A program made the position numbers and the translations under genes. From contig JAPPGB010000047.1 in NCBI GenBank assembly GCA_028821475.1, positions 1,136-65,135 on the forward strand: DNA of 64,000 nt, in the 5' to 3' direction. This DNA is from Spirochaetaceae bacterium. Lineage in GTDB: Bacteria; Spirochaetota; Spirochaetia; SZUA-6; Bin103. How positions within the stretch are numbered: position 1 is the first letter of the stretch; each line of letters starts with the position of its first letter. Below are positions 1 through 64,000 of the stretch, piece by piece. Under the pieces are notes generated by a model. That model worked only from the letters and a program-made list of their open reading frames with translations. It made no database searches and was not told where the DNA came from.

Positions 1-951
1 GTGAAGGCCCTGCCGCGGCGCCCGCGGGCCGCCCGGCGTCCTTCGGGGATCCGCCACGCGCGCGAGGACCGCCTGTTCTACCTGATCAACGGGACGCTGA
101 TGACGCTGCTGTTCATCATCGTCGTCTACCCCCTGATCTACATCGTCAGCTCCTCCTTCTCCGATGCCAACGAGGTGCTGGCGGGGCGCGTCTGGCTGCT
201 GCCGCGCAAGCCCTCGCTGGAGGGCTACCAGGCGGTGTTCGAGTTCAGGCAGCTCTGGGTGGGCTACGGCAACACCGCCTTCTACACCGTGTTCGGGACC
301 GTCTACAACCTGCTGATGACCATGCTGGTCGCCTACCCGCTGTCGCGCCGCGACTTCGTGGGGCGCAGCCTGCTGATGTTCCTGTTCGCCTTCACCATGT
401 TTTTCCAGGGCGGGCTGATTCCCACCTACCTGCTGATCCGCAGCCTCGGCCTGCTGGACACGCGCGCGGTGATGATCGTGCCGTGGGCGATCGTGGTGAT
501 CAACGTGATCATCACCCGTACCTTCCTGGAGGCCAACGTGCCCAACGAGCTGTACGAGGCGGCGTGGGTGGACGGCGCTTCCAACACCCGCATGCTGTGG
601 GCGATCGTGGTGCCGGTGTCGGGGCCGATCATCGCCGTGATCACCCTGTTCTACGCGGTGATGCACTGGAACCAGTTCTTCAACGCGCTGATCTACCTGC
701 GCGACGAGAAGCTGGTGCCGCTGCAGATCGTGCTGCGCGAAATCCTGATCATGAACTCGTCGGCGGCGATCGACGACCTGATGGCCGACATCACCGAGGA
801 GCAGTTGCTGCAGATGACCAAGCGCGAGTACCTGCAGGCGCTGATCCAGTTCGCGCTGATCGTGGTCGCCACGGTGCCGGTGCTGGTCGCCTACCCGTTC
901 GTGCAGAAGTACTTCGTGCGCGGCGTCATGATCGGGGCGATCAAGGGATGA
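1..951 (+). CDS. Carbohydrate ABC transporter permease (CUT1 family, LplC/YtcP-like inner-membrane component)
   Basis: 316-aa multi-TM protein from a GTG at nt 1. It has the typical N-terminal DRxFY..N and the EAAxxDGA permease signature region (YEAAWVDGAS), and is followed 80 nt later by a solute-binding protein gene. It may be 5'-complete (GTG start) or cut by the window edge. Confidence 0.8.
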   Translation: MKALPRRPRAARRPSGIRHAREDRLFYLINGTLMTLLFIIVVYPLIYIVSSSFSDANEVLAGRVWLLPRKPSLEGYQAVFEFRQLWVGYGNTAFYTVFGTVYNLLMTMLVAYPLSRRDFVGRSLLMFLFAFTMFFQGGLIPTYLLIRSLGLLDTRAVMIVPWAIVVINVIITRTFLEANVPNELYEAAWVDGASNTRMLWAIVVPVSGPIIAVITLFYAVMHWNQFFNALIYLRDEKLVPLQIVLREILIMNSSAAIDDLMADITEEQLLQMTKREYLQALIQFALIVVATVPVLVAYPFVQKYFVRGVMIGAIKG

Positions 952-1030
952 TTCTTTGAGGACTCTTTTGAGAACATTGAGGGTCGGGTGTCACCCGACG
1001 TCGTTATTCAACAACGAAAGGAGCGTATCC

Positions 1031-2752
1031 ATGAGGAAGACGCTTTTGGCAGCGCCGCTGTTGGCGCTGGTAACCATGCTGGCCGTGGCCGGCGGAGAGG
1101 GGGAAGGTGTTGCCGCCGCCGGCCTGGAGCTGAGCGCGCCCGGCGAGTATCCCATCGTGCAGGAGAAGCAGACCATCTCGGTGATCGGCACCTACGATCA
1201 GCGGCTGGCCTCGGGCACGCTGGAAGACGCCAAGTTCACCCTGTGGTTCGAGGAGCTCACCAACATCCACATCGACTGGGTGGAGATGATCGAGTGGGAG
1301 GAGGCGGTCGAGAAGTACAACCTGATCCTCGCCTCCGGCGACCTGCCCGACGTGCTGATTCCGCACTCGCGGATCACCGTGCAGCAGGCGTTCGACCAGG
1401 GCGCCGCCGGGGCCTTCGTCGGCCTCAAGGACCTGATCGCCGAGCACATGCCCGGCCTCAGCGCGCGGCTGGCCGAGGTGCCGGAGGTGCACAAGCGCAT
1501 CACCATGCCGGACGGGGAGAACTACTACTTCCCGATCGTTTCCGCGGGCTGCTTCCACTGCCAGTACTCGACCAAGATGTGGGTCTACAAGCCGTGGGTC
1601 GACCAACTCGGCCTGAAGTGGCCGCCGGAGACCCCGGACGAGTTCGCCGACATGCTGCGCGCGTTCCGCGACCAGGATCCCAACGGCAACGGCAAGCAGG
1701 ACGAGATCCCGTTCCTGTCCGCCACCACCGGCTGGAACGTCGATCCGATCTCGTTCCTGATGAACGCCTGGATCTACACCGTGCACCCCTACGACCTGAA
1801 CTACGGGGCGCTCCTGGAGCGCTCGCCGAGCGACGTGCGCTTCGTGGCCAACACCGAGGAGTGGCGCGACGGGTTGAAGTACCTGCGCATGCTGCATGAC
1901 GAGGATCTGCTGGCCGAGGAGTCGTTCGTGTGGACCGAGAAGGAGGCCAAGCAGACCACCGAGAATCCCGACTATCCCATCGTCGGATCGTTCCAGGGCG
2001 GCTGGTTCGGCCGCTTCACCATCCACGGCGGCGGCACCGGGCGCTTCGCCGACTTCAAGCCGATTCCGCCGCTGCGCGGTCCCAGCGGGCTGCAGCAGAC
2101 GCGCTACCATCCGCCTTCCGTGAACGTGCAGTCGGTGATCACCAGCGCCGCCGAGCACCCGGCGATGATCGCCAAGATGGTCGACTGGTTCTACGAGGAC
2201 CCGATCGCGCACGCGCTGCTGGCGCGCAACTTCCTGCAGGAGGGATCGGAGTGGCGCTACCTCACCGAGGAAGAGAAGACGCTGGGCTGGGTGACGCGCG
2301 ACGGCGGACCGGCCAAGACCATCCGCCTGGAGAGCGCGGTCTACTCGCTGGACCTGGATGACGACGGCTGGTCGCGCACCACGCTCGGGAACTGGGAGTG
2401 GAACGCGCACAGCGCCATGCCGCCGGAGTGGGAAGGCGATCCGACCCGCGTCGAGTGGCGGCTGATGGTGGCGACGCGCGACCTGATGCTGCCCTACCGG
2501 GTGGAGAAGCACATCCCGCCGGACGTGATCTTCCAGGGCATGGATCAGGAAGAGCTGGTCGACTTGACCGAGACCATCACCAGCCGCAACGGCCTGGTGA
2601 TGCAGCGCGCCGCGGAGTTCATCACCGGCAGGCGCGACATCCACGACGACGCCACTTGGGACGCCTACGTGGACGAGCTGGAGCGCGCCGGCGTGGGCCG
2701 CTACGTCGAGCTGTGGCAGGCGGCGCTGCAGGGGTCCGGCTACTTCAACTGA
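1031..2752 (+). CDS. ABC transporter extracellular solute-binding protein (family 1, LplA-like)
   Basis: ATG at 1031 is preceded by AAGGAG (1016-1021). The product has a signal peptide (MRKTLLAAPLLALVTMLAVAGG) and length and composition typical of large CUT1-associated SBPs. It lies immediately downstream of the permease. Confidence 0.8.
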   Translation: MRKTLLAAPLLALVTMLAVAGGEGEGVAAAGLELSAPGEYPIVQEKQTISVIGTYDQRLASGTLEDAKFTLWFEELTNIHIDWVEMIEWEEAVEKYNLILASGDLPDVLIPHSRITVQQAFDQGAAGAFVGLKDLIAEHMPGLSARLAEVPEVHKRITMPDGENYYFPIVSAGCFHCQYSTKMWVYKPWVDQLGLKWPPETPDEFADMLRAFRDQDPNGNGKQDEIPFLSATTGWNVDPISFLMNAWIYTVHPYDLNYGALLERSPSDVRFVANTEEWRDGLKYLRMLHDEDLLAEESFVWTEKEAKQTTENPDYPIVGSFQGGWFGRFTIHGGGTGRFADFKPIPPLRGPSGLQQTRYHPPSVNVQSVITSAAEHPAMIAKMVDWFYEDPIAHALLARNFLQEGSEWRYLTEEEKTLGWVTRDGGPAKTIRLESAVYSLDLDDDGWSRTTLGNWEWNAHSAMPPEWEGDPTRVEWRLMVATRDLMLPYRVEKHIPPDVIFQGMDQEELVDLTETITSRNGLVMQRAAEFITGRRDIHDDATWDAYVDELERAGVGRYVELWQAALQGSGYFN

Positions 2753-2931
2753 GCCGGTAAACCGGTTCCGGCCGCACCGCTTCGGGTACAGGCGGGGCAG
2801 GCGGCGGGCCACGGTCCGCCGCCTGGGTGCCGCCGTGCGCCACGCCTGGCTTGCACGGCGGGCAGGAGCAGGCGGGAGCCGCCTTGACGGGCCATTTCGG
2901 ACACAGTGTATGGTATGCCGCGAGCAGACCA

Positions 2932-5100
2932 ATGGCAACGACCAGCATACTGATCGTCGATCGGAGCCTGGACCGTGCACACCACCTGGAGCAGGGCGTT
3001 CGCGGCCTCGGCTACGCGGTGTGCGGCGTCGCAACCTGCGGCACGGAGGCGGTCGCGCTCGCCGGCGCCGGTGGAGCCGACTTGGTGCTGATCGACGCCG
3101 CGCTCCAGGGGGAGGTGTCCGGGGCGGACGCCGCCGCGCAGATCGGCGCCCGCCTTGCGATCCCGGTCGTGTTCGTCGTCGACTCCGCCGCCGGCGACGA
3201 ATCGGCCGCGCCCGACCTGCACCGGCAGGCGGCAAGCCGGCCGTCCGGGTACGTGCTGCGCCCCGTGCAGTGGCGGCAACTGGACCTGATCATCCGCACG
3301 GCGCTCGCCGCACGCGCCCGCGAGCGGGAGCTGACCGCCGAACGGCGCGCACTGCGGCATCGGCTCGACCGACTGCAGGAGCTCAACCGGCAACTCGAGT
3401 CCGGGTTCGACTGCCTCGACGATGCCGTGATCCTCTTCGATCGCGAGCGCAGGCCGCTGTTCCCCAACGCAGCCGCGCGGCTCCTGTGCGGAGACGCGAT
3501 ACTGAATCCCGACGCCGACCGGTGGCTCGACGAGTACGAACTGTTCGAGGTGGACGGGACGACGCCGGTCGATCTCGAGGAGGGTCCGCTCAGAAAGGCG
3601 CTGCGCAGCACGCAGGCGGTAACCGCCGACATGTTCGTTCGCAGAAGGAACCGCCCCGGGGGTGCCTACGTCAACGTCACGGCCAAGCCGCTCGGCGACC
3701 ATCCGGACGGTCCGCGCGGGGGGATGCTCGTCATCCGCGAGGTAACTCGGCACCGGGAGCGCGACGCGCAACTGCACGACACGCTCGCGGAGTTGCGCGA
3801 GCAGAACGAGTTGATCGACGCCGCGTTCAAGAGCATCAGCGATGGCATCGTGGTGGCCAACGCCGAGGGCATGTTTCTGTACGTAAACCCGGCCGCCGAG
3901 CAGATCGTCGGCATGGGACTCACCGACGCTCCACAGGAGCAGTGGTCGCAGCGGTACGGCGCCTACTATCCCGACCGTGTAACCCCCATGCCTTCCGAGG
4001 ACCTGCCGCTGCTGCGTGCCATCCGGCGCCGCGAGTCGGTGGACGAAGAGGACCTGTTCATCCGCAACCCGGGCCGGCCCGACGGCGTATACGTGCGCGT
4101 GAGCGCCCGTCCGCTGCTCAACGACGTCGGCGGCGTCCGAGGCGGCGTGATCGTGTTCCGCGACGTGACGGTACGCAGATTCGCCGAAGAAGCGCTGACC
4201 AACGCGTTCGCCGAGGGCCGGTCGGAGGTACTCGATACGCTTGTGCACAACATCGGTAATGCGATCACCAGCGTCACCACCGGCGTGGAGACGCTGCGCC
4301 GGACGCTCGCGAACGACCCGCTGCAACGCTCCCTGGCCGGGCTGGCCGCGGTGCTCGACGAGCACCGCGACCACTGGCTGGAGTTCCTCCGCGACGACGC
4401 GCGCGGCCGGCAAGTCCTGCCCTCCATTCTCTCACTCGCGGCACACTACGAGACGCGCGGCCGTGCGCTGATGAAGACCATCCAACGGGTGCGCAACCGG
4501 GCGTGGCGGATTGCCGACGTGATCCGCACCCAGCGCGAGGTCGACAGCGCCGGCATGGACCGCTCGAACGTCGACCTGAAGGGAGCGCTGCGGAACGCGG
4601 TGCGGGTGGTGAGCGAGTCGCTCGACCGGGCTCGGGTCCGCACCACCGTCGACTGCCGAGGGGCGCCGCGCGAGATTCGCATTCGCGAGAGCCGGTTTCA
4701 CCAGGCGCTGGTCAACCTGATCAAGAATGCCGTCGAGGCGATCGACGACCGCGGCGCCACGGACGGGCGCGCCCCGGCCCCCCGCATCCGCATCTGCGCC
4801 TGGTCCGGCGACCGGTACCTGAACCTGGAGGTTGCCGACAACGGCATCGGCATCCCAAGCACGGATTCCAGCTTGCTGTTCGCCCCCGGATACACCACCA
4901 AACGGAACGGCAGCGGGCTCGGTCTGCACTCGGTGGCGAACTTCGTTATCGGTTCGGGTGGCCGCATTCAGGCCCTGAGCGACGGCGCCGGCAAGGGAAC
5001 GACCATGCGCGTCATGCTGCCTCTCTCATCGGTGCTCGTCGCCGCGCCGCCGGCCCCCGCGAGCGCCGGACGGAACGGCCCGGCGCGGGAGCGGTCGTGA
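2932..5100 (+). CDS. Hybrid sensor histidine kinase (degenerate N-terminal receiver, PAS domains, HisKA-like H-box, HATPase_c)
   Basis: The N-terminus is receiver-like (ILIVDRS...LVLIDAAL). The middle is PAS-like. The H-box is LVHNIGNAITSV, and the N/G1/G2 boxes are LIKNAVEAI...DNGIGIP...GSGLGL. The start is placed at the ATG at 2932; the ORF-track frame opens at 2827. Confidence 0.75.
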   Translation: MATTSILIVDRSLDRAHHLEQGVRGLGYAVCGVATCGTEAVALAGAGGADLVLIDAALQGEVSGADAAAQIGARLAIPVVFVVDSAAGDESAAPDLHRQAASRPSGYVLRPVQWRQLDLIIRTALAARARERELTAERRALRHRLDRLQELNRQLESGFDCLDDAVILFDRERRPLFPNAAARLLCGDAILNPDADRWLDEYELFEVDGTTPVDLEEGPLRKALRSTQAVTADMFVRRRNRPGGAYVNVTAKPLGDHPDGPRGGMLVIREVTRHRERDAQLHDTLAELREQNELIDAAFKSISDGIVVANAEGMFLYVNPAAEQIVGMGLTDAPQEQWSQRYGAYYPDRVTPMPSEDLPLLRAIRRRESVDEEDLFIRNPGRPDGVYVRVSARPLLNDVGGVRGGVIVFRDVTVRRFAEEALTNAFAEGRSEVLDTLVHNIGNAITSVTTGVETLRRTLANDPLQRSLAGLAAVLDEHRDHWLEFLRDDARGRQVLPSILSLAAHYETRGRALMKTIQRVRNRAWRIADVIRTQREVDSAGMDRSNVDLKGALRNAVRVVSESLDRARVRTTVDCRGAPREIRIRESRFHQALVNLIKNAVEAIDDRGATDGRAPAPRIRICAWSGDRYLNLEVADNGIGIPSTDSSLLFAPGYTTKRNGSGLGLHSVANFVIGSGGRIQALSDGAGKGTTMRVMLPLSSVLVAAPPAPASAGRNGPARERS

Positions 5101-5987
5101 GCGCCGCGCAGTATCCCAACAGACGGGTTCTGATCGTCGACGACGAGCCGGACATCCACGACGACTTCACCGAGATGCTGTCCACCTCGTACCTGCCGCC
5201 GACCGCCGGCGGCACCGCGGAGCACGGCGTGCAACGGGCGCCGTTTCCGCCCACGTTCGAGTTGCTGCACGCCACCAGCGGCGAGCAGGCCTGCGACATC
5301 ATCCTGAACGCCAGGAGGTGGAGTCAGCCCATTGCCGTGGCGTACGTCGACATCAGGATGCCGGCGGGGATCGACGGCCCCGAGACGATCCGGCGGGTAC
5401 GCACGATGGATCGCGACGTCGAAGTCGTGATGATGACCGCGTACACCGACAAGACGCTTGCCGAGATCATCCAGGACATGGAACTGCTGCACAAGCTGCT
5501 GTACATCAGGAAGCCGTTCGTGCACGAGGAGATTCAGCAGATTACCGTGGCCCTGGTCGGCAAGTGGAACCTGGAGCAGGACCTGGCGGAGAAGCAGCGG
5601 CAGCTCGCCGGAAGCCAGCGCCGCCTGGAGGCCGTGCTCAACGCCACCCGTGACGCCATGGCGATGCGGGATCGCACGGGACGGCTGATGTACGCCAACA
5701 AGGCGTACCTGGCACTGATGGATATGACCCTCGACGAGTTGAAGAACCTCACGCCGGACGAGCTGGCGGCGCGAACCAGGGAACGCTTCAGCGAGCCGCG
5801 GCCGGGCGAGGTGGAGGGCGGGTTCGCGCTCCGCGGCCTCCGGCTGACCACCGCCGCCGGCGCCGGCGACCGCCAACCGGACCAGCGGCTGTACTACCGC
5901 ACCGCCACCGAGGTGCGTGACGGTGCCGAAGTGATCGGCGAGCTGGAAGTGTTCCGGGACGCGTCGCAGGAGATCGAGTCCGAGTAG
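5097..5987 (+). CDS. Response regulator: receiver with inserted loop plus C-terminal PAS-like module
   Basis: GTG at 5097 overlaps the kinase stop (GTGA). The receiver reads RVLIVDDEPD...VDIRMPAGIDG...MMTAY...IRKPF and is followed by a coiled coil and a PAS-like region. The N-terminal about 230 aa are paralogous to the N-terminus of the sigma-54 activator at 13144-15063. Confidence 0.7.
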   Translation: MSAAQYPNRRVLIVDDEPDIHDDFTEMLSTSYLPPTAGGTAEHGVQRAPFPPTFELLHATSGEQACDIILNARRWSQPIAVAYVDIRMPAGIDGPETIRRVRTMDRDVEVVMMTAYTDKTLAEIIQDMELLHKLLYIRKPFVHEEIQQITVALVGKWNLEQDLAEKQRQLAGSQRRLEAVLNATRDAMAMRDRTGRLMYANKAYLALMDMTLDELKNLTPDELAARTRERFSEPRPGEVEGGFALRGLRLTTAAGAGDRQPDQRLYYRTATEVRDGAEVIGELEVFRDASQEIESE

Positions 5988-6085
5988 ACCAAGGCGATGC
6001 CGCGGCCCGGCGCTCGCCGGCCAGCCGCGGTTTGGACGCGCTGGCCCCGGATCGGATCGTCGTCAGCCGATCCCGCCCGTCTGCC

Positions 6086-7543
6086 CTACCGGTCCAGGGG
6101 CAGCCCCAGGGCGCGCGCCACGCCGGCCCCGTAGGCGGGATCGGCCTTGCTGAAGTGGCCGACCTGGCGGCGCTGGATCTCCTCCGGCACGCCGGCCATC
6201 GCGCGGCCGAGGTTCGTGAACAGCCGCTCCTGCTGCTGCCGGGTCATCAGGCGGAACAGGTTGCCCGGCTGAGTGTAGTCGTCGTTGCCCGCGCGCTGGA
6301 TGGAACGGTCCGCCCGGCCCTCGAAGACCGGCGGCAGCCCCGGGTCGCCGTGCTCGTCGGCCGTGGCGCCGCGGCTGTCCGGCTCGTCGGTCGCGGTGCC
6401 GGCGGCGCGCGTGGCGCCGTCCCGGTGCGAGGTGTGCATGCGACCAGCGGCCCGATTCACCGGCAGCGTCTCGTAGTCGACGCCGAGCCGGTGGCGGTGT
6501 GCGTCCGCGTACGCGAAGATCCGGAACTGCAGCACCTTGTCGGGGCTGTAGCCGATGCCCGGTACCTGGTTGGCGGGGGAGAAGACGGCCTGCTCCACAT
6601 CGGCGAAGTAGTTGTCGGGGTTGCGGTTGAGCTCGACGATGCCCACCTCGACCAGCGGGAAGTCGCCCTGCGGCCACACCTTGGTCAGGTCGAACGGGTC
6701 GAAGGCCAACGAGGCGGCCTGGTCGTCGGTCATCACCTGCACGCACATGCGCCAGCGCGGACAGTCACCGTTTTCGATCGCGTGGTACAGGTCGCGCTGG
6801 TGGCTGTCGCGGTCGCGGCCGACCAGTCGCGCACCCTCCTCGTCGGTCAGGGATTCGATGCCCTGCATGGTCTTGAGGTGGAACTTGCACCACACCCGCC
6901 GAGCGTCGGCGTTGACCAGGCTGAAGGTGTGCGAGCCGTAGCCGTTCATGTGCCGGTATGACCTGGGTCGGCCGCGGTCCGAGAACAGGATCGTGACCTG
7001 GTGCAGGCTCTCCGGCGACCGCGACCAGAAGTCCCACATTGCGGCCGTGCTGCGCATGTTGGTGCGCGGATCGCGCTTCTGGGTGCGGAGGAAGTCCGGG
7101 AACTTGTAGGGGTCACGCACGAAGTGCACCGGGGTGTTGTTGCCGACCAGGTCCCAGATGCCCGCGTCGGTGTAGTACTTCATGGCGAAGCCGCGCATGT
7201 CGCGCTCGCCATCGGCGGCGCCGCGCTCGCCGGCCACCGTGGAGAATCGCCAGAAGCACGTGGTCTGCTTGCCCACCTCCGCGAAGGCGCCGGCCCGGCT
7301 GTAGCGCGTGATGTCGTTGGTGATGGTCAGGGTGCCGTAGGCGCCCGAACCCTTGGCGTACACGACGCGCTCGGGAATCCGCTCGCGGTTGAAGTGCGCG
7401 TGCTGCTCGAACAGTTGCCAGTCCTGGACCAGCAACGGCCCGCGAGGTCCGGCGGTGATGCCGCTGTGCCGGTCGCCGATCGCCGCTTCGTTCGCGTCCC
7501 GGCCGACCGGGCCGGTGGCCGCACCATCCATGGAGACACTCAC
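6086..7543 (-). CDS. katA: Monofunctional heme catalase
   Basis: 485 aa with the canonical catalase core: [41 protein letters not shown] and NGYGSHTF. Its start overlaps the stop of the upstream S24 ORF (ATGA). Confidence 0.9.
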
Positions 7544-7860
7544 AGTACGCGGGAGGACCAGCGGACTTCGCCGATGAGCCGAAAGAACGGGTGCAGGGGC
7601 AGGGTTGGGTAGCGCGTGTTGTCACTGACCAGGAACCAGGCGCCGCCGCGGAGATCGAGCCGTTTCACGATGACGCGAGTGGCGGTTCTGAACGCGTAAA
7701 TCCGGCAGCACTCAAGGTGCCGGCGGCTGCGGTCGACCAGGATCTCGCTGCCGTCCGGCAGCGTGGGGTGCATCGAGTCTCCGGCGATCTGCAGCATCTC
7801 GCACTGGTCGAGGTCGATGCTGTGCCGGAGTTGCCACTCCCGCGAGGCGAGCAGCCTCAC
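7540..7860 (-). CDS. S24 (LexA/CI-type) peptidase domain, C-terminal half of a split repressor
   Basis: Has the GDSMHP catalytic-Ser motif and the VKRL catalytic-Lys motif. GTG start sits inside a GTGA overlap with the upstream HTH ORF. The S24 domain actually begins (AAGNP cleavage site) in the upstream ORF, which is a different frame. Confidence 0.6.
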
Positions 7861-8186
7861 CGTCCGTCCTCGGGGCGTGCCGGCGGGCGCCGTGCGTCGC
7901 CCTCTATGGTCATCGGATTGCCGGCGGCGGCGAGGCCCCCGACGGCGATGGTGTTGCGGTCGATCTCCGTCAGCATGCGGCTCATGTCCTCGGCCGGGCG
8001 CGGGTCGTCGGTAAGCCCGGCGAGGTAGTCGAGGGAAGTGCGAAGTACGCGCGCGGCCCGGATGGCACGCGTGAATGACGGCGTGTTCTGACCCGTCTCG
8101 ATCATCGAGATCATCGACTGGTTGACGCCCATCGCCACGGCAAGGTCAGCCTGCTTGATCCCAAGCTGCCTGCGCCGCTCCGACAT
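7857..8186 (-). CDS. HTH XRE-family DNA-binding domain with LexA-type AAG cleavage-site region, N-terminal half of a split repressor
   Basis: MSERRRQLGIKQADLAVAMGVNQSMISMIETGQNTPS is an HTH_XRE. ...VGGLAAAGNPMTIEG matches the LexA VAAGEP cleavage region. The ORF stops 18 codons later, with a -1 shift into the S24 ORF. Confidence 0.6.
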   Translation of the reverse strand: MSERRRQLGIKQADLAVAMGVNQSMISMIETGQNTPSFTRAIRAARVLRTSLDYLAGLTDDPRPAEDMSRMLTEIDRNTIAVGGLAAAGNPMTIEGDARRPPARPEDGR

Positions 8187-8359
8187 ACGACCGCCGACCA
8201 TGCAAACCACTGTAATCGATCGCGGGGAAGAATCCAACACGCACCGGCAGGCACCAGGCAGGCACCACGGCACCACGAGCACGCCGACGTGCCCGGCCAA
8301 CGCCGGACGAGCGCACGCCGCTGGTGCCCGGTGCAAAAAGTCGCAGGAGGGGTTGACGT

Positions 8360-8402
8360 ATCACTATGGCTGATATTACCCATCTATATCAGTATGAGTG
8401 AT
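8360..8402. promoter_or_regulatory. Nested AT-rich palindrome (ATCACT..TGATAT..N9..ATATCA..AGTGAT): candidate operator in the divergent intergenic region
   Basis: Outer inverted repeat ATCACT (8360-8365) / AGTGAT (8397-8402); inner TGATAT (8371-8376) / ATATCA (8386-8391). TTGACG lies at 8353-8358. The palindrome overlaps the start codon of the giant gene and is markedly AT-rich in a 70% GC genome. Confidence 0.45.
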
Positions 8403-11400
8403 ATTCATGAGACGCAGTTCCACCCGGCCGCGCGACTGGCACGGCCACAGGCCTCACCCCGCGGGAGCCGGCGGCGGGCGGCGACGAAGCAGGTCCCGCT
8501 CCTGGTCGCGGTGCTGCTTGCCGCCCTGGCACTGGCGCCGGCGGCGGCGCAGGACACGGAGTCCACGGTCGCCCTCCTGAGCAACGTCGGCCAGCCCCGG
8601 CGATCTTCGGTGAACTTCCAGAGCCCTGAACGGGCGCAGGGGTTCACGACCGGGCCTAACCTCAAGGGCTATGCCCTCGCGAACATCGAGGTCGGCTTCA
8701 ACGCGGTAGAGGGCGGCGGTTCCGTCACGGTGTCGTTGTGGTCCGACAGCGGCGGCAAACCGGGAACCAAGCTGTTCGACCTGACCAACCCCTCCGGGTT
8801 CTCCGGGGCCGGGATGCACCGGTTCGCGGCGCCATCGAACACGGTGCTTGCGCCAAGGACCTCCTACCACCTGCACATGGCTCACGCCGGCAGTGAAGCG
8901 GAGCGATTGGCGACGTCGATCAAGCTCGTCAGCTCTTCGTCGGGGGTAGACGCAGGCGGCGCACCGGGGTGGGGCTTCGACAAGTGGCATTCGAAGCGCT
9001 ATTCCCATTTCAGCTACACCGAGGGGTCAGGCAAGGTCATGATCAACGTCAATGGCAGCACGGTACCGCCGGACCCCGCGATTCAGCTTGTCAGCAACCT
9101 CCAACAGACCCCGCCGTCATCGTCGGTCAACCTCCGGGGGACCCCCGAGCAGGCGCAGGGGTTCACCACCGGTACGGCCGGCGACGGCTACGTCCTGGCG
9201 CACGTGGCGATCGACTTCGACGACGTACGGGGCGGCGACTCCGTGGTCGTGTCCCTGTGGTCCGACAGCGGCGGCAAACCCGGACGCAAGCTGTTCGGCC
9301 TGAGTAACCCCGCCGGGTTCTCGGGCAGAGCGGTGCACCGCTTCACCGCGCCACCGAACACGGTGCTCGCACCAGGCACTACCTACTACGTGCACGTCAC
9401 CCATTCCGGTGACGCTACGGCCGTGGACGGGACTGCCATCGACCGCGCCTCGTCCGGCGGGGAGGATGCCGGCGGCATGGCGGACTGGAGCATTGCGGAC
9501 CGACACCACTATCGAGCCCGTCCCAACTTCCAGTTCAGCAACGGGGCCAGCGTGCTGTTGATCAAGGTGAGTGGGTCGACCGCGCCGGCGGGCAGCCTGC
9601 TGACCCCGACGCTGAAGCTCAGTGCCGGGACCATCGGCGAGGACGGCGGCGAGACGACGGTAACGGCGGTGTTGAGCCGCACCTCCAGCGTCGACACCAC
9701 GATCACCGTAAGCGCAACGCCGGTATCACCGGCAACCGACGACGACTTCACGCAAAGCGGCACGACGCTGACGATCCCGGCGGGGAGTACGACCAGCACC
9801 GGCACGGTAACCATCGCCGCGGTAAACAACGACGTCGACGCGGACGACAAGGAGGTGACGGTGTCGGCCACGGCGAGCGGCGTAGGCGTGGCGGCGCCGG
9901 CGGATCGGACGCTGACGATCACCGACGACGACACCCGTGGCGTGACGGTATCGGAGAGCACGCTGGCGTTCGGGGAAGGCGGCAGCGCGACCTACACGGT
10001 GGTGCTGGACTCGCAGCCGACGGCGGACGTGACGATCGGCGTGGCGTTCGCGCCGGGGACGGACGCGGACCTGACCGTGGACGAGGCGACGCTGACCTTC
10101 ACGGCCGGCGACTGGCGCGACGCGCAGACGGTGGAGGTACGGGCAGCGGAGGACGCGGACGACGTGCAGGACGTGGGGACGGTGCAGCACACGGTAAGCG
10201 GCGGGGACTACGGCGCCAACAGCGTGGCCGCGGCGGACGTTTCGGTCGAGGTTACCGACGACGAATCGCCGTCCACCACGGTGGTGCTGGCGGTGCAGCC
10301 GGAGGCGGTGGCCGAGGACGTGGGCGCCGGCGGCCGGGAGGTGACCGTGACCGCGACGCTGAACGCCGCGCCCCGCGCGACCGCCACCGAGGTGACGGTC
10401 TCCGTCGCTCCGGAGACGGCCACGGCCGCGGACTACGCGGCGGTGGCGGACTTCACGCTGACCATCGACGCGCAAGCGACGAGCGCGACCGGGTCGTTCA
10501 CGCTGCAGCCGGTGGACGACAGGTTGTCGGAGGGTGGCGAGACGGTCGCGGTGAGCGGCACGGCGGACTTGGCGGTGACCGGTACGACGGTGGCGATCAC
10601 CGACGATGAGGCCCCCCCGACGGTGACCCTGACGCTTGGTGCGCCGTCGATCAGCGAGCGCGGCGGCGAGACGACGGTGACGGCAACCCTCGACCACGGC
10701 TCCGCTGCCGAGACCACGGTCACGGTGACCGTGACGCCGGTGGCGCCGGCGGCGGGCGGCGACTACACGCTGAACGGCAGCACCCTGACGATCGCCGCGG
10801 GCAGCACGACCAGCACCGGCACGGTGACCATCGCGGCGGTGGACAACGCCGTGAACGCGGCGGACAAGCAGGTGACGGTGTCGGCGACCGCCACCAACAG
10901 CGTCGGCGTGACGGCCCCGGCGGACCGGACGCTGACGATCGCCGACGACGAAGTGAGCGCAGCCAAAGTGAATCCGGCGGGCGGGACCGAGCGCAATGAC
11001 CCGCCGCCTCCGCCACCCCCACCGCCACCGCCACCGCCGCGGGTGAGCATCGCGGATGCGAGCGCGCGTGAGGGCAGCGGCGTCATGGCGTTCACCGTGC
11101 GGCTCGGCGCGGCGACCGAGCAGCCGGTGACGGTGGCGTGGATGACCGCCGACGGCACGGCGGCGGCGGCCGCCGATTACACCGCGGTTACCGCCGGCAC
11201 CGTGACCTTCGCACCCGGACAGACCCGGCAGACGATCCGGGTAGATGTCCTGGACGACCGGCTGGACGAGTCGGACGAGACCTTCCTGGTACGGCTGAGC
11301 GACCCGGTGCACGCGCGGATAGAGTCCCCCGGCGGCGCCGCCACCGGGACGATCGTCGACGACGACGAGACCCCGGCGCTGACGATCGCCGATGCGCGCG

Positions 11401-13127
11401 CGGTCGAGAGCAGCGGCGAGATCGCGTTTCTGGTAACGCTGGAGGCGGCCAGCGGGCGGCCGGTGAGCGTTGCGTGCAGCACCGCGGACCAAACGGCGAC
11501 GGTGGACGAGGACTACCTCGGCGAGCGCGGCGTGCTGACTTTCGCGCCCGGGGAGACGCAGCGGACGATCCGCATCGTGGTGCTGGACGACAACCGGCAG
11601 GAGAAGGACGAGACATTCATGCTCGACCTGAGCGAACCGACCAACGCACGGATGGCGGCGGATGTGCTACGGGCCACCGGGACCATTGCGGATGACGACC
11701 GGCAGGTGACGGCGGCATGGCTGGCGCGCTTCGGGCGCACGGCAGCCAGTGAGGTGCTGGACTCGATAGTGGCGAGGATGGAAGGCGGCGCCGGCGCCGG
11801 CTCGTACATGACCCTTGCCGGCCAGCGTCTGCACGCCGTGCAGCCAGCGGCGGAGGGGGCGGATCAGCCGGCCCCGGTTGCCGTCGCCCACCGCACCATC
11901 AGCGACCGGGAGCTGCTGGCCGGGAGCGGGTTTCAGTTGGAGATTGCCCGGAGCGCGGCGCCGGAGGTCACCGCCGTGCCGCCGGGCGACGCCGCGGGCG
12001 CCCGCTGGACGGCCTGGGGCCGCGGCGCCACGACCTTCTTCGAGGGCCGGGATGCAGGGCTGTCGATGCAGGGCGAGGTGCTGACCGGCTCGTTCGGAAT
12101 CGACCGCGAGCACGGCGGGGTGCTGGCCGGCCTGGCGGTGGCGCACAGTGGCGGTGCCGGCGGCTACGCGGTGCCGGGCGGCGCCGCGGCGCCGGGCGGC
12201 GACGGTCGCCCGGCACGCGAAGGTGATCTGCGGGCAGCGTTGACCAGCGTGCACCCGTACGGACGACTGTCGCTGAACGAGCGCGTGCAGGTGTGGGGCG
12301 TGCTTGGCTACGGGATCGGCACGCTGGAACTGCGCGAAGCGAACCAGGCTGAGCGGGCCGGCATCGGCATGCTGCTGGGGGCATTCGGGGGGCGTGCGGA
12401 GCTGATGAACGGCGAGTGGAGCGGTGTCCGCCTTGCGCTGAAGACGGATGGCTACCTGTTGCGTATGACCTCGGAAGCGACCGCGGAGCTGCCGGCGGTA
12501 GCGGCGCACGTGAGCCGGCTGCGGTTGTCGGCGGAGGGCTCTACCGCCCTGGACGTCGGAGCGCGCCGCGTGCTGATGCCCTCCCTGGAGATAGGCGTAC
12601 GCCACGACGGTGGTGACGCGGAGACCGGGGCGGGTCTGGAGACGGCCGCCGCGCTGCGCTGGTTCGACCCCGCGTGGGGGCTGACGCTGGCGGCCAGCGG
12701 GCGGGTGCTGCTGACGCACCAGGATCGCGGCTACCGGGAATGGGGAGCCGGTGGTTCGCTGCATCTCGACCCGGGCGCCGCGGGGCGCGGCCCGGCGCTG
12801 ACCGTGAACTCCTCCTACGGCGCGCCCGGCGGCGCGGGAGTGCTCTGGTCGCTGCGCGACGCGACCGGCCTGGCTGCTAGCAACAGCGCCGGGGCGCCGG
12901 CGGGCCGCGTGGCCGCGCAACTGGGATACGGCCTGGAGCTGCCCGGAGGCGGCAGCGTGGTACCCTACGCCGGCGCCGAGTTGACCGAACGCGACCGCCG
13001 CACGTGGCGGCTGGGCAGCCGTTTCAGCCCGGGTGCGTTCGACGTGGCCGCCGAGGTTACCCGCCGGGACGCCGCCGGCACCGCTCCGATGCACAGCCTC
13101 ACCCTCAACGCGTCGGTGCGGCTGTAG
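8394..13127 (+). CDS. Giant secreted multi-repeat surface protein: signal peptide, 2 tandem novel ~140-aa domains, Ig-like repeats, poly-Pro linker, 2 Calx-beta domains, autotransporter-like C-terminal barrel
   Basis: Cleavable signal peptide (VPLLVAVLLAALALAPAAAQ). Two tandem repeats (VNFQSPERAQGFTTG...VSLWSDSGGKPGTKLF...NTVLAP vs VNLRGTPEQAQGFTTG...VSLWSDSGGKPGRKLF...). Repeated TLTIxAGSTTSTGTVTIAAV modules. P13 run at about 10990-11040. Two Calx-beta domains (DY..TFAPGQTRQTIRVDVLDD..DETF...ATGTI(V/A)DDD). The C-terminal about 470 aa have an alternating pattern reminiscent of type Va autotransporter barrels. Confidence 0.75.
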   Translation: MSDIHETQFHPAARLARPQASPRGSRRRAATKQVPLLVAVLLAALALAPAAAQDTESTVALLSNVGQPRRSSVNFQSPERAQGFTTGPNLKGYALANIEVGFNAVEGGGSVTVSLWSDSGGKPGTKLFDLTNPSGFSGAGMHRFAAPSNTVLAPRTSYHLHMAHAGSEAERLATSIKLVSSSSGVDAGGAPGWGFDKWHSKRYSHFSYTEGSGKVMINVNGSTVPPDPAIQLVSNLQQTPPSSSVNLRGTPEQAQGFTTGTAGDGYVLAHVAIDFDDVRGGDSVVVSLWSDSGGKPGRKLFGLSNPAGFSGRAVHRFTAPPNTVLAPGTTYYVHVTHSGDATAVDGTAIDRASSGGEDAGGMADWSIADRHHYRARPNFQFSNGASVLLIKVSGSTAPAGSLLTPTLKLSAGTIGEDGGETTVTAVLSRTSSVDTTITVSATPVSPATDDDFTQSGTTLTIPAGSTTSTGTVTIAAVNNDVDADDKEVTVSATASGVGVAAPADRTLTITDDDTRGVTVSESTLAFGEGGSATYTVVLDSQPTADVTIGVAFAPGTDADLTVDEATLTFTAGDWRDAQTVEVRAAEDADDVQDVGTVQHTVSGGDYGANSVAAADVSVEVTDDESPSTTVVLAVQPEAVAEDVGAGGREVTVTATLNAAPRATATEVTVSVAPETATAADYAAVADFTLTIDAQATSATGSFTLQPVDDRLSEGGETVAVSGTADLAVTGTTVAITDDEAPPTVTLTLGAPSISERGGETTVTATLDHGSAAETTVTVTVTPVAPAAGGDYTLNGSTLTIAAGSTTSTGTVTIAAVDNAVNAADKQVTVSATATNSVGVTAPADRTLTIADDEVSAAKVNPAGGTERNDPPPPPPPPPPPPPRVSIADASAREGSGVMAFTVRLGAATEQPVTVAWMTADGTAAAAADYTAVTAGTVTFAPGQTRQTIRVDVLDDRLDESDETFLVRLSDPVHARIESPGGAATGTIVDDDETPALTIADARAVESSGEIAFLVTLEAASGRPVSVACSTADQTATVDEDYLGERGVLTFAPGETQRTIRIVVLDDNRQEKDETFMLDLSEPTNARMAADVLRATGTIADDDRQVTAAWLARFGRTAASEVLDSIVARMEGGAGAGSYMTLAGQRLHAVQPAAEGADQPAPVAVAHRTISDRELLAGSGFQLEIARSAAPEVTAVPPGDAAGARWTAWGRGATTFFEGRDAGLSMQGEVLTGSFGIDREHGGVLAGLAVAHSGGAGGYAVPGGAAAPGGDGRPAREGDLRAALTSVHPYGRLSLNERVQVWGVLGYGIGTLELREANQAERAGIGMLLGAFGGRAELMNGEWSGVRLALKTDGYLLRMTSEATAELPAVAAHVSRLRLSAEGSTALDVGARRVLMPSLEIGVRHDGGDAETGAGLETAAALRWFDPAWGLTLAASGRVLLTHQDRGYREWGAGGSLHLDPGAAGRGPALTVNSSYGAPGGAGVLWSLRDATGLAASNSAGAPAGRVAAQLGYGLELPGGGSVVPYAGAELTERDRRTWRLGSRFSPGAFDVAAEVTRRDAAGTAPMHSLTLNASVRL

Positions 13128-13143
13128 GGCAACGCAAGTGCAC

Positions 13144-15063
13144 TCACTGCATCACGCCGTGCTTCTTCAACTTTCGGTACAGGGTGGCACGGCTTATGCC
13201 CAACGCTTCCGCCGCCTGCTTCACGTTGTGGCCCGCCGCCTGCAGCGCGTGCGACAGCGCCAGCCGCTCCGCCTCCTCGAGCGCCATGGCGGCGCCCGGC
13301 ACGGCGGCGCCCGGCGCCGCACGCACGTGACCGCCGCCGACAGCGGCGATCGGCGACAGCGGCGGCGGCAGGCTGCCGGCCTGCAGCACCTCGGTCTGCT
13401 CCATCCGCACGGCACGCCCCATGGCGTCCTCCAACTCGCGCACGTTGCCCGGCCAGTCGTACTGCAGCAGCAGACGCATCGCCGAGTAGGAGATGCCGGT
13501 GATCGACTTGCCGGCGCGCGCCGCGTGCCGCTCCAGGAGGTGGCGCGCGAGCACCGGCACGTCCTCCTTCCGCTCGCGCAGCGGCGGGATCACGATCGGG
13601 AACGCGGCCAGGCGGTACAGCAGGTCTTCGCGGAACTCGCCCGCCATGACCGCCCGCTCAAGGTCCTTGCTGGTCGCCGTGATCACCCGGACGTCGACAC
13701 GGATCAAGGCGTCGCCGCCGACCCGCCGGATGGTGCGCTCCAGCAATACCCGCAACAGCTCGCGCTGTACGGTGTACGGCACCGCCTCGATCCGGTCGAG
13801 CAGTACCGTGCCGCCGTCGGCACGCTCGAACGCGCCGACGCGCTGCGCGGTCGCTCCCGCCGGGGTGCCGCGCTCACCCCCGAACAGCTCGCTCTCGATG
13901 AACGCCTCCGGGGTGGCACCGCAGTCCACGACCACGAACGGTCCCTCTTTGCGCAGACTGTTGCGATGAAAAGACCGGGACACCAGCTCCGTTCCGGTAC
14001 CGGGCTCGCCACGCACCAGGACCGTGACGTCGGCCTCGGCCGCCTGCTGCATCAGCGCGTACACCTGCCGCATGCGCGGGCTCGCGCCCGCCATGCCGGC
14101 GAACGAGTGGCCGGTCTCCGGGGTGCCGCGCAGGTGCAACACGTCGGCCTTCCTCCGGTCGGCCTCGATCTCCAGGGCTACGTCCCGGTACACCTCGAGC
14201 CGGCCGATCTCCTCGCCGGCGCCATCGTGCACCGGCACCGAGGAGCGATGGAACAGCCGCTGCTTCGGCACCGGTCCGGGGCCGGTGTCGGCAGCATCCG
14301 CCACGTCGCTGCTGTCGATCAGGAAGCGGGCCTCCACGTCGCTCGGGTCCGGCTCCCGGAGGCGCTCGTCGACGAGTGCCGTGAGCACGTCCGGCGCTAT
14401 CTGTTGCATCTCGGCGTCCCCCAGTCCCAGGATCCTCTTGTAGGCGCGATTGGCGAATACCCGGCGTCCGGCGCCGTCGAGCAGGGCGATGGCGTCGCCG
14501 GTGGCGTCGAGCAGCGCTTCCAGGCGGCGATAGCGGCCGACGAGCTCGCGCTGTTCTTCCGCCAGGTCCCGCTCGGCGTTCCACTTGCCGACCAGGGACA
14601 GGGTGGTCTGCTGGATCTCCTCGTGCACGAACGGCTTTCTGATGTAGAGCAGCTTGTGCAGCGCATCCAGGTCGCGGACGATCTCCGGCAGCGACCGGTC
14701 GGAGTAGGCAGTCATCACCACGATTTCGACGTCGCGATCGATCTTGCGCACGCGGCGGATTGTCTCTACCCCGTCGATGCCGGGCGGCATGCGAACGTCG
14801 ATGTAGGCCACGGCGATGGGACGGTTCGCTTCCTTGCTCCCGCTGACGATCGAGCACGCTTGCTCCCCAGTGTTCGCGTGCAGCAGTTCCAGCTTGGGCA
14901 GGAACGGCGCCTCCGCTTCCATGTCCGCGTTCGTGTCTGCCACCACGTCGAAGTCCGGCGTGACCGACGCGGGCTGCAACATCTCCGCGAAGTCCTCGTG
15001 GATCGTGTCCTGATCGTCGACGATCAGGACGCGGGTGTTATAGTGCGGCAACCCCGGCGTCAT
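13144..15063 (-). CDS. Sigma-54-dependent Fis-family transcriptional activator (receiver-PAS-AAA+-HTH)
   Basis: ATG at 15063 is preceded by AAGGAGG. The receiver is RVLIVDDQD...IDVRMPPGIDG. The AAA+ sigma-54 interaction domain has GEPGTGTE and a GAFERADGGTVLLD-type motif. HTH_8 lies at the C-terminus. Confidence 0.8.
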   Translation of the reverse strand: MTPGLPHYNTRVLIVDDQDTIHEDFAEMLQPASVTPDFDVVADTNADMEAEAPFLPKLELLHANTGEQACSIVSGSKEANRPIAVAYIDVRMPPGIDGVETIRRVRKIDRDVEIVVMTAYSDRSLPEIVRDLDALHKLLYIRKPFVHEEIQQTTLSLVGKWNAERDLAEEQRELVGRYRRLEALLDATGDAIALLDGAGRRVFANRAYKRILGLGDAEMQQIAPDVLTALVDERLREPDPSDVEARFLIDSSDVADAADTGPGPVPKQRLFHRSSVPVHDGAGEEIGRLEVYRDVALEIEADRRKADVLHLRGTPETGHSFAGMAGASPRMRQVYALMQQAAEADVTVLVRGEPGTGTELVSRSFHRNSLRKEGPFVVVDCGATPEAFIESELFGGERGTPAGATAQRVGAFERADGGTVLLDRIEAVPYTVQRELLRVLLERTIRRVGGDALIRVDVRVITATSKDLERAVMAGEFREDLLYRLAAFPIVIPPLRERKEDVPVLARHLLERHAARAGKSITGISYSAMRLLLQYDWPGNVRELEDAMGRAVRMEQTEVLQAGSLPPPLSPIAAVGGGHVRAAPGAAVPGAAMALEEAERLALSHALQAAGHNVKQAAEALGISRATLYRKLKKHGVMQ

Positions 15064-15234
15064 GCGAGTCCGCCTCCTTGCCTGCTGCGCCAAAACAGTG
15101 CTCTTCCGGACATATCATCCAAAATGAACGGCACGTCTCGAACGGGAGTTGAGCGCGTGTGCGGCAATCACCGGCGGATCGGAGGGCGCCCACGGCCCGC
15201 CCCGCCATATGGGGCGCCGCCACCCGCCGAGCGG

Positions 15235-16359
15235 TTACTCCTGCGCCAGCCAGGTGGCGTAGGGGTTGTCGCGGTTGGCGAGCGGGAAGGGCACGCGGGT
15301 GCCGAGGCGGTTGGACTCGTGCACGGCCATGATCATCTCCAGCGCGGCGCGCGAGTCGGCGCCGGAGGACACCTCGCGGACGTCGCGGTCCTCGTCGATG
15401 GCGGCCAGGAGCTCGTTCACGATCATCAGGTTGCTCGCCAGGCCGCTGTTCTGCCGCTCCCACTCGGGAATGCGGATGCGTTCCCACGGGCGGGTGTCGG
15501 TGTCCGGGATCCACAGGTCGTGACGGTGCAGGTACAGCTCGCCGCCCGGCGAATTGCGCACCGAGACGATGCCCCTGGTGCCGTACACTTCGAAGCCGAG
15601 GTGGCGGTTGTGGTCGTGGGCGTCGTCCGGGAAGCCCTGGAACGACTCGTAGTGGGCGGTGATGCCGTTCTCGAACACGTAGTAGGCGGCCACCCGGTTG
15701 CCGGCCAGCAGGCCGACGCCCTCGTCGCCTTCCTTGATGTCGTCGGTGGTGACCGGGCGCCCGTCCTGGGTCACGTGGCCGTGCGCCCAGGCGACGTCGC
15801 TGCCGGCCACGTAGCGGATGCCGTCCAGGATGTGGGTGCCGAGGATCATCAGGTCCAGCGATCCGGCGCGGTGGTCGCCCTTGCCGTGGCCGCGCATCAC
15901 CTGGATGTCGCCGATCTCGCCCGAGTCGACGATCTGCTTGAGGCGCTGCTCGTGGGCCGCGGCGCGCCGGTGCGCCACCACCACCCGCACGCCGTTCCGG
16001 TCGCACGCCTCCATCATGGCGTCGGCGTCGGCGAGGGTGGCCGCGAACGGCTTCTCGCAGAAGATGCCCTTGACGCCAGCCTCCGCGGCCGCGACCACCA
16101 TGTCGCGGCGCTGGTCGGTCCAGCGCGGGCTCACCGCCACCACGTCGAGTTGCTCGCGGGCGAACATGTCGCGGTAGTCGCGGTAATGGTTGTCGGTGCC
16201 GAACCGGCTCGCCGCCTCGGCGCCGCCGGCCCGGTCCGCGTCCGCGACCGCCACCACCGGGGTGCGGTCCAGGGCGGCGAAGGCGTCTCCGAGGCCATGG
16301 CCGTAGTTGCCGCGGCCGGTGGCGCCGATCACCCCGGCGCGCAGCGTTGCATCACTCAT
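15235..16359 (-). CDS. Gfo/Idh/MocA family NAD(P)-dependent oxidoreductase
   Basis: Rossmann N-terminus LRAGVIGATGRGNYGHG and the EKP motif (IFCEKPFA). Start placed at the ATG at 16359; the ORF track extends upstream, probably spuriously. Confidence 0.8.
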   Translation of the reverse strand: MSDATLRAGVIGATGRGNYGHGLGDAFAALDRTPVVAVADADRAGGAEAASRFGTDNHYRDYRDMFAREQLDVVAVSPRWTDQRRDMVVAAAEAGVKGIFCEKPFAATLADADAMMEACDRNGVRVVVAHRRAAAHEQRLKQIVDSGEIGDIQVMRGHGKGDHRAGSLDLMILGTHILDGIRYVAGSDVAWAHGHVTQDGRPVTTDDIKEGDEGVGLLAGNRVAAYYVFENGITAHYESFQGFPDDAHDHNRHLGFEVYGTRGIVSVRNSPGGELYLHRHDLWIPDTDTRPWERIRIPEWERQNSGLASNLMIVNELLAAIDEDRDVREVSSGADSRAALEMIMAVHESNRLGTRVPFPLANRDNPYATWLAQE

Positions 16360-16496
16360 GTCGCGGCAGAGGGTAGCCGGCCCGCGTGCGTGTGTACACG
16401 CCTCCACCGATACGGCAGGCCGGTCGCCTTCGGGTTGGGCCAGTGGCTGCCATCCCTGGCGGGCGCCCGAGCCTGATGAGCCTGATGCGGAACCGT

Positions 16497-16526
16497 TGAC
16501 CGGGAGTGGGCGCCGACCTATGCTCG
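16497..16526 (+). promoter_or_regulatory. Candidate sigma-70 promoter (TTGACC-N17-TATGCT) upstream of the PhyH gene
   Basis: Hexamers read directly in the divergent intergenic region between the oxidoreductase and the PhyH gene. Confidence 0.3.
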
Positions 16527-16663
16527 TGGGGCAAGATCCGCGGGCCCGGTACCCCCGGGACGCCCGAGGCGGCGAAACCGATGCGCACGGGGCGCGTCGG
16601 CTGACCACCGTGGCCGTCCGGCGGGATTCGATAGCAGGGCGCCGCGGACGGGAGATTCCGGGT

Positions 16664-17869
16664 ATGAGTGCAGCCTTCACCCCATCCTTGAGCCGGCAGC
16701 AGCTTGCCGACTTTCACGACGACGGCTACCTGATCGTGCGCGACGCCCTGTCCGCCAAGGAGGCCGCCGACCTGCGCGGCGTGGTCCGGGAACAGGTGCA
16801 GCGTGAGGCCTATCCGCCGCGTCGTTCCTACCCGGAACCGGCCAAGTACACCGTCAGCGGCAACCGGATGGCGGAACCGGGATTGGCGGCGATTGCCGAG
16901 CATCCAACGGTGGTCGGGGCCGTGGAGTCGGCGCTCGGCGGCCCGGCGCACCTGACCGCGTCGGTCGCCTACCTGCGCACGCCGGGCGACAAGGGCGGCG
17001 GCGCCCACTCCGACTACAAGCGCTGGCGCCCGGTCGGCTCGTCCATGAACTGGGTGTTTGCCATCGTGCCGCTGAACGACTTCGATCCTTCGTTCGGTCC
17101 GTTCATGGTGTCGCCGGGGTCGCACAAGCTGCCGCGGGTCATCGACCCACGGGCGCACGTCCTGGACCTGACCGCTCCCGACCGGGAGCAACTGCCGCCG
17201 TTCATCGATCCGGAGTTGAAGGCCGGCGACCTGCTGGTGGTCAACGAGCATGTCTGGCACCAGGCTCCCGCCGGCACCACCAGTGAGGACCGCTGCGGCA
17301 TCTTCAACAAGTACTGCGCCGCCGACGCGCCGCCCGCGGCGGGCTACTACCCGTACAACCGGGCCGCCTTGGAGGCCCTGAGCGACGCCGGCAAGCGCCT
17401 GCTGCCGGTCTGTTTCGACCGCCCGCTCACCACCACCCGGCTGCTGATCGAGTGCCCCACCGGTTTCGACTCCAGATTCCTGTTGTGCCGCGAGGCAGAT
17501 TCGGATGCGTGGGAACTGCCCGGCGGCGAAGGCTGGGAAGAGAAATCGTCCGGCTGGGACGTCGGCTCACGGATCGGCTCGCTGCAAGCGCTGGTGCACG
17601 CCCAGCTTGGGTTGGACGTGCCCTGGATGTCCTACATCGAAGACTGGGTCGAGGAGGACGGCGTGTGCCGGGTATACGGTTATGCCGCCGACAAGGTGAA
17701 AGTCGATGCACTGGCGAACGGCACCTGCGACTGGTTTACGCCCGGCGAAATGCGCTACAATTTGGGCGACGCTCACCCGATATGCTGCGCGCTCGATGCC
17801 TGGGAGCGGACCGACATCGTCCGCGGCAAGGGCAAGGCGTGCAGCCAGAGCAAGCATCAATTCGAATAG
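16664..17869 (+). CDS. Phytanoyl-CoA dioxygenase (PhyH) family Fe(II)/2OG oxygenase fused to a C-terminal Nudix-like domain with degenerate Nudix box
   Basis: PhyH-like core: HSDYKRW...NWVFAIVPL...FMVSPGSHKL...HVWHQA. The C-terminal 150 aa (RFLLCREADSDAWELPGGEGWEE...) have Nudix-fold architecture but lack REx2EE. Confidence 0.7.
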   Translation: MSAAFTPSLSRQQLADFHDDGYLIVRDALSAKEAADLRGVVREQVQREAYPPRRSYPEPAKYTVSGNRMAEPGLAAIAEHPTVVGAVESALGGPAHLTASVAYLRTPGDKGGGAHSDYKRWRPVGSSMNWVFAIVPLNDFDPSFGPFMVSPGSHKLPRVIDPRAHVLDLTAPDREQLPPFIDPELKAGDLLVVNEHVWHQAPAGTTSEDRCGIFNKYCAADAPPAAGYYPYNRAALEALSDAGKRLLPVCFDRPLTTTRLLIECPTGFDSRFLLCREADSDAWELPGGEGWEEKSSGWDVGSRIGSLQALVHAQLGLDVPWMSYIEDWVEEDGVCRVYGYAADKVKVDALANGTCDWFTPGEMRYNLGDAHPICCALDAWERTDIVRGKGKACSQSKHQFE

Positions 17870-18052
17870 CGCCTGGTCGAATGATATCCTCATCGGCGTG
17901 GCCGGCCACCTGCGGGACCAGTGTCGCGAACCCCGTGCCCAGCGTCATGCGCTATGAGCGTCCGGACCGCCCGGCAAGGGTCGAGTGGCCGCATCACGGC
18001 TGATGGTGGCAAGTGGCGATGACCGTCATTGGTCGGTATATTGTGGTGGCAC

Positions 18053-18394
18053 ATGGACTCGACGACGCTTTCGAAAGTCAGGGATTTCGTGCAGGAGGCC
18101 CTTGCTGAGGGCCATCCGCGCGGTGGAGTAGCATTCGGTCCGATCGAGGTGCGGCGTACCTATGACGCTGACGATGGCTCTCCGTATCTCCGCATCGTGA
18201 TCGTCTTCGACGGCTCCAAGGATGACCTTGATGTCGCGTGGTTGGGTGGCATGCCAAGGCGACTGCTAGCGAGGCTCTCGGATGTGGGGATAGAAGACTA
18301 TCCCAACCTTTCCTACGTGTCTAGCGAAGAATGGGGCAGTGGTGTGGAGAAATGGCTGAGCACGTATCCCGAAGTCAACATTGAATCCTGCTGA
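18053..18394 (+). CDS. Hypothetical protein (first gene of a low-GC two-gene islet)
   Basis: 113 aa from the ATG at 18053. Local GC is about 52-55% versus about 70% in the flanks. It overlaps the next ORF by 14 nt. It has a GS-KDDLD segment faintly reminiscent of a minimal nucleotidyltransferase motif but is not canonical. Confidence 0.4.
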   Translation: MDSTTLSKVRDFVQEALAEGHPRGGVAFGPIEVRRTYDADDGSPYLRIVIVFDGSKDDLDVAWLGGMPRRLLARLSDVGIEDYPNLSYVSSEEWGSGVEKWLSTYPEVNIESC

Positions 18395-18863
18395 TCTGCT
18401 GACCGCCGCCAGAAACTCGATCTTGGGTCTCGGGGCGGGTCGCCCTTTGCAAGCTACGCTTCGGCGGGCAGTCAGCACGATTTACTATGCAGCATTCACT
18501 TGTCTGGCCAATGTCTGTGCCGACAAGGTGGTCGGTCAGTATCGCAGTCTCGACGACAGCGGGAAACGAGCGTGGGTCCAAGTCTACCGCGCCGTGGATC
18601 ATGGGAAGGCAAAGAACCGTTGCAAGAACAACCAAATCATGGGCCAGTTTCCCTCGGCAATCCGTGACTTTGCTGCGCCGTTCGTAGACCTGCAGTACGA
18701 CCGTACGATTGCGGATTATGTTCCCTACGAGAACTTCTTCAAGGCTGAGGTTGACATACTCGCCGATACCGCTGAAGGAATAATTCACCGCTTCATGGGT
18801 CTTCCATCCGGCGTGCTTCGCGCCTTCGCGGTGTACGTACTGTTCGACTCACGGAAGAACTAA
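18381..18863 (+). CDS. HEPN-like domain protein (second gene of the low-GC islet)
   Basis: 160 aa. The pattern AADLLTAARNS...RRAVSTIYYAAFTCLANV...KRAWVQVY...YDRTIADY resembles PF05168-type HEPN helices with an R-x4-DY motif. The call is made by eye and is uncertain. Confidence 0.45.
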   Translation: MNPADLLTAARNSILGLGAGRPLQATLRRAVSTIYYAAFTCLANVCADKVVGQYRSLDDSGKRAWVQVYRAVDHGKAKNRCKNNQIMGQFPSAIRDFAAPFVDLQYDRTIADYVPYENFFKAEVDILADTAEGIIHRFMGLPSGVLRAFAVYVLFDSRKN

Positions 18864-18969
18864 TCGTGCGTTTCGGTTGTTCGTGGCGGCTGCTCCGTCT
18901 CACGTTGGCGGCGGAATCGCGGCGCGGTGCAGGTGATGGAATTGTTTCCGACTTCCTTGGCGGACGATT

Positions 18970-19743
18970 GTGAAGCTCGGCATTCTGGACACGTTTCGGC
19001 TGGACGGGCGGGTGGCGCTGGTGACCGGGGCCAGCCGCGGCTTCGGCGAGGTGATCGCCAGCGCGCTGGCGGAGGCGGGGGCGTCGCTGGCACTGCTGGC
19101 GCGCGGCGAGCGCGTGCAGGAAGTCGCGCGCGAGCTGAGCGCCGAGCACGGGGTGGCGTGCCGCGCCTACCGGTGCGACGTGAGCGACCCGGCCGCGGTG
19201 GAGCAGGCGGTGGCAGGTGTGATCGCGGACTGCGGCGGGCTTCACATCGTGGTGAACAACGCAGGCATCAACATCCGCGGGCCGATCGAGGAGCTGAGCC
19301 TGGAGCAGTTCCGGCAGGTGCAGGACACCAACCTCACCTCGATGTGGCTGGTGTGCCGTGCCGCCGCCGGCCACCTGAAGGAGCAGGGCTACGGACGGGT
19401 GATCAACATCGGCTCGCTGCTGTCGGTGCTCGGCATGGCCGAGCGCACCCCCTACGCGGTCAGCAAGGGCGGCGTGCTGCAACTCACCCGCGTGCTGGCG
19501 CTGGAGTGGGCGCAGGCCGGCATCACCGTCAACTGCATCATCCCCGGCATGTTCGCCACCGAGCTGAACCTCCCGTTGCTCGGCGTTCCCGAGATCGCCG
19601 CCCGCGTGGTGGCGAAGGTGCCGATGGGGCGCTGGGGCGAGCCGCGCGAGATTGCGGGGCTGGCCCTTTACCTGGCCGGCGATGCCGCGAGCTACGTCAC
19701 CGGCGCCGCGCTGACCATCGACGGCGGCTGGAGCGTGCACTGA
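18970..19743 (+). CDS. SDR family oxidoreductase (classical short-chain dehydrogenase)
   Basis: TGASRGFG cofactor motif, NNAG, and a YAVSK active-site motif. GTG start. Its stop overlaps the next gene's start (TGAGTG). Confidence 0.85.
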   Translation: MKLGILDTFRLDGRVALVTGASRGFGEVIASALAEAGASLALLARGERVQEVARELSAEHGVACRAYRCDVSDPAAVEQAVAGVIADCGGLHIVVNNAGINIRGPIEELSLEQFRQVQDTNLTSMWLVCRAAAGHLKEQGYGRVINIGSLLSVLGMAERTPYAVSKGGVLQLTRVLALEWAQAGITVNCIIPGMFATELNLPLLGVPEIAARVVAKVPMGRWGEPREIAGLALYLAGDAASYVTGAALTIDGGWSVH

Positions 19744-21036
19744 GTGAGCACCCTGGACATCCTGTTCCTGGAGCCGTTCTACGGCGGCTCGCACCGCGAG
19801 TTCGCCGACGGCCTGGTGCAGCACTCCCGCCACCGGATCGATCTGCACACGCTGCCGGCGCGCTTCTGGCGCTGGCGGATGCGCGGCGCCGCGCTCCACT
19901 TTGCCCGCGCGGTGGCGCGCCCGGCGGACTACGACCTGCTGCTGGTCACCGACCTGATGAACGTGGCCGACCTGAAAGCCCTGTGGGGAGCGGAGTGTCC
20001 GCCGATCCTCCTGTACGTGCACGAGAATCAACTCAGCTATCCGAAACCGGAGGGCGAGCAGCGCGACTTTCAGTTCGCCTTTACCGACATCGCCTCGGCA
20101 CTGGCCGCCGACGTGGTGGTGTTCAACTCCCGCTACCATCGCGACGCCTACTTCGCGGTGCTGCCGGAGGTGTTGCGGCGCATGCCGGAATACGAGCCGG
20201 CGTGGATTCCGGACGCGCTGGCGGCCAAGGCGCGCGTGCTGTACCCCGGCTGCCGATTGCCGGCGCCGTCCGTGGAACCGGCGCCGGGCGGCGCGACCGC
20301 GGTGCCGACTGTCGACCGCGGCCGTGCAGCCGAGCCTTGGTCGGCGCCGTCCTCGGAGAGCATGGGTCCGCCGGCGGCGTCCCCGCCGCCCGAGTCCCGC
20401 GCCGGCGGGGACGCCGGAGCAGCGGGACGGCAACCCGGCGCTGCCGACATCGCGTCAACGGTTGCGGGACCGGCACGTTGCGCGGTGAGGCCTGGAACAC
20501 CCCTGATGATATGGAACCATCGCTGGGAGTTCGACAAGCAGCCGGCGGCGTTCTTCGCCGCCCTGCGCAGGGTGCAGCGGGCAGGGGTGGCGTTCGAGGT
20601 GGCGTTGCTCGGCGAGAACGCCCAGTACGTGCCGCAGGAGTTCATCGCCGCGCGCAAATGGCTCGGAGAAAGGGTGGTACAGTACGGCTATCTGCCGAGC
20701 CGGGCGGCATACCTGGAGTGGCTTGGCCGCGGCTCGGTGGTGGTGTCGACCGCCATCCAGGAGAACTTCGGCATCTCGGTGGTGGAGGCGGTGGCGGCGG
20801 GCTGCCATCCGTTGCTGCCCAACCGGCTCGCCTACCCGGAAGTGATCCCGGCGGCCTTCCACGAAGAATGCCTGTACGACGGCGACGAGGCCCTGGCCGA
20901 CCGGTTGATCGCCCTGCTGTCGAGCCCGCCGGTGAAGTCGCCGCCGGGACTGGCCGCGGCCATGCGGCGCTACTCGTGGGCCTGCCTCGCTGAGGAATAC
21001 GACAACCTGTTCGACGCATGGCGGCGAATGGGCTGA
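19744..21036 (+). CDS. DUF3524/GTDC1-like glycosyltransferase (homolog of eukaryotic tRNA-queuosine mannosyltransferase) with internal low-complexity insert
   Basis: The N-terminus ILFLEPFYGGSHREF...LLYVHENQLSYP...QRDFQFAF...ADVVVFNS matches the GTDC1 N-domain. The C-terminus is GT1-like. An Ala/Pro/Gly-rich insert of about 80 aa sits between the two domains. Confidence 0.7.
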   Translation: MSTLDILFLEPFYGGSHREFADGLVQHSRHRIDLHTLPARFWRWRMRGAALHFARAVARPADYDLLLVTDLMNVADLKALWGAECPPILLYVHENQLSYPKPEGEQRDFQFAFTDIASALAADVVVFNSRYHRDAYFAVLPEVLRRMPEYEPAWIPDALAAKARVLYPGCRLPAPSVEPAPGGATAVPTVDRGRAAEPWSAPSSESMGPPAASPPPESRAGGDAGAAGRQPGAADIASTVAGPARCAVRPGTPLMIWNHRWEFDKQPAAFFAALRRVQRAGVAFEVALLGENAQYVPQEFIAARKWLGERVVQYGYLPSRAAYLEWLGRGSVVVSTAIQENFGISVVEAVAAGCHPLLPNRLAYPEVIPAAFHEECLYDGDEALADRLIALLSSPPVKSPPGLAAAMRRYSWACLAEEYDNLFDAWRRMG

Positions 21037-21243
21037 CCGGCAACGCGCGGTCGCCGCTGCCGAGGGGCGCCGCGGACGGGGTGCGGTGGCTGCGAATGTG
21101 TTCGCGGACCCGCTGGCGTGCCCAGCGAGCAGCGCGCGGAGCGGCGCGGCGACTGGCGCTGGTGCAGCCGCGAGCGACGGCGGCGGGATAGCGCGGCGGG
21201 CGCTCGTGAGGGGGCGCTCGAGTGCCGAGGGTGGGGGTTGCGT

Positions 21244-22011
21244 TCAGTCCCGGTAGGATGGGTCTTCGCGGTCCAGAATCGCTTGCAGTTCGCGGAAGTG
21301 GTCGTCGCTCAGATCCGGATAGTCGAGCCACTGCCGGCGTGTCGTCGCGGCCACCTGGTCGCAGGGGATCTTCAGTTCGCGCCCGGTTTGCAGCGCCGTG
21401 ATGTAGGTCTCGCAGGCGCGCTCGAAGTAGTACAGGTCGTCGAACGCCTGCGCAACCGTTGCGCCGATCACCATCACCCCGTGGTTGCGCATCAGCAGAA
21501 TCGGGTTGTCGCCGGCCATCGACGCCACCCGCTCCGCCTCGTCGTCCAGGCCCATGCCCTCGAACTGCTCGTCCACGGTCACGCGGCCCCAGAAGCGCAT
21601 CGCGTTCTGGTCGATCGGCGGCAGCGCCGGGTCGGCGAGGCAGGCGAGCACCGTGGCGTAGCGCGAGTGCACGTGCAGCAGGCAGCGCGCGTGCGGCACC
21701 CGGCGGTGGATGGCACCGTGCAGCCCCCAGGCGGTGGGGTCGGGGGCGTCCGGGCGCTGCATCGTGGAGTCGTCCTCGGCATCGAGCAGGAGCAGCTCGC
21801 CGGCCCGGATCAGCGAGAAATGGCGCCCGCGCGGGTTCATCAGGAAGCGCGTGCCGGCGTCGTTCACGGCCAGACTGAAGTGGTTGGCCACCGATTCGTG
21901 CAGGTCGTAGCGTGCCGCCCACCGAAACGCGCAGGCCAGCGCGATCCGCTCCTCGGCGTATTCCATTTCGGGATGACCGTGAGCTGCAAGTGCGAGTCGG
22001 TCGGCCGCCAT
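21244..22011 (-). CDS. Class II aldolase/adducin family protein
   Basis: The N-terminus is ERIALACAFRWAARYDL...NHFSLAV. His-rich metal site (HVHS, HGAIH). Start uncertain (M at 22011 or 21969; ORF open to 22113). Confidence 0.7.
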   Translation of the reverse strand: MAADRLALAAHGHPEMEYAEERIALACAFRWAARYDLHESVANHFSLAVNDAGTRFLMNPRGRHFSLIRAGELLLLDAEDDSTMQRPDAPDPTAWGLHGAIHRRVPHARCLLHVHSRYATVLACLADPALPPIDQNAMRFWGRVTVDEQFEGMGLDDEAERVASMAGDNPILLMRNHGVMVIGATVAQAFDDLYYFERACETYITALQTGRELKIPCDQVAATTRRQWLDYPDLSDDHFRELQAILDREDPSYRD

Positions 22012-22247
22012 GATCTCGACACGGTAGCCCCGTCGTCGGTGCATGTCCACACCCGAGCTCATGGTGTGGTTTGCTCCGCCGGCAGGCGGAGGGTCGTCGG
22101 CGTGCTCCTCCAACGCGAGTCGCGCCGTACCAACAGCGGACTGGCGCTCTTTCGCCTGGAACCTGTACCGCTTCGTAGGCCACGAGTTGCCCGCTGCCCG
22201 GTCGACGCCCTTCCGATGCTCGGCCCAACGGTGCTACGCTGAGTGCT

Positions 22248-22475
22248 ATGGACTATCGAGAGATCATCACTATTGAGCCGGGGAAGCGTGGGGGCAAGCC
22301 ATGTATTCGGGGGCTCCGCATCACCGTCTACGATGTTCTCGAATACTTGGCGTCAGACATGACTCGGGAAGAGATACTCGCCGATTTACCAGATCTTACA
22401 CCGGATGACATCAAGGCATGTCTATCTTTCGCGGCTGACCGAGAGCGCCGATTCGTCTCGGTACCGGCCGAGTGA
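22248..22475 (+). CDS. DUF433 domain protein (putative antitoxin)
   Basis: 75 aa, ...RGGKPCIRGLRITVYDVL..., with its stop overlapping the DUF5615 start. Local GC is lower than the flanks. Confidence 0.8.
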   Translation: MDYREIITIEPGKRGGKPCIRGLRITVYDVLEYLASDMTREEILADLPDLTPDDIKACLSFAADRERRFVSVPAE

Positions 22476-22804
22476 AGCTGCTCTTCGACCAGAATCTGTC
22501 GCCGCGATTGATCGACCGCCTTGCGAGTATGTATCCCGAATCCGCACATGTTCGGGATCTTGGTCTACACCGAGCCGTGGACCGGCAGGTGTGGAAACAC
22601 GCAGGTGAGAACGGTTACGCCATTGTCTCGAAGGACTCCGACTTCCATCAGCTGAGCTTTCTGTACGGACACCCGCCGAAGGTGGTTTGGATCCGGAGGG
22701 GTAACTGCACCACTAATGAAATCGAGGCGATACTGCGCGAGTTCTCCACACGGTTGGCTGAGTTCGACGCGGACGAGGCCGCATCGTACTTGGCAATCTC
22801 GTAG
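22472..22804 (+). CDS. DUF5615 (PIN-like/Mut7-C) protein, putative toxin partner of DUF433
   Basis: 110 aa, MKLLFDQNLSPRL...VSKDSDF. This is the canonical DUF433-DUF5615 pair arrangement. Confidence 0.75.
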   Translation: MKLLFDQNLSPRLIDRLASMYPESAHVRDLGLHRAVDRQVWKHAGENGYAIVSKDSDFHQLSFLYGHPPKVVWIRRGNCTTNEIEAILREFSTRLAEFDADEAASYLAIS

Positions 22805-22881
22805 TAGCTCGCAATCGAATCTGCGTGCCTTGGCCATCTGCCACGGCCATCGGCCGGAGCCGGGCGATTCGCGACGATGTA

Positions 22882-25098
22882 CTACCGGCTGCCAGCCGGC
22901 GAACCGGTTGCGGTCACGAACAGGGTGGCGACGCGCCAGTCGAGCACGGCGCCGAGGCGGTTTTCGAGTCCGCGGCGCAGGGCCGCGACTGCCGCGGCGG
23001 AGACGCCGGCGGTCAGCAGCACGTGGGCGTAGGAAGTGGCGGGAACCTGCGCGCCGTTCGGGAACCAGCGTTCCAGGAGGGTGCGCGTCACTGCCAGCCG
23101 GCCCGGCTGTTCCACGATCTCGGCGGTCAGGCCGGTGACGTGCGGCGCCAGGGCGGCCTCGACTTCGGCGCCGGTGAGTGCCGGGCGGGCGCCGTAGTGC
23201 GCTTCCTCGGCGGCGGCGACGGCGGCGCGGTCGGTCTCGTCCAGCCCGTCGAGGTCCAGCACCTCGTGCAGCCGCGGAGCCCGTTCCGGCAGCGGCTCGG
23301 CCAGCACCAGGCGTCCGCCCTCGGTCAGGGCGCCGGCGGCGGCCAGCACCAGCGCTTGCCCACCGTCCGCCCGCCACACGCCGCGGCCCACCACGGCGTC
23401 GAAGCACACCGCCGGGTCGATCTGCGCCGGCTCCGCCACCAGGGTGGGCTGCATGGCGGCGGGCAGGGCGGCCAGTTGCTCGCGCACGCCCTTGGCCTCC
23501 GGCGGCGCCAGCGCCCACACGCCGCCCTCCGGGCAGCGGCGCAGCAGTTCGAAGGTGAGCAGGCCGCTGCCGAGCGCCAGGTCCAGTACCACGCCGTGGC
23601 GCTGCAGGCCGGCCGCCGCCACGATGCGGTCGCGCTCATCGGCCAGCCGCCCGGCGGCGTCGGACAGCGCCCGCTCCAGCCAGCGGTCCAGGTCGCGCTG
23701 CACGTCCTTGCCGGCGTTGGTCAGGATCTCGCCGCCTTGCTCGGTGCCCTCCCAGGCGGCCGCCAGGTTGGCTTCGCGGCGGCGCGCCACCTGGTCGCGG
23801 ATGGCGCGCTCGTGGCCGGTGTCGCCGGGCTGGTAGAACACCCGCCCCTGCAACTCCGACGGCAGGTACTGCTGCGCCACCCAGTGGTCGGTGAAGGCGT
23901 GCGGATACTGGTAGCCGGCGCCGTGGCCGAACCCCTCGGCATCGCGGCTCCCGTCGCGCAACGACGACGGCACCTGCGCCTCGCGCTCCGCCTCCACCGC
24001 GCGCAGCGCGTCGAAGAAGCCCAGGGTGCTGTTGCTCTTCGGCGCCGTGGACAGGTACAGCGCCGCCTCGGCCAGGTGGAAGCGCCCCTCCGGCAGGCCC
24101 ACGTAGTCGAACGCGGCGGCGCAGGCGGTCACCACGCCGATCGCCGCCGGGTCCGCCATGCCGATGTCCTCGGACGCCAGGATCAGCATGCGCCGGAACA
24201 GGTAGCGCGGATCCTCGCCCGCGTACACCATGCGCGCCATCCAGTACAGCGCCGCGTCGGGATCGGAGCCGCGCACGCTCTTGATGAACGCGCTGATGGT
24301 GTCGTAGTGGGCGTCGCCCTCCTTGTCGTACAGCACCGCGCGGCGCTGGATCGACTCCTCCGCCACCAGACGGTCGACGCGCACCACGCCGTCCGCGCCG
24401 GCCGGCGTGGTGGTGACCGCCAGTTCCAGGGCGTTGAGCAGGCTGCGCGCGTCGCCGTTGGCCACGTTCAGCAGGTGCTCCATCGCCTCCTCGCTTACCT
24501 CGGAGCGGTAGCCTCCCAAACCGCGCTCGGTGTCGGCCAGCGCCATCCGGGCCACCCGCTCCAGCTCCTCGCGCCCGAGCCCCTGGAGCTGGAAGATGCG
24601 GCTGCGGCTCACCAGCGGCTTGATCACCTCGAAGTAGGGGTTCTCGGTGGTGGCGCCGATCAGCACGATGGTGCCGTTCTCGACACTCGGCAGCAGCGCG
24701 TCCTGCTGCGCCTTGTTCCAGCGGTGCACCTCGTCGATGAACAGGATGGTGTGCTGGCCGTGCAGGTCGCGCGCCTCGCGCGCCGCGGCGATCGCCTCGC
24801 GGAGCTGCTTCACCCCGGCGAGCACCGCGTTCAGCGCCGTGAAGCGGGCGCGGGTGGTGCCGGCGATCACCTGCGCGAGGGTGGTCTTGCCGGTGCCGGG
24901 CGGCCCGTAGAAGATCAGCGACGAGAGCTGGTCTGCCTGGATCGCGCGCCGCAGCAGCCGCCCCGGCCCGACGATGTGGTCCTGGCCGACGAATTCGTCC
25001 AGCGTGCGCGGCCGCATGCGCGCCGCGAGCGGCGCGCCGCTCGCCTGCTCGGCCGCGCCGCGGGCCTGAAACAGGTCGCGATCTTCAGCTCTCGCCAT
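22882..25098 (-). CDS. rarA: Replication-associated recombination protein A (RarA/MgsA AAA+ ATPase) fused to a C-terminal class I SAM-methyltransferase-like domain
   Basis: Walker A GPPGTGKTT, Walker B LFIDEVHR, and the RarA C-terminal GYQYPHAF...QQYLP. A further about 290 aa follow with the VLDLALGSG motif I and motifs II/III of Rossmann methyltransferases. Confidence 0.8.
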   Translation of the reverse strand: MARAEDRDLFQARGAAEQASGAPLAARMRPRTLDEFVGQDHIVGPGRLLRRAIQADQLSSLIFYGPPGTGKTTLAQVIAGTTRARFTALNAVLAGVKQLREAIAAAREARDLHGQHTILFIDEVHRWNKAQQDALLPSVENGTIVLIGATTENPYFEVIKPLVSRSRIFQLQGLGREELERVARMALADTERGLGGYRSEVSEEAMEHLLNVANGDARSLLNALELAVTTTPAGADGVVRVDRLVAEESIQRRAVLYDKEGDAHYDTISAFIKSVRGSDPDAALYWMARMVYAGEDPRYLFRRMLILASEDIGMADPAAIGVVTACAAAFDYVGLPEGRFHLAEAALYLSTAPKSNSTLGFFDALRAVEAEREAQVPSSLRDGSRDAEGFGHGAGYQYPHAFTDHWVAQQYLPSELQGRVFYQPGDTGHERAIRDQVARRREANLAAAWEGTEQGGEILTNAGKDVQRDLDRWLERALSDAAGRLADERDRIVAAAGLQRHGVVLDLALGSGLLTFELLRRCPEGGVWALAPPEAKGVREQLAALPAAMQPTLVAEPAQIDPAVCFDAVVGRGVWRADGGQALVLAAAGALTEGGRLVLAEPLPERAPRLHEVLDLDGLDETDRAAVAAAEEAHYGARPALTGAEVEAALAPHVTGLTAEIVEQPGRLAVTRTLLERWFPNGAQVPATSYAHVLLTAGVSAAAVAALRRGLENRLGAVLDWRVATLFVTATGSPAGSR

Positions 25099-25109
25099 GA
25101 CCGATGTAG

Positions 25110-25412
25110 TCAGTTGTCGCCTGGTTCGGACGGATCAAGAAGACGAGCACTGTGGTGGATCGTCAGGAGCTGGACTTCATCGCCAATCAGCCGATAGACG
25201 ATTCGGTAGTTGCCGTGAAGCATTTCCCGAATGTCGTCCCGATTTGACTCGGGTACAACTCTGCCAACCTGCGGAAACGATTCCAATGCTGATGCCTTAT
25301 CGACTATCTGGGTCGCGAAAACCTGGGGATAATTTCGGGAGTCGCGCGCGATCTAGGCACATATTGCTGCTACGTCTGCAAGCGCTTGCGGAGTCCATCT
25401 CAATCGAGCCAC
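25110..25412 (-). pseudogene. parE: ParE/RelE-family toxin with in-frame amber codon after codon 19
   Basis: GTG at 25412-25410 overlaps the antitoxin stop. The N-terminus ARLRWTPQALADVAAICA is followed by TAG (25353-25355), then IARDS...VFATQIVDKASALESFPQVGRVVPE...YRIVYRLIGDEVQLLTIHHSAR (ParE core). There is no alternative start downstream of the amber. Confidence 0.55.
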
Positions 25413-25597
25413 CTACGTAACCGCTGTCGTGCCTCGTCATGTGACACGGTAAGGCCGGCATCTGCTTGTTCTATGCCCTTTTCGATTTTGTGGAGCAGGA
25501 AGAGCCTCTCTATCGCATCCTCGATACTTGCATTCTCCGGCAGATTGCGAATCAAGCTTTCCATTTTCGATTTCATTGTTTTCATTGTTGATGGCAT
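25400..25597 (-). CDS. parD: ParD-like antitoxin (RK2 ParD-type)
   Basis: ...ESLIRNLPENASIEDAIERLF...ADAGLTVSHDEARQRLRRWLD resembles RK2 ParD (QYALERLF...GLAGKVST...). Start uncertain (candidates 25597, 25585, 25576, 25564). Confidence 0.5.
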   Translation of the reverse strand: MPSTMKTMKSKMESLIRNLPENASIEDAIERLFLLHKIEKGIEQADAGLTVSHDEARQRLRRWLD

Positions 25598-25683
25598 AGG
25601 ATTGAACCGGATCAGGAGTATAGCGGGGTCATCATCCGCCGTCCACTTGCGCCCGGGCGGCCAAGGCCGGTACCATCCGCGGC

Positions 25684-26436
25684 GTGACATCATCGACGAC
25701 CGACAGGATCGCCGTGCAGAGCTACTGCTTCCGCGGCTTTGCCAGCAACGAAGAGGTCGCCGCCAAGGCCGGGGAGATCGGGCTGGCGGCGGTCGAGCCG
25801 TGTGGCGTGCACGTCGACTTCGCCGACGAGGCCGCGCAGGACGCGGCCATCGCCGCGTACCGCGACGCCGGCGTGCGGCTGGTGAGCTGCGGAGTCAACT
25901 CGATCCGCGGCGACGGCAGCGGCGCCGAGTGCTACTTCCAGTTCGCCCGCAAGGCCGGCCTGCCGGTGATCAGCGCCGACGTCACCCCGCCGGCGTCGTG
26001 GGACACGTTCGCCGCCGCCGAGCGCCTGGCCGAGCAGTACGACGTGAACGTGGCGCTGCACAACCACGGCGGCGCGCACTGGCTCGGCAACGCGCAGATG
26101 CTGGAGGAGGTGTTCCGGCGCACCGGCCCGCGCATCGGGCTGATGTTGGACACCGCCTGGGCGATCGACTCGCGCGAGGACCCGGTCAAGATGGTGCGCC
26201 GCTTCGGCAACCGGCTGATGGGCGTGCACCTCAAGGACTTCGTCTACTCCCGCAACCGCGAACCGGTGGACGTGGTGATCGGCACCGGCATCCTCGACCT
26301 GCCCGCCCTGGTCACGGCACTGGGCGACGTCGGCTTCGACGGCGTGCCGATCATCGAGTACGAGGGCGACGTCAACAACCCGGTCCCGGCGCTCACCGAG
26401 TGCGTAAAGGAAATCGCCGCCGCCTGGAACCTGTAG
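25684..26436 (+). CDS. Sugar phosphate isomerase/epimerase (xylose-isomerase-like TIM barrel)
   Basis: 250 aa with conserved H/D/E metal ligands in TIM-barrel spacing (ALHNHGGAHW, MLDTAWA, EYEGD). Confidence 0.75.
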   Translation: MTSSTTDRIAVQSYCFRGFASNEEVAAKAGEIGLAAVEPCGVHVDFADEAAQDAAIAAYRDAGVRLVSCGVNSIRGDGSGAECYFQFARKAGLPVISADVTPPASWDTFAAAERLAEQYDVNVALHNHGGAHWLGNAQMLEEVFRRTGPRIGLMLDTAWAIDSREDPVKMVRRFGNRLMGVHLKDFVYSRNREPVDVVIGTGILDLPALVTALGDVGFDGVPIIEYEGDVNNPVPALTECVKEIAAAWNL

Positions 26437-26482
26437 ACTCGTACACTCTCCGGTTCCGCGCAGCGGCGTCCAAGTACGAGGA

Positions 26483-26914
26483 TCAGCTCGGAGCAGCGAG
26501 GGAGTTCAGAAACGCCGCGGGGGTCAGGATTGGAATCCCGCGAAACGGAGTCATGTCCAGAAGGTGGCGATCCCCAGTGATCAGGCAGTCTGCCTCGCCA
26601 ACCATCGCCGTCTCCAGGAACTGGTCGTCCTTCGGGTCCAGGCATCCGAGCTTGGCCCCGGTGATCGAAACGCGTTCGGAAACGCCCAGGAGCTGGACAA
26701 GGAACGGTGTCCTTATTGTCCGACTCACGTAGCGGTCGAACTTCGGGCGAAAGAGGCGGCTGTGCAGCTCCTTGATGGTCTCGTTGGCGAACAGGAGCAC
26801 GCCGCCCGCTTGCCGTATCGTGTCCACAACGGCGCGCGGCGTTCCCGGAGGTCTCAGTGCTGAGCTGATCAGGACGTTGGTGTCGACAACGACTCGCTCA
26901 ACTGTCATCCGCAA
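26483..26914 (-). CDS. PIN-domain toxin (TIGR00305-like)
   Basis: VVDTNVLISS...CLITGDRHLL. It overlaps the upstream Phd/YefM-type antitoxin gene. Confidence 0.75.
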   Translation of the reverse strand: MRMTVERVVVDTNVLISSALRPPGTPRAVVDTIRQAGGVLLFANETIKELHSRLFRPKFDRYVSRTIRTPFLVQLLGVSERVSITGAKLGCLDPKDDQFLETAMVGEADCLITGDRHLLDMTPFRGIPILTPAAFLNSLAAPS

Positions 26915-27149
26915 GAAGGGCGTCGAGCTTGGCGTCGGTCAGGCCCTTTGCGGTTGCCTCCGCTCCCATCGTGTCCATGGTCGCGGTGAGCCGTTCCCAC
27001 GCCGCGCCGCGGAGCTGGTCATAGAGCTCGGTCGACAGCATCACCGTGACGGCGCGGCCGTTCTTGGTCACGCTGACCGGACTCCGCTGCGCGGCATCGA
27101 GCAACTGGCCGAAGCGGTTCTTGGCCTCTCGCGCGGCTATTGCCTTCAT
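26898..27149 (-). CDS. Phd/YefM-family antitoxin
   Basis: 83 aa, MKAIAAREAKNRFGQLLDAAQRSPVSVTKNGRAVTVMLS. Confidence 0.75.
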   Translation of the reverse strand: MKAIAAREAKNRFGQLLDAAQRSPVSVTKNGRAVTVMLSTELYDQLRGAAWERLTATMDTMGAEATAKGLTDAKLDALLADDS

Positions 27150-27215
27150 AAGAGCTATAGTAGCTACTTCAGCTTGTTTGAGTCAATGGACTTTCAACTG
27201 CGTGCCCGGCGTGGC

Positions 27216-28871
27216 CTACTGTGAGGCGTGGCGCCAGGCGGCGGATTCCACCGTTTCGGCGAGCGCTCGGTAGCGCTGGTAGCCTTCGGTGTACTGCGCG
27301 GCACGCGCCGGGTCCGGTTCGTAAGTGGTCTTGAAGCCGGGCGCCATGGCGGCCTGCGCCTCCTGCACGGTGGCGTAGTGGCCGGCGGCGGTGGCGGCGC
27401 ACATCGTGGCGCCGAGAGCGGGGCCCTCCTCGGTGGCCGACACCTTGATCGGCATGCCGAGCACGTCGGCGGCCACCTGTACGGCGAAGTCGGAGCGCTG
27501 CGAGATGCCGCCGAGGGCGATGATCTCGTCTACCGGGATGCCGGCGGCGGCCAGGTGCTCGTTGATGGCGCGGCTGCCGTAGGCGGTGGCTTCGACCAGG
27601 GAGCGGTACACCGCCGGGGCGTCGGCGCCGAGGGTGAGGCCGGTGATCGCCGCCTTCAGGCCGGCGTCGGCGTTCGGGGTGCGCCGGCCGTTGAACCAGT
27701 CCAGGCTCAGGATGCCGGCCGGGTCGGGCGGCAACGCGGCGGCGGCGTCGGCGAGGTCGTCGAGCAGGCGGTCGGCGATTCCCGCGCGCTGCCCGGCGGC
27801 CAGTGAGCGCAGCGGCCAGCACAACAGGTCGCGGAACCAGGCGTACACGTCGCCGTAGGCCGACTGGCCCGCCTCCAGGCCGGTCAGGCCGGGCACGATG
27901 GAGCCGTCCACCTGGCCGCAGATGCCGGCGATGGTGCGGTCGCCGATGGCGCCGGGGTCGGCGACGATCATGTCGCAGGTGGAGGTGCCCAGGATCTTGG
28001 CCACGGTGCCGGGGCGCACGCCGCCGCCCACGGCTCCGAAGTGCGCGTCGCAGCCGCCGACCGCGACCGTGATGCCGGCCGGCAGCGCGAGCCGCCGCGC
28101 CCACTCGCCGGACAGCGTGCCGGCGCTCTGGTCGGAGGTGGACGAGTCGTCGTACAGCCGCTCGCGCAGGGTGGCCAGCCGTGGATCGAGGCGGCCCAGG
28201 AAGTCGGCGCCCGGCAGGCCGCCCCAGGACGCGTGCCACATCGCCTTGTGGCCGGCGGCGGCGCGCCCGCGGCGCAGCTCGCCGGGCGCGGTGGTGCCGG
28301 TCAGCAGGCCGGGGATCCAGTCGCAGTGCTCGGTCCACGACCAGGCCGCCGCCGCCACCTCGGCGTCGGCGCGCAGCACGTGCAGCGCCTTGGCCCAGAA
28401 CCATTCCGAGGAATAGACGCCGCCCGAGTAGCAGGTGTAGTCGATGCCGCCCCAGGTGTGGGCCAGGGTGTTGATCTCGTCCGCCTCGCGCACCGCGGTG
28501 TGATCCTTCCACAGCACGAACATGGCGTTGGGGTTGTCGGCGAACCGCTCGCCGAGCGCCAGCGGGGTGCCCGCCTCGTCCACGGCGGCCAGCGTGGAGG
28601 CGGTGGTATCGATGCCGATGCAGATGATGCTGTCCCGCTGCGCCCCGTTCAGTTGGGCGGAAGCCGCCCGGCAGGCGCGTTCCAGGCTCTCGATGTAGTC
28701 GAGCGGATGCTGGCGGAACCGGTTGGCCGCGGCGTCGCAGTAGCGGCCTTCGCTCCAGCGCGGGTAGGCCTCCACGACGCGCGTTTCCTGCGCCCCGGTG
28801 TCGGCGCGGATCACCACCACGCGCACCGAGTCGGTGCCGAAGTCAATGCCAATACAACGCGGTTCGCTCAT
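27216..28871 (-). CDS. araB: L-ribulokinase (FGGY family)
   Basis: The product is collinear with E. coli AraB along its full length (CIGIDFGTDSVR...YPRW..G.YCDA..N.FRQHP.DYIES...NPNAMFVLWKDHTAV...). Start at the ATG at 28871. Confidence 0.85.
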   Translation of the reverse strand: MSEPRCIGIDFGTDSVRVVVIRADTGAQETRVVEAYPRWSEGRYCDAAANRFRQHPLDYIESLERACRAASAQLNGAQRDSIICIGIDTTASTLAAVDEAGTPLALGERFADNPNAMFVLWKDHTAVREADEINTLAHTWGGIDYTCYSGGVYSSEWFWAKALHVLRADAEVAAAAWSWTEHCDWIPGLLTGTTAPGELRRGRAAAGHKAMWHASWGGLPGADFLGRLDPRLATLRERLYDDSSTSDQSAGTLSGEWARRLALPAGITVAVGGCDAHFGAVGGGVRPGTVAKILGTSTCDMIVADPGAIGDRTIAGICGQVDGSIVPGLTGLEAGQSAYGDVYAWFRDLLCWPLRSLAAGQRAGIADRLLDDLADAAAALPPDPAGILSLDWFNGRRTPNADAGLKAAITGLTLGADAPAVYRSLVEATAYGSRAINEHLAAAGIPVDEIIALGGISQRSDFAVQVAADVLGMPIKVSATEEGPALGATMCAATAAGHYATVQEAQAAMAPGFKTTYEPDPARAAQYTEGYQRYRALAETVESAAWRHASQ

Positions 28872-29136
28872 CTGCCTCCGTTCCCCGCCGCCAGTGTAGG
28901 CGCCCGCACGCGCTGACGTCCACCATGGCAGGCCCGCACCCCGCCCGTGCCCATGCCGGTGCAAGCGCGGCACGCGCGTGCGGGGAGCCGCCCGGAGTTG
29001 ACCGATGCCGACCGAAAAGGAGACTGCCGGCGCCGCGTGCGAAGCCAGAGAAATACGTCAATGGTCGCTTCTCCGGTGAAGGGGGCATGCTCGTGGACGA
29101 GGCGACATTCCTGGCCCCGGGTTCGGAGATCACCGG

Positions 29137-29637
29137 TTAGACGGTGCGGGCTTCGAGCCAGTCGAGGGTGGCTTCGATGCCGAAGCCGGGGGCGTCGCTG
29201 GGGACCAGGTAGCCGTCGCGGATTGCCGGCGAGCCGGGCACGTAGACCATCTCCTGCAGCGGCACGCCGGGCGGCGACACGCCCTCGGAGCGCTCGCCCC
29301 ACTGCACCGCGGGCATGGCGAAGGAAAGGTGCTGGCCGAACGGGGTGTTCATGCCGCCGTGGGCGATCACGGTAAGGCCGGCGGCGTCGGCCAGGTGGCA
29401 GATGCGCACCGCGTTGCTGAGGCCGCCGCACCACTGCAGGTCGGGTTGCAGGATGTCGACCAGCCGGCGCTGCACGGCGCTCGCGAAACTGCCGATGCCG
29501 TACCAGTGCTCGCCGGAGGCCAGCGTGATGCCCGGCAAGCCGTTGACTATCCACACGAACAACACGGTACCGAGAACGGCTATTCCTCCGGCGGTCCGGC
29601 GGTAGTAAATGCTTCCAGAAAACCATTTACCATCCAC
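29137..29637 (-). pseudogene. C-terminal fragment of an enolase-superfamily (MR/MLE) enzyme gene
   Basis: Only the distal barrel is present (PGITLASGEHWYG...VDILQPDLQWCGGL...). The first codons (LLFVWIVNG) duplicate the DUF4340 C-terminus (LLFVWMVNG), flanked by the 17-bp direct repeat ATCCACACGAACAACA (29551 and 29630). Confidence 0.6.
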
Positions 29638-30506
29638 ACGAACAACAGGAAGGGGTAGTCGGAGCCCGTCGAGGTGGCCGGGTAGCTGTTGCCGGAACGG
29701 GCGTACACGGTCAGCGTGTGGGTGGCGCCCACCTCGGTCCTGAGGGTGACCTCAAGCACCTCGCCGCCGGGCTCCGGCGGCCCCTCGGCGAACCGGAACG
29801 TGCTCAGGTTGGCGAGCCGCTGCAGCGACTCGGCCACCTTCGCGGAGTTCCACTCGCCGCCGCCGGCGGTGACCCACTCCGGGGCGCCGCCCTCCTCCAG
29901 CGGCGGGCGCTTGCGCAGCACCAACTCCTCACCCGGGCTGCGGGCGACGATCTCGCCCACGGTTTCGATGTCCACCTGCAGCACCAGCTTGTCGCGCAGC
30001 ACGTCGCCGACCACCGGGAAGTAGTTGCCCAGGTCGCCCTCCGCCTGGTAGACGCGCCGGTCGCCCTCCACCTTGACGTAGGTGTGCTGGTAGGTGCGCG
30101 CCTCCTTGCCGAGTTCGACGGTGCGCAGCACGGTGTCGCCCCGGAACGCGGTGACCCGCATTGCGGACTCGGGGTCGAGCTCGAAGCGGCTGTAGGCGGC
30201 GTGCTCCGACACCAGGTCGGTGATCTGCAGGGTGGCCAGCGCGCGTACCATGGTGTCCACCTGGGCGGTGGCGGCCGGAAAGTCCCCCGGCTCCAGCAGC
30301 CAGCCGTCGCCCTGCTTGCGTACCGCAACGCGCTTGTCGCCCTTGGCGATCTCGAACCGGTCCACGTCCGCCACTGCCATCTCGGGTAACTGCGGCAGGT
30401 CGTATAACAGGCGGTCGCGGTTGCGCAGCCCCAGGTAGAGCGCCAGCGACACGATGATCAGCGCCGGCAGCGCGTACCGGAGCAGTACTCGGTCCAAGCT
30501 CATCAC
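29580..30506 (-). CDS. DUF4340 domain protein (GldG-associated)
   Basis: N-terminal TM helix then a periplasmic domain. Last gene of a four-gene ABC-2 operon with 4-nt overlaps. Confidence 0.65.
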   Translation of the reverse strand: MMSLDRVLLRYALPALIIVSLALYLGLRNRDRLLYDLPQLPEMAVADVDRFEIAKGDKRVAVRKQGDGWLLEPGDFPAATAQVDTMVRALATLQITDLVSEHAAYSRFELDPESAMRVTAFRGDTVLRTVELGKEARTYQHTYVKVEGDRRVYQAEGDLGNYFPVVGDVLRDKLVLQVDIETVGEIVARSPGEELVLRKRPPLEEGGAPEWVTAGGGEWNSAKVAESLQRLANLSTFRFAEGPPEPGGEVLEVTLRTEVGATHTLTVYARSGNSYPATSTGSDYPFLLFVWMVNGFLEAFTTAGPPEE

Positions 30507-32863
30507 GACGCACCCCCCGATGGGCGCTTCGACTTCGCCGCCCCGGCCTCGCCGGTACCGGCGCCATCACGTGCACCGCGGCCTCGTGTGGCGCGCCTCG
30601 CGGATGCCTGCGGTTCCGCGCCGGCACCGCTGCCACCTCCGCCTCTGCCACCGGCTCGGCCGCCGCCGGTACTTGGCGTACCGCTCGTGGAACCGCCTCC
30701 GGAGGCGGGATTGCCGTATTCCGCGCGGATGCGGTTGCGATGCAGGCCGCCGAGGATCCACACCAGGATGCCCACCACGATCACCAGCGCCGGCAGGCCG
30801 GCCACCGCGAACGTCTTGATGGCGGTGCGCGCCGGCGGCTCGATCTCGCGCAGCGGCCGCACCCGGCGCCCCTTGCTGCGCATCTCGGCGCGTTCGTCGC
30901 GCCCGTTCATGGCGTCGATCAGGTTGAGCAGGAACAGCGAGTTGGGGTTGCGGCCCTGCACGTCGATGAAGCCGCTGCCCAGGATGGCCGAGGTGCCGAC
31001 CACGAACAGCCTGCCCTCGCCCTCGGCCGTGAAGCTTGCCTCGGCTTGCAGTTCCTCGGCGGAGATCAGCGGCGCCGCCTCCTCCTCGTCGTCGTCCTGC
31101 GAGCCCGGCTCGTCGCGCGGGCGCTCGGGAATCTCGCGATCGGCGAAGTAGCTGGTGAAGGTGCCCTCGGCCAGGACCGCGAGCGGGAACGACGTGCGTA
31201 CGTCCTCGCCCGGCGGCTCGGCGCCCATCAGGTCGATCTGCCCGGCCATCTCCCAGGCGGTCGGCGAGGTGCGCAGCGCCACGGTGTAGTCCACGCCCGG
31301 CTGGCCGGCGCCGACCACCGTCAGCGGCGACACGTTGAGCATCACCAGCTCCTCCAGGCCGGACAGGAACGGCACCGAACGGTCGATCTCGTCCTCCTTC
31401 AGCAGCGGCGCGAAGTAGATCTCGCTCTCCACGTAGCCGCCGCGCTGCGACGCCTGGCGCTGCACGAACGACTGCTCGTCCAGGACGTAGGACTGCTCCA
31501 GGCGGACACCGTAGTGCTCCAGCATCGCCTCCAGGCCGGTCTCGCGCGGCAGGTGGAAGGCGCCGCCGCCCCCGAAGCCGCTGCCCTGGCTGATCCAGAT
31601 GTGGTGCGAGTCCAGGAACAGCATCAGCGAGCCGCCGCGCAGCAGGAACTGGTCGATCTGGAACAGCGCCCACTCGTTGAGCGGCTCCTGCGGCCCCACC
31701 ACCAGCATGCTGCGCACCCCCTCCGGTACGAAGCGGTCCTCCAGCAGCAGGCCGCGGAAGGTGTACTCCTGCGACACCAGTTGGAACAGGTTGGACAGCT
31801 CCGCCTCCACCACGTCGGTGGGGGTGGTGGCATTGGCGCGCCCGCGGTAGGGCGGCGTCTCGAAGTCGGCCAGGTAGCCCATCTCCTCCTGGGTGCCGAG
31901 GATGTTCTTGAGGGTGTCGTCCAGGGAGCGGCGGATCGTATCCAGGTCGGCGAGCTGGTAGCCCATGACGCTGCTCTGCAGCAGGTTCATGGTGATGGTG
32001 GTGCCCTCCGAGGTCACCGACAGGCCCGCGTACGCCAACTCGGCGCTGCCGTCCGGCGCCTGCAACTGCAGCGGCGCCAGCCGCAGCCGGCGGCCCTCGT
32101 CGATCGGCACGGTGTCCTCGTTGGCGTCGACAAGCTCGAACTGCAGGCGGTCGAAGTAGCTGGCGTTGAGCTCCTTGACCAGCGCCTCGACCTCGCCGGG
32201 CACCTGGTCCACGCCCGGCGCCAGCGCCGCCAGCGGCGACGAGAAGTAGAGCGTGACCTGGATGTCCTCTTCCAGGGCGATCAGCCGGCTGACCCGCTCG
32301 GTGAGCTTGCTGATCGCCTCCGTGATGGTCAGCTCCAACTGGCTGGTGTCGGTGATCGACGAGATGGTCTCGATCAGATCGCCGTGGATCAGCGCCATGC
32401 CGAGGTAGGCGGTACTCAGGGTCACCTCGTCGCGGTCGAGCTGCTCGATCTGGATCGGGTAAATCAGGTACTGGCGCGCCAGCTCCTCGTTGGCGATCGC
32501 CTCCTCCTGGCCCACCTCCTCTGCGCCCATGGAGACGAACTGGAAGTTGAACAGGTCGCCGCCGTGCACGGCGTACTCGTCGAGCAGGTCGCGCACCGCC
32601 TGCTCCACGGTGTTGTAGGGGGCGGGCAGGTTGGGCGTGAAGAAGGCGCGGATGGTGAGCGGCTCACGCAGCGCGCTGACCGCATCGATGCTCGGCGGGG
32701 ACAGTTTGTACAACCCCGACTCGGTGACGTCGAAGCGCTCGAACAGCCCCGACGCCGACGACACGTTGATCATCACCAGGGCGCCCGCGAACAGCACGAT
32801 CTCGACCACGCGCAGGCCGGTGCGCAGCGGTTTGCGCCCGGTCATCCCGGTCGTCCCGGTCAT
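30503..32863 (-). CDS. GldG-like ABC-type transport system accessory protein
   Basis: About 786 aa from MTGTTGMTGRKP..., with TM helices at both ends and a large periplasmic domain. It overlaps the permease stop (ATGA). The ORF-track extension to 33541 is an out-of-frame read-through of the permease. Coordinates near 32860 may be off by 1 nt relative to the ORF track. Confidence 0.7.
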   Translation of the reverse strand: MTGTTGMTGRKPLRTGLRVVEIVLFAGALVMINVSSASGLFERFDVTESGLYKLSPPSIDAVSALREPLTIRAFFTPNLPAPYNTVEQAVRDLLDEYAVHGGDLFNFQFVSMGAEEVGQEEAIANEELARQYLIYPIQIEQLDRDEVTLSTAYLGMALIHGDLIETISSITDTSQLELTITEAISKLTERVSRLIALEEDIQVTLYFSSPLAALAPGVDQVPGEVEALVKELNASYFDRLQFELVDANEDTVPIDEGRRLRLAPLQLQAPDGSAELAYAGLSVTSEGTTITMNLLQSSVMGYQLADLDTIRRSLDDTLKNILGTQEEMGYLADFETPPYRGRANATTPTDVVEAELSNLFQLVSQEYTFRGLLLEDRFVPEGVRSMLVVGPQEPLNEWALFQIDQFLLRGGSLMLFLDSHHIWISQGSGFGGGGAFHLPRETGLEAMLEHYGVRLEQSYVLDEQSFVQRQASQRGGYVESEIYFAPLLKEDEIDRSVPFLSGLEELVMLNVSPLTVVGAGQPGVDYTVALRTSPTAWEMAGQIDLMGAEPPGEDVRTSFPLAVLAEGTFTSYFADREIPERPRDEPGSQDDDEEEAAPLISAEELQAEASFTAEGEGRLFVVGTSAILGSGFIDVQGRNPNSLFLLNLIDAMNGRDERAEMRSKGRRVRPLREIEPPARTAIKTFAVAGLPALVIVVGILVWILGGLHRNRIRAEYGNPASGGGSTSGTPSTGGGRAGGRGGGGSGAGAEPQASARRATRGRGARDGAGTGEAGAAKSKRPSGGAS

Positions 32864-33563
32864 ATGCGCCGCTCCACCACCAGGTTGGTGGCGTACAGCC
32901 CGACGAAGGTGGCGCTCAGGAAGTACACCACGTCGCGCGAGTCGATCACGCCCTTGGCCACGTTGCCGAAGTGGTAGTCGGCGCCCAGGTACTGCAGCAC
33001 GCCGGTGAGGCCGGCCGGGATGAAGAACAGCACCTTGTCGATCAGCACCAGGAAGGCGCACAGCGTCAGGCCGATGATGAACGCCACGATCTGGTTCTTG
33101 GTCAGCGCCGAGGCGAACAGCCCCACCGAGCAGTACAGCGCCGCCAGCAGGACGGTGCCCAGGTAGCCGCCCGCCACCGGTCCCGGATCCAGGTCGCCGA
33201 GCGTGGCCACGATGATCGGGTAGGCCAGCGTCGGCACCAGCATCAGGAGGATGAACAGCAGGCTGCCGGTGAACTTGCCGAGCAGCACGTCGAAGCGGGT
33301 CATCGGCAGCGTGCTGAGCACCTCGTAGGAGCCGGTGCTGAACTCCTCGGCGAACACGCGCATGGTCACCGCCGGCACCACCAGCCCCAGGGTCATCGGC
33401 AGCAGGCGGAAGAACTCGCGCAGGTCGGCGCGCCCATTGAGGAAGAACGGGGTGAAGAAGAACCAGCCGGTCACGGTGAGGAAGATCACCGTGACGATGT
33501 AGGCCACCGGCGAGCCGAACGCCGCCCGCAGCTCGCGCCACACCACGCGGAAGAAGGCGCCGC

Positions 33564-33567
<4 letters not shown>
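32860..33567 (-). CDS. ABC-2 family permease (GldF-like)
   Basis: 235 aa with six TM segments. GTG start overlaps the ATPase stop. Confidence 0.75.
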
Positions 33568-34562
<995 letters not shown>

Positions 34563-34736
34563 GGGAGTCGCGGGCTGCCGCGGCGGCGGCCGCCGTCTCC
34601 CCATAGATGTACTACAAATCCTCCGCCAAAGTGAAGATCCGTCAGCGGGCCACGGCAGCCACCGGGCCGCGGGTGCACCGGCGGAGTTGTGGGAGATGCC
34701 GGCGGCGGCGAGGCGAGGGGACCGGTGCGTCAGCGG

Positions 34737-34838
34737 ATCCAATCCTCCACGTCGAGCCCGCCGATGTTCGCGAAGTGCTCCCGGTTGCCGGTTACCAGGA
34801 TGCAGCCGCTGGCCACGGCGATCGCCGAGATCTACAGC
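34737..34838 (-). pseudogene. VapC/PIN toxin C-terminal remnant preceded by in-frame TAG
   Basis: ISAIAVASGCILVTGNREHFANIGGLDVEDWIR* matches the VapC C-terminal consensus (IAAtA...LvTrN..dF). An amber lies immediately upstream and there is no intact N-terminus. Confidence 0.4.
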
Positions 34839-35096
34839 AGCGGTCGGCCCGGCGGTTCAGATAGGCCTGCTCGATGCCCTCCTGGATCTCGTGAAAGTCC
34901 GGCCAGGCCCCGCCAGCGCCGCCAGACCGGACGGTGAATCCACGGTTCCCACCTCGCCCATCACGGGAGTGATCACCGCTATCGGTCCCGCGCTGCAGGA
35001 CGTCACCGGCAGTGTCATCCTGTTGTCCGACAGGCTACTCCGGCTGGATCGTGGTATTCAGACCGGCTCTCGATCCCTGGGGTTGAAGTGACCATG

Positions 35097-35113
35097 TGAT
35101 GTCCATATGATAG
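35097..35113. promoter_or_regulatory. Perfect inverted repeat CATATGA-N3-TCATATG overlapping the phd start codon (candidate TA autoregulatory operator)
   Basis: Read directly. The ATG of the Phd gene (35118) lies just 3' of the right half-site. Confidence 0.35.
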
Positions 35114-35117
35114 TCAT

Positions 35118-35360
35118 ATGCGTTCGATCACCATTGCCAAGCTGAAGGCGACACTGAGTGCCGAGTTGCGGCGAGTCCGCGCGGGGGAGCGGGTCACGGT
35201 CCTCGATCGCACCACTCCGGTGGCGCTCCTCGCGCCGGTTCCGGCGGCGATCCGCGTGGTGCGGGCAGCGAAGGCGCCCTACGCCCACCGGACGCTGACG
35301 CCTCTGATGGCGCGCGATCCGTTGCCCTATCTGGACGAGGAGCGCGGCGAAGCTTGGTAG
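35118..35360 (+). CDS. Phd/prevent-host-death family antitoxin
   Basis: MRSITIAKLKATLSAELRRVRAGERVTVLDRTTPVALLAP. It overlaps the vapC start by 7 nt. Confidence 0.75.
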   Translation: MRSITIAKLKATLSAELRRVRAGERVTVLDRTTPVALLAPVPAAIRVVRAAKAPYAHRTLTPLMARDPLPYLDEERGEAW

Positions 35361-35782
35361 CCTATCTGGACTCCTCGGTTGTGCTGCGTCACATCCTGCT
35401 GGGCGAGGCATCCATCAGGCATGCGCTGGCGTTCCCACGCGTGGTGTCGAGTGAGCTGATCGAGATCGAGTGCCGAAGGGTACTGCATCGCTGCCGCCTC
35501 GCCGGCGAACTCGACGACGAGACCCTGGCGGCGGCGCACCAACGTCTGGATGCCGTGCTGGCCGGAATCGACCTCCTGGAGATGTCGACGCAGATCAAAC
35601 GGCGAGCAGCGGAACCGTTCCCGGTGCACGTGCGCACCCTCGACGCGCTGCATGTCGCGACCGCGCTCGCGGTCGGCGAGGATGTCGGTGGGCAGGATGT
35701 CGGTGGGACTGTACTGTTCTCGCACGACAAGGGCATGAACCTCTGCGCCGGATGCCTCGGGCTCACGGCAGCCTTGGTATAG
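35354..35782 (+). CDS. vapC: VapC family PIN-domain toxin
   Basis: MVAYLDSSVVLRHILLGE...DALHVATAL. Confidence 0.8.
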   Translation: MVAYLDSSVVLRHILLGEASIRHALAFPRVVSSELIEIECRRVLHRCRLAGELDDETLAAAHQRLDAVLAGIDLLEMSTQIKRRAAEPFPVHVRTLDALHVATALAVGEDVGGQDVGGTVLFSHDKGMNLCAGCLGLTAALV

Positions 35783-35920
35783 GCCCGGCCGCGACACGAT
35801 CCATGCGTACCCTCGCCAGGAACCGATGCAGTTCGTTGGACTCGGCGGGGTCGAGCGGGCGCGCCAACACCTCGTCTCGAACTTGCTGCGGCACGACGAC
35901 ATCGCCTCCCAGGACGCGGT
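35764..35920 (-). pseudogene. Internal fragment of a DUF3368 PIN-domain gene (paralog of 50259-50750)
   Basis: Encodes RVLGGDVVVPQQVRDEVLARPLDPAESNELHRFLARVRMDRV, about 80% identical to residues 25-66 of the intact copy. It lacks both ends and abuts the dppC 3' end at the junction ...caggacgcggt|cagacgctgccgc. Confidence 0.5.
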
Positions 35921-36792
35921 CAGACGCTGCCGCGCAGGCGGGGGTCGAGCAGGTCGCGCAGCGCGTCGCCGAACATGTTCAGACTGAACACGGTGATCGT
36001 CAGGCAAAGTCCCGGCCAGGCGGCCAGCCACGGCGCCCGCTCCATGTACTCACGTCCTTCCCGGCTGAGCAAGCCTCCCCAGCTCGGAACGGTGGGCGGC
36101 AGTCCAAACCCGAGGAAGCTCAGAGACGCCTCGGATATCATCACCCCGCCGATATTGATGCTGAACACGATGATTGCGACAGGCATGATATTGGGCAGGA
36201 CATGGCGCACGAACGCTCGCCACTTCGAGGCGCCAAGCGCCTCCGCGGCCTGAAAATAGAGATTCTCCTTGATGCCGACGACCGCGCCTCGCACCACCCG
36301 CGAGCCGCCGATGCCGCCGGCTATGCCCAGGACGACTATTATCTGCGTTACGCCGCGCCCGACCAGCGACATTATCGTCAACAGGATCAACAATCCCGGG
36401 AACGCCATCCAGGCATCGACGAATCTCTGCACGGCCAGGTCGAACTTGCCGCCGAGGAATCCGGACGTGCCCCCGATCAGGAGCGCCACCACGACATTGA
36501 TACTGGTGGCCGCCAGACCGACCGCTATCGACAGCCGGGCTCCGTAGATGACCCGGCTCAACAAGTCGCGCCCCAACTGGTCGGTGCCCAGCGGATGCCG
36601 GGCCGATGAGCCCTGCAGTCTGTCCCTGAGGTGCACTTCAAGGAAGCCGTAAGGGGCCAGAACATCGGCGAATACAGCCACGAGAATCAATAGCAATACG
36701 ACAATACCGCAACCGACACCGAGTGGCTGTTCCCTGACCATCCTGGCAACGAAATCAGCCAGCGCGGTACGCCTCCTGGTCGCTTCACGCAT
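35920..36792 (-). CDS. ABC transporter permease (DppC/OppC-like)
   Basis: Binding-protein-dependent permease fold with the EAAxxxGA region and the C-terminal MFGDALRDLLDPRLRGSV. Start overlaps the dppB stop (ATGCGTGA). Confidence 0.85.
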   Translation of the reverse strand: MREATRRRTALADFVARMVREQPLGVGCGIVVLLLILVAVFADVLAPYGFLEVHLRDRLQGSSARHPLGTDQLGRDLLSRVIYGARLSIAVGLAATSINVVVALLIGGTSGFLGGKFDLAVQRFVDAWMAFPGLLILLTIMSLVGRGVTQIIVVLGIAGGIGGSRVVRGAVVGIKENLYFQAAEALGASKWRAFVRHVLPNIMPVAIIVFSINIGGVMISEASLSFLGFGLPPTVPSWGGLLSREGREYMERAPWLAAWPGLCLTITVFSLNMFGDALRDLLDPRLRGSV

Positions 36793-37744
36793 AGCGGACC
36801 CGGGGGTCGAAAAGAGGATAAACCAGGTCTATCATCAAATTGAAGCACACCACCGCGGTTGCGAAAAACAGGTTCACCCCGGAGACCACCGGGTAGTCTC
36901 TTTCTTCGAGCGCCAACACCATGAGGCGACCCAATCCGGGCAGGTTGAAGATGTTCTCCATGATAACGGAGCCACCAACCAGGATAGGCAACTGCAGGCC
37001 GATCAGGGTAACCACCGGGATCAGGGCGTTCTTGATTGCGTGTCTCATGATGACGAATCGCTCCTTGAGGCCCTTGGACCACGCCGTCCTGATATAGTCC
37101 TGCCTCAGCACCTCCAGCATCATGGTACGCGTCAGCCGCATGGTGCCGGCAGCAAGAGCCGTGCCCAGAATCAGGCTCGGAACGATGAACACCGCGAGAT
37201 TGCCCAGCGGGTCTTGGGTGAAAGAGACCAGCCGCATCGGCGGCGACCAGCCCCACCAGAGTGCCGGGTAAATAATCACCATCAGGGCCAGCCAGAAGTT
37301 GGGCGTTGCCAGGCCGATGACGGCGGCGGCGCGCCCCACGTAGTCGGCGGCCGAATTACGGCGCACCGCCGAGTAGATGCCGACCGGCACGGCGATCACC
37401 AACCCGATCAGGATTGCCAGAACACCCAGCTCGATGGTCACCGGAAGTCTAGCCGATATTCTCTGCTCTATCGAAACATCGGTTCCCCACAGTGAATTTC
37501 CAAGCGTGCCGCGCAACAGGATACCTCCGATCCAGCGTCCATACTGCACGTGGAACGGCACGTCCAATCCAAGCTGTTTCTCGAGAGCTTCACGATCCGG
37601 CACAAACCCCATCATTTCCAGTTGAACCGTCATTGCGTCTATTGCATCGCCGGGGATGAAGCGCACCGAGAGAAACGTCACGACGGTGACGATGAACAGG
37701 GTGGGAATCATCAGCAGGAGCCGGCGGATGATGTAGGCTCTCAT
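36785..37744 (-). CDS. ABC transporter permease (DppB/OppB-like)
   Basis: 319 aa. The N-terminal MRAYIIRRLLLMIPTLFIVTVVTF is typical of DppB. Confidence 0.85.
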   Translation of the reverse strand: MRAYIIRRLLLMIPTLFIVTVVTFLSVRFIPGDAIDAMTVQLEMMGFVPDREALEKQLGLDVPFHVQYGRWIGGILLRGTLGNSLWGTDVSIEQRISARLPVTIELGVLAILIGLVIAVPVGIYSAVRRNSAADYVGRAAAVIGLATPNFWLALMVIIYPALWWGWSPPMRLVSFTQDPLGNLAVFIVPSLILGTALAAGTMRLTRTMMLEVLRQDYIRTAWSKGLKERFVIMRHAIKNALIPVVTLIGLQLPILVGGSVIMENIFNLPGLGRLMVLALEERDYPVVSGVNLFFATAVVCFNLMIDLVYPLFDPRVRYA

Positions 37745-37827
37745 GTCACATCACGTCAGTTCCGACGGGTAGAGGAAAACCGGGGGGCCTGAGCCCCCCA
37801 GTCTCAGCGGGCACTAGTTTACCAGTA

Positions 37828-39636
37828 CTAATTTAGCAGTTCTGCCTTCAGCTCCTGGTCAATCCAGACACGGGCGTACAGGTCGCTCATTTGCCAATTC
37901 CCCATGGTCGCTTCGCCGTTATACCCCTTCAACCACGGCTGGCTGACATGATACATCGGGGAAACGGGACCCCAGATATTCCAATGTTGCTCCAGCGCGT
38001 ACATGTCTATCTCGCGGAACCACCCGTGGTACTCGTCGAGACTCGTGCTCGCCTTCAGGGCATCAATCATGGCGTCCATGTGAGGATCGCTGACGACCGC
38101 GGCGTTACCTGAAGTGCCTGAATGCCACCCCGTTGCATGAGCCTCATTGAAGTAGTTGGCGCCCGATATCGAGCCTATGAGATCCTCGAATGTGCCTTCA
38201 CGCAGGACCGCGCCGAACTCGGCCCCTGTAGACAGCACCTGAATCTCCAGATCAATGCCAAGCTCGCTCCAGTATGCAGCCGCCAATTCAAAGTAGCTGA
38301 GAACAGAATTTGCGTGAAGGACAACGGAGGTCTTGAATCTCGTGCCGTCGGCGCCGCGCGGGTAGCCGGCCTCATCGAGGAGCTTCTCGGCACCTTCGGG
38401 ATCGTACCTGTGGCCCCTCTTCACCTCGTCCGGCCACTCCTCGAACGGGACGAAGAGCCCCTTCTGAGCTGTTCCGACCTTCCCATGAGGCGTGATATCT
38501 CCCCTCCCTCCGAGGTAGGTTTCGTTGATCGTCTCCATGTCCAGCGCCATCTGCAGTGCCTTGCGCACCCTGATGTCGTCGTACGGCGGGTTGCTGGTGT
38601 TGAACCCGAAAGCGAACTCGGACCGTACATAGTACGGCCACTGCGTAATTTCGGGGTTGCTCTTGGCGAGACTCTCCGCCAAGTCTATGGTCCGCAATTG
38701 GGCTTCACCTGCATACCCCCTGTAGTCGAGCTTGCCGGAGCGCAGTGCCGCCGTACGGGTAGCCTCTTCTCGCATGATCAGCGCCACCAGCTCGTCAATG
38801 TAGGGCAGGCGGTTGTCCGGGTACTTTTCGTCGAAGCCCCAGTAGTTGGGATTCTTGAGCCAGGTGACGGACGATCCTTCGACATAGTCGGTCAGCATGA
38901 ACGGCCCCGTGCCGACCAGGTTCCTCCAGTCGTTGATGTTGCCGTGTTCCTCGATCACCTCCGGTGGATGGATGTCGAACGTGTACCACTGGAGGAGCGT
39001 AAACAGCGCAACAGGGTTGGGCTGCGCCAGCTCGATAACGACCGTCCATTGGTCGGTGGCCGTTACCGATTCGACTCCCACTGCGCCCAGCGGGCCCGCT
39101 CCCGGGGCAACCTCCGTAAAGCCGCTGCCCAGGCCGAGATAGCGGTGATAGTTGTATGCGATGTCATCGGCAGTCAGCTCGCGACCGTTCATCGGCGGCT
39201 TGTCATGCCAGTGAACGCCCTGGCGGATGTTGAGAACGATGGTCGTGTCGTCGGGTGTTTCCCAGCTCTCCGCCAGCGATCCCGTGAGACTCCAGAGCGG
39301 CGTGTCGGAGCTGACCATGCTCCGGCCCCATTCGTCTGCCGGCAGAGCCCAGTTCGCTATCGATGGTTTCTCAAGCACGCCTTGGACGAGCAAGAGACCG
39401 GAGCGACCGTTCAACGCTTCGTCGGCGGCGCCCGTCTCGGGCATGACGGTGGCATAGGTCAATGTCCCGCCGTATCGTGGCGCCTCCACCATCTCCCCGG
39501 TTCTGGGGTCGAGCACCATTTCCTTCTCGGCCGCCGCGGCCGGCTGGTCGCTCTCGCCGCTGGCCCAGACGCCGGTCGCGGCCAGGACGAACACGAGCAC
39601 AACCACGAAAGGGTGTGCAATTCCTGGAAGATTCAT
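37828..39636 (-). CDS. ABC transporter substrate-binding protein (family 5, peptide/nickel type)
   Basis: Signal peptide MNLPGIAHPFVVVLVFVLAATGVWA and a GGGAG RBS. About 600 aa, typical SBP_bac_5 size. No ATPase genes in the operon. Confidence 0.8.
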   Translation of the reverse strand: MNLPGIAHPFVVVLVFVLAATGVWASGESDQPAAAAEKEMVLDPRTGEMVEAPRYGGTLTYATVMPETGAADEALNGRSGLLLVQGVLEKPSIANWALPADEWGRSMVSSDTPLWSLTGSLAESWETPDDTTIVLNIRQGVHWHDKPPMNGRELTADDIAYNYHRYLGLGSGFTEVAPGAGPLGAVGVESVTATDQWTVVIELAQPNPVALFTLLQWYTFDIHPPEVIEEHGNINDWRNLVGTGPFMLTDYVEGSSVTWLKNPNYWGFDEKYPDNRLPYIDELVALIMREEATRTAALRSGKLDYRGYAGEAQLRTIDLAESLAKSNPEITQWPYYVRSEFAFGFNTSNPPYDDIRVRKALQMALDMETINETYLGGRGDITPHGKVGTAQKGLFVPFEEWPDEVKRGHRYDPEGAEKLLDEAGYPRGADGTRFKTSVVLHANSVLSYFELAAAYWSELGIDLEIQVLSTGAEFGAVLREGTFEDLIGSISGANYFNEAHATGWHSGTSGNAAVVSDPHMDAMIDALKASTSLDEYHGWFREIDMYALEQHWNIWGPVSPMYHVSQPWLKGYNGEATMGNWQMSDLYARVWIDQELKAELLN

Positions 39637-39861
39637 ACTGATCTCTCCCACATGTGAGATTGTGAGAGTGCTTCCGGTGCGAGTTGCCGTTCCCTGCCCA
39701 CTCTCGCGCCCGCAACGCAGGCGGCCAAAGCCGAGACGGCAATCTCAGGTGGTCACGCGCGCGGCATGAGTGTGACTCACTCTAGCAGCTAGGCCGCGCG
39801 CATGCTGCGATTAGTGTTGCAGACGCGCGACTACCCGTCAACTCCGTCAGTTGTGCGGCTA

Positions 39862-39901
39862 TTGACCGAAGACCACATATGACACTATATGCGGTGTCAT
39901 G
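39862..39901 (+). promoter_or_regulatory. hicAB promoter/operator copy 1: TTGACC-N17-CTATAT with inverted repeat ATGACAC-N8-GTGTCAT overlapping -10 and start codon
   Basis: Read directly. An identical arrangement is present at 44974-45013 upstream of the second hicAB copy. Confidence 0.45.
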
Positions 39902-40306
39902 CCGGGGGTTGGACCGGGTGTCAACGCTGCCATCGTCTGGCTCAACGCGTATGCGTACAACATCACGGTGCGGGAGTGCGTCTTCGAAGGCGAACCACTG
40001 TTCGAGGCTCGCGTCAAGGAGCTGCCGGACGTTCGGGAATATGCGGAGTCCGCACAGGAAGCCTACGATCTGGCCATCGACACCATCGAGACGGCAGCCG
40101 GGATGTTTGCCGAGACCGGCCGGCCGTTCCCGCCCCCGACCAGCCCGCAGGATGAATTCAGCGGCCGCGTTACGCTGCGCATTCCCAGAAGCCTGCATCG
40201 TGCGCTGGCGAGCGCGGCCGAAGACGAGGGCGTGAGCCTCAACCAACACCTCGTCACGGCCCTGACCCGCCTACACGCGAGTGCCGGCGCCAAGCGGCAC
40301 GGATAG
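39899..40306 (+). CDS. hicB: HicB-family antitoxin fused in frame to the first 12 codons of hicA (hicA deleted)
   Basis: MPGVGPGVNAAI (hicA N-terminus) is joined to LNAYAYNITV...RIPRSLHRALASAAEDEGVSLNQHLVTAL (HicB C-terminal RHH-like). Apart from the deleted hicA segment and the altered junction (IVW here, M+MKR there), the HicB-coding part is identical to 45303-45680. Confidence 0.7.
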   Translation: MPGVGPGVNAAIVWLNAYAYNITVRECVFEGEPLFEARVKELPDVREYAESAQEAYDLAIDTIETAAGMFAETGRPFPPPTSPQDEFSGRVTLRIPRSLHRALASAAEDEGVSLNQHLVTALTRLHASAGAKRHG

Positions 40307-40406
40307 GGAGCCGGCACGCCGGATTGGCCGCGGCGCCGTCTCCCGTATCGCCCACGCCGGAGACGCCGCTTGACTTTGGCGCTGACCCAAGGCACACCAT
40401 CCACCC

Positions 40407-41525
40407 ATGCCACCTGTCACGGGACCCACGGACGGGCCGGTCGCCGTTACCGGCGCCTCCGGCTACATCGGATCGCACGTCGTCAAGAACCTGGTCGAGG
40501 CGGGCTACGCGGTGCGCGCCAGCGTGCGCGACGCCAGCCGCCGGGACAAGACAGAGTTCCTCCTGGCCATGAACGACCTTGGCGCGGGCAGCGTCGAGAT
40601 CTTCGCGGCCGACCTGCTGCAGGCCACCGGCGGCGCCTACGACGAGGTGTGTGCCGGCTGCTCGGCGGTGTTTCACGTCGCCGCCGACCTGGGCACCGAC
40701 GCCGCGTACGGAGAAGGCAGCGCGCAACGCACCTACAACGCCATCATGGACGGCACCAGGGGCGTGCTGGAGTCGTGTCGCAGGGCCGGCACCGTCAAGC
40801 GGGTGGTGTACACCTCGTCGTGCGCGGCGGTATGGAGTGGCTGGCGGGGTGGAGCCGACCCCAGCGGCTACGAGTTCACCGAGCGGGACTGGGGCGGCCA
40901 CGGCACCGCCGAGCACCTGTGGAACGTCGAGACGGCCTCCTACGCCAAGGGCAAGGTGGATGCCGAGAAGTATGGCTATGCCTGGGGCGAGGAGACCGGC
41001 ATCGACGTGGTCTCCAACATGCCCAGCCACGTGCTCGGTCCGGTGCTCAACAGGACACAGAACAATGTGTGGCAGAAGAAGATCGGCCAGGCGCTGTCCG
41101 GGCAAAGCGGGCTGGACGCCGCCGGGAACTGGATCGGCCTCGGCTTCGGGCCGGCCATCGCGACGCTGGAGGGCGCGTCGCCCGGCTTCCTGTGGAACGT
41201 GATCGACGTGCGCGACATCGGCCAGGCGCAGCGCCTGATGGCAACCAGCAGCGTCGCCACCAACGGATCCCGATACATCCTGGGCGCCACCGACGAGTCC
41301 GGCGAGCTCACCGCGCGGCAGATGCGCGCTGCGCTCAGCGAGCTGTATCCCGATGTCGCGGTGGGCGGCGACTGGCAGACGCCGGACACGCCGGACTTCT
41401 GGCACGCCAAGTGCACCAGGGCCATTCGCGAATTGGGGCTGGAGACCCACCCCGTGCTGGACACGCTCCGGGCCACCGGTGACTCGCTGCTGGAGTGCGG
41501 CGCCATCGAGCTGGCCAGGAAATAG
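40407..41525 (+). CDS. NAD-dependent epimerase/dehydratase family protein (extended SDR, reductase-like)
   Basis: N-terminal VAVTGASGYIGSHVV, and YAKGK (YxxxK) active site. Confidence 0.8.
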   Translation: MPPVTGPTDGPVAVTGASGYIGSHVVKNLVEAGYAVRASVRDASRRDKTEFLLAMNDLGAGSVEIFAADLLQATGGAYDEVCAGCSAVFHVAADLGTDAAYGEGSAQRTYNAIMDGTRGVLESCRRAGTVKRVVYTSSCAAVWSGWRGGADPSGYEFTERDWGGHGTAEHLWNVETASYAKGKVDAEKYGYAWGEETGIDVVSNMPSHVLGPVLNRTQNNVWQKKIGQALSGQSGLDAAGNWIGLGFGPAIATLEGASPGFLWNVIDVRDIGQAQRLMATSSVATNGSRYILGATDESGELTARQMRAALSELYPDVAVGGDWQTPDTPDFWHAKCTRAIRELGLETHPVLDTLRATGDSLLECGAIELARK

Positions 41526-41527
41526 CG

Positions 41528-41622
41528 CGCACTTCCCGGACCTGGAAACCGCGGACATTCGGGCCTGCCTGCAGTTCGCTGCGGATCGTGAGCGCAGGTT
41601 GGTATCGATACCGCTGGAGTGA
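41528..41622 (+). pseudogene. 3' remnant of a DUF433 antitoxin gene
   Basis: AHFPDLETADIRACLQFAADRERRLVSIPLE* versus the intact copy ...LPDLTPDDIKACLSFAADRERRFVSVPAE* at 22248-22475. It begins 1 nt after the epimerase stop and continues 7 nt into the DUF5615 start (GTGAAGCT) before diverging. Confidence 0.55.
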
Positions 41623-41632
41623 AGCTTAGAAG

Positions 41633-42106
41633 CTAATCGGCTGCGCCGGCGGACGGCTCCCGGTCACCGCCGGCCTGCTCCTGCCGTGCGGCAGCCGCCC
41701 GTTCGATATCCGCGGCGATGCGGGCGCACAGGCGCTGGATGCGGCGCGCGTCGGCCGCCGCCCCGCGAGCGCCGGCCGGCTCTTCGTCGTACTCGAAGTA
41801 GAACGCCGGCGCGCGTCGCTCGGCCAATCGCGCGGAGACGGCGTGCACGTCGGCCGCTTCCACCTCGCTCAGGGGCATCTGCCGGGCGGCAAGCGTAGCC
41901 ACGAACAGTTCGGCGGCGTCGTGCACCTTCGGATAGTCGATGCACAGGTAGGTGAGCACCGCCTTCAGTGCCAGCTCCACGACTTCCTGCGCGCGGCGCA
42001 CCGCGATGTTCCACGAACCGCGGCGCAGCGCGCCCTCCATCTCCGCGAGGTGCTCGCGCGACGCCGCCAGCAGTTTGCGGCCGCGCTCGCCGTTGCTCAT
42101 CGCCAA
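41633..42106 (-). CDS. HEPN domain protein (toxin of HEPN/MNT pair)
   Basis: 157 aa, AVRRAQEVVELALKAVL...DYPKVHDAAELF (KTHDL-type HEPN motif). Downstream of the MNT gene. Confidence 0.7.
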   Translation of the reverse strand: MAMSNGERGRKLLAASREHLAEMEGALRRGSWNIAVRRAQEVVELALKAVLTYLCIDYPKVHDAAELFVATLAARQMPLSEVEAADVHAVSARLAERRAPAFYFEYDEEPAGARGAAADARRIQRLCARIAADIERAAAARQEQAGGDREPSAGAAD

Positions 42107-42116
42107 ACCCGCATGA

Positions 42117-42656
42117 TCACAACTCGATCATCTCTCCGGGGCGCAGGTCGGGCTTGAGATCCCAGTACCACGAGCCGTCGGCCAACTCGATGCGCCGCGA
42201 CCCCAACTCGGCGAGCCGCCTCCGGAGCGCCGCCAGCTTGGCGTGCAGCACTTGACGCGGATCGAACAGAACGATGCCGTGGTGAGAGACGTCCAGCAGC
42301 AGCCACGGGGTGTCGACCAGCGCTGCTTCCGACCGGAACACCGGCATCGGGTTGGTGGGCACGCCACGCGCCTGCAACTCCGCCGTGAGCGGCGCAGCAC
42401 GCAGCGCCAACTCCACTTCGACGAAGCTGTCCGCGACGCGCTCGCCGTCGCCCCGATACACCAGGAACAGGTCGATGTCGCTCTCCGCTCGCGCCTCACC
42501 GCGAGCCACCGACCCGTAGAGCGCGACCGCGACCAGTCGCTCATCCAGCTCGGCGCCCAACCTGGCGAGCAAACAGTCGGTGAGCGGCTTGACCTCAGCA
42601 TAGCCGGACCTGCGCCCCGTGCCGCATCTCTCTGAAGATGCTTCCATTGCTGCCAT
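42117..42656 (-). CDS. Minimal nucleotidyltransferase (MNT) domain protein
   Basis: LYGSVARGEARAESDIDLFLV is the canonical GSxxRG...DIDL. Start uncertain (42656 or 42647; ORF open to 42770). Confidence 0.75.
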   Translation of the reverse strand: MAAMEASSERCGTGRRSGYAEVKPLTDCLLARLGAELDERLVAVALYGSVARGEARAESDIDLFLVYRGDGERVADSFVEVELALRAAPLTAELQARGVPTNPMPVFRSEAALVDTPWLLLDVSHHGIVLFDPRQVLHAKLAALRRRLAELGSRRIELADGSWYWDLKPDLRPGEMIEL

Positions 42657-42708
42657 GATAGCACATGCCACTACCCGGGAAGCCGGTCGGATGCGGCCAA
42701 CGTCCTGA

Positions 42709-42891
42709 TCAAACTCCGCGGTGGAGAGGCTTGGGCCGCTCGGCACGGCGGGCCAGGAAGTACTCGGCAACCACTGAGAGCTGCTCGATCACGAGCAGTT
42801 TGTCGCGCAACGGGAGTGCGCGGAACTCCTCCCGTTGGCGGCGGCGGTTGCCGGCAAACGTGACCACCCGCCAATCGTTCTCGTCAGCCAT
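42709..42891 (-). CDS. Small hypothetical protein
   Basis: 60 aa (MADENDWRVVTFAGNRRRQREEF...). Its ATG overlaps the stop of the upstream fragment (ATGGCTGA). No recognizable family. Confidence 0.3.
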   Translation of the reverse strand: MADENDWRVVTFAGNRRRQREEFRALPLRDKLLVIEQLSVVAEYFLARRAERPKPLHRGV

Positions 42892-42906
42892 TTCCTTCCC
42901 TCCGAT

Positions 42907-43120
42907 CAAGCCGAGTCAGCTCCGCGATATCCGCCAGGTCTTGGGGCCTGCCCGCCGCGCGCTTCAGCCGCAGCAGGACTTCCAGCCGCACGATCCGTAT
43001 CGGCACTCCGGGCGACACCTCCTCGACCAGCGCCGCCGCGTACTCGGCAGCGAAGTCGAACGGTTCCGCGGCGAACAGGTCGACCGACGTCTCGCGGTGC
43101 CGGTCGCTGTGGAAGCCCAG
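42907..43120 (-). pseudogene. Start-less 3' gene fragment (...IVRLEVLLRLKRAAGRPQDLADIAELTRL)
   Basis: This reading frame opens immediately after the TAG of the PIN fragment, with no start codon. The C-terminal motif KRAAGRPQDLADIAEL is reminiscent of nucleotidyltransferase-like Abi/TA proteins, but the family is not identified. Confidence 0.3.
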
Positions 43121-43318
43121 CTACGACCGGTCGATTTCGCGAATCACCGCGGCATACAGCTCCACCCCGATGCGGAAGCCATGGGAGCGCACGAGGTCGT
43201 CCACGAGCCGGCGCACCTCGGCCCGGTCGACCAGTCCCCGCCGCAACGCGAGCAGCAATACGCCGAGCGTGCCGAGCGGTCGAATGCCTTCGACTGCGGC
43301 GACCGGTGAGCGGATCCC
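43121..43318 (-). pseudogene. 3' fragment of a DUF3368 PIN-domain gene
   Basis: The last about 65 codons (VEGIRPLGTLGVLLLALRRGLVDRAEVRRLVDDLVRSHGFRIGVELYAAVIREIDRS) are about 92% identical to the C-terminus of 50259-50750. Upstream sequence is unrelated GC-rich filler. Confidence 0.55.
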
Positions 43319-43708
43319 GATAGCGGCAGCGTCCCCCGTCGCGCAGCCAGACGTGACGCCGGACCGCCGCCGGAATGGGGCGCCGCAGCCGCTTGCGGCG
43401 CGCCCGATGCCCCGGCCCGGCGGGCGCCGCCCACCGCCACAGCGGATGCGGTCAGGCGCGCAGCACCGGACGCCGCTGCAGCGGCAGCCGGTGGAGTTGG
43501 CGGCACCCGAGTCCAATCGCACCGGCTGCGCACCCGCCGCTGCCGGGCCGGCAACGACCGCCGCCGACTCGTCAGGATACCCTCCGCGGCGGCTGCTCCC
43601 GGTGCATCGGTCTTCGCGGCCTCCGGCGTCAAAACATCGTGGATACCAGCTATGGGGTTTATCGAGCCCGAGCCGCTTCTTCAGGGCCTCCTCATCAGGT
43701 CAGCCCGG

Positions 43709-44740
43709 TCAGCCAAGCGGCGCCTCGGCCGCCGCCTTCCGCGCGCGTATTCGCGTCTGCGCGCGGGCGCGCATCTTGGCGTGCGCCTCGGCCGTGCCGT
43801 CGTGCATGCTGCCGAACAGCTTGTCCAGGAACATGTCCTCGTCGGAGGCGTAGTTGCACTCGAAGTAGCGGTGGTGCAGGTAGTGAAAGTAGCTGCCGTG
43901 GGCCAGCGCGGCCTTCTCGTGACCGAGCTCCATCTTCGAAAAGCCGGTGTGTCCCAGCGCCGGCGTCAGGCCGGCGTACTGCAGGTGGAAGATCGCATGC
44001 AGCGGATGCGACGGGACGATCAAGTGCACGAACATGTAGCTGAAGTAGATCAGGCTCTCGATGGGGTGCATCGAGATGCCCGACCACGGGCCCACGTTGA
44101 CGTTGCGGTGGTGGACGTAGTGGGCGGCCTTGTACAACGGCTTCCAGTGCATCAGCCGGTGGACTACGTAGAAATGGGCGGCGCGGAAGAACGGGATCGC
44201 AAGGAACAGCAGCACGAATGCGACCGGGCTGGTACGGAACGCCATGAAGGGAAGCAGGCCGTTGGCGTACGCCCACAGGGTAACCACCTCATACGCCGTC
44301 CAGATCCCGCCGCCGCTGACGATGCTGTAGAAGACGTTGTCGGCCGTCTGGCCGCCGAGGAAGAAGGCCCGGCTTTTCTCGGCGAGCCAACGGTTGTTGA
44401 ACTTGTAGCGCAGTCCCTGGGCGCGCTGGACGTGCAGGCGCACGTGAAAGATGCTGTACCACACGGCAATCAGGGCGACATTCCGTAGCAGGATCAGCGC
44501 GATCCAGCCCGGCCGCAGCGTCGCCATCGTCTCCAGGGGCGGCGTCAGGAAGAACCAGGTCACCGCGGTCAGGCCGAAGATCACCGCCTTGTAGGGCCAC
44601 AAGAAGCCGGGAAACCCGAACAGCCACGTGAGGAAGGGGGCGAGCCTGAACGGCCAGCGTGGGAACGCGGGCAACTCGATGCGCGCTACCGGCTTCCAGT
44701 TGCCCCGGGCGTCCCTACCCGGGAGGTCTGCGTACTCCAT
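43709..44740 (-). CDS. Fatty acid hydroxylase superfamily / sterol desaturase-like membrane protein
   Basis: Multi-TM protein with histidine boxes HRLMHW, HYVHH and HYLHH. Confidence 0.75.
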   Translation of the reverse strand: MEYADLPGRDARGNWKPVARIELPAFPRWPFRLAPFLTWLFGFPGFLWPYKAVIFGLTAVTWFFLTPPLETMATLRPGWIALILLRNVALIAVWYSIFHVRLHVQRAQGLRYKFNNRWLAEKSRAFFLGGQTADNVFYSIVSGGGIWTAYEVVTLWAYANGLLPFMAFRTSPVAFVLLFLAIPFFRAAHFYVVHRLMHWKPLYKAAHYVHHRNVNVGPWSGISMHPIESLIYFSYMFVHLIVPSHPLHAIFHLQYAGLTPALGHTGFSKMELGHEKAALAHGSYFHYLHHRYFECNYASDEDMFLDKLFGSMHDGTAEAHAKMRARAQTRIRARKAAAEAPLG

Positions 44741-44769
44741 TCGCCGACCGTACCTCCCCCGTCTCCCAA

Positions 44770-44820
44770 GGTCAACCGGGCCGCCGGTTGACCCCCTGAC
44801 CGGGCCGCGCGGTCAACCGG
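44770..44820. repeat. Three copies of the self-complementary 10-mer unit GGTCAACCGG/CCGGTTGACC (perfect 10-bp stem hairpin plus a third copy)
   Basis: GGTCAACCGG at 44770-44779, its reverse complement at 44784-44793 (4-nt loop), and GGTCAACCGG again at 44811-44820. It lies 30 nt upstream of the desaturase start and upstream of the hicAB promoter. Confidence 0.5.
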
Positions 44821-44973
44821 CACACGGCGCCGTACTCGGCACCTGTAGCCCAGCGCCAGGCGGTGAACGCGGGCCCACCGGGTAGCGGATGTGCGGGCGA
44901 AACAGGCGCCTGAGCGTACCAGGGCTCTGGAGTCGGCAATGCGCGAGATGCGCGAAAATGCCCGATGCGGCCA

Positions 44974-45013
44974 TTGACCGAAGACCACGTATGACACTAT
45001 ATACGGTGTCATG
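44974..45013 (+). promoter_or_regulatory. hicAB promoter/operator copy 2 (TTGACC...ATGACAC-N8-GTGTCAT)
   Basis: ATGACAC at 44991-44997 and GTGTCAT at 45006-45012 overlap the ATG at 45011. About 95% identical to 39862-39901. Confidence 0.45.
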
Positions 45014-45306
45014 CCGGGGGTTGGGCCGGGTGTCAACGCTGCCATCGCCTATCTGTCTACCGGCGCGCGTATTCGATGCGACGCGATGATCCGGTTGCTG
45101 ACCGGTCTCGGCTTTTCCGTCCGCGATGGCCGAAAGCAGGGCCACAAGGTCATCACCCACCGGGGCCTGGATGCCTTTACGTCGGCCGCCTTTCTTGCGG
45201 CCATGGCAAGAACCCGCAGGTCAAGCCGGTGTACGTGGCGAGTATCCGCTCGTTGCTCGCGTCCCATGCGGATGACTTGCAGAAACTGCCGGGAGGTCAG
45301 GAGTGA
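45011..45306 (+). pseudogene. hicA: HicA-family toxin gene requiring a frameshift
   Basis: Frame A reads MIRLLTGLGFSVRDGRKQGHKVITH (the HicA fold through the SHH-type motif). The C-terminal part (...GHGKNPQVKPVYVASIRSLLASH...QE*) is in a second frame ending in TGA, which overlaps the hicB start. Confidence 0.5.
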
Positions 45307-45680
45307 TGAAGAGGCTCAACGCGTATGCGTACAACATCACGGTGCGGGAGTGCGTGTTCGAAGGCGAACCACTGTTCGAGGCTCGCGTCAAGGAGCTGCC
45401 GGACGTTCGGGAATATGCGGAGTCCGCACAGGAAGCCTACGATCTGGCCATCGACACCATCGAGACGGCAGCCGGGATGTTTGCCGAGACCGGCCGGCCG
45501 TTCCCGCCCCCGACCAGCCCGCAGGATGAATTCAGCGGCCGCGTTACGCTGCGCATTCCCAGAAGCCTGCATCGTGCGCTGGCGAGCGCGGCCGAAGACG
45601 AGGGCGTGAGCCTCAACCAACACCTCGTCACGGCCCTGACCCGCCTACACGCGAGTGCGGGCGCCAAGCGGCACGGATAG
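45303..45680 (+). CDS. hicB: HicB-family antitoxin
   Basis: Identical protein to the hicB part of 39899-40306. C-terminal RIPRSLHRALASAAEDEGVSLNQHLVTALTR. Confidence 0.75.
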   Translation: MMKRLNAYAYNITVRECVFEGEPLFEARVKELPDVREYAESAQEAYDLAIDTIETAAGMFAETGRPFPPPTSPQDEFSGRVTLRIPRSLHRALASAAEDEGVSLNQHLVTALTRLHASAGAKRHG

Positions 45681-45735
45681 GGAGCCGGCACGCCGGATTG
45701 GCCGCGATTGGTCATTGTATCAACTCTGCGGGGTA

Positions 45736-46689
45736 TCAACTCTGCGGGGCCGCGGCGTCGGCGCCGTAGCGGCCGAGGCGGCCGCGCAGGCGGGGGTCGA
45801 GCAGGTCGCGCACCGCGTCGCCGAACATGTTGAGGCTGTAGACGACCACGGTCAGGCACAGTCCCGGCCACAGCGCCAGGTGCGGCGCCATCTCCATGTA
45901 CTGCCGACCCTCGCGGCTCAGCATGCCGCCCCAGCTCGGTATGTCCGGCGGCAGTCCGAAGCCCAGGAAGCTCAGCGCCGCCTCCGACATGATCACCCCG
46001 CCGACGTTGATGCTGAAGATGATGATGATCGGCGCCGCGATGTTGGGCAGCACGTGGCGCAGCAGCGAGCGCCGGCGCGAGCTGCCGATCGCCTGCGCCG
46101 CCTGGAAGTAGACGTTCTCCTTGACCCCCAGCACCGCGCCGCGCACCACCCGCGAGGCGGGGATGCCGCCCGACACCCCGAGCACGATGATGATCTGCAG
46201 CATGCCACGGCCGGCAATCGACATGATGGTGAGCAGCAGCAGCAGCCCCGGGAACGCCATCCAGGCGTCGACGAAGCGCTGCGTCACCAGGTCCAGCCGG
46301 CCGCCGATGAAGCCGGTGGTACCGCCGATCAGCACCGCCACCACGACGGTGAGGGCGGTGGCGGCCAGCCCCACCGACAGCGACAGCCGCGCCCCGTGGA
46401 TGAGGCGGCTCAGCAGGTCGCGCCCGACGTGGTCGGTGCCCAGCAGGTACGCGGCCGAGGGGGCCTGCAGGCGGTCGCGCAGGTGGATCTCCTCGAAGCG
46501 GTAGGGCGCCAGCGAATCGGCGAAGATGCTCACCAGCACCAGGAGCAGGATGACGATGCCGCCGGCGGTGCCCAACGGCTGTTCACGGAGCAGCCGGGCG
46601 AAGAAACGCCGCGCTCCCGCGTGCCCGGGCGCAGCCGCCCCGGTGGCCGGCTCGGCGCCGGCCGGAGTGATCTGTGATACGTCACCCAC
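45736..46689 (-). CDS. DppC/OppC-like ABC permease, paralog copy 2
   Basis: 317 aa, about 75% identical to 35920-36792. GTG start with an AGGAGAG RBS. The C-terminus is altered (DPRLRGRLGRYGADAAAPQS), with a 14-nt tandem duplication (TATCAACTCTGCGGGG x2) just 3' of it. Confidence 0.75.
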   Translation of the reverse strand: MGDVSQITPAGAEPATGAAAPGHAGARRFFARLLREQPLGTAGGIVILLLVLVSIFADSLAPYRFEEIHLRDRLQAPSAAYLLGTDHVGRDLLSRLIHGARLSLSVGLAATALTVVVAVLIGGTTGFIGGRLDLVTQRFVDAWMAFPGLLLLLTIMSIAGRGMLQIIIVLGVSGGIPASRVVRGAVLGVKENVYFQAAQAIGSSRRRSLLRHVLPNIAAPIIIIFSINVGGVIMSEAALSFLGFGLPPDIPSWGGMLSREGRQYMEMAPHLALWPGLCLTVVVYSLNMFGDAVRDLLDPRLRGRLGRYGADAAAPQS

Positions 46690-46710
46690 GGGCTCTCCTC
46701 ATTGCACTCG

Positions 46711-46800
46711 CCTGGTCCGAAGAAGCCGGCCGGCAGCCGATGCTTCGGCATCGGTATTCATCGTCTTCGATGTCACGGAGTGACCGTACAGACTCATTCG
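46711..46800 (-). promoter_or_regulatory. Conserved ~90-nt two-hairpin leader element, copy A (5' of the dppC paralog)
   Basis: In transcript sense: GGUCAC-ucc-GUGAC hairpin, then gacgaugaaua, then CCGAUGC-cgaa-GCAUCGG hairpin, then GCCGGCCGGC, then the RBS. About 85% identical to 61432-61520. Confidence 0.4.
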
Positions 46801-46949
46801 TAGCGGATCCGCGGGTCCAGCGACGCGTACAGCAGGTCGGTCAGCAGGTTGACCGCCGCCACCACCGTGGCGAAGAACAGGTTCACCGCCGACACCACCG
46901 GGTAGTCGCGCTCGTTGAGCGCGTCCAGCATCAGCCCTCCGAGCCCCGG
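46794..46949 (-). pseudogene. 3' fragment of a DppB-like permease gene
   Basis: Encodes only ...ENIFNLPGLGGLMLDALNERDYPVVSAVNLFFATVVAAVNLLTDLLYASLDPRIRYE*. Sequence upstream is an out-of-frame dppC 3' end. Confidence 0.6.
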
Positions 46950-46965
46950 CAGGTTGAAGATGTTC

Positions 46966-47688
46966 TCAGACCTGCCTGGCGGCATCGGCATCGAGGCGTC
47001 CGCCGCCGCCGCGCAGCCGCGGGTCGAGCAGGTCGCGCACCGCGTCGCCGAACATGTTCGAACAGTACACGACAATCGTCAGGCACAGGCCCGGCCAGAC
47101 CGCCAGCATGGGCGCCACCTCCATGAACTTGCGCCCTTCCCGGCTGAGCAGACCTCCCCAGCTCGGCACGCCGATCGGCAGCCCGAACCCCAGGAAGCTC
47201 AAGCTGGCCTCACTCATGATCACCCCGCCGATGCTGATGCTGAATATGATGATCATGACCGGCATGATATTGGGCACGACGTGGCGCACCAGTGTCGCGG
47301 CGCCGCCGCTGCCGATCGCGGGGGCGGCCAGAAAGTAGTCATTCTCCTTGATGCCGATGACCGCCGCCCTGACTACTCTCGAGGTGCCGATTCCTCCCGC
47401 TATCCCCAGGACCAGTATTATCTGCAACACACCGCGTCCCGCTATCGACATCACGGTCAACAACATCAGCAGCCCCGGGAAAGCCATCCAGGCATCGACG
47501 AATCTCTGCACAGCCAGGTCCAGTCTCCCACCAAGGAATCCTGAAATGCCGCCGATCAGGGCAGCGACCACGACCGTGAGAGCGCTCGCCGCCAGGCCGA
47601 CAACTATGGAAAGACGAGCCCCTACGATGAGGCGGCTCAAGAAGTCCCGCCCTGCAGCCGGTCTGCCAGGTGCATTTCGGAGAGACAA
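46966..47688 (-). pseudogene. DppC-like permease paralog copy 3, N-terminally truncated with altered C-terminus
   Basis: Lacks the first about 50 codons including TM1. The C-terminus reads DPRLRGGGGRLDADAARQV instead of DPRLRGSV. Confidence 0.6.
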
Positions 47689-47689
47689 C

Positions 47690-47804
47690 GGAGGCGATCG
47701 TTCACGGCTACCACGTCGAGGAGATCGACATACAGGCAGCGCTCCAGTATGCGGCGGACCTGGGCCGCGATCGCGTCGTTGTTGTTCCTGCGCGTGATGC
47801 GTGA
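47690..47804 (+). pseudogene. 3' fragment of a DUF433-family gene (paralog)
   Basis: ...VEEIDIQAALQYAADLGRDRVVVVPARDA* aligns with the DUF433 C-terminus (DIKACLSFAADRERRFVSVPAE). Confidence 0.45.
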
Positions 47805-47807
47805 CGA

Positions 47808-47960
47808 GTGGAGTTCAAGATAGATGAGAACCTGCACTCTGACGCGGCCGCCCTATTGCGGCGCCATGGTCACGACGCCGTAACGGTCTACGAGCAGCGC
47901 CTGCGCGGAGGAAGTGACGAGGAAGTCATTGGCGTCTGCCGACGTGAAGGACGTGCACTT
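47808..47960 (+). pseudogene. 5' fragment of a DUF5615 (PIN-like) gene
   Basis: GTG start. MEFKIDENLHSDAAALLRRHGHDAVTVYEQRLRGGSDEEVIGVCRREGRAL aligns with the DUF5615 N-terminus (MKLLFDQNLSPRL...), after which the frame decays. Confidence 0.45.
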
Positions 47961-48311
47961 CGGCGCCGGTCATCCTCGACGAGGAGCAGTAAGCGCCCGA
48001 CCTGCTGCCCTATATCAAGGAGAAGATCGACGCCAACCGCGCCACGAGGTAAAGCTGTCCGCGACGCGGCGCCCGGCCATGGCCGCCGCCATCAAGACGT
48101 TGCACGGCGATTTGTGCCGCGCGGCACTGCCTGGATACGTGGTTCATCACGGCGCAGCGCCGCCACGGCATCGATTCGCCCGGTTGGCCACAGATCGAGC
48201 TGCGTCGGCTGCGGGACGAGCGCCAGCTCCTCGCCGAAGACGCTGCTGCGGCTGCTGCGACCCGGCGGTTGGCGCTGATGGGTTGGATTGATATACGTTA
48301 CGTTGGTCGAC

Positions 48312-49481
48312 ATGAAGACAACGGAGCAGCGCTTGTTCACTCCCGGCGACGGCGCAACGCCGCCAGCCCTCACCGGACGCGAGCGGGAGGAGGCGGTGCT
48401 GACGCGGTGCCTGGGCGACCTGCTCAGTGGCCGGGCACCACCGCACAACGTTGTCCTGACCGGGCCGCGCGGTACCGGCAAGACGGTGCTGCTCAACTGG
48501 TTCGAGCGCACCTGCCGCGACCACGTATCGGACGTCGACGTGCTGAAACTGACCCCGGACGATATTCCGACCCGGGACGCGCTGATCGAGGTTCTGGCGC
48601 CGACGCCCAAGTTAGCGAAGCTGCTGCCCCGCAAGCTGGGCGTGGCAACGGTGGGCTCGGTCGAGTGGGCGCCGCCCGCCGGGGGCATGCGCAACCTGCG
48701 GGATGAGTTGACCGCCCGGTGCCGCAGGAAGCCGCTGGCGACGCTGGTCGATGAGGCGCACACACTCGACCTGGTGGTGGGAAGAGCGCTGCTCAACGCC
48801 AGTCAAAAGGTGCGTGCCGACGCGCCGTTTCTGCTGGTGCTGGCGGGCACGCCAGGGTTGGCTGCGCATCTCGGCGCCATGAATGCGTCCTTCTGGAGCC
48901 GCTTGGGAGAGGGGCGCCTGGGCATCGGCCTGCTGAGCGACGCGGCCGCCCGCGCCGCCCTGGTCGAGCCGCTGGCCGCCCACGACGAGGGCATCGACGC
49001 CGACGCCCTCGCCACGGTGGTCGACGACAGCCAGTGCTATCCCTACTTTATCCAACTCTGGGGCGAGGCCCTGTGGGAGCGGCATCTGACTACCGGCGCG
49101 ACCCAACTCACCATCGCCCACGCAACTGCCGCGCGGCCCGGCGTGACCGCCAGGATCACCGACTACTACGAGGATCGATACCTGGAGTTGGATCGATCCG
49201 GCTGGCTGGCCGTTGCCGAGCGCGTGGCCGACCGCTTTCACTCCACGCCGACGCTGACCTACGAGCAGTTGAAGTCCGCGGTCGCCGCCGGTCTCGCTGC
49301 GAACGCGGACCCGCAGCAGGTGCATGCAGCCCTGACCGCCCTGCAACGCCTGGGTTTCGTCTGGCGCCCGCCCGGCCAGCTTCCGCCGGTCCGCTACGAG
49401 CCCGGCATTCCCTCGCTCATGGCCTACGTACTCGACCATGCCGCACCGACGCATGGAGAAGCACTTCCCGGAACCAGATAG
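48312..49481 (+). CDS. AAA+ ATPase domain protein (AAA_16/archaeal-ATPase-like)
   Basis: Walker A LTGPRGTGKTVLL, preceded by a (F)TGREREEAVL motif. Start at the ATG at 48312 (ORF track opens at a TTG at 48288). Its 5' end is repeated at 50192 and 52935. Confidence 0.7.
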   Translation: MKTTEQRLFTPGDGATPPALTGREREEAVLTRCLGDLLSGRAPPHNVVLTGPRGTGKTVLLNWFERTCRDHVSDVDVLKLTPDDIPTRDALIEVLAPTPKLAKLLPRKLGVATVGSVEWAPPAGGMRNLRDELTARCRRKPLATLVDEAHTLDLVVGRALLNASQKVRADAPFLLVLAGTPGLAAHLGAMNASFWSRLGEGRLGIGLLSDAAARAALVEPLAAHDEGIDADALATVVDDSQCYPYFIQLWGEALWERHLTTGATQLTIAHATAARPGVTARITDYYEDRYLELDRSGWLAVAERVADRFHSTPTLTYEQLKSAVAAGLAANADPQQVHAALTALQRLGFVWRPPGQLPPVRYEPGIPSLMAYVLDHAAPTHGEALPGTR

Positions 49482-49629
49482 CTCTGCACTTCGGCCGCGT
49501 TCGGATCAGATCGCGAACCAGGGTCTGACGTCGATGCCGTGGCGGCGCTGGTGGCCGGCGCTGATCGGCGCGCCACTCACCCCGGGACGGCGGCGGCGTG
49601 CGCCGTAATCACGGAGCGACGGTGCCGAC

Positions 49630-49878
49630 TCACTCGTAGTGCGTCCACATTCGGAGCACCTTGACGACGCGCTCGCGTTCAAGGACCTGGTACACGAGGC
49701 GGTGCTGGATGTTGATCCGACGCGAACACGCTCCGGTCAGATCGCCAATCAGTTTCTCGAACGGTGGCGGGCTGCGCCAGGGATCCTCACGGAGCACCTG
49801 AAGGAGGCGCTCCACGTTCGTACGGAGCCCGGACGCAGCCACCTTCCGTGCGTCCTTTCGGGCTTGCCTGGTGAACAC
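49630..49878 (-). CDS. yoeB: YoeB/Txe family toxin
   Basis: ...LIGDLTGACSRRINIQHRLVYQVLERERVVKVLRMWTHYE. Confidence 0.8.
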   Translation of the reverse strand: MFTRQARKDARKVAASGLRTNVERLLQVLREDPWRSPPPFEKLIGDLTGACSRRINIQHRLVYQVLERERVVKVLRMWTHYE

Positions 49879-49888
49879 CAGTCGGTAG

Positions 49889-50131
49889 TCACCACCCAGG
49901 CTCTGCGTCGCACTCCTCCACGGGAGTTTCGAGTCCCTTCCGTATCGAATCGGTCATGCCGGGGATGGCGGACAGGTACAGCGTCTCCTGTATTGCATTC
50001 CAGTCTTCTTCGCTCACCAGGACCGCCGACCGCTCTTTTCCCGTTATCGTGACCGGAACATGCGATTCATTCACTTCATCGATGAGCCGGTACAGGTTCT
50101 TCCGTGCATTGGTGACATTCAAGGTCGCCAT
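49889..50131 (-). CDS. yefM: YefM/Phd family antitoxin
   Basis: MATLNVTNARKNLYRLIDEVNESHVPVTITGKERSAVLVSEEDWNAIQETLYL. Confidence 0.8.
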   Translation of the reverse strand: MATLNVTNARKNLYRLIDEVNESHVPVTITGKERSAVLVSEEDWNAIQETLYLSAIPGMTDSIRKGLETPVEECDAEPGW

Positions 50132-50191
50132 GGGCTGCCTCCCGTACGTCATACCGTACGCTACGGACTGCTCAGGGTCAAGTCGTCACAC

Positions 50192-50250
50192 TGTCGATAT
50201 GAAGACGACGGAGCACGCCTGTTCACTCCCGGCGACGGCGCCGCGCCGTG
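50192..50250 (+). pseudogene. 5' fragment of the AAA ATPase gene (copy 2, about 17 codons)
   Basis: GTCGATATGAAGACGACGGAGCACGCCTGTTCACTCCCGGCGACGGCGCC matches the start of 48312-49481 and then runs into the 3' end of the opposite-strand PIN gene. Confidence 0.5.
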
Positions 50251-50258
50251 CGCGCCAG

Positions 50259-50750
50259 CTACGGCCTGTCGATCTCGCGCATCACCGCCGCATACAGTTC
50301 TACCCCGATGCGAAAGCCATGGGAGCGCACGAGGTCGTCGACCAGCCGGCGCACCTCGGCCCGGTCGACCAGTCTCCGCCGCAGCGCCAGCAGCAATACG
50401 CCAACGGTGCCGAGCGGTCGAATTCCTTCCACCGTGGCCAGGCGGCGAACGGTCCGGTCGTCGGCGAGCAGCAGGTCCGCTTCGAGTCGGACGGCCAGCG
50501 TCATGGCCGCATTGTCGGCGCGGCTCATGCCGACGGCAAAGCCGCGCGGGCTGTCGACGCGTTCCATGCGTACCGCCGCCAGAAACCGATGCAGTTCATC
50601 GGACTCGGCCCGGTCGAGCGGACCCGCCAACACCTCGTCTCGAACCTGTTGCGGCACCGCGACATCGTCTCCCAGGACGCGGTGAATCAGGTCAAGGCGC
50701 CGGATCTTGCCCAGAAATATCAGCGGACTTGCATCGGCGACGACGGTCAA
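50259..50750 (-). CDS. DUF3368 PIN-domain protein (toxin)
   Basis: 163 aa, VVADASPLIFLGKIRRLDLI...LLLADDRTVRRLA...GIRPLGTVGVLL. Confidence 0.75.
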   Translation of the reverse strand: MTVVADASPLIFLGKIRRLDLIHRVLGDDVAVPQQVRDEVLAGPLDRAESDELHRFLAAVRMERVDSPRGFAVGMSRADNAAMTLAVRLEADLLLADDRTVRRLATVEGIRPLGTVGVLLLALRRRLVDRAEVRRLVDDLVRSHGFRIGVELYAAVMREIDRP

Positions 50751-51073
50751 AGCGGCTGCAGGTCCGCCGCCAAGTCCTCCGGACCGTAGTTCAACACCAA
50801 GTCCTGATCGCGCAAACGGAGAATCAGGTCACGGAGGCTCAGGCCGGCAATCTCGGCGGCACGCGAGAGGGTTACTTCCCCGCGCCGGTACTCGTGGCAA
50901 GCACGTTCGAGCAGGAGCGCGCTGGTACCTCGTCGAACCGCCCACCGCAACAGGGTGGAGCGGTCGACACCCATAGCCTGCGCGGTGCTCTCCAGGCGAG
51001 ACACCTCGGACTCCGGCAGTCGCAGCGATACGGTTACCGTTTGCACGTATACAACTCCGCACCATGTATACAC
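50747..51073 (-). CDS. UPF0175 family protein (antitoxin partner of DUF3368)
   Basis: ...ACHEYRRGEVTLSRAAEIAGLSLRDLILRLRDQDLVLNYGPEDLAADL matches UPF0175 (YRrGelSlgkAAelAGms..eF). Start uncertain. Confidence 0.7.
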   Translation of the reverse strand: MYTWCGVVYVQTVTVSLRLPESEVSRLESTAQAMGVDRSTLLRWAVRRGTSALLLERACHEYRRGEVTLSRAAEIAGLSLRDLILRLRDQDLVLNYGPEDLAADLQPL

Positions 51074-51134
51074 GGTGCGGTGCCCACCGTCAACTACGAT
51101 GTCGATGTCCGGGTTGGTCAGCTTGAAGCGGCGG

Positions 51135-52076
51135 TCAGACGCTGCCGCGCAGGCGGGGGTCGAGCAGGTCGCGCAGCGCGTCGCCGAACATGTTGATGCT
51201 GTACACGACGATGGTCAGGCACAGGCCCGGCCAGATCGCCAGCCGCGGCGCCATCTCCATGTACTGGCGGCCCTCCCGGCTCAGCATCCCGCCCCAGCTC
51301 GGCACCCCGGGCGGCAGCCCGAACCCCAGGAAGCTCAACGACGCCTCCGCCACGATGATGCCGCCGATGGTGATCGAGAAGATCACGATGATCGGCGCCA
51401 TGATGTTGGGCAGCACGTGCCGCAGCAGGGTCGCGAAGGTGCGCTCGCCAATGGCCTGCGCGGCCTGGAAGTAGTCGTTCTCCTTGATGCCGATCACCGC
51501 GCCGCGCACCACCCGCGAGTTGGTGATGCCGGACGATACCCCCAGAATCACTATGATCTGCAGCAGCCCCTGCCCGGCGATCGACATGATGGTGAGCAAC
51601 AGCAGCAGGCCCGGGAACGACATCCAGGCGTCCACGAACCGCTGCACCAGGAGGTCCAGCTTGCCACCGATGAACCCCGCGGTGCCGCCGATCAGCACCG
51701 CGACCACCACGTGCAACGTGGTCGCCGCCAGGCCGACGAACAGCGAGATGCGCGCCCCGTAGATCAGGCGGCTCAGAAAGTCGCGCCCGAGCTGGTCGGT
51801 GCCGAGCGGATACTCGCCCGACGGGCCTTGCAGCCGGTCGGCCAGCGTCATCTGGTTGGGATCGTGCCCTGCCAGGTACGGTGCGAAGATGCTGACCAGG
51901 ACCAGCGCCAGCAGCACCACGCCCCCGAACGCACCCAGGGGCTGCTCCTTGATGAATCGTCGCGGCAACCCGCCCAGGAACAACCGGCGCTCCACTCGCT
52001 TTGTCGCCGAACCGGCGGCTGCCCGTTCGGCTCCTCGTTCGTCCGGCGCTCGCCCGGACGGCACTCGCCCGGCCAT
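51135..52076 (-). CDS. DppC/OppC-like ABC permease, paralog copy 4
   Basis: Full length from MAGRVPSG... Its ATG overlaps the stop of the truncated dppB upstream. Its 3' 65 bp are 100% identical to the 3' end of copy 1 (35915-35975). Confidence 0.75.
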   Translation of the reverse strand: MAGRVPSGRAPDERGAERAAAGSATKRVERRLFLGGLPRRFIKEQPLGAFGGVVLLALVLVSIFAPYLAGHDPNQMTLADRLQGPSGEYPLGTDQLGRDFLSRLIYGARISLFVGLAATTLHVVVAVLIGGTAGFIGGKLDLLVQRFVDAWMSFPGLLLLLTIMSIAGQGLLQIIVILGVSSGITNSRVVRGAVIGIKENDYFQAAQAIGERTFATLLRHVLPNIMAPIIVIFSITIGGIIVAEASLSFLGFGLPPGVPSWGGMLSREGRQYMEMAPRLAIWPGLCLTIVVYSINMFGDALRDLLDPRLRGSV

Positions 52077-52912
52077 CAGCGGTACCCGACCCGCGGATCC
52101 AGAACGGCGTAGATCAGGTCGACCACCAGGTTGATTGCCATCACCGAGGCCGCGAACGTCAAGTTTACGCCGGAGACCACCGGGTAGTCGCGGTCGTTGA
52201 GCGCGTCCAGCATGAGGCGGCCGAGCCCCGGCAGACTGAAGATGCTCTCCATGATCACCGAGCCGCCGATCAGGATCGGCATCTGCAGGCCGATCAGCGT
52301 CACCACCGGGATCAGGGCGTTCTTGATCGCGTGTCTGACGATCACGACCTGCTCCTGCAGACCCTTGGACCAGGCGGTCCTGACGTAGTCCTGCCGGAGT
52401 ACCTCCAGCATCATGGTGCGCGTCATCCGCATCGTGGCCGCGGCCAGGTAGGTGCCCAGAATCAGGCTCGGCACGATGAACACGCCGATGCTGCCCAGCG
52501 GATCGTCGCGGAACGGCACCAGCGTCAACGGTGGCGACCACGCCCACCAGATGGCAGGGAAGGTCAGAATCAGGGTCGCCAGCCAGAAGTTGGGGGTGGC
52601 CAGGCCGATGATGGCGACCGACCGACCGACGTAGTCGGCGGCCGTATTGCGGCGCATCGCGGAGTAGATGCCGACCGGCAGCCCGATCAGCAACCCGATC
52701 ACGATCGCCATCACTCCCAGTTGGACGGTTGCCGGTAACCTGGCGAGTATCTTCTCCTCGACCCGCCAGTCGCCCAGGAGGGAATTGCCCAGCGTGCCGT
52801 GCAGGAAGATATCCCCCAGCCAGCGTCCATACTGCACGTAGATCGGCCGGTCCAGTCCCAACATCCGCTCCAGCTTTTCACGGTCTATATCGGGATCCAT
52901 GAAACTCGCCAT
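52076..52912 (-). pseudogene. DppB-like permease paralog, N-terminally truncated (lacks first ~43 codons)
   Basis: Begins MASFMDPDIDREKLERMLGLDRPIYVQYGRWLG, corresponding to residue about 43 onward of the intact DppB. TM1 is missing. The 5' end abuts AAA-ATPase fragment copy 3. Confidence 0.6.
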
Positions 52913-52934
52913 TTGCGCCGCCAACGCCTGGTCG

Positions 52935-53152
52935 ACATGAAGACAACAGAGCAGCGCCTGTTCACTCCCGGCGACGGCGCCACGCCGCCAGCCCTCACCG
53001 GACGCGAGCGGGAGGAGGCGGTGCTGACGCGGTGCCTGGGCGAACTGCTCGGCGGCCGGGCGCCACCGCACAACGTCGTCCTGACCGGGCCGCGCGGTAC
53101 CGGCAAGACGGTGCTGCTCAACTGGTCGAGCGCGCCTGCCGCGATTACGTAG
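52935..53152 (+). pseudogene. 5' fragment of the AAA ATPase gene (copy 3, about 70 codons, 1-nt deletion then divergence)
   Basis: About 93% identical to 48309-48520 up to AACTGGT-CGAGCGC (a single T is missing relative to copy 1). A stop follows after ...LLNWSSAPAAIT*. Confidence 0.6.
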
Positions 53153-53182
53153 CGGACTGGTTCGTGGTATTCTGATTGCAAC

Positions 53183-53704
53183 GTGTCGTCTCCCAACCAG
53201 CAGCATCGGGGTCATGGATACCCCGAACTGAAGCCACTTCTGGATCTGTACCTGGGCAGGGTGCGCGACGGACTCGGGGAACGCGTGTCGGCGGTAGCCC
53301 TCTATGGCTCGGTGGCACGCGGACAGGCGCAGGCGGGGAGCGACGTGGATCTGTTCGTGGTCCATCGCGGCCCGCGTGCTGCCGTGTTCGAGGTATTCCT
53401 GCAGGTCGCGCTGCAGTTGCGCGACCATCCGCTCGTTCGTGAGTTGCAGGCGCGCAAGGTTCCGACCGAGCCGTACGCGGTGTTCCGTACCGAGACGGAG
53501 CTGGCCGATACCCCCTGGCTGCTGCTGGACATCACTGACCACGGCATCATTCTGTTCGATCCGCGCCACGTGCTGGCGCGCAAGCTGGCGAGCCTGCGGC
53601 TGCGGCTGCGCGAACTTGGCTCGCGCCGCGTGGAGCTGGCCGATGGCTCGTGGTATTGGGACCTGAAGCCCGATATGCGTCCCGGCGAGGTCATCGCCCT
53701 GTAG
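53183..53704 (+). CDS. Minimal nucleotidyltransferase (MNT) domain protein, paralog of 42117-42656
   Basis: LYGSVARGQAQAGSDVDLFVV, about 70% identical to the other MNT. Start uncertain (GTG at 53183). Confidence 0.7.
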   Translation: MSSPNQQHRGHGYPELKPLLDLYLGRVRDGLGERVSAVALYGSVARGQAQAGSDVDLFVVHRGPRAAVFEVFLQVALQLRDHPLVRELQARKVPTEPYAVFRTETELADTPWLLLDITDHGIILFDPRHVLARKLASLRLRLRELGSRRVELADGSWYWDLKPDMRPGEVIAL

Positions 53705-53720
53705 CGACGCAGCGGTTGCC

Positions 53721-53858
53721 ATGGACAACGGGGAGCGCGGCCGCAGGCTGATGGCGATGGCCGCCGAGTACTTGCAGGATATGGACGCCGCCGCCGGCCG
53801 CGGCTGCTGCGACTACGGCGGTGGCGAAAGAATCACCGAGCCGACACGGCCGATGTAG
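53721..53858 (+). pseudogene. Truncated HEPN gene remnant (45 codons)
   Basis: MDNGERGRRLMAMAAEYLQDMDAAAG... resembles the HEPN N-terminus (MSNGERGRKLLAASREHLAEMEGAL...) and then terminates. It is overlapped by the opposite-strand vapC. Confidence 0.5.
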
Positions 53859-54214
53859 GCGAAGTGGCGGTCGGTGGTGAGCACGGTGGCGCCCTCGCGC
53901 GCCGCGAGGGCGGCAATCCAGATGTCGTTCGTGGGAATCGGCATTCCGTGACGGCGCAACTCGACCACGATGTCGGCGTAGTGCGATGCCGCTTCGTCGT
54001 CCACGGACAGGATGGCAACCACCGATTCCTCGATGAACTGCCGGAGCCGCTCCTCGTTCTCGGCGCGGCGCGTGCCGCGGCGGAACCCCACCCTGAGTTC
54101 GCCCAGGACGATGGCCGGCAGCAACACCGTCCGCGCCCGGGTCACGGTTCGCACCGCCTCCGGCATGCCTCGCCTGAAGTGGCTGTAGCCGGAGGTGTCC
54201 AGACAGATGCGCAT
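53813..54214 (-). CDS. vapC: VapC family PIN-domain toxin
   Basis: MRICLDTSGYSHFRRG...LAAREGATVLTTDRHF. Confidence 0.8.
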   Translation of the reverse strand: MRICLDTSGYSHFRRGMPEAVRTVTRARTVLLPAIVLGELRVGFRRGTRRAENEERLRQFIEESVVAILSVDDEAASHYADIVVELRRHGMPIPTNDIWIAALAAREGATVLTTDRHFAYIGRVGSVILSPPP

Positions 54215-54465
54215 CAGCGCCAGAGTTCCTCGTCGACCTGCTCGAACATCCTGGTGTTGGCCTCGAATTCCTGCAGGTCGGCCTTGCTCCAGTCGCCTGC
54301 ATGGCGGCCGAGCCCGTTGTCATACGATGCATCCGGAGCGACTCCGAGTGCGCGGCGCAGCAGATCGATCACGGTCGCGTTCAGGGAGCCGCCGCGGCGC
54401 GTTTTCTCCGCCATGAGAGCCTCCGCCAGTTCGGCCGGTACATTGCGAACGGTGAGATGTGTCAT
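54214..54465 (-). CDS. vapB: VapB/FitA-like ribbon-helix-helix antitoxin
   Basis: MTHLTVRNVPAELAEALMAEKTRRGGSLNATVIDLLRRALGV. Its stop overlaps the vapC start. Confidence 0.7.
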   Translation of the reverse strand: MTHLTVRNVPAELAEALMAEKTRRGGSLNATVIDLLRRALGVAPDASYDNGLGRHAGDWSKADLQEFEANTRMFEQVDEELWR

Positions 54466-54570
54466 GCGCCCTTCCTTATGTGCATTCACTGAATACACTA
54501 TTTGAACGCATTACTCGCGTCAACCACGGGCGCGCCGCCTCCACGCCGCCTCCTCATCGATTCTGGCCGT

Positions 54571-54954
54571 TCAGGCGCGCGCAGGCAGGACGTTCACCGC
54601 GTATTCGTGGATCATCGCGTCGGTCGTGACCAGCGTCAGCCCAAGCGTCTGCGCCTGCGCAATCAGGAGCCGGTCGAAGGGATCGCGATGCAGCATCGGG
54701 AGTGCTTCGACCAACTCGGCGTGCTGCCAGCGGACCGGCAGTTCCAGGAACCCCTGCTCGGCGATTTCGGTGACGTAGTCGTCGCCGATTTCGAGCTTGC
54801 CGAGCGCCCGCTTGATGGCGATCTCCCAGATGGCGGCAGCGCTCACGTAGACGACGTTGTCGGTGTCCTGAACGGCCGCGCGAGCCTCGTCAGGCAACTC
54901 GGGCGTGTCGCCGAGCCACCACAGCACGATCTGCGTGTCAAGGAGCAGATTCAC
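54571..54954 (-). CDS. vapC: VapC family PIN-domain toxin
   Basis: GTG start inside a GTGA overlap with the antitoxin stop. LLLDTQIVLWWLGD...DPFDRLLIAQAQTLGLTLVTTDAMI. Confidence 0.75.
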   Translation of the reverse strand: MNLLLDTQIVLWWLGDTPELPDEARAAVQDTDNVVYVSAAAIWEIAIKRALGKLEIGDDYVTEIAEQGFLELPVRWQHAELVEALPMLHRDPFDRLLIAQAQTLGLTLVTTDAMIHEYAVNVLPARA

Positions 54955-55184
54955 CGTGCGCCAAACGCCTCCGCCAGGTCCTCCGGTAGATCGTCGAAAT
55001 CGGGTGCGATGCGTATCTTGCCGCGCATGGTTCCCGGCCGTCGTTGCGGCGAGGAACTCTGGTAGGAGCGGAGCACGGCAGCCGGCTTGCCCGCCTTGCC
55101 GATGATCACTTCCTCGCCGGCCTGCACCCGCGCGATGAGTTCGGACAGCCGCGCCTTCGCCTCGGTAACGGTGTTCACGACCAT
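54951..55184 (-). CDS. Phd/prevent-host-death family antitoxin
   Basis: MVVNTVTEAKARLSELIARVQAGEEVIIGKAGKPAAVL. Confidence 0.7.
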   Translation of the reverse strand: MVVNTVTEAKARLSELIARVQAGEEVIIGKAGKPAAVLRSYQSSSPQRRPGTMRGKIRIAPDFDDLPEDLAEAFGAR

Positions 55185-55281
55185 GACGGATCGTACCACA
55201 CTCTCCCGGGGCAGGACCAGACCAGACCAGATCAGACCGCCTTGCCGAAGTCACCGGTGGTTGCGGCCGGCGCCCTTGGGT

Positions 55282-55773
55282 ATGCTCCCGGTGATGGCAG
55301 TGGCGATCGATGCGAGTTGGTATGAGCGGCCGCCCGGCACGCCGGAGCGGCTGACCGCCGGGGGATTGGTGTGCGCGCTGCGCGGAGGTGCGGTGGTCGT
55401 GGCGCTGGTGCGCGAGGGCGACTGGCCGGCCTGGCTCCTTCCCAAGGGCGGCGTGGAGGCCGGCGAGGCGATCGAGGCGGCGGCGCGGCGCGAGATCGCG
55501 GAGGAGGCGGGGTTCACCCGGCTCACCCTGCTCGGCAAGATCGGGGTGCTGGAACGCCTCAACTTCGACCGCGTGCAGTGGACCGTGACCCACCTGTTCG
55601 CCTACGCCACCGGCGAGCGCGACGCGGTGCCGCTCGACCGCGGCGCCCATCCCCAGCCGCCGCGCTGGTTCCGCATCGACGCGCTGCCGGACATGCTGTG
55701 GCCGGACCAGCGGCGGCTGATCGAACGCAGCCACGACCGACTGCGCCGCTGGCTGGCCGGCTCGAACGCCTGA
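55282..55773 (+). CDS. NUDIX hydrolase
   Basis: Canonical Nudix box GGVEAGEAIEAAARREIAEEAG. Start at 55282 or 55294. Confidence 0.8.
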   Translation: MLPVMAVAIDASWYERPPGTPERLTAGGLVCALRGGAVVVALVREGDWPAWLLPKGGVEAGEAIEAAARREIAEEAGFTRLTLLGKIGVLERLNFDRVQWTVTHLFAYATGERDAVPLDRGAHPQPPRWFRIDALPDMLWPDQRRLIERSHDRLRRWLAGSNA

Positions 55774-55856
55774 ACCGACGGCCGCCGCTCCCAGTGAACG
55801 GCACTCCCGGTGTCCGGCGCTCCCGGTGATCGGCGCCGCACCGTGGTGCCGGGCTG

Positions 55857-56807
55857 CTAATACTTCAGCGACTTGTCCACCACGTTCTCCAGCGGCTCGC
55901 CGGCCAGGTAGCGCTGCAGGTTGCGGCGTATCATGGTGCCGACCAGCTCGCCGGTGCGCGCCGAGGTGGGCGACGAGTGCGGGCTGATCAGGATGTTCGG
56001 TGCGTCCCACAGTTCGCTGTCGGCGGGCAGCGGCTCGACCGCGGTCACGTCCAGTCCGGCCCCGGCCAGGGCGCCTTCGCGCAGCATGCGCACCAGCGCC
56101 GCCTCATCGATGATCCCGCCGCGTGACATGCCCAGCAGGTAGGCGGTCGGCTTGAGCAGGGCCAGCCGCTCGGCGCTCAGCATGCCGCGCGTGGCGTCGG
56201 TGATCGGGGTCGCCACCGCCACCACGTCGGCGCGCCGCAGCAGGTCGTCCAGACCGTCGAGCAGGCCCAGCTCCGCCACGTGGTCGGGCCGCGCCACCGG
56301 GTGCGCGTCGACGGCGATAACCGGCATCTCGAACGCGTGCGCCCGCACCGCGATCGCGCGTCCGATGTTGCCCAGTCCGATCACGCCCATGGTCAGGCCG
56401 GCCAGCCCCACGGTGGGTTGCGGCGCCGGCCGCAGCCACACCTTGTCGCGCTGCGCCTGGCGCAGGTCATCGAAGCGCCGCGCCAGCGCGATCAGCATGC
56501 CGAAGGCGTGCTCGGCGATGGTTGCCGCGTGCGCGCCGCGGGTGTTGGTCACCACGATGTCGGTAGCGGCCAGCTCCGGCGGGATCCACTCCACGCCGGC
56601 GCTCCCCGACTGCACCCACTTCAGGCGCGGCGCGGCGGCCAGCAGCTCGGCGGTCACGCTGCCCAGCGCCACCTCGGCATCGGCGGCCGCGGCGAGCTTC
56701 TGCTCCTCGGTGTCCGGAACGATGAACTCCACCGCCGGCAACTCGCGCCGCAGCGCATCGACGAAGCCGACAATCCACTCATTGGTCACCAGAACCTTCA
56801 AACTCAT
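55857..56807 (-). CDS. D-isomer-specific 2-hydroxyacid dehydrogenase family protein
   Basis: 316 aa. NAD-binding GVIGLGNIGRAIA, and the catalytic region ...MSRGG..D..AL...L..G...GA.LDV...EP. Start at the ATG at 56807. Confidence 0.85.
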   Translation of the reverse strand: MSLKVLVTNEWIVGFVDALRRELPAVEFIVPDTEEQKLAAAADAEVALGSVTAELLAAAPRLKWVQSGSAGVEWIPPELAATDIVVTNTRGAHAATIAEHAFGMLIALARRFDDLRQAQRDKVWLRPAPQPTVGLAGLTMGVIGLGNIGRAIAVRAHAFEMPVIAVDAHPVARPDHVAELGLLDGLDDLLRRADVVAVATPITDATRGMLSAERLALLKPTAYLLGMSRGGIIDEAALVRMLREGALAGAGLDVTAVEPLPADSELWDAPNILISPHSSPTSARTGELVGTMIRRNLQRYLAGEPLENVVDKSLKY

Positions 56808-56821
56808 ATCTTGGACTCTCC

Positions 56822-58018
56822 TCAATCGGCGGTCCGCGGGAACACCTCGGACGCTTCGTAAGCATGGCTCGCCGCGACCTGTTCGTTCAACTCGACCCCC
56901 AGGCCGGGGCCGTCCGGCGGGATGATGTAGCCGTCCTGCCACCGGATCGGCCGGCTCAGGAGCTCCGCGTAGAACCCGCCGAAGGTCTCGATGCTCTCCT
57001 GGATGAGGAAGTTGGGACTGCAGGTGGCCAACTGGATGTTGGCGGCCGCCTCGATCGGACCGGCGTACAGGTGCGGCGCCACGTGCACGTAGTGCGCCTC
57101 CGCCATGCCGGCGATCTTCTTCGCCTCCAGGATGCCGCCGACGCGGGCGAGCGCGGGTTGCAGGATCGCGGCCGCCTGCCGGTTCAGCAGCTCGGCGTAC
57201 TCGTACTTGGTCGCCAGCCGCTCGCCGGTGGCCACCGGGATGCTGGTGCCGCGCGCCACCAGCGCCATCTCGGCGCGGTTCTCCGGCGGCACCGGCTCCT
57301 CGAACCACAGCGGATCGAACGGCTCCAGGCGCTTGGCCAAGCGGATCGCCGCGGCGGCGGTCATCTGTCCGTGGGTGCCGATCAGCAGGTCGCAGCGGCG
57401 CCCGACCGCCTCGCGCACGTTGCGTACCACCAGCTCCGTGTTGTCCAGCTCGTGCAGGCTGAGCTGGTGCGGGTCGAGCACCGACATGTGGTGGACCGGG
57501 TCGAGCTTGACCGCCGTGAAGCCCTGGTCCGCGTACGCCGCGGCCCGCGCGGGCGCCGCCACCGGGTCCATCTGGACCGACGTTGCGCGGCCGGACGGCG
57601 GCGCTCCGGCAACCGGGCCCGGGTACAGGTAGGTGTAGGAGCGCAGCCGCTCGTGCACCTTGCCGCCGAGCAGGTTGTAGATCGGCTGCTCCAGCGCCTT
57701 GCCGACGATGTCCCAGCAGGCGATCTCGATGCCGCTGAGCACGCCGATCACGGTGAAGTCGGGGTGCTGGTTGTAGCCGCTGGCGTACACGGTGCGCCAC
57801 AGGCGCTCGATCCGGAACGGGTCCCAGCCGGCGACGTGGCGCTCGAACACGTCCTCGATGAGCCCGGCCACCCGCTGCGGACCGAACGGCACGCCGTACA
57901 CCTCTCCGTAGCCGGCGATACCGGTGTCGGTGGTCAGCTTCAGGAACACCCAGCAGGGGCCGCCCTTGTGGGGCGGCGGGTTGGCCACCACCCAGGTGGC
58001 AAGATCGGTGATTTTCAT
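56822..58018 (-). CDS. Enolase-superfamily enzyme (mandelate racemase/muconate lactonizing enzyme family dehydratase)
   Basis: N-terminal capping domain MKITDLATWVVANPP, then barrel metal-ligand motifs. About 399 aa. Confidence 0.85.
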   Translation of the reverse strand: MKITDLATWVVANPPPHKGGPCWVFLKLTTDTGIAGYGEVYGVPFGPQRVAGLIEDVFERHVAGWDPFRIERLWRTVYASGYNQHPDFTVIGVLSGIEIACWDIVGKALEQPIYNLLGGKVHERLRSYTYLYPGPVAGAPPSGRATSVQMDPVAAPARAAAYADQGFTAVKLDPVHHMSVLDPHQLSLHELDNTELVVRNVREAVGRRCDLLIGTHGQMTAAAAIRLAKRLEPFDPLWFEEPVPPENRAEMALVARGTSIPVATGERLATKYEYAELLNRQAAAILQPALARVGGILEAKKIAGMAEAHYVHVAPHLYAGPIEAAANIQLATCSPNFLIQESIETFGGFYAELLSRPIRWQDGYIIPPDGPGLGVELNEQVAASHAYEASEVFPRTAD

Positions 58019-58171
58019 CGGTGGCACTCCGGGACCCACAGGGTCGTATGCGGCTTATGCGGGGACTGCGCTTTGCACGGTCCGCCCGTGGCATCGTATC
58101 ATGGACGCAGCCACGATTGCCGAACTACTCGACTGCCGAACGACTCGTTGCCCAAACGAAAGGAGATCACG

Positions 58172-58570
58172 ATGCCAATCGAACCGATTCTCTCGAGCGC
58201 CCTGAACACCATCAACCTGGAGGAGATCAAGCGCGAGATGGGGCCGCCGCCGTGGTTCCGCGCCGTGGCGCTGTCCGAGTACGTGATGGGCGCCGTGATC
58301 TGCCAGACCGCGGCCGTCATCACCGACAACCACGTGCACGACTACGACGAGTGGTGGCTGGTGCTCGAAGGCGAGATCCACTGGCAGATCGAGGGCCGCG
58401 CCGAGCCGGTCCGCGCCCGGGCGGGCGACTTCGTCTTCGTGCCCGCGCTCACCTTCCATCACATCTTCCCGCAGGGCGACACCCCCTCGATCCGGCTCGC
58501 GGTGTCGATGCCCGGCCACCCGCACCTGCACACCCGCCCCGAACGCAAGGCCCAGGTCACCATCACCTGA
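58172..58570 (+). CDS. Cupin domain protein
   Basis: AGGAG RBS at 58161-58165. Cupin motifs HVHDYDEWWLVLEGE and GDFVFVPALTFHH. Confidence 0.7.
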   Translation: MPIEPILSSALNTINLEEIKREMGPPPWFRAVALSEYVMGAVICQTAAVITDNHVHDYDEWWLVLEGEIHWQIEGRAEPVRARAGDFVFVPALTFHHIFPQGDTPSIRLAVSMPGHPHLHTRPERKAQVTIT

Positions 58571-58600
58571 CCGGGGCGTCGGCCGGGCGCCGAGGAACGG

Positions 58601-59218
58601 TTACCGGTCGAGAAATGCCACGGTCTGCCGTACGGCCTCGGCGGTGTTTTCCTCCAAGGTGCGACCGGAGCGCTTGCGCGGCCGGAAACCGTGGTCGCCG
58701 TCCGCGATCCAGTGCACGGTGATTGCCGGCGACAGGTCGTAGCCGGCCACCTCGTCGCGGTTGCCCATCGCATCGCGCTCGCCCTGCAGGATCAGGGTGG
58801 GGGTTCGCAGCGTCGCCAGGTGCGCGGTGCGCAGCCTGTCAGGCCGCCCGAGAGGGTGAAACGGGTAGGCGTAGCAGATCAGCGCCTGCGCGGCGCACTC
58901 GTCGGCCACCAGGCTGGCGATGCGCCCGCCCATGGAGCGTCCGCCGATCGCCACGTCACCGCCGACCGCGGTCCGGACGCGTGCGATCACGTCGCGCCAG
59001 GTCTGCTCCAGCACCGGCTGGCGGTCGGGAGCACCGCCCCGGCCGTTTACCCGGCGGCGGTGCATGTACGGGAACTCGAACCGCGCCACCCGCAGCCCGG
59101 CGTCGTTGAGTCCGTCGGCGAGCGCGTTCATCGCCGGATGGTCCATCGCCTGGCCGGCGCCATGGGCCAGGATCACGGTATGCCGGGCATCGATCGGCCC
59201 GGTGATCAGCGCCTGCAT
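58601..59218 (-). CDS. Alpha/beta hydrolase (COG3571/KANL3-Tex30-like)
   Basis: VILAHGAG...GGRSMGG nucleophile elbow ...DGDHG. Its ATG overlaps the GGT stop (ATGA). Confidence 0.7.
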   Translation of the reverse strand: MQALITGPIDARHTVILAHGAGQAMDHPAMNALADGLNDAGLRVARFEFPYMHRRRVNGRGGAPDRQPVLEQTWRDVIARVRTAVGGDVAIGGRSMGGRIASLVADECAAQALICYAYPFHPLGRPDRLRTAHLATLRTPTLILQGERDAMGNRDEVAGYDLSPAITVHWIADGDHGFRPRKRSGRTLEENTAEAVRQTVAFLDR

Positions 59219-60924
59219 CACAGCCCCGCCGCGTGCGCGCTGTGGAAGGTATCGGCGCCGCCGCGCAGGCCGCCGGCGGCGCGCGCGGCGGCGACCGGGC
59301 TGGCGAACGGGCTGAGGCCCTCGGTGACGTAGCGCGAATCGATGGCGCCGACATGGTGGCGGCGCGCGCGCAACTCGTCGATCACCGCGGGGTCGACGCG
59401 GCCGTCGACGGCGGTCAGCGGCGTGCTGCAGTCGAGCCGCGGCGCGTCGATGGCGGCCTGCGGGCCGAGCCCGAAGTCGAGCATCTTCACCACCAGGCTG
59501 GTAACGCAGTTGGTGATCCGGCGCCCGCCGGAAGCCCCCACCGCCAGCCGTGCCCCCCCGCCGTCGAGCACCAACAGCGGCGACATGTTGTTGAGCGGCA
59601 GCCTGCGCGGCGCGACCGAGTTGACGTGGCCGGGCACGGGATCGAACCACATCATGCCGTTGTTGAGCACCACGCCGGTGCCGGGCGCCACCACGCCGGA
59701 GCCGAAGCCGGCCATCAGCGTGTTGGTGAGCGACACCGCGTTGCCGTCGCCGTCGAGCACGCACAGGTGGGTGGTGCCGTCCTGGTAGCCGGGCGCGCTG
59801 CCGGGTGGACGCCGCGGCGCGCGCCTGCCCTCCTCCCGCCACGGGTCGCCGGCCTTGAAGTGGTGCGGCGCCTTGCGTCCGACCGCCGCCCAGCGGCGCG
59901 CGGCGTAGGCGGGCGATGTGAGGCCGCGCCACGGTACGTCGGCGCTTTCCGGGTCAGCCAGAAAGGCGAACCGGTCGGCGTAGGCGAGGCGGGCGGCGCA
60001 GATGTAGCGGTGCAGCGCCTCGGCGCTGTTGTGCCCGCAGGCGGCCAGGTCGGCGTTGGCAAGCATCTGCAGGGTCATGGCGCTGGTGATGCCGCCGCTC
60101 GCGAACGGAGCCACGCGCACGCGCAGGTCGCGGTAACGCACCTCCAGGGGGCCGTCCCCGGACACGCCCGCCTGCCAATGCAACGGGCGGTAGGTCTCCA
60201 GGTCGGCGCGGCTCAGCACGCCGCCGCCGGCGCGCACGGCGTCCACGATGCGGCCCGCCACGCCGCCGCGGTAGAAGCCGGCGGCGCCGCCGCGGGCAAT
60301 TCCCTCGAGCGTATCGGCCAGTTCCGGCTGGCGGATCTTGGCCGGTTCCGCGCGCACCGGATCGCCGCGCCGGTAGCCGGGGCCGGGAATCTGTATGCCG
60401 TGCGGCAGGTCTCCGTTCGGCAGAAACACGCGCCGCAGCTCCGCATGGCGGGTCAGCTTGCCGGCCTGCTGGCCGAACGCCATCAGGTCGTGGAACTCCA
60501 GCGCGAAGCCGCCGCGCGCCAGCTCGATGGCGGGGGCGAGCACGTCCTCCAGCGGCAGGCGGCCAAGTTCCCGCTGCGCCGCGGTCAGGCCGGCCACCGC
60601 GCCGGGGGTGGCCACCGAACGCGGCCCCTCCAGGTTGGCGTCGTCCTCGACCCCCGGCCAGCCGAACGCGCCGACCGCGGGGGTACCCGTGAGTCGGTAC
60701 ATGCCGGGGGTCACCCCCAGCGGCGCGCGCATCGGGAACCCGAACACGCCGCCGCGCCCGCCCACCTGGTACACCAGGTAGCCGCCGCCGCCGATGCCGC
60801 TGCTCCACGGCTCCACCACGCCGACCGCGAACGCCGCCGCCACCGCCGCGTCCACCACGTTGCCGCCGCCGCGCAGCATGTCCAGCGCCGCCTTGGTCGC
60901 CAGCCGGTGCTTGGTGGCCACCAT
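59218..60924 (-). CDS. ggt: Gamma-glutamyltransferase
   Basis: About 568 aa from MVATKHRLATKAALDMLRGGGNVVDAAVAA. Contains the GGT family TTH autoprocessing region (GTTHLCV). The upstream ORF-track extension is spurious. Confidence 0.85.
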   Translation of the reverse strand: MVATKHRLATKAALDMLRGGGNVVDAAVAAAFAVGVVEPWSSGIGGGGYLVYQVGGRGGVFGFPMRAPLGVTPGMYRLTGTPAVGAFGWPGVEDDANLEGPRSVATPGAVAGLTAAQRELGRLPLEDVLAPAIELARGGFALEFHDLMAFGQQAGKLTRHAELRRVFLPNGDLPHGIQIPGPGYRRGDPVRAEPAKIRQPELADTLEGIARGGAAGFYRGGVAGRIVDAVRAGGGVLSRADLETYRPLHWQAGVSGDGPLEVRYRDLRVRVAPFASGGITSAMTLQMLANADLAACGHNSAEALHRYICAARLAYADRFAFLADPESADVPWRGLTSPAYAARRWAAVGRKAPHHFKAGDPWREEGRRAPRRPPGSAPGYQDGTTHLCVLDGDGNAVSLTNTLMAGFGSGVVAPGTGVVLNNGMMWFDPVPGHVNSVAPRRLPLNNMSPLLVLDGGGARLAVGASGGRRITNCVTSLVVKMLDFGLGPQAAIDAPRLDCSTPLTAVDGRVDPAVIDELRARRHHVGAIDSRYVTEGLSPFASPVAAARAAGGLRGGADTFHSAHAAGL

Positions 60925-60989
60925 CGCCCGCTCGCCGCGCGCCGCCTGCTTGCCACTGCTGAACGCGCTCTCGCGCACGGCCGCCTCGC

Positions 60990-61418
60990 TCACGACGCGT
61001 TTCCGCCCGCAGACGTGTCCAGAGGCGCGGGCGCCAGTGCGCTCTCGAATTGGCCTGTTGCCAGCAGCACGAGCGTGCATGCCTCCAGGTACGGAATGCC
61101 GTGCTCGTCGAGCGCCCGCTCCAACTGCTCCGACTCGGTGCCGGGGTTGAGGATGACCCGCCGCGGGCGGGCGGCGACGATGCCGTCGATCAACGGGACG
61201 ACGTGGCGCGGCCCGACGTACACGGTGAGGGTGTGCACCCGGCGCTGCAGCGCGCCCAGGCCGGGCACCACGGGCAATCCCTCTATTTCCTCGTGCGCAG
61301 GGTTGATCGGCACCACGCCGTAGCCGTGCTGCTGCAGGGCACGCACGGCGCGGTTGGCGTAGCGCTGCCGGTTGCGGCTGGCCCCGAGAACGGCGACCTG
61401 GTGATTGCTGGCTGCCAT
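60990..61418 (-). CDS. CoA-binding domain protein (COG1832)
   Basis: 142 aa, VAVLGASRN..RYANRAVRALQQHGYGVVPINP. Confidence 0.7.
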   Translation of the reverse strand: MAASNHQVAVLGASRNRQRYANRAVRALQQHGYGVVPINPAHEEIEGLPVVPGLGALQRRVHTLTVYVGPRHVVPLIDGIVAARPRRVILNPGTESEQLERALDEHGIPYLEACTLVLLATGQFESALAPAPLDTSAGGNAS

Positions 61419-61431
61419 GACTGCTTCCTAT

Positions 61432-61520
61432 GCCTGGTCCGGAAAAGCCGGCCGGCGGGCGATGCCTGAGCATCGGATTTCATCGTCTCCAAGTCACGGA
61501 GTGACCGTTCAGACTCGTTC
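61432..61520 (-). promoter_or_regulatory. Conserved ~90-nt two-hairpin leader element, copy B (5' of the CoA-binding/ggt operon)
   Basis: Same hairpin pair (GUCAC-ucc-GUGAC; CGAUGC-ucag-GCAUCG), GCCGGCCGGC palindrome and spacing as 46711-46800, ending about 15 nt before the AGGAAG RBS and ATG. Confidence 0.4.
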
Positions 61521-61705
61521 TCAATTGTACGCCGCCGGCCCCGCCCTGACCATGCCGACTGCGGTGTGAGCGTAACGAGCGTTTTCGTCCATGCTGCACC
61601 GTTGCACCGGTTCGGTCTCAGTGTACGGAGAGCAGGCTCCCGTGACCCGGGGCACGTCGCAGTGGACGATGGGGTGATCCGCATGGGGAGCCGCCTGCCG
61701 AGCCG

Positions 61706-63001
61706 TCAGCCGAAGTACTCGTTCCCGCGGCGGTCGGCCACCCGAGGATAGCGGATCAGGAAGCGGGTGATCTCGGCGAGCAGCTCTTGCTGCCGGGCGC
61801 GGTAGGCGGGATCGTCGTAACGGTTCGTCGCTTCCTCCGGGTCGTCGGCCAGGTCGTACAGTTCACACCTGTCATCGGCGTAGAAGTTCAGCTTCAGGCG
61901 CTCGGTGCGCGCCATCTGACCCTCCAGCAGCATCGCGTGCACGATCCGCCGATGCACGGAGTCGGCGTGCGCCACCACCGGGACAAGACTGCGCCCGGCC
62001 GGCGCCTGCAGGCCCTCGGGATGCGGCACGCCGAGGAGGTCGCAGATGGTCGGGAACAGGTCCACCATCTCGACAAGCTGCTGCCGGTCGGCGCCGGCGT
62101 GGGCGGCGCCCGGCAGGCGGATCACCAGCGGCACGCGGACCGACGCCTCGTACAGGTTGCCCATCTTGCCCGCCATGCCGTGCTCGCCGAGCTGGTCGCC
62201 ATGATCGGAGACCAGCACCACGAGAGTGTCGTCGAGCGTTGCCGTTGCGCGCAGCGTGGCGAGGATGCGACCGACGCAGTCGTCGAGCAGCGTGATCAGC
62301 GCCAGGTAGGTGGCGATCACCTGGCGGCGCGTCGCGTCGGGATAGGAGTCCCAGCGCCGGCGCGGGACGCCCTGGATCGACGGGCGCGCGGCGTCGTGGC
62401 GCACCGACGGCCGCGGCGGCAGCGTGATCCGGTCCGCGGAGTAGAGGCCGGCGTACTCGAGCGGCGGGTACAACGGAGGGTGGGGCGCGTAGATGCCCAC
62501 GAATGCCGCGAACGGTGCGCCGGCGGCGCGGCCGCGCAGGTAGTCGTCGAACTGCCGGCAGGCCACGAAGTCGCAATACTCCTCCGCCGGCCGGTCGAAC
62601 ACGCCGGTGATCCGCTCGGGATCTTCCAGGTAGCCGTGGTTCTCGAATCCCATGGTGGCCACCTTGTCGTAGGTGACCGACCGGAAGCCGCGGTTGACGC
62701 CGTGCGTCTTGCCGAACGCCACGCAGTCGAAGCCGTGCGCGGATAGGTGGTGGCCCAGATCGCGCTCGCCGGCCGGCAGGCGGTGGGTGTTGTGCAGCAC
62801 GCCGACCTGGTGCGGGTAGCGCCCGGTGATCAACGACGCTCGCGACGGCACGCACACCGGGTAGTTGGCGAAGCAGTTGCCGAACGACACCGCTTCGGCG
62901 CGCAGCGCGTCGATGTTCGGGGTGCGTGCGAACGGATAGTGTTCATGGAACAGCACGTCCTTGCGCGCTTCGTCGGACATGATCAGCACCAGGTTGGGCA
63001 T
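61706..63001 (-). CDS. Sulfatase (formylglycine-dependent arylsulfatase family)
   Basis: CVPSRASLITGRY signature (C-x-P-x-R). Start at M 63001 or 63022. Confidence 0.8.
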   Translation of the reverse strand: MPNLVLIMSDEARKDVLFHEHYPFARTPNIDALRAEAVSFGNCFANYPVCVPSRASLITGRYPHQVGVLHNTHRLPAGERDLGHHLSAHGFDCVAFGKTHGVNRGFRSVTYDKVATMGFENHGYLEDPERITGVFDRPAEEYCDFVACRQFDDYLRGRAAGAPFAAFVGIYAPHPPLYPPLEYAGLYSADRITLPPRPSVRHDAARPSIQGVPRRRWDSYPDATRRQVIATYLALITLLDDCVGRILATLRATATLDDTLVVLVSDHGDQLGEHGMAGKMGNLYEASVRVPLVIRLPGAAHAGADRQQLVEMVDLFPTICDLLGVPHPEGLQAPAGRSLVPVVAHADSVHRRIVHAMLLEGQMARTERLKLNFYADDRCELYDLADDPEEATNRYDDPAYRARQQELLAEITRFLIRYPRVADRRGNEYFG

Positions 63002-63183
63002 CGCCGCCTCCGCGCCCATCATACCCGTGCCGGCGGCGCCCGCACCTGCCCGGTAGCGTGGAGCGGACGATGGTCGTGTTGCGCGGCGTCACCGGCGCAA
63101 AGTCCGGCGGAGCCGGTCGGGGTTGACCGTCGGTCCGGTCCATGAAACGGTGAGGCGGGCAGTCGGCCCGCGAGGAGTACCAC

Positions 63184-64000
63184 ATGAAGTTCGGAATCCA
63201 GGTCAACGTCTACGGTGTCACCTGGGACGAGATTGCGCGTTCGATCAACGCCATGGAGGCGGGGCCATGGCACAGCCTCTGGTTCGCCGACCATTTCTTC
63301 CCGCCGTGGGGCGGGCCCAAGGGCCAGCGCTCGAGCGAGCACCGGCCGGCGTTCGAGGGCTACACGATGGCCGCGGTCGCCGCCGGCATGACCAGCAAGC
63401 TGCGGCTCGGGCACCTGGTGCTGGGCAACACCTACCGCAACCCGGCGCTGCTCGCCAAGATGGCCACCTCGCTCGACCAGGCATCCAAGGGCCGGTTTAC
63501 CCTGTCGCTGGGCGCCGCCTGGTGCGAGCGCGAGCACTACGGCTTCGGGTGGAAGTTCCCGACCATGCGCGAACGCTCGGACCGCTTCGAGGAGGCGTGC
63601 AAGCTGATCCGCACGCTGTTCACCACCGAGGGGCCGATCGACTTCCGCGGCCGCTACTACTGGGCCGACCAGTTGCAGATGTCTCCGGGCTGCTACCAGA
63701 AGCCGCACATTCCGATCCTGGTGGGCGGTACCGGCGAGCGGCGCACCCTGCGCACCCTGGCCAAGTACGGCGACATGCTCAACCTGGACGGCTGGGCCGG
63801 GCAGGGCGTGTCGCTGGATATGTTCCGCCACAAGGTGTCGGTGCTGGAGCGCCATTGCGAGCGCGTCGGGCGCGACCCGGCCGAGATCCGGCGCACCATC
63901 CTGATGCCGATCGTGGTCGGCGACGACGCCGCGGCAGAGAAGGCGGGCGCTGCCCTGACCAAGTCGTTGGGCGAGGGCACGATGGTGGGCAGCCGCCAGC
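63184..64000 (+). CDS. LLM-class (luciferase-like) flavin/F420-dependent oxidoreductase, 3'-partial at window edge
   Basis: MKFGIQVNVYGVTWDE...WFADHFFP...LGHLVLGNTYRNPALLAKMATSLD is typical of the LLM family. It continues past 64000. Confidence 0.75.
   Translation, partial: MKFGIQVNVYGVTWDEIARSINAMEAGPWHSLWFADHFFPPWGGPKGQRSSEHRPAFEGYTMAAVAAGMTSKLRLGHLVLGNTYRNPALLAKMATSLDQASKGRFTLSLGAAWCEREHYGFGWKFPTMRERSDRFEEACKLIRTLFTTEGPIDFRGRYYWADQLQMSPGCYQKPHIPILVGGTGERRTLRTLAKYGDMLNLDGWAGQGVSLDMFRHKVSVLERHCERVGRDPAEIRRTILMPIVVGDDAAAEKAGAALTKSLGEGTMVGSRQ

Follow-up and report, generated by a model that had tools for sequence, protein, structure and literature searches.

Between a gene for a PhyH-family dioxygenase and an SDR gene, the 64,000-nt stretch of DNA analysed here (hereafter the window) contains a short interval of low GC content that encodes two small overlapping genes, termed A and B. 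The locus raises the question of what the two encoded proteins do together. The initial annotation took B for a HEPN-like protein joined to a partner other than the usual minimal nucleotidyltransferase (MNT), and regarded the pair as a candidate new toxin-antitoxin (TA) or abortive-infection module.

The low-GC islet and its two genes

The islet is flanked upstream by the PhyH-family gene (about 16670-17869; PF05721, E 8e-19) and downstream by the SDR gene (18970-19743; adh_short_C2, E 3e-65). Its coding features are as follows.

18053..18394, + strand: ORF A, encoding an acidic protein of 113 aa (pI 4.4), the founding member of an unannotated family and a putative antitoxin or partner protein
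18381..18863, + strand: ORF B, encoding a basic protein of 160 aa (pI 9.2) from a TTG start; putative toxin with a HEPN fold, belonging to a UPF0332-like clade
18381..18394, + strand: A/B overlap of 14 nt, TTGAATCCTGCTGA, with the TGA stop of A (18392-18394) over the TTG start of B

The mechanical ORF call begins A at a TTG codon (18029), and the form of 113 aa, the length given in the initial annotation, starts from the ATG at 18053. The 14-nt overlap was also found as described there, and it is likely that the translation of A and B is coupled through it. The start codon of B is misassigned by PGAP.

The GC content of positions 18029-18863 is 56.2%, lower than in any other 835-bp interval of the window, for which the mean is 68.1% (sd 3.9%). 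The islet is therefore the deepest GC trough of the window, although its GC content is slightly above the 52-55% originally reported. The same bias is found at third codon positions, with GC3 values of 0.65 for A and 0.64 for B versus 0.86 for the PhyH and 0.94 for the SDR gene. A scan of the islet flanks for repeats, promoters and terminators revealed no attC-like site, target-site duplication or convincing terminator, the sole element found being an 11-bp palindrome upstream of A.

Spurious ORFs are plentiful in high-GC genomes, and dozens are present in the ORF list of the window, so that A and B might have arisen by chance or be the remains of a decaying pseudogene in a spacer richer in AT. 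This explanation is hardly credible and is refuted by the presence of homologs across phyla, confidently folded models, a conserved overlap and dN/dS ratios far below 1. The latter, calculated against copies that are 61-90% identical in protein sequence, range from 0.12 to 0.32 for A and from 0.17 to 0.20 for B, indicating purifying selection on both. A and B are thus genuine genes. Metagenome assemblies contain 10 close homologs of A and 8 of B, all without a functional name.

Protein B, a UPF0332-like HEPN protein, and its partner A

Single-sequence scans of B against Pfam, NCBIfam and PADLOC gave no significant match, and these collections contain no model for either the A or the B family. 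The AlphaFold2 model of B is all-helical (pLDDT 74.5), and in a fold search it was recognised as the four-to-five-helix up-and-down bundle characteristic of HEPN domains. The Pfam HEPN family PF05168 was not matched by B itself at E<=1, no Pfam HEPN gathering threshold being reached, and was matched weakly by 13 of 45 relatives (best E 0.0012); NCBIfam gave no match for 18 diverse members of the family. A shallow profile of B found no match among PDB sequences either, and UPF0332/HEPN chains were reached only with a profile of 45 sequences, which matched 9xbd ('HEPN domain-containing protein', E 7e-6) and the UPF0332 protein AF0298 (2hsb, E 2.5e-5). These two chains align with the profile across the S-x-AYYAMFH as well as the R-x2-[SA]-D-Y motif, and several members of the B family carry the IMG annotation 'UPF0332 family'. 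B therefore has a HEPN fold and is homologous to the UPF0332 proteins, which bears out its earlier description as HEPN-like.

In the alignment of 45 sequences, residues S32, Y35, F39, W65, R70, H74, R108, A111, D112 and Y113 are invariant. They are located in the following motifs.

18462..18497, + strand: B residues 28-39, RRAVSTIYYAAF, helix-1 motif common to UPF0332 HEPN proteins (S-x-AYYAMFH)
18573..18602, + strand: B residues 65-74, WVQVYRAVDH, family-specific W-x3-Y-R-x3-H motif, candidate extra active-site element
18702..18725, + strand: B residues 108-115, RTIADYVP, R-x2-A-D-Y-x-P motif, located where HEPN domains have their active-site motif

The helix-1 motif, to which S32, Y35 and F39 belong, pairs with 'CSTAYYAMFHA' of AF0298 and 'MSRAYYAMFY' of 9xbd. 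The second motif, also written W-x3-Y-R-x3-H-G and containing the near-invariant Y69 besides its three invariant residues, is located within residues 42-103 of B. This part was left unaligned with AF0298, whose match comprises residues 6-41 and 104-144 of B, and the motif is likewise outside the match to 9xbd (residues 24-42 and 88-139). The R108 motif is aligned to 'RNRSDYD' in 9xbd and 'REESDYG' in AF0298; its usual form in the B family is RHxADY[DN]P, and the lineage of the window has T in place of H109. The first and third of these motifs, the latter written as R-TIA-DY, had been pointed out in the initial annotation and turned out to be family-defining. With the UPF0332/PF05168 proteins represented by AF0298 and 9xbd, B thus shares the fold, the helix-1 and R-x2-[SA]-D-Y motifs and the small single-domain architecture. 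It differs from them in being about 30 aa longer, with an extra N-terminal helix, and in having the W-x3-Y-R-x3-H-G insert and a conserved C-terminal helix (R-A-F-x-x-Y-V-L...R).

The canonical Rx4-6H endoRNase motif is missing in B, in which no His is located at +5 to +7 from R108. Since HEPN families devoid of this motif are known, its absence weakens the assignment of B as a canonical RNase and not the assignment of the HEPN fold; because B belongs to a UPF0332/PF05168-like branch without canonical Rx4-6H, RNase activity should not be assumed. Such activity is nevertheless possible in view of toxic motif-less precedents, as in a genome-wide screen in which some HEPN proteins without Rx4-6H were still toxic (PMC3710099).

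In the predicted model of A (pLDDT 80) a helix is followed by two strands, two further helices and a final strand, which corresponds to the alpha-beta-beta-alpha-alpha-beta topology of type II KH domains. Its central feature is a predicted hairpin.

18134..18214, + strand: A residues 28-54, FGPIEVRRTYDADDGSPYLRIVIVFDG, beta-hairpin predicted to form the core of A-family proteins

The strands of the hairpin in the model span residues 27-37 and 44-53, and the family consensus of this core is F-x-P-I-x-V...D-G-D-x-x-L-x-I-x-I-V-F-D-G-D. An alignment of 46 sequences of the A family contains neither invariant nor near-invariant columns. Nothing significant was found in single-sequence scans of A against Pfam, NCBIfam and PADLOC, no family recurred in Pfam searches with 46 members, and comparison of A profiles with PDB sequences produced noise alone (uL29m, HU and SAM synthase, E>0.4). 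Searches for HTH, RHH and AbrB domains gave no match, and the model contains no DNA-binding domain either.

The resemblance of A to type II KH domains (the C-terminal domain of Era, RbfA, KhpB/Jag and uS3) and to BolA/OsmC-like sandwiches is one of topology and not of homology. Unlike type II KH domains, A has no GXXG loop or conserved residue, and its pI is acidic. Among the 46 members only one matched KH_5, with an E-value of 0.15. Because Foldseek found no match to the model of A at E<=1e-3 and the GXXG loop is absent, A was not classified as a true KH domain, an assignment rejected as unproven. A can be described as a protein of alpha+beta type, small and acidic, with a KH-like topology, and represents an unannotated family.

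Assignment of A as an MNT was also rejected. In the HepT-MntA system, MntA is a nucleotidyltransferase (NTase) with a GSx10DxD motif that oligoAMPylates a Tyr of HepT, a proven RNase with an R-x4-H-x-Y motif (PMC7641770, PMC11586414). The A/B locus resembles this system in being a two-gene dyad with a small 5' partner followed by the HEPN gene, with frequent overlaps, mobility and multiple copies, and in having a conserved Tyr beside the motif Arg. However, A lacks NTase features, and B has R-x4-Y with no motif His at +5/+6. The absence of a canonical MNT motif from A, already noted in the initial annotation, was substantiated: no GS/DxD signature is present, and the GS-KDDLD stretch that does occur in A is not conserved across its family. 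It could still be argued that the locus is a degenerate HEPN-MNT (type VII) system, in which A would be a far-diverged minimal NTase still modifying Tyr113 of B. Such an origin would be in line with the 5' position and MNT-like size of A, with the conserved Tyr that B, like MNT-associated HEPN proteins, has retained in its motif region, and with a match of A to DUF294 (putative NTase) that is below threshold (E 0.028, 14.7 bits versus a cutoff of 21) and recurs in 2 of 46 members. Given the missing NTase features it is extremely improbable; the Foldseek search with the model of A retrieved one putative NTase, at rank 43 (E 0.16, TM about 0.3). The initial annotation had named as adverse to its proposal an A that proved to be a canonical MNT, or a B without HEPN matches in a pair of ORFs lacking homologs. 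What was found is a partner without NTase features, a B family profile matching HEPN chains, and conservation of both ORFs.

Pairing, distribution and mobility of the cassette

A scan of one genome per species yielded at least 538 B loci, and pairing was assessed on the best 80 of these. An A-family ORF directly adjoins B on the same strand in 79 of the 80 loci, across phyla, and the only unpaired locus is interrupted by a contig end. A is located upstream of B in 72 loci and solely downstream in 6. Of these 80 unrelated loci, 36 have a 14-nt overlap and 9 one of 4 nt; the 14-nt overlap is also present in the related loci L001-L008 and L018/L019. The same pairing was observed in independent metagenome, viral-contig and plasmid loci. 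A reciprocal search of JGI metagenomes with A found two loci, one with B and the other with a truncated remnant of B. A and B families are thus strictly adjacent and form an obligate module, a result that answers positively the check for co-occurrence of homologs recommended in the initial annotation. The partners differ in charge, with median pI values of 9.8 for the B and 4.8 for the A family. The pairing distinguishes the B clade from classical UPF0332 genes, which pair with MNT genes. A single candidate for a 'Rosetta stone' fusion of A and B (P0152) was dropped: it seems to result from a frameshift in A that led gene calling to join the two, and is therefore no evidence for fusion.

An exhaustive profile search for the B family retrieved 1653 cluster representatives at E<=1e-3, 695 of them at E<=1e-10. 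The family thus comprises at least 1650 clusters at 50% identity, from at least 538 species genomes and, judged by record titles, six or more phyla. Its carriers include Dehalococcoidia, Caldilineaceae, Alpha- and Gammaproteobacteria, Spirochaetia, Vicinamibacteria, Thermoanaerobaculia, Latescibacterota and Rhodothermales; cultured carriers include Thalassobaculum litoreum DSM 18839 and Rhodovulum adriaticum DSM 2781. Some genomes contain two copies of the cassette or tandem duplicates.

Comparison of copies at the DNA level delimits the mobile unit.

18033..18868, no strand assigned: extent of the mobile cassette, the sole stretch common to copies in other genomic contexts, with low GC and GC3

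Alignments (blastn) to copies located elsewhere, which are 71-82% identical in DNA sequence, span 18050-18868 (L014/L015), 18033-18632 (L016), 18053-18847 (L012) and 18073-18847 (L009), and the flanks remain unaligned. Similarity thus starts at 18033-18073 and ends at 18632-18868, comprising essentially the two ORFs alone. In nearly identical relatives (about 89% DNA identity) the cassette is found at the same PhyH/SDR site, and copies that are 62-75% identical in protein A adjoin sulfatase/GH32, PEP-hydrolase or ABC-transporter genes, which makes at least four differing contexts among related organisms. Homologs of B, annotated as 'hypothetical protein', are also encoded by 29 plasmids, of which 27 are from Rhizobium and 19 are conjugative. 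On plasmid p3 of R. leguminosarum GLR17 (NZ_CP071629.1, 199.6-200.5 kb), repB/repC are about 2 kb away from the pair, whose upstream A homolog was confirmed (E 1e-17). The cassette is therefore mobile and also plasmid-borne. The foreign composition, the varied contexts and the termination of DNA homology at the ORF borders agree with the horizontal acquisition proposed in the initial annotation. Since the module is found on R. leguminosarum plasmids, it was compared with rlegTA (Sberro et al.), which is a DUF1814/COG5340 system unrelated to A/B.

The genes neighbouring the cassette are mostly metabolic, accompanied by transposases and other TA pairs; the metabolic neighbourhoods are uninformative on function. 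These data bear on a possible role in abortive infection or phage defence, in which A would restrain B until a signal from a phage leads to the removal or titration of A, and B would then stop translation. This explanation overlaps with a TA function, the difference being that defence would be the selected function, and it appears unlikely. The neighbours are not those of defence islands, no match to the cassette was found in 50,697 phage genomes, and only two loci were present among 2.9 million IMG/VR contigs. PADLOC-DB v2 gave no significant match for either protein, and none for A; among the relatives, weak matches to HEPN_IX or PDC-M05B were found in 2-3 of 45 B proteins, and those for A were at noise level. 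The plasmid copy adjacent to repABC is equally compatible with plasmid maintenance. Of the two functions suggested in the initial annotation, the TA module is thus favoured by the pairing and the mobility, and nothing points specifically to abortive infection.

A putative toxin-antitoxin function

The islet is probably a self-contained, horizontally mobile two-gene cassette that functions as a type-II-like TA module. It has the general layout of type II systems, namely two small, adjacent, co-oriented and often overlapping genes that are co-inherited and mobile. Several further observations argue for this function. B has ten invariant, mostly polar or aromatic residues (n=45) versus none in A (n=46), and the charges of the proteins are complementary (pI 9.2 for B and 4.4 for A). 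The two genes are strictly co-inherited with occasional inversion of their order, their overlap is conserved and suggests translational coupling, and both are under purifying selection. The cassette also behaves as a selfish element, as judged by its lowest GC content, varied contexts, multiple copies and occurrence on plasmids. In HEPN dyads the antitoxin is usually encoded by the 5' gene (PMC3710099).

We infer that B is toxic, with RNA as its target, and that A neutralises it through direct binding. B would act as a basic single-domain HEPN toxin that binds or cleaves RNA, using a non-canonical centre formed by R108-x2-A-D112-Y113 together with R70/H74 and S32/Y35. A, a fast-evolving protein devoid of conserved catalytic residues, would serve as an acidic antitoxin that neutralises B by stoichiometric binding and not, as an MNT does, by AMPylation. 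Both genes would be co-transcribed and coupled through the 14-nt overlap, so that A is produced first and in step with B. Two features count against a TA function: B lacks Rx4-6H, with H109 replaced by T in the lineage of the window, and A has no recognisable DNA-binding domain. In most type II antitoxins a DNA-binding domain serves autoregulation, but this is not universal, RnlB, Dmd and MntA having none.

Alternatively, the cassette could encode a heteromeric complex that is not toxic, in which B would be a non-catalytic nucleotide- or RNA-binding HEPN protein and A a KH-like adaptor, jointly regulating an RNA or small-molecule process without addiction. The missing Rx4-6H motif is consistent with this possibility, as is the fact that the nearest sequence relatives of B are UPF0332 proteins with no assigned activity. 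The type-II-KH-like topology of the A model would also fit, by analogy with the RNA-binding domains of Era, RbfA and KhpB. Non-catalytic HEPN domains exist and have been proposed for motif-less PF05168 proteins (PMC3710099). However, the ten invariant polar or aromatic residues suggest that B has a specific site for catalysis or binding, and mobility, patchy distribution, multiple copies, plasmid location and anomalous GC content are typical of selfish modules and not of housekeeping regulators. Moreover, the acidic character of A and its lack of a conserved GXXG loop or any invariant residue speak against nucleic-acid binding. A non-toxic regulatory complex is thus considered improbable, and a TA module remains the preferred interpretation of the cassette.

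If B is such a toxin, its function would be most like that of the toxins of HepT-MntA and RnlA-RnlB, and by sequence it is nearest to UPF0332/PF05168 proteins. RnlA-RnlB and LsoA-LsoB are HEPN TA systems with anti-phage activity, but RnlA and LsoA are multidomain proteins of about 350 aa with an Rx4-6H motif, are encoded by the first gene and show no sequence similarity to B; the RnlB and LsoB antitoxin families are unrelated to A. The MAE_18760 HEPN-ParA/Soj dyads, predicted TA systems (Anantharaman et al. 2013), resemble the A/B pair in having a non-MNT 5' partner as the predicted antitoxin. They differ in that this partner is a P-loop ATPase, for which an enzymatic or conformational mechanism was proposed, and in that their HEPN protein belongs to another family. 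A literature search, of incomplete coverage, on UPF0332, on HEPN proteins with non-MNT or KH partners and on 9xbd found no description of the A/B pair. The locus is therefore of a known kind, a HEPN TA-like dyad, and its new elements are the partner family A and the non-canonical motif of B.

HEPN-MNT pairs probably rank with the most abundant TA systems, and the RNase motif is absent in the large, biochemically uncharacterised UPF0332/PF05168 branch of HEPN proteins. The cassette represents a sizeable sister clade of this branch that keeps the Arg...Asp-Tyr motif and gains an Arg/His pair, and in which a small acidic putative binding protein replaces the MNT enzyme. Tentatively, A and B may found a widespread, previously undescribed TA family, composed of a UPF0332-like HEPN toxin with an R-x2-A-D-Y + Y-R-x3-H centre and a non-enzymatic antitoxin of KH-like alpha+beta topology. 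Such a family would give the first clue to the actual role of UPF0332 HEPN proteins without the motif. Should B prove toxic, the pair would provide a simple two-protein system for the biochemistry of motif-less HEPN proteins as well as a new antitoxin fold, and cultured hosts and plasmids are on hand in Rhizobium leguminosarum, Thalassobaculum litoreum and Rhodovulum adriaticum. Profiles built from the A and B alignments would allow the annotation of hundreds of gene pairs now recorded as 'hypothetical protein'.

A second low-GC islet within the 64-kb window consists of a DUF433 + DUF5615 (PIN-like) gene pair and provides a precedent for the A/B islet, in that small two-gene TA-like cassettes do form GC troughs in this DNA.

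Sequence upstream of ORF A and solved relatives of ORF B

Two sequence features lie directly 5′ of the start codon of ORF A, the putative antitoxin gene of the cassette:

18019-18029, an 11-bp perfect palindrome, ATGACCGTCAT
18004 and 18044, two copies of TGGTGGCA(A/C)(G/A)TGG, with a spacing of 40 nt

The palindrome and the repeats are possible operator or ribosome-binding elements.

The family profile of ORF B, the HEPN-fold partner and putative toxin, matched two recent PDB entries, 9xbd and 9xbc, which represent a HEPN protein of 125-131 aa. A literature search found no paper on these entries, which are apparently unpublished. The aligned motif reads RNRSDYD in one and RNRSDFD in the other, a difference suggesting that the depositors are testing the tyrosine equivalent to Tyr113 of ORF B.

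Downstream genes and other low-GC islets in the window

The following features are located downstream of the cassette and the SDR gene:

19744-21036, glycosyltransferase gene with a QTMAN_N domain (tRNA-queuosine mannosyltransferase N-terminal domain; E 1.4e-62)
22248-22804, second low-GC islet (GC 0.57)
22248-22475, DUF433 gene in this islet (E 6e-25)
22472-22804, DUF5615/PIN-like gene in this islet (E 3.9e-36)
25201-25800, third GC trough (GC 0.56)
25400-25693, minus strand, 97-aa ORF inside the third trough

The gene order PhyH-SDR-QTMAN_N is retained in relatives. In three loci of close relatives (L001-L003, 8786-9456), a PIN and RHH toxin-antitoxin pair is present between the QTMAN_N glycosyltransferase gene and a class II aldolase gene, and this pair is absent from the corresponding stretch of the window (21036-21244); therefore, the strains differ in their toxin-antitoxin content.

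The DUF433 and DUF5615/PIN-like genes of the second islet overlap by 4 nt and form a further small TA-like cassette. Its location in a GC trough indicates that such modules are marked by GC troughs in this genome. The 97-aa ORF of the third trough has no Pfam match; visual inspection suggests a resemblance between its C-terminal half and small antitoxin-like proteins.

Organisation of the cassette in other genomes

An inverted arrangement, in which the ORF B homolog precedes an ORF A homolog of about 98-104 aa, was found at about 3000-3800 in each of the loci L064, L069, L071, L081, L084, L088 and L101. The hosts are several gammaproteobacterial MAGs, including Azotimanducaceae, one alphaproteobacterial MAG and one Dehalococcoidia genome. 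Some Dehalococcoidia and Rhodothermales genomes have ORF A genes, and sometimes whole modules, that are duplicated in tandem or nearby (L091, 2131-3011; L094, 2250-3020; L039, 1274-3011; L072, 316-2903; and L093). Several genomes, e.g. OZ251575.1, OZ241999.1 and OZ241343.1, carry two separate copies of the cassette.

In one metagenome contig (L106, 479-1100), an intact ORF A gene is followed by only the first ~23 codons of ORF B and then by unrelated sequence. Either a remnant that retains the antitoxin alone or chimeric assembly of the contig could account for this locus. The predicted 245-aa protein P0152, from the representative library, comprises the first half of an ORF A-type domain, ~30 unrelated residues and a full ORF B-type domain; a true A-B fusion was set aside, as the protein probably reflects a frameshifted ORF A gene joined through gene calling.

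The cassette also occurs on plasmid p3 of R. leguminosarum (L103, NZ_CP071629.1, 3629-4453), where the RefSeq/PGAP annotation of the ORF B homolog takes an internal ATG as the start (4136-4453, 105 aa). The conserved N-terminus begins near 4000, straight after the stop codon of ORF A, and the true start there is probably GTG. This mis-call looks systematic for the ORF B family.

Follow-up and report, generated by a model that had tools for sequence, protein, structure and literature searches.

The locus examined here raises two questions: on what acceptor does the glycosyltransferase encoded at 19744–21036 of the window (i.e. the whole stretch of DNA analysed, 64,000 nucleotides) act, and does the SDR encoded directly upstream, at 18970–19743, work with it? 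Both genes lie on the plus strand. An earlier sequence-only reading had assigned the glycosyltransferase to the GTDC1 family and had proposed that the pair forms one functional unit, possibly modifying a sugar nucleotide and then transferring the sugar. The explanation that we favour is that the enzyme is a QTMAN-family glycosyltransferase, predicted to transfer a hexose to queuosine-34 (Q34), and that the SDR is not its partner; taken as a whole, this explanation may equally well be right or wrong. To our knowledge, glycosylated queuosines (manQ and galQ) have so far been described only in animal tRNAs. The enzymes responsible for manQ and galQ were identified only in 2023. A core identity of 36–42% to QTMAN that includes the presumed acceptor domain amounts to a concrete prediction, namely that some bacteria glycosylate Q34. 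As regards the window itself, the outcome chiefly corrects what had been read before: databases already list the gene, the SDR is of another type than the sugar-nucleotide enzymes, and the glycosyltransferase has as its insert a disordered linker of a kind found in the vertebrate enzyme too.

The glycosyltransferase gene encodes 430 amino acids plus a stop codon, and was placed in the QTMAN/GTDC1 family of GT-B glycosyltransferases by Pfam, BLASTP and AF2. The protein is 100% identical to an NCBI entry (P0001) annotated as ‘MAG: DUF3524 domain-containing protein [Spirochaetaceae bacterium]’. The Pfam family QTMAN_N/DUF3524 (PF12038) matched residues 6–169 with E=1.4e-62 and a score of 210.8 bits (cut-off 25), covering profile positions 2–167 of 168. 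The C-terminal part matched the GT1/GT4 family PF00534 at residues 253–396 (E=1.4e-9; 38.2 bits against a cut-off of 26.4), in keeping with the GT1-like C-terminus described earlier, and also PF13692 (E=1.8e-7). BLASTP gave a collinear alignment with the QTMAN/GTDC1 of Macaca nemestrina (P0122), pairing residues 4–423 of the query with 1–450 of the subject at 31% identity over 464 columns (E=1e-75). The homology to GTDC1 that had been read from the letters is therefore upheld over the full length, both by formal alignment and by the DUF3524 profile. The human GTDC1 sequence, used as the query to find QTMAN sequences in the database, was 100% identical to P0121 and 96% identical to named macaque QTMAN entries. 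With the insert set aside, identity to the vertebrate QTMANs was 36–39% in the N domain and 39–42% in the C domain. Given the family membership, fold and motifs, it is next to certain that the gene encodes an intact, full-length bacterial member of the QTMAN/GTDC1 family. That family comprises ∼1,300 clusters at 50% identity; bacterial QTMAN-like genes are already catalogued in their thousands, and the gene in the window is one more of them.

The protein is a cytoplasmic, two-domain GT-B enzyme of the retaining GT4 type. A Rossmann-like QTMAN_N domain, presumed to form the acceptor side, is encoded at 19744–20256 (plus strand; residues 1–171; PF12038), and a GT1/GT4 nucleotide-sugar-binding domain at 20497–21033 (plus strand; residues 252–430; PF00534 and PF13692). 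When sequences from Spirochaetota, Desulfobacterota, Krumholzibacteriota, Verrucomicrobiota, Brocadiia, Anaerolineales and Actinomycetota were aligned with those of five vertebrates, 53 columns were invariant. The N domain contributes 22 of these, conserved across at least six bacterial phyla and the vertebrates, including GGSH (14–17), L37 P38, W42, W44, R45, Y91, H93 E94, Q96 L97, Y99 P100, D108 and F127 N128. The remaining 31 lie in the C domain, which carries an intact WNHRWEFDKxP motif at residues 257–267. The EX7E motif, a hallmark of retaining GT4 enzymes, is present as E340-NFGISVV-E348 (20761–20787, plus strand), as judged from alignment invariance; E340 and E348 were invariant in 85 bacterial sequences and in the alignment that adds the vertebrates. 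The window enzyme and vertebrate QTMAN (GTDC1) thus have the same PF12038 plus GT1/GT4 architecture and have in common GGSH, HENQLxYP, FNS, W(N/P)HRWExDKxP, EX7E and an insertion-tolerant site between the domains. An HEFFG variant is common to the vertebrates and to the sequences of the Anaerolineales/Actinomycetota/Brocadiia type (A3 alignment).

The AF2 model of the glycosyltransferase had a mean pLDDT of 84.6 and a pTM of 0.82, with a confident GT-B fold and pLDDT mostly above 90 in both domains. The solved structures nearest to the model were all retaining GT4 enzymes with a GT-B fold (GlgM 6tvp, BshA 3mbo, TreT, MshA and PimA), and SenB was also among the nearest. Foldseek gave a probability of 1.0 and TM values of ∼0.55–0.7 for these solved GT4s, at a sequence identity of only 12–16%. 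With GlgM 6tvp, BshA 3mbo/5d00, MshA 3c48, TreT 2x6q and PimA 2gej the window enzyme shares the GT-B fold, the EX7E region and the C-terminal NDP-sugar domain; the solved enzymes, however, have N domains other than QTMAN_N and use as acceptors malate, inositol phosphate, glucose, maltose-1-phosphate or phosphatidylinositol. We found no solved structure of the QTMAN family in the PDB, either by sequence or by fold. A defence-system role was considered and rejected: PF20706, a GT4 family of conflict and defence systems, scored 21.5 bits, below its threshold of 26, and PADLOC gave no match for the glycosyltransferase, the SDR or two small upstream ORFs. No phage relatives were found in IMG/VR.

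Bacteria make queuosine themselves, and E. coli has Q-tRNA; the acceptor chemistry is therefore available. Vertebrate QTMAN takes mannose from GDP-mannose and attaches it to the cyclopentenediol of Q34 in tRNA-Asp, forming an alpha-mannoside (bioRxiv 10.64898/2026.06.28.735034; PMC11755703), a product that is consistent with the retaining mechanism of the GT4 fold. The window enzyme would correspondingly transfer a hexose from an NDP-sugar onto Q34 of a bacterial tRNA with a GUN anticodon. It differs from vertebrate QTMAN in being bacterial, in a host able to make or take up Q precursors, and its activity is a prediction. Identity of 36–42% between GT4 enzymes is no guarantee of a shared acceptor or sugar, and we hold the assignment of tRNA-queuosine as the acceptor with somewhat less than even confidence; the sugar, too, is putative.

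A hypermodification of Q34 is already known from bacterial tRNA-Asp, where GluQRS (YadB), a paralog of aminoacyl-tRNA synthetases, acts as a glutamyl-queuosine synthetase and transfers glutamate. If the proposal holds, GluQRS and the window enzyme would both decorate the cyclopentenediol of Q34 in bacterial tRNA after Q synthesis; their folds and chemistry are unrelated by description. Bacterial glycosylation of Q34, if true, would be a new bacterial tRNA modification and would hint at the source of the animal enzyme. That bacteria of several phyla owe a glycosylated form of queuosine in their own tRNAs to this family is a broader suggestion, which we make tentatively and with the balance of judgement against it. 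The phyla concerned would be Spirochaetota, Desulfobacterota, Krumholzibacteriota, Chloroflexota-like lineages and others. RNA glycosylation of the manQ type would then be bacterial in origin and not an animal invention.

The alternative that survives best keeps the family and the fold and changes the acceptor: the bacterial enzymes would glycosylate something else, and tRNA specificity would be a later eukaryotic specialisation. Candidate acceptors are, among small molecules, free queuine, queuosine, 7-deazaguanine precursors, compatible solutes and thiol-type metabolites, and beyond these proteins or lipids. We consider this alternative a real but minority possibility. The nearest solved GT4 enzymes (GlgM, BshA, MshA, TreT, PimA and SenB) do take small-molecule or lipid acceptors, but at 12–16% identity these matches reflect the generic GT-B fold. 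In GT-B enzymes the acceptor is usually set by the N domain. Here that domain is conserved between bacteria and vertebrates about as well as the donor domain (36–39% against 39–42%), with its 22 invariant columns, which argues against a change of acceptor. The mild acidity of the protein agrees with the alternative; its pI is ∼6.0, close to the family median of ∼6.2 (∼7 in the vertebrates), and its overall charge therefore gives no sign of RNA binding. Also on the side of another acceptor, our literature searches found no report of glycosylated queuosine in bacteria, and no paper on DUF3524 or a bacterial QTMAN.

The genomic surroundings of the family were then compared. A polysaccharide or glycolipid cluster, or a second glycosyltransferase, did not recur beside the gene in ∼150 loci, and at the −1 and +1 positions of 73 genome loci no glycosyltransferases, flippases, polymerases or sugar-nucleotide tailoring genes recurred; the same absence was seen on clustering 76 and 73 loci and in the annotated contexts. 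A role in such a cluster was rejected on these grounds. The genes of this family instead sit alone among varied or housekeeping genes (e.g. ybaB-recR-glycosyltransferase in 5–7 loci). In 16–17 loci of Krumholzibacteriota a gene for an HAD-IIA phosphatase overlaps the stop codon of the glycosyltransferase, and in ∼7 loci of Spirochaetia a phosphohexomutase gene lies near it, often divergently. Such neighbours typify sugar-phosphate metabolism and so speak for a different acceptor, but HAD and PGM/PMM proteins would equally fit the supply of nucleotide sugar to a tRNA glycosyltransferase.

Other neighbours in other lineages lend weak contextual support to Q34 as the acceptor: an RsmB/F-type methyltransferase, queF/queG, and the housekeeping neighbourhoods already mentioned. 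In three Spirochaetales loci (L008, L013 and L033), whose glycosyltransferases are mutually only 50–56% identical, the very next gene, on the same strand, encodes an RsmB/F-type RNA m5C methyltransferase; in two of the three it overlaps the glycosyltransferase gene. An apparent fusion of the two proteins (P0297) comes from a single 3.9-kb metagenome contig, is missing the last ∼50 glycosyltransferase residues and may be a frameshift artefact; P0277 and P0309 have extra N-terminal sequence, which contained no Pfam domain. Crosstalk between Q34 and m5C38 is known on eukaryotic tRNA-Asp. If the Q34 reading is true, some Spirochaetales would couple Q glycosylation genetically to an RNA m5C methyltransferase, and this pairing would echo that crosstalk. 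Krumholzibacteriota have queF (13 loci) and queG (10 loci) 4–9 kb upstream of the glycosyltransferase, outside its operon, with a large protease gene on the opposite strand in between. Each of these RNA-modification links belongs to one lineage, and when they are tallied as independent events the total is near what is expected by chance.

Queuosine genes were also searched for directly. No match to QueA, Tgt, QueC, QueD, QueE, QueF or QueG was found in the 66.8-kb contig (tblastn with E. coli queries plus type-I QueF), and the 64-kb window held no Q-related Pfam family and no tRNA gene. Among 80 genome loci, only the queF/queG block of Krumholzibacteriota matched the Q-gene queries (tblastn), and 80 further metagenome loci gave no queuosine-gene match by the same method.

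We turn now to the second question, that of the SDR. The junction between the two genes (19730–19746, plus strand) contains a GGAG at 19730–19733, 10 nt upstream of the glycosyltransferase start, followed by the SDR stop codon TGA at 19741–19743 and the GTG start codon at 19744–19746. The string TGAGTG at 19741–19746 is thus as previously described, but the stop and start codons abut in the same reading frame and share no base, so that the overlap claimed for them does not exist. In each of six related genomes that were compared the junction was tight (0–30 nt), although its layout varies. In two of these loci (L039 and L051), the glycosyltransferase frame contains no ATG, GTG or TTG across the 80 codons before the conserved ILFLEP motif, and the sole available start is a CTG that shares bases with the SDR stop (CTGA). 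From these sequence features, co-transcription and translational coupling of the two genes are all but certain in this shallow clade of Spirochaetia, and the coupling proposed by the sequence-only reading stands. Read-through of the stop codon to give an SDR–glycosyltransferase fusion was rejected, as the frames of the two genes differ in L004, L037, L039 and L051. A scan of 18300–21400 for promoters and terminators gave nothing above the shuffled expectation.

The SDR (257 amino acids; 18970–19743, plus strand) is a classical SDR of the gluconate-5-dehydrogenase/KduD type and matched adh_short_C2 with E=2.9e-65. Its top NCBIfam models were those for SDR, gluconate 5-dehydrogenase and glucose 1-dehydrogenase; KduD- and FabG-type models were also among its best matches. 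The closest solved relative was the gluconate 5-dehydrogenase 1vl8 (E=1.3e-59), and the top PDB relatives (1vl8, 4ibo and 5u9p) had E values from 1e-59 to 1e-49. It resembles the gluconate 5-dehydrogenase and KduD-type SDRs in its size (∼255 amino acids) and full-length adh_short_C2 match, but falls below all of their NCBIfam cut-offs; the only cut-off passed, and that marginally (218.6 against 215 bits), was that of a glucose 1-dehydrogenase subfamily. Unlike those SDRs, it is coupled in expression to a QTMAN-family gene, and this only in the present clade. Extended SDRs have ∼300–350 amino acids and a strong match to PF01370 or PF16363, whereas this protein has 257 and matched PF01370 only at E=1.3e-4. 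A nucleotide-sugar epimerase or dehydratase was therefore rejected. The genes around the SDR are those of sugar catabolism, encoding Gfo/Idh/MocA and PhyH proteins, a class II aldolase, a TIM-barrel protein and an FGGY kinase.

A pathway of two steps has to be weighed against these data: a sugar, free or as a sugar nucleotide, would be oxidised or reduced by the SDR, and the glycosyltransferase would then transfer the product or use it as acceptor. It is suggested by the abutting genes with their GGAG, by the pair's persistence across six related genomes, two of which (L051 and L039) have altered flanking synteny, and by the apparent CTG-only starts of those two loci, which imply obligatory coupling. 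The range of the pairing, however, is narrow. Adjacency was seen only in L001–L004, L037, L039 and L051, where the glycosyltransferases are at least ∼80% identical; it was already lost in L005, at 60% identity, and was absent from ∼150 loci of other lineages, so that the glycosyltransferase family works without the SDR. Seeds for the SDR, PhyH and aldolase had no tblastn matches in the 80 further metagenome loci, and the SDR is therefore not paired with the glycosyltransferase there. Moreover, the SDR is of the classical type, fits on its own among the sugar and inositol catabolism genes on both flanks, and vertebrate QTMAN needs no such partner (bioRxiv 10.64898/2026.06.28.735034). The two-step pathway is thus improbable, and with it the single functional unit originally envisaged. 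Very probably the SDR is a dehydrogenase of the sugar-acid type that belongs with the catabolic genes around it and has no part in glycosyl transfer. The tight and conserved coupling, CTGA-only starts included, could nevertheless be the sign of an unrecognised functional link.

Between the two domains of the glycosyltransferase lies an insert rich in alanine, proline, glycine and serine (66% in total), encoded at 20257–20496 (plus strand; residues ∼172–251). AF2 gave pLDDT values below 50 for residues 185–229. GC content by codon position is flat in the insert (0.79/0.80/0.78), compared to 0.71/0.43/0.91 in the N domain, and a repeat search found a 15-nt tandem repeat at 20368–20408 (plus strand). 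Identity to the relatives P0002 and P0003 was 70% in the insert but 85–95% in the domains, and among relatives more than 75% identical the length of the insert ranged from 0 to ∼90 amino acids. With high confidence, it is a disordered, hypervariable and fast-evolving linker, which would form a loop at an insertion-tolerant site and would not be expected to contribute to catalysis. A decaying or inactive enzyme, disrupted by this low-complexity segment, is highly improbable: the aberrant GC signature, fast evolution and tandem repeat would suit it, but the frame is open throughout, every invariant family residue including EX7E is present, both domains are confidently modelled, the independent assemblies P0002 and P0003 retain a homologous in-frame insert, and active vertebrate QTMAN tolerates a longer one at the same site. 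The low-complexity segment of ∼80 amino acids noted earlier is thus real, but its supposed absence from the eukaryotic enzyme is not: most bacterial homologs (360–370 amino acids) are free of any insert, whereas primate, marsupial and reptile QTMANs have a non-homologous insert of their own, ∼110 amino acids long and rich in serine, lysine, asparagine and glutamate, at the same interdomain position.

Two adjacent forward-strand genes form the locus: a short-chain dehydrogenase/reductase (SDR) gene at 18970–19743, encoding 257 aa, and a glycosyltransferase (GT) gene at 19744–21036, encoding 430 aa. By codon position, the GC of both follows the pattern of genuine genes; the window is 68% GC. A database entry named by NCBI as a DUF3524 domain-containing protein has exactly the GT sequence (100% identity) and is encoded on the 66.8-kb ENA scaffold ERZ23495471 (ROBB21-1_SAMN13943213 scaffold_951), of which the window is part.

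The GT is a homologue of QTMAN (GTDC1), the vertebrate tRNA-queuosine alpha-mannosyltransferase, and formal alignment agrees on this point with the sequence-only reading of the locus. Pfam assigns residues 6–169 to PF12038 (QTMAN_N, formerly DUF3524; E=1.4e-62) and residues 253–396 to Glycos_transf_1 (E=1.4e-9), bearing out the GT1-like C-terminus proposed earlier. A human GTDC1 sequence served as the database query for eukaryotic proteins; the hits included a 458-aa entry with 100% identity and, at 96%, macaque entries annotated ‘tRNA-queuosine alpha-mannosyltransferase’. The BLASTP match of the window protein to the macaque enzyme was full-length and collinear (31% identity, E=1e-75). When 12 bacterial sequences, representing six or more phyla, were aligned jointly with five vertebrate sequences, the identity of the GT to the vertebrate proteins was 36–39% in the N domain and 39–42% in the C domain. 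The 53 invariant columns include GGSH (14–17), L37, P38, W42, W44, R45, H93, E94, Q96, L97, Y99, P100, F127 and N128 on the N side, and W257, R260, W261, E262, D264, K265, P267 and the EX7E pair E340/E348 on the C side. Public resources already recognise the protein, with bacterial members in PF12038 and NCBI names on both it and its relative P0073, so it adds a further member to a known family.

A confident AlphaFold2 model of the GT built from 85 homologues (mean pLDDT 84.6, pTM 0.82) has two Rossmann-like domains. The closest solved structures, at 12–16% identity, are all retaining GT4 enzymes of the GT-B type (GlgM, BshA, TreT, MshA, PimA and SenB); no QTMAN structure was found in the PDB by sequence or fold. 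QTMAN makes an alpha-mannoside using GDP-mannose as donor (bioRxiv 10.64898/2026.06.28.735034; PMC11755703), and a retaining GT4 mechanism for the window GT fits this product. In sequence and modelled structure the protein has every hallmark of the QTMAN/GTDC1 family.

The Ala/Pro-rich segment of about 80 aa between the domains was correctly noted before; it spans residues about 172–251 and is 66% Ala/Pro/Gly/Ser. Codon-position GC is flat here (0.79/0.80/0.78 versus 0.71/0.43/0.91 in the N domain), a 15-nt repeat is present in 2.7 copies, and pLDDT falls below 50 for residues 185–229. P0002 and P0003, relatives from independent assemblies, have a homologous in-frame insert that is ∼70% identical, against 85–95% for the domains. 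Relatives of >75% identity carry anything from no insert (P0007, 363 aa) to one of ∼90 aa, and bacterial family members are typically 360–370 aa without it. It had been thought missing from the eukaryotic enzyme, but at exactly the same site vertebrate QTMAN bears an insert of ∼110 aa, unrelated in sequence. Its composition, low pLDDT and variable length, together with the unrelated vertebrate insert, mark the segment as a disordered linker under weak constraint, at a position where insertions are accommodated.

The SDR gene ends ...GTG CAC TGA, and the very next codon, GTG, is the GT start, with GGAG 10 nt upstream of it. Stop and start are thus directly adjacent and in one frame, not overlapping as had been read. 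Within the clade the details of the junction vary by genome, with tight spacing in every one. At the SDR/GT junctions of two relatives, L039 (1985–2000) and L051 (9985–10000), the 80 codons of GT frame that precede the conserved ILFLEPFYGGSH contain no ATG, GTG or TTG. A CTG, which overlaps the SDR stop (CTGA), is the sole plausible initiation codon there, and this argues for termination-reinitiation coupling. Gene callers picked an internal methionine in GTs of this type (e.g. P0048 and P0027), losing the invariant GGSH motif.

As judged from these junctions, co-expression of the two genes is well supported in this clade. The sequence-only reading had gone further, suggesting that the pair is one functional unit, possibly for modification of a sugar nucleotide and its subsequent transfer; a shared biochemical pathway is not supported. 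The SDR is of the classical type: among solved structures, gluconate 5-dehydrogenases match it best (1vl8, E=1.3e-59), and its top NCBIfam models are SDR, gluconate-5-DH, glucose-1-DH, KduD and FabG types. It does not belong to the extended SDRs that modify nucleotide sugars. The surrounding Gfo/Idh/MocA, PhyH, class II aldolase, TIM-barrel and FGGY-kinase genes form a sugar-catabolism neighbourhood. Conservation of the pair, suggested earlier as a check, is restricted to close relatives (L001–L004, L037, L039 and L051; SDR identity 81–95%); tblastn found no SDR beside the GT in the Spirochaetia locus L005 (60% GT identity), the remaining ∼70 genome loci or 80 metagenome loci.

The family itself is broad, with 1,326 clusters at 50% identity (E≤1e-30). 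At least 467 of the first 600 pattern matches among GTDB species representatives encode a relative, in lineages including Spirochaetia, Desulfobacterales, Krumholzibacteriia, Verrucomicrobiia, Brocadiia, Anaerolineales and Actinomycetota; a search of IMG/VR found no phage copies. Neighbour clustering of 76 genome and 73 metagenome loci revealed neither a universal partner nor a cluster of the polysaccharide type. Contexts are mixed or housekeeping (ybaB-recR-GT, glpX, cold-shock protein, nuo genes); a phosphohexomutase lies near the GT, often divergently, in ∼7 Spirochaetia loci. The ybaB-recR arrangement, with the QTMAN-like gene following on the same strand, occurs in 5–7 loci (L162:840–1433 and relatives, among metagenome loci L092–L171) of a Chloroflexota/Actinomycetota-like branch, placing the GT in a classic housekeeping operon.

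RNA-modification genes lie near the GT in three lineage-specific settings. In three Spirochaetales loci (L008:3962–4711, L013:5526–6350 and L033:11101–11880), a gene for a 260-aa RsmB/F (NOL1/NOP2/Sun) RNA m5C methyltransferase is directly downstream on the same strand, overlapping the GT in L013 and L033; in L006 it is 5 kb away. The GTs of these loci share only 50–56% identity with one another, which makes the RsmB/F adjacency much older than that of the SDR. A 517-aa protein, P0297, on one small metagenome contig (L091:17–1570) apparently joins GT and RsmB/F, and may be a real fusion or a frameshift artefact. In Krumholzibacteriota (GT identities 60–73%), queG (10 loci) and queF (13 loci) lie 4–9 kb upstream, both exceeding NCBIfam equivalog cut-offs, and a HAD-IIA phosphatase gene overlaps the GT stop in 16–17 loci. 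An alpha/beta hydrolase gene follows the phosphatase gene; queG, an AmmeMemoRadiSam radical-SAM gene and queF form a block (L055:3721–6389 and equivalents in 10–13 loci). Convergent trmB neighbours the GT in two related MAGs (L035 and L049). Each of these associations (RsmB/F, queF/queG, trmB) is one evolutionary event, and by rough estimate a queuosine-gene cluster within 10 kb of the GT in one of ∼6 lineages is not improbable by chance; the context is therefore suggestive, not decisive.

In GT-B enzymes the acceptor is usually set by the N domain. Here the N domain is about as conserved between bacteria and vertebrates as the donor domain, which is a stronger argument for a tRNA-queuosine acceptor than genomic context. 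Glycosylation of tRNA-queuosine is, tentatively, the most likely function, at a little under even chances. Against it, no glycosyl-queuosine is known from bacteria in the literature, a literature search on bacterial QTMAN or DUF3524 found no paper, and tblastn and Pfam found no queuosine genes in the 64-kb window; the overall charge of the protein, listed with these points, is uninformative. The main rival, a different acceptor, is possible but less likely than not. The boldest reading, glycosylation of queuosine-tRNA in bacteria with a possible link to RNA m5C methylation in some spirochaetes, would likewise be possible but less likely than not.

Elsewhere in the window, ∼1.1 kb separates the PhyH gene from the SDR (17870–18969); GC is 0.64 for 18001–20000 versus about 0.69–0.70 on both flanks. 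Two small ORFs here (about 18053–18394 and 18528–18863) have no match in Pfam, NCBIfam or PADLOC. The PhyH-to-SDR gap is just 90 nt in the syntenic relative L002, so the stretch looks like a recent insertion. Downstream of the GT, a RarA/MgsA-type AAA ATPase gene (22882–25098, reverse strand; 738 aa with a C-terminal extension of ∼300 aa; NCBIfam NF009881 over its full length, E=1.4e-293) keeps its synteny with the GT across the close clade and in L007. Toxin-antitoxin and related small modules are unusually abundant on the contig (22472–22804, 26483–27149 and about 33000–54000); they are of DUF5615, PIN/PhdYeFM, PIN/FitA-like, YoeB/Phd, HicB, NTP_transf_2/HEPN and UPF0175/DUF3368 types and are interleaved with oligopeptide ABC transporter genes. 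A very large forward-strand ORF at 8289–13127 (1,612 aa by the longest-ORF call, 1,577 aa by the contig call) has Calx-beta repeats as its sole Pfam match.

Follow-up and report, generated by a model that had tools for sequence, protein, structure and literature searches.

The rarA locus and its RarA/MgsA module

The window, that is, the whole 64,000-nucleotide stretch of DNA analysed here, carries on its minus strand an open reading frame (22882–25098) that starts with ATG, contains no internal stop codon and encodes a RarA protein with a long C-terminal extension. The features of the gene are listed below.

22882–25098, minus strand: long-form RarA, whole gene; 738 aa plus stop codon, uninterrupted ORF (NCBIfam NF009881)
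23764–25098, minus strand: RarA/MgsA module, residues 1–445 (phmmer against PDB; column identity among orthologs)
24595–24918, minus strand: AAA+ ATPase core, residues 61–168 (Pfam AAA, PF00004, E 5.3e-17)
24880–24906, minus strand: Walker A, GPPGTGKTT, residues 65–73 (translation)
24721–24747, minus strand: Walker B, ILFIDEVHR, residues 118–126 (translation)
24598–24657, minus strand: GATTENP and SRSR segment, residues 148–167 (invariance in homologs)
24271–24510, minus strand: AAA lid, AAA_assoc_2, residues 197–276 (PF16193, E 1.8e-27)
23782–24270, minus strand: MgsA_C domain, residues 277–439 (PF12002, E 1.2e-60, positions 1–165 of 167)
23614–23763, minus strand: junction, residues 446–495 (conserved RRREAxLAA helix end, low-confidence stretch 452–478, then the N-terminal helices of the C-terminal domain)
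23263–23613, minus strand: predicted class I methyltransferase-like Rossmann core, β1–β5, residues 496–612 (AF2, Foldseek, weak profile matches)
23557–23592, minus strand: motif I-like loop VVLDLALGSGLL, residues 503–514 (codons checked against the DNA)
22885–23262, minus strand: predicted helical cap inserts and β6–β7, residues 613–738 (AF2 secondary structure, conservation counts)

A 790-aa ORF on the opposite strand (22825–25197, plus strand) was rejected as a high-GC artefact. No second copy of rarA was found within the 64-kb window.

A phmmer search against PDB matched the N-terminal module to 8g28 (E 2.9e-104) and to E. coli RarA (3pvs, E 8.2e-104), in the latter case with residues 22–439 aligned to 14–433 of 447. 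Pfam identified AAA, AAA_assoc_2 and MgsA_C, as well as RuvB_N (PF05496) on residues 28–147 (E 4.6e-15). The motifs from which a complete RarA had been predicted, i.e. Walker A and B, the sensor and the tail motif GYQYPHAF...QQYLP (residues 395–413), were all found. In 32 full-length homologs G65, P66, P67, G68, G70, K71, T72 and T73 of Walker A were invariant, as were L119, F120, D122, E123, V124, H125 and R126 of Walker B, the segment from G148 to P154, and S164, R165, S166 and R167. By analogy with the clamp-loader clade of AAA+ proteins, GATTENP is presumably sensor 1 and SRSR the arginine-finger segment. MgsA_C is the tetramerisation domain in E. coli RarA, as described for 3PVS; as a monomer it was poorly modelled here (pLDDT 28–58 in the full-length AF2 model). 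Biochemically, RarA/MgsA proteins are marked by tetramerisation, contact with the C-terminal tail of SSB and an ATPase activity that depends on DNA. The full-length model was mediocre (pTM 0.47) and uninformative on interdomain packing. Residues 1–445 are a complete RarA/MgsA AAA+ ATPase in which every ATPase motif is present.

The first 440 residues have the ATPase motifs and MgsA_C in common with the RarA proteins of E. coli (RarA/MgsA, 3PVS) and B. subtilis. Canonical RarA ends at about 425–450 aa, whereas the window protein runs about 290 residues further into a predicted methyltransferase-fold domain, hereafter the C-domain. These residues, as had been proposed, are truly extra, because solved RarA proteins are 426–447 aa long, in line with the expected 420–450 aa, and align only to residues 22–439.

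The fusion is conserved across phyla

When the 738-aa protein was used as a tblastn query, all 80 related genomic loci aligned across both modules, and in 76 of them one continuous HSP covered both modules in a single frame. The other four loci (L039, L058, L062, L080) contain frameshift breaks, located elsewhere than at the junction. Complete orthologous ORFs (n = 64) are 736–780 aa long, and column identity at the junction is 0.65 in the ortholog alignment. In the full-length AF2 model the junction has a pLDDT below 50 at residues 452–478, with helices at 466–478 and 481–496; the stretch around 452–478 is probably flexible.

The original prediction had called for a check that no frameshift or missing stop codon separates two genes at nt ~23780–23790. 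Since the fusion is conserved across phyla and 76 of the 80 loci read through in frame, such an error is excluded. That a sequencing frameshift or the loss of a stop codon merged neighboring rarA and methyltransferase genes has a vanishingly small probability: a few assemblies are indeed broken (the four loci above, P0195, P0196 and P0198) and L082 was split by the gene caller, but the single frame holds throughout in several phyla, the curated full-length HMM (736 positions) matches end to end, the C-domain frame of L082 continues back through the RarA tail (...GYMYPHAYRDHWVAQQYLP...RRREAQLAAMIESE...), and the short 'stand-alone' matches inspected start with the linker or the RarA tail and look like fusion fragments. 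L082 was also considered as a natural split gene (447 + 304 aa) and rejected, the break being an upstream indel and not a stop at the domain boundary. L081 is a contig of 1.2 kb. Among the short matches inspected in the representative search, none was a convincing stand-alone C-domain; the start methionine was missing or the start lay inside the linker or the RarA tail. The fusion of RarA with the C-terminal domain is genuine and conserved.

Long-form RarA is a catalogued family

The protein matched NCBIfam NF009881 (PRK13341.1-2, 'AAA family ATPase') with 975.4 bits against a cut-off of 651, residues 8–729 aligning to profile positions 2–732 of 736. NF009881 is a curated equivalog with the sister models NF009880, NF009882 and NF009883 (PRK13341 series). 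CDD gives PRK13341 the title 'recombination factor protein RarA/unknown domain fusion protein'. At 90% identity, public databases contain over 100 clusters of full-length proteins, named 'AAA family ATPase' or 'putative ATPase', and 232 clusters at 50% identity were found with E < 1e-30. The taxonomic distribution of the fusion comprises Spirochaetia MAGs (94% identical), Chloroflexota, Cyanobacteria, Tectimicrobiota, Latescibacterota and one gammaproteobacterium; the cyanobacterial, Chloroflexota and other homologs fall within NF009881 as well. Both modules are inherited together in at least six bacterial lineages. The view that the fusion is unusual and perhaps new is contradicted by its own curated equivalog models and the many public full-length clusters.

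In architecture and length the window protein is the same as the rest of the NF009881 family; structurally there is no difference, and the member described here comes from an uncultured, GC-rich lineage with the label Spirochaetia. The gene is, with near certainty as to identity and architecture, an intact and ordinary member of this long-form RarA family (NF009881/PRK13341.1-2). Curated databases already contain the architecture, with no function assigned to the C-domain, so the gene does not represent a new type of system. A literature search returned nothing relevant on PRK13341, on RarA/MgsA with a methyltransferase domain or on cyanobacterial RarA, and the C-domain appears to be unstudied.

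The C-domain is predicted to adopt a class I methyltransferase fold

Modelled with AF2, the C-domain (residues ~466–738) reached a pLDDT of 84 and a pTM of 0.77, with a pLDDT of 85–96 in the Rossmann core; in the full-length model its pLDDT was likewise 80–94. The order of the predicted strands β1–β7 agrees with the usual seven-strand Rossmann-like methyltransferase fold. Foldseek returned more than 1000 matches at E ≤ 0.001, many SAM-dependent methyltransferases (SAM-MTases) with a probability of 1.00, and all 50 of the matches listed are SAM-MTases. The best were 3ccf, 2p35 (Tam) and 2yqz (E 2.5e-10 to 5e-9, TM 0.51–0.65). Sequence profiles gave a weak match to the PDB methyltransferase 3mq2 (E 0.0018) and weak NCBIfam matches to CbiT (E 0.008) and a daptide methyltransferase (E 0.023), both far under their cut-offs. 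Pfam found no domain in residues 434–738 of the window protein, and two orthologs (P0201 and P0229) exceeded the gathering thresholds for Methyltransf_11/12/23/25/31. The methyltransferase-like nature proposed for the extra domain is borne out by the models and the structural matches, from which we confidently predict a helically capped domain of the class I methyltransferase fold.

With the Tam-like and Methyltransf_11/12/23/25 enzymes (2p35, 3ccf, 2yqz) the C-domain would share the seven-strand fold and helical cap inserts, together with a motif I-like hhDhxxGxG and the 'FD' of β4. However, identity to these enzymes is just 16–18%, and among the matches inspected the C-domain was seen only in fusion with RarA.

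The cofactor site is patchily conserved

The Rossmann methyltransferase motifs on which the original prediction relied fared unevenly: VLDLALGSG is present at residues 504–512, but many family members lack some of the canonical residues for cofactor binding. Compared with the motif I consensus hh(D/E)hGxGxG, the first glycine is replaced by alanine in the window protein and the second and third are present; across the family the first-glycine position is mostly N. Family-wide conservation is 79% for D506 and 96% for G512. For the central glycine, G510, it is 62% (80 of 129 representatives). Another 41 of the 129 carry D, R, N, T, H or a similar residue there (29 of them D or R), and these 41 retain R609, E631 and W678, most of them also the GRN motif. 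At the end of β2, where class I methyltransferases usually have an acid that binds the ribose hydroxyls, position 531 is A in 65, V in 40, T in 18 and E in 3 of 147 representatives, so that only these 3 are acidic; the window protein has A, its nearest acidic residue being E534, three residues on. An acidic residue at the β2 end is also missing in some genuine methyltransferase families, such as the cyclopropane-fatty-acid/mycolic-acid synthase type. The motif III position after β3, at which an acid contacts adenine N6 in class I methyltransferases, is E556 in the window protein and is acidic in just 39 of 154 representatives (25%). The window protein itself retains D506, G510, G512, E556 and D567, and since its cofactor loop is fairly canonical in this respect, it may bind SAM or SAH. 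Directly before β1 lies the almost invariant R500-H501, which may anchor the carboxylate of SAM.

The best-conserved positions of the C-domain, namely R609 (153/154), E631 (149/151), W678 (144/146), P551 (149/150) and W721 (135/141), fall outside the classical SAM motifs, and R609, E631, W678 and W721 are specific to the family when set against the Tam-like enzymes. E631, Y635, W678/F679, Y690 and W721 lie in the cap region (residues 613–738), and R609 just upstream of it. This pattern of conserved residues in a putative cleft suggests a family-specific ligand or partner.

Among 65 orthologs, column identity is 0.83–0.88 in the RarA module versus 0.48–0.66 in the C-domain, and dN/dS is 0.12–0.22 versus 0.22–0.51. 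The C-domain evolves at roughly double the rate of the RarA module, yet is under purifying selection.

A binding or catalytic role of the C-domain

RarA proteins elsewhere bind and remodel DNA ends and gaps in an ATP-dependent manner, at stalled forks and post-replication gaps (PMC5389604, PMC6101539, PMC8735627). The N-terminal module of the long form would have the same role at these sites, and the C-domain would be an accessory module on RarA. Its family-wide function would reside in a cleft that the cap lines together with the segments following β4 and β5 (R572, E601, P604, R609, E631, Y635, W678, Y690, W721), a pocket whose geometry is deduced from sequence position only. Most likely the C-domain would serve to regulate or tether RarA through a bound ligand or partner, methyl transfer not being obligatory.

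The relaxed cofactor site, i.e. the substitutions at positions 510, 531 and 556, the location of the best-conserved positions outside the classical SAM motifs and the faster evolution of the C-domain count for a binding or regulatory rather than catalytic role, to which we give an even chance. Several observations count against it: the cofactor residues retained by the window protein, the orthologs that pass Pfam methyltransferase thresholds, the nearly invariant R500-H501 and the existence of genuine methyltransferases without the β2-end acid. A conserved cleft would be expected of a true enzyme with a conserved substrate, too.

Such partial loss resembles, by functional analogy and with no homology claimed, METTL14 and DNMT3L. 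These are catalytically degenerate methyltransferase-fold partners, in which the fold is under selection while residues of the cofactor site drift. In the C-domain, by contrast, degeneracy would be partial and lineage-dependent.

The strongest competing explanation, which we consider plausible but clearly the less probable, is an active SAM-dependent methyltransferase that RarA delivers to stalled forks or gaps, in line with the new activity at stalled forks suggested in the original prediction. Its substrate would be a small anionic molecule or a protein, such as a recombination mediator or SSB. The nearest folds are those of small-molecule and carboxyl methyltransferases (Tam and its kin above), a negatively charged substrate would fit the conserved R500, R572 and R609, and the preserved motif I of the window protein, the high conservation of G512, the Pfam scores of P0201 and P0229 and the purifying selection on the C-domain are all in keeping with an enzyme. 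However, about one-third of the family clusters have exchanged the central motif I glycine for D, R, N or T while keeping the rest of the domain, the β2-end and motif III acids are rare, and the window protein itself reaches no Pfam methyltransferase model. Neither the gene context nor the literature searched offers support. From the residues at the cofactor site, methyltransferase activity of the C-domain seems doubtful.

Gene context was analyzed by all-against-all clustering of the flanking ORFs of 64 loci. No operon partner common to different phyla emerged, and the flanking ORFs gave no hint of a substrate for the C-domain. Synteny was confined to Chloroflexota, with an M20-type amidohydrolase at 24 loci, a CofD-like gene at 18 and an RNase PH-like gene at 10 (names from our reading of the ORF sequences).

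It is highly improbable that the C-domain is a DNA methyltransferase or that the gene belongs to a defence or restriction-modification-like island, in spite of toxin-antitoxin cassettes on its flanks and of the MADS-system protein mad2, which the methyltransferase core weakly matches in PADLOC (E 7e-6): (D/N/S)PP(Y/F/W) and PC/ENV motifs and a target-recognition domain are lacking, the mad2 match spans about 125 of 492 residues and only the generic Rossmann core, the cassettes have a lower GC content (0.59–0.63 versus 0.71–0.77) and are variably present in close relatives, in which the synteny of rarA with its metabolic neighbors is preserved, and the neighbors in other phyla are, by our ORF reading, the housekeeping genes named above. 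The segment after β4 is FDAVVGRGV in the window protein and FDxIxGRN in the family consensus. PADLOC gave no near full-length defence match, returning only P-loop fragments and mad2 (E 6e-5 to 7e-6, ~125 residues). Both the DNA-methyltransferase identity, without PP or PC motifs or an extra DNA-recognition domain, and the defence island, with low-GC, variable cassettes, syntenic rarA surroundings and a generic PADLOC match, were rejected.

Taken as a whole, a catalogued long-form RarA with an accessory, binding or regulatory C-domain is the best explanation, and one we consider slightly more likely than not. The eukaryotic RarA orthologs Mgs1/WRNIP1 likewise combine the core with an accessory targeting or regulatory domain, a zinc finger that binds ubiquitin; located at the N-terminus, this domain sits at the opposite end and is unrelated in fold and ligand.

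Few DNA-repair ATPases are as conserved as RarA, whose molecular role is under debate. The architecture of the long form is known and the function of its C-domain is unassigned; what is added here is that the 'unknown' domain has a predicted class I methyltransferase fold, with a cofactor site that appears patchily conserved and putative cleft residues that are conserved. It is unlikely that the C-domain works as a SAM-binding module, be it catalytic or sensory, and gives the long form an activity that the paradigmatic RarA proteins of E. coli and B. subtilis lack. If it did, a replisome or recombination protein might be methylated at stalled forks, or, alternatively, RarA action might be coupled to the SAM status of the cell in Cyanobacteria, Chloroflexota and related phyla. 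As an accessory domain found lineage-wide in Cyanobacteria, Chloroflexota and uncultured phyla, the C-domain could be a handle on where RarA is recruited and what regulates it.

RarA module and C-terminal extension

The long rarA gene forms one ORF at 22882-25098 (-), with an ATG start, 738 codons and no internal stops. Its product carries the following RarA features:

AAA domain (Pfam), residues 61-168
Walker A, GPPGTGKTT, residues 65-73, invariant in 32 full-length homologs
Walker B, FIDEVHR, residues 120-126, invariant in 32 full-length homologs
AAA_assoc_2 domain (Pfam), residues 197-276
MgsA_C domain (Pfam), residues 277-439

The GATTENP and SRSR motifs are likewise invariant across the 32 homologs. 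Residues 1-445 aligned over nearly the whole length with the solved RarA 8g28 (426 aa, E 2.9e-104) and with E. coli RarA 3pvs (447 aa, E 8.2e-104). Since this module alone spans the solved proteins, about 290 residues are extra, and the original prediction of a complete RarA followed by an extension of this size was borne out. No second rarA was found within the 64-kb window. An antisense ORF of 790 aa (22825-25197, +) was rejected as the usual mirror ORF of a gene with ~72% GC, and several further ORFs, 100-300 aa long, that overlap rarA were likewise dismissed as high-GC mirror ORFs.

Integrity of the fusion

A genome collection was scanned with a C-terminal profile as a single peptide pattern; at least 178 species genomes contained a relative, and the best 80 loci were retrieved. 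In tblastn, the 738-aa query aligned continuously and in a single frame through both modules at 76 of the 80 loci; in the remaining four, frameshifts at other places interrupt the alignment. Complete orthologous ORFs (n = 64) measured 736-780 aa. This conservation excludes the suspected frameshift or missing stop at the junction (near nt 23780-23790). At one related locus (L082) gene calling had yielded two overlapping genes, a RarA of 447 aa and a second one of 304 aa. The frame of the latter extends unbroken backwards through ...GYMYPHAYRDHWVAQQYLP...RRREAQLAAMIESE, hence a naturally split gene was rejected in favor of an upstream indel. The short proteins inspected from the representative search were fragments beginning in the linker or the RarA tail, with no convincing stand-alone C-domain among them.

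Frameshifts break the long rarA in several close or distant relatives (proteins P0195, P0196 and P0198; loci L039, L058, L062, L080 and L082), so that the C-domain is often no longer in frame. Most likely these are indel errors of the assemblies; occasionally, the C-domain may really be decaying.

Fold of the C-domain

A Pfam search gave no match in residues 434-738, and profile-sequence searches returned only weak methyltransferase (MTase) matches (3mq2, E 0.0018; CbiT, E 0.008). An AlphaFold2 model of the C-domain, built from a 13-sequence alignment, was confident (mean pLDDT 84, pTM 0.77), residues 16-30 of the fragment being disordered. Its elements follow the order β1 (VLD), αA, β2 (VWAL), αB, β3, β4 (FDAVVGR), αD, β5 (GGRLVLAE), helical insert, β6, second helical insert, β7. 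All 50 Foldseek matches listed from the PDB were class I SAM-methyltransferases. Those ranked highest, 3ccf, trans-aconitate methyltransferase 2p35 and TTHA0223 2yqz (E 2.5e-10 to 5e-9), resemble the C-domain in fold (TM 0.51-0.65), yet share just 16-18% identity with it. In a full-length model the C-domain was again well folded (pLDDT 80-94), while MgsA_C was poorly modelled and nothing reliable emerged on domain packing. Residues 452-478 had low confidence and hence probably form a flexible tether. We conclude that both fusion and fold are real.

A catalogued family

The whole protein scored 975 bits against the equivalog model NF009881 of NCBIfam (PRK13341.1-2; 'AAA family ATPase', cut-off 651), matching profile positions 2-732 of 736 with residues 8-729, and also passed the sister model NF009883. 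Every homolog tested belongs to NF009881. Well over 100 clusters, 735-786 aa in length, came up in a full-length search; they go under the names 'AAA family ATPase' at NCBI and 'putative ATPase' at JGI, and the nearest show 90-94% identity. In CDD, PRK13341 is entered as 'recombination factor protein RarA/unknown domain fusion protein'; full-text literature searches found no paper on this fusion. In two orthologs, P0201 and P0229, the C-domain exceeds Pfam gathering thresholds (Methyltransf_11, 12, 23, 25 or 31), so for part of the family the architecture is visible with standard tools. The original prediction was right about fusion and fold, but a full-length curated model with this many clusters does not agree with its view of an unusual arrangement: the RarA-MTase-like architecture is not new but already known and curated.

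The taxonomic check that had been suggested places the fusion in Spirochaetia, where one MAG (L001) shows 94% protein identity and whose MAGs probably represent the lineage of the window, and in Cyanobacteria (Coleofasciculaceae and Leptolyngbyaceae). Among the best 80 loci, about 65 bear Chloroflexota-type names, six belong to Entotheonella/Tectimicrobiota, and one MAG each is latescibacterotal and gammaproteobacterial.

Genomic neighborhood

Comparison of the flanks of related loci revealed no neighbor gene conserved across phyla. The surroundings of rarA in the window are:

21244-22113 (-), class II aldolase/adducin-family gene, flanking rarA
22248-22804 (+), toxin-antitoxin-like pair DUF433 (75 aa) and DUF5615/PIN_10 (110 aa), immediately downstream of rarA
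25110-25693 (-), ParE-toxin remnant and small ORF, the remnant ending 12 nt ahead of the rarA ATG
25684-26436 (+), xylose-isomerase-like TIM-barrel gene, flanking rarA
26483-26914 (-), PIN_3-domain toxin gene (143 aa), the third toxin-antitoxin-type element within 5 kb

The aldolase and TIM-barrel genes also bracket rarA in related Spirochaetia MAGs. The DUF433-DUF5615/PIN_10 pair (GC 0.61-0.63 versus 0.71-0.77 in rarA) is present in L001 and missing at the same spot in loci L002-L007, and so looks like a mobile cassette. The ParE remnant (58 aa) covers profile positions 41-88 of 89, its N-terminal half being out of frame or missing. Together with the preceding small ORF (25400-25693; no Pfam match), which may be an antitoxin, it is probably a decaying toxin-antitoxin module. 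Being lower in GC and variably present in relatives, these cassettes are insertions around a housekeeping gene and form no functional unit with rarA. PADLOC returned just generic P-loop and MTase-core fragments for the rarA product.

Conserved residues and possible role of the C-domain

Residues at classical cofactor positions were counted in 65 full-length orthologs and ~130-155 representatives of 50%-identity clusters.

Conservation in the C-domain (representatives)
D506, motif I acidic residue: 104/131
G510, central motif I glycine: 80/129
G512, last motif I glycine: 126/131
531, end of β2, normally acidic and ribose-bound: A/V/T 123/147, acidic 3/147
P551, just before β3: 149/150
556, motif III, after β3: acidic 39/154
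R572-N573, after β4: 132/155 and 116/155
R609, cleft, after β5: 153/154
E631, cap: 149/151
W678, cap: 144/146
W721, β7: 135/141

Good conservation extends to PEGG-VW, which lies ahead of and within β2, and to R500-H501, ahead of β1. The Asn of the post-β4 'GRN' is Gly at residue 573 here (nt 23380-23382), the motif reading GRG in the window protein and its nearest relative, P0161. Among seven close relatives, dN/dS was 0.22-0.51 in the C-domain versus 0.12-0.22 in the RarA module; column identity among 65 orthologs was 0.48-0.66 versus 0.83-0.88. The C-domain is under purifying selection, looser than that on the RarA module.

This pattern suggests that the family-wide function would sit in a cleft that is bordered by the cap and the loops following β4 and β5, a canonical SAM site not being strictly required. 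The window protein retains D506, G510, G512, E556 and D567, so binding of SAM or SAH remains plausible. These intact residues would also suit a genuine catalytic methyltransferase, and some bona fide MTase families likewise lack the β2 acid. Methyl transfer is possible, but it lacks family-wide support: position 510 is D, R, N, T, H or similar in 41/129 representatives, and the variants listed retain R609, E631 and W678, alignment gaps aside. Weighing the canonical residues and the β2-acid-free enzymes, we give a mainly binding or regulatory role an even chance or slightly better, and regard genuine catalysis as less likely. A DNA-methyltransferase role is unlikely, as (D/N/S)PP(Y/F/W), PC/ENV motifs and a target-recognition domain are absent.

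At the expense of ATP, RarA remodels the DNA ends, gaps and SSB-coated ssDNA to which it binds, in replication restart and post-replication gap repair (PMC5389604, PMC6101539, PMC8735627). With its intact ATPase module, the N-terminal part of the long form would presumably act likewise. Its MTase-fold domain, on a probably flexible tether and with a conserved cleft, would bind a partner protein or a small ligand, which may be SAM or SAH in lineages whose loop is intact, and such binding may modulate or localise RarA.
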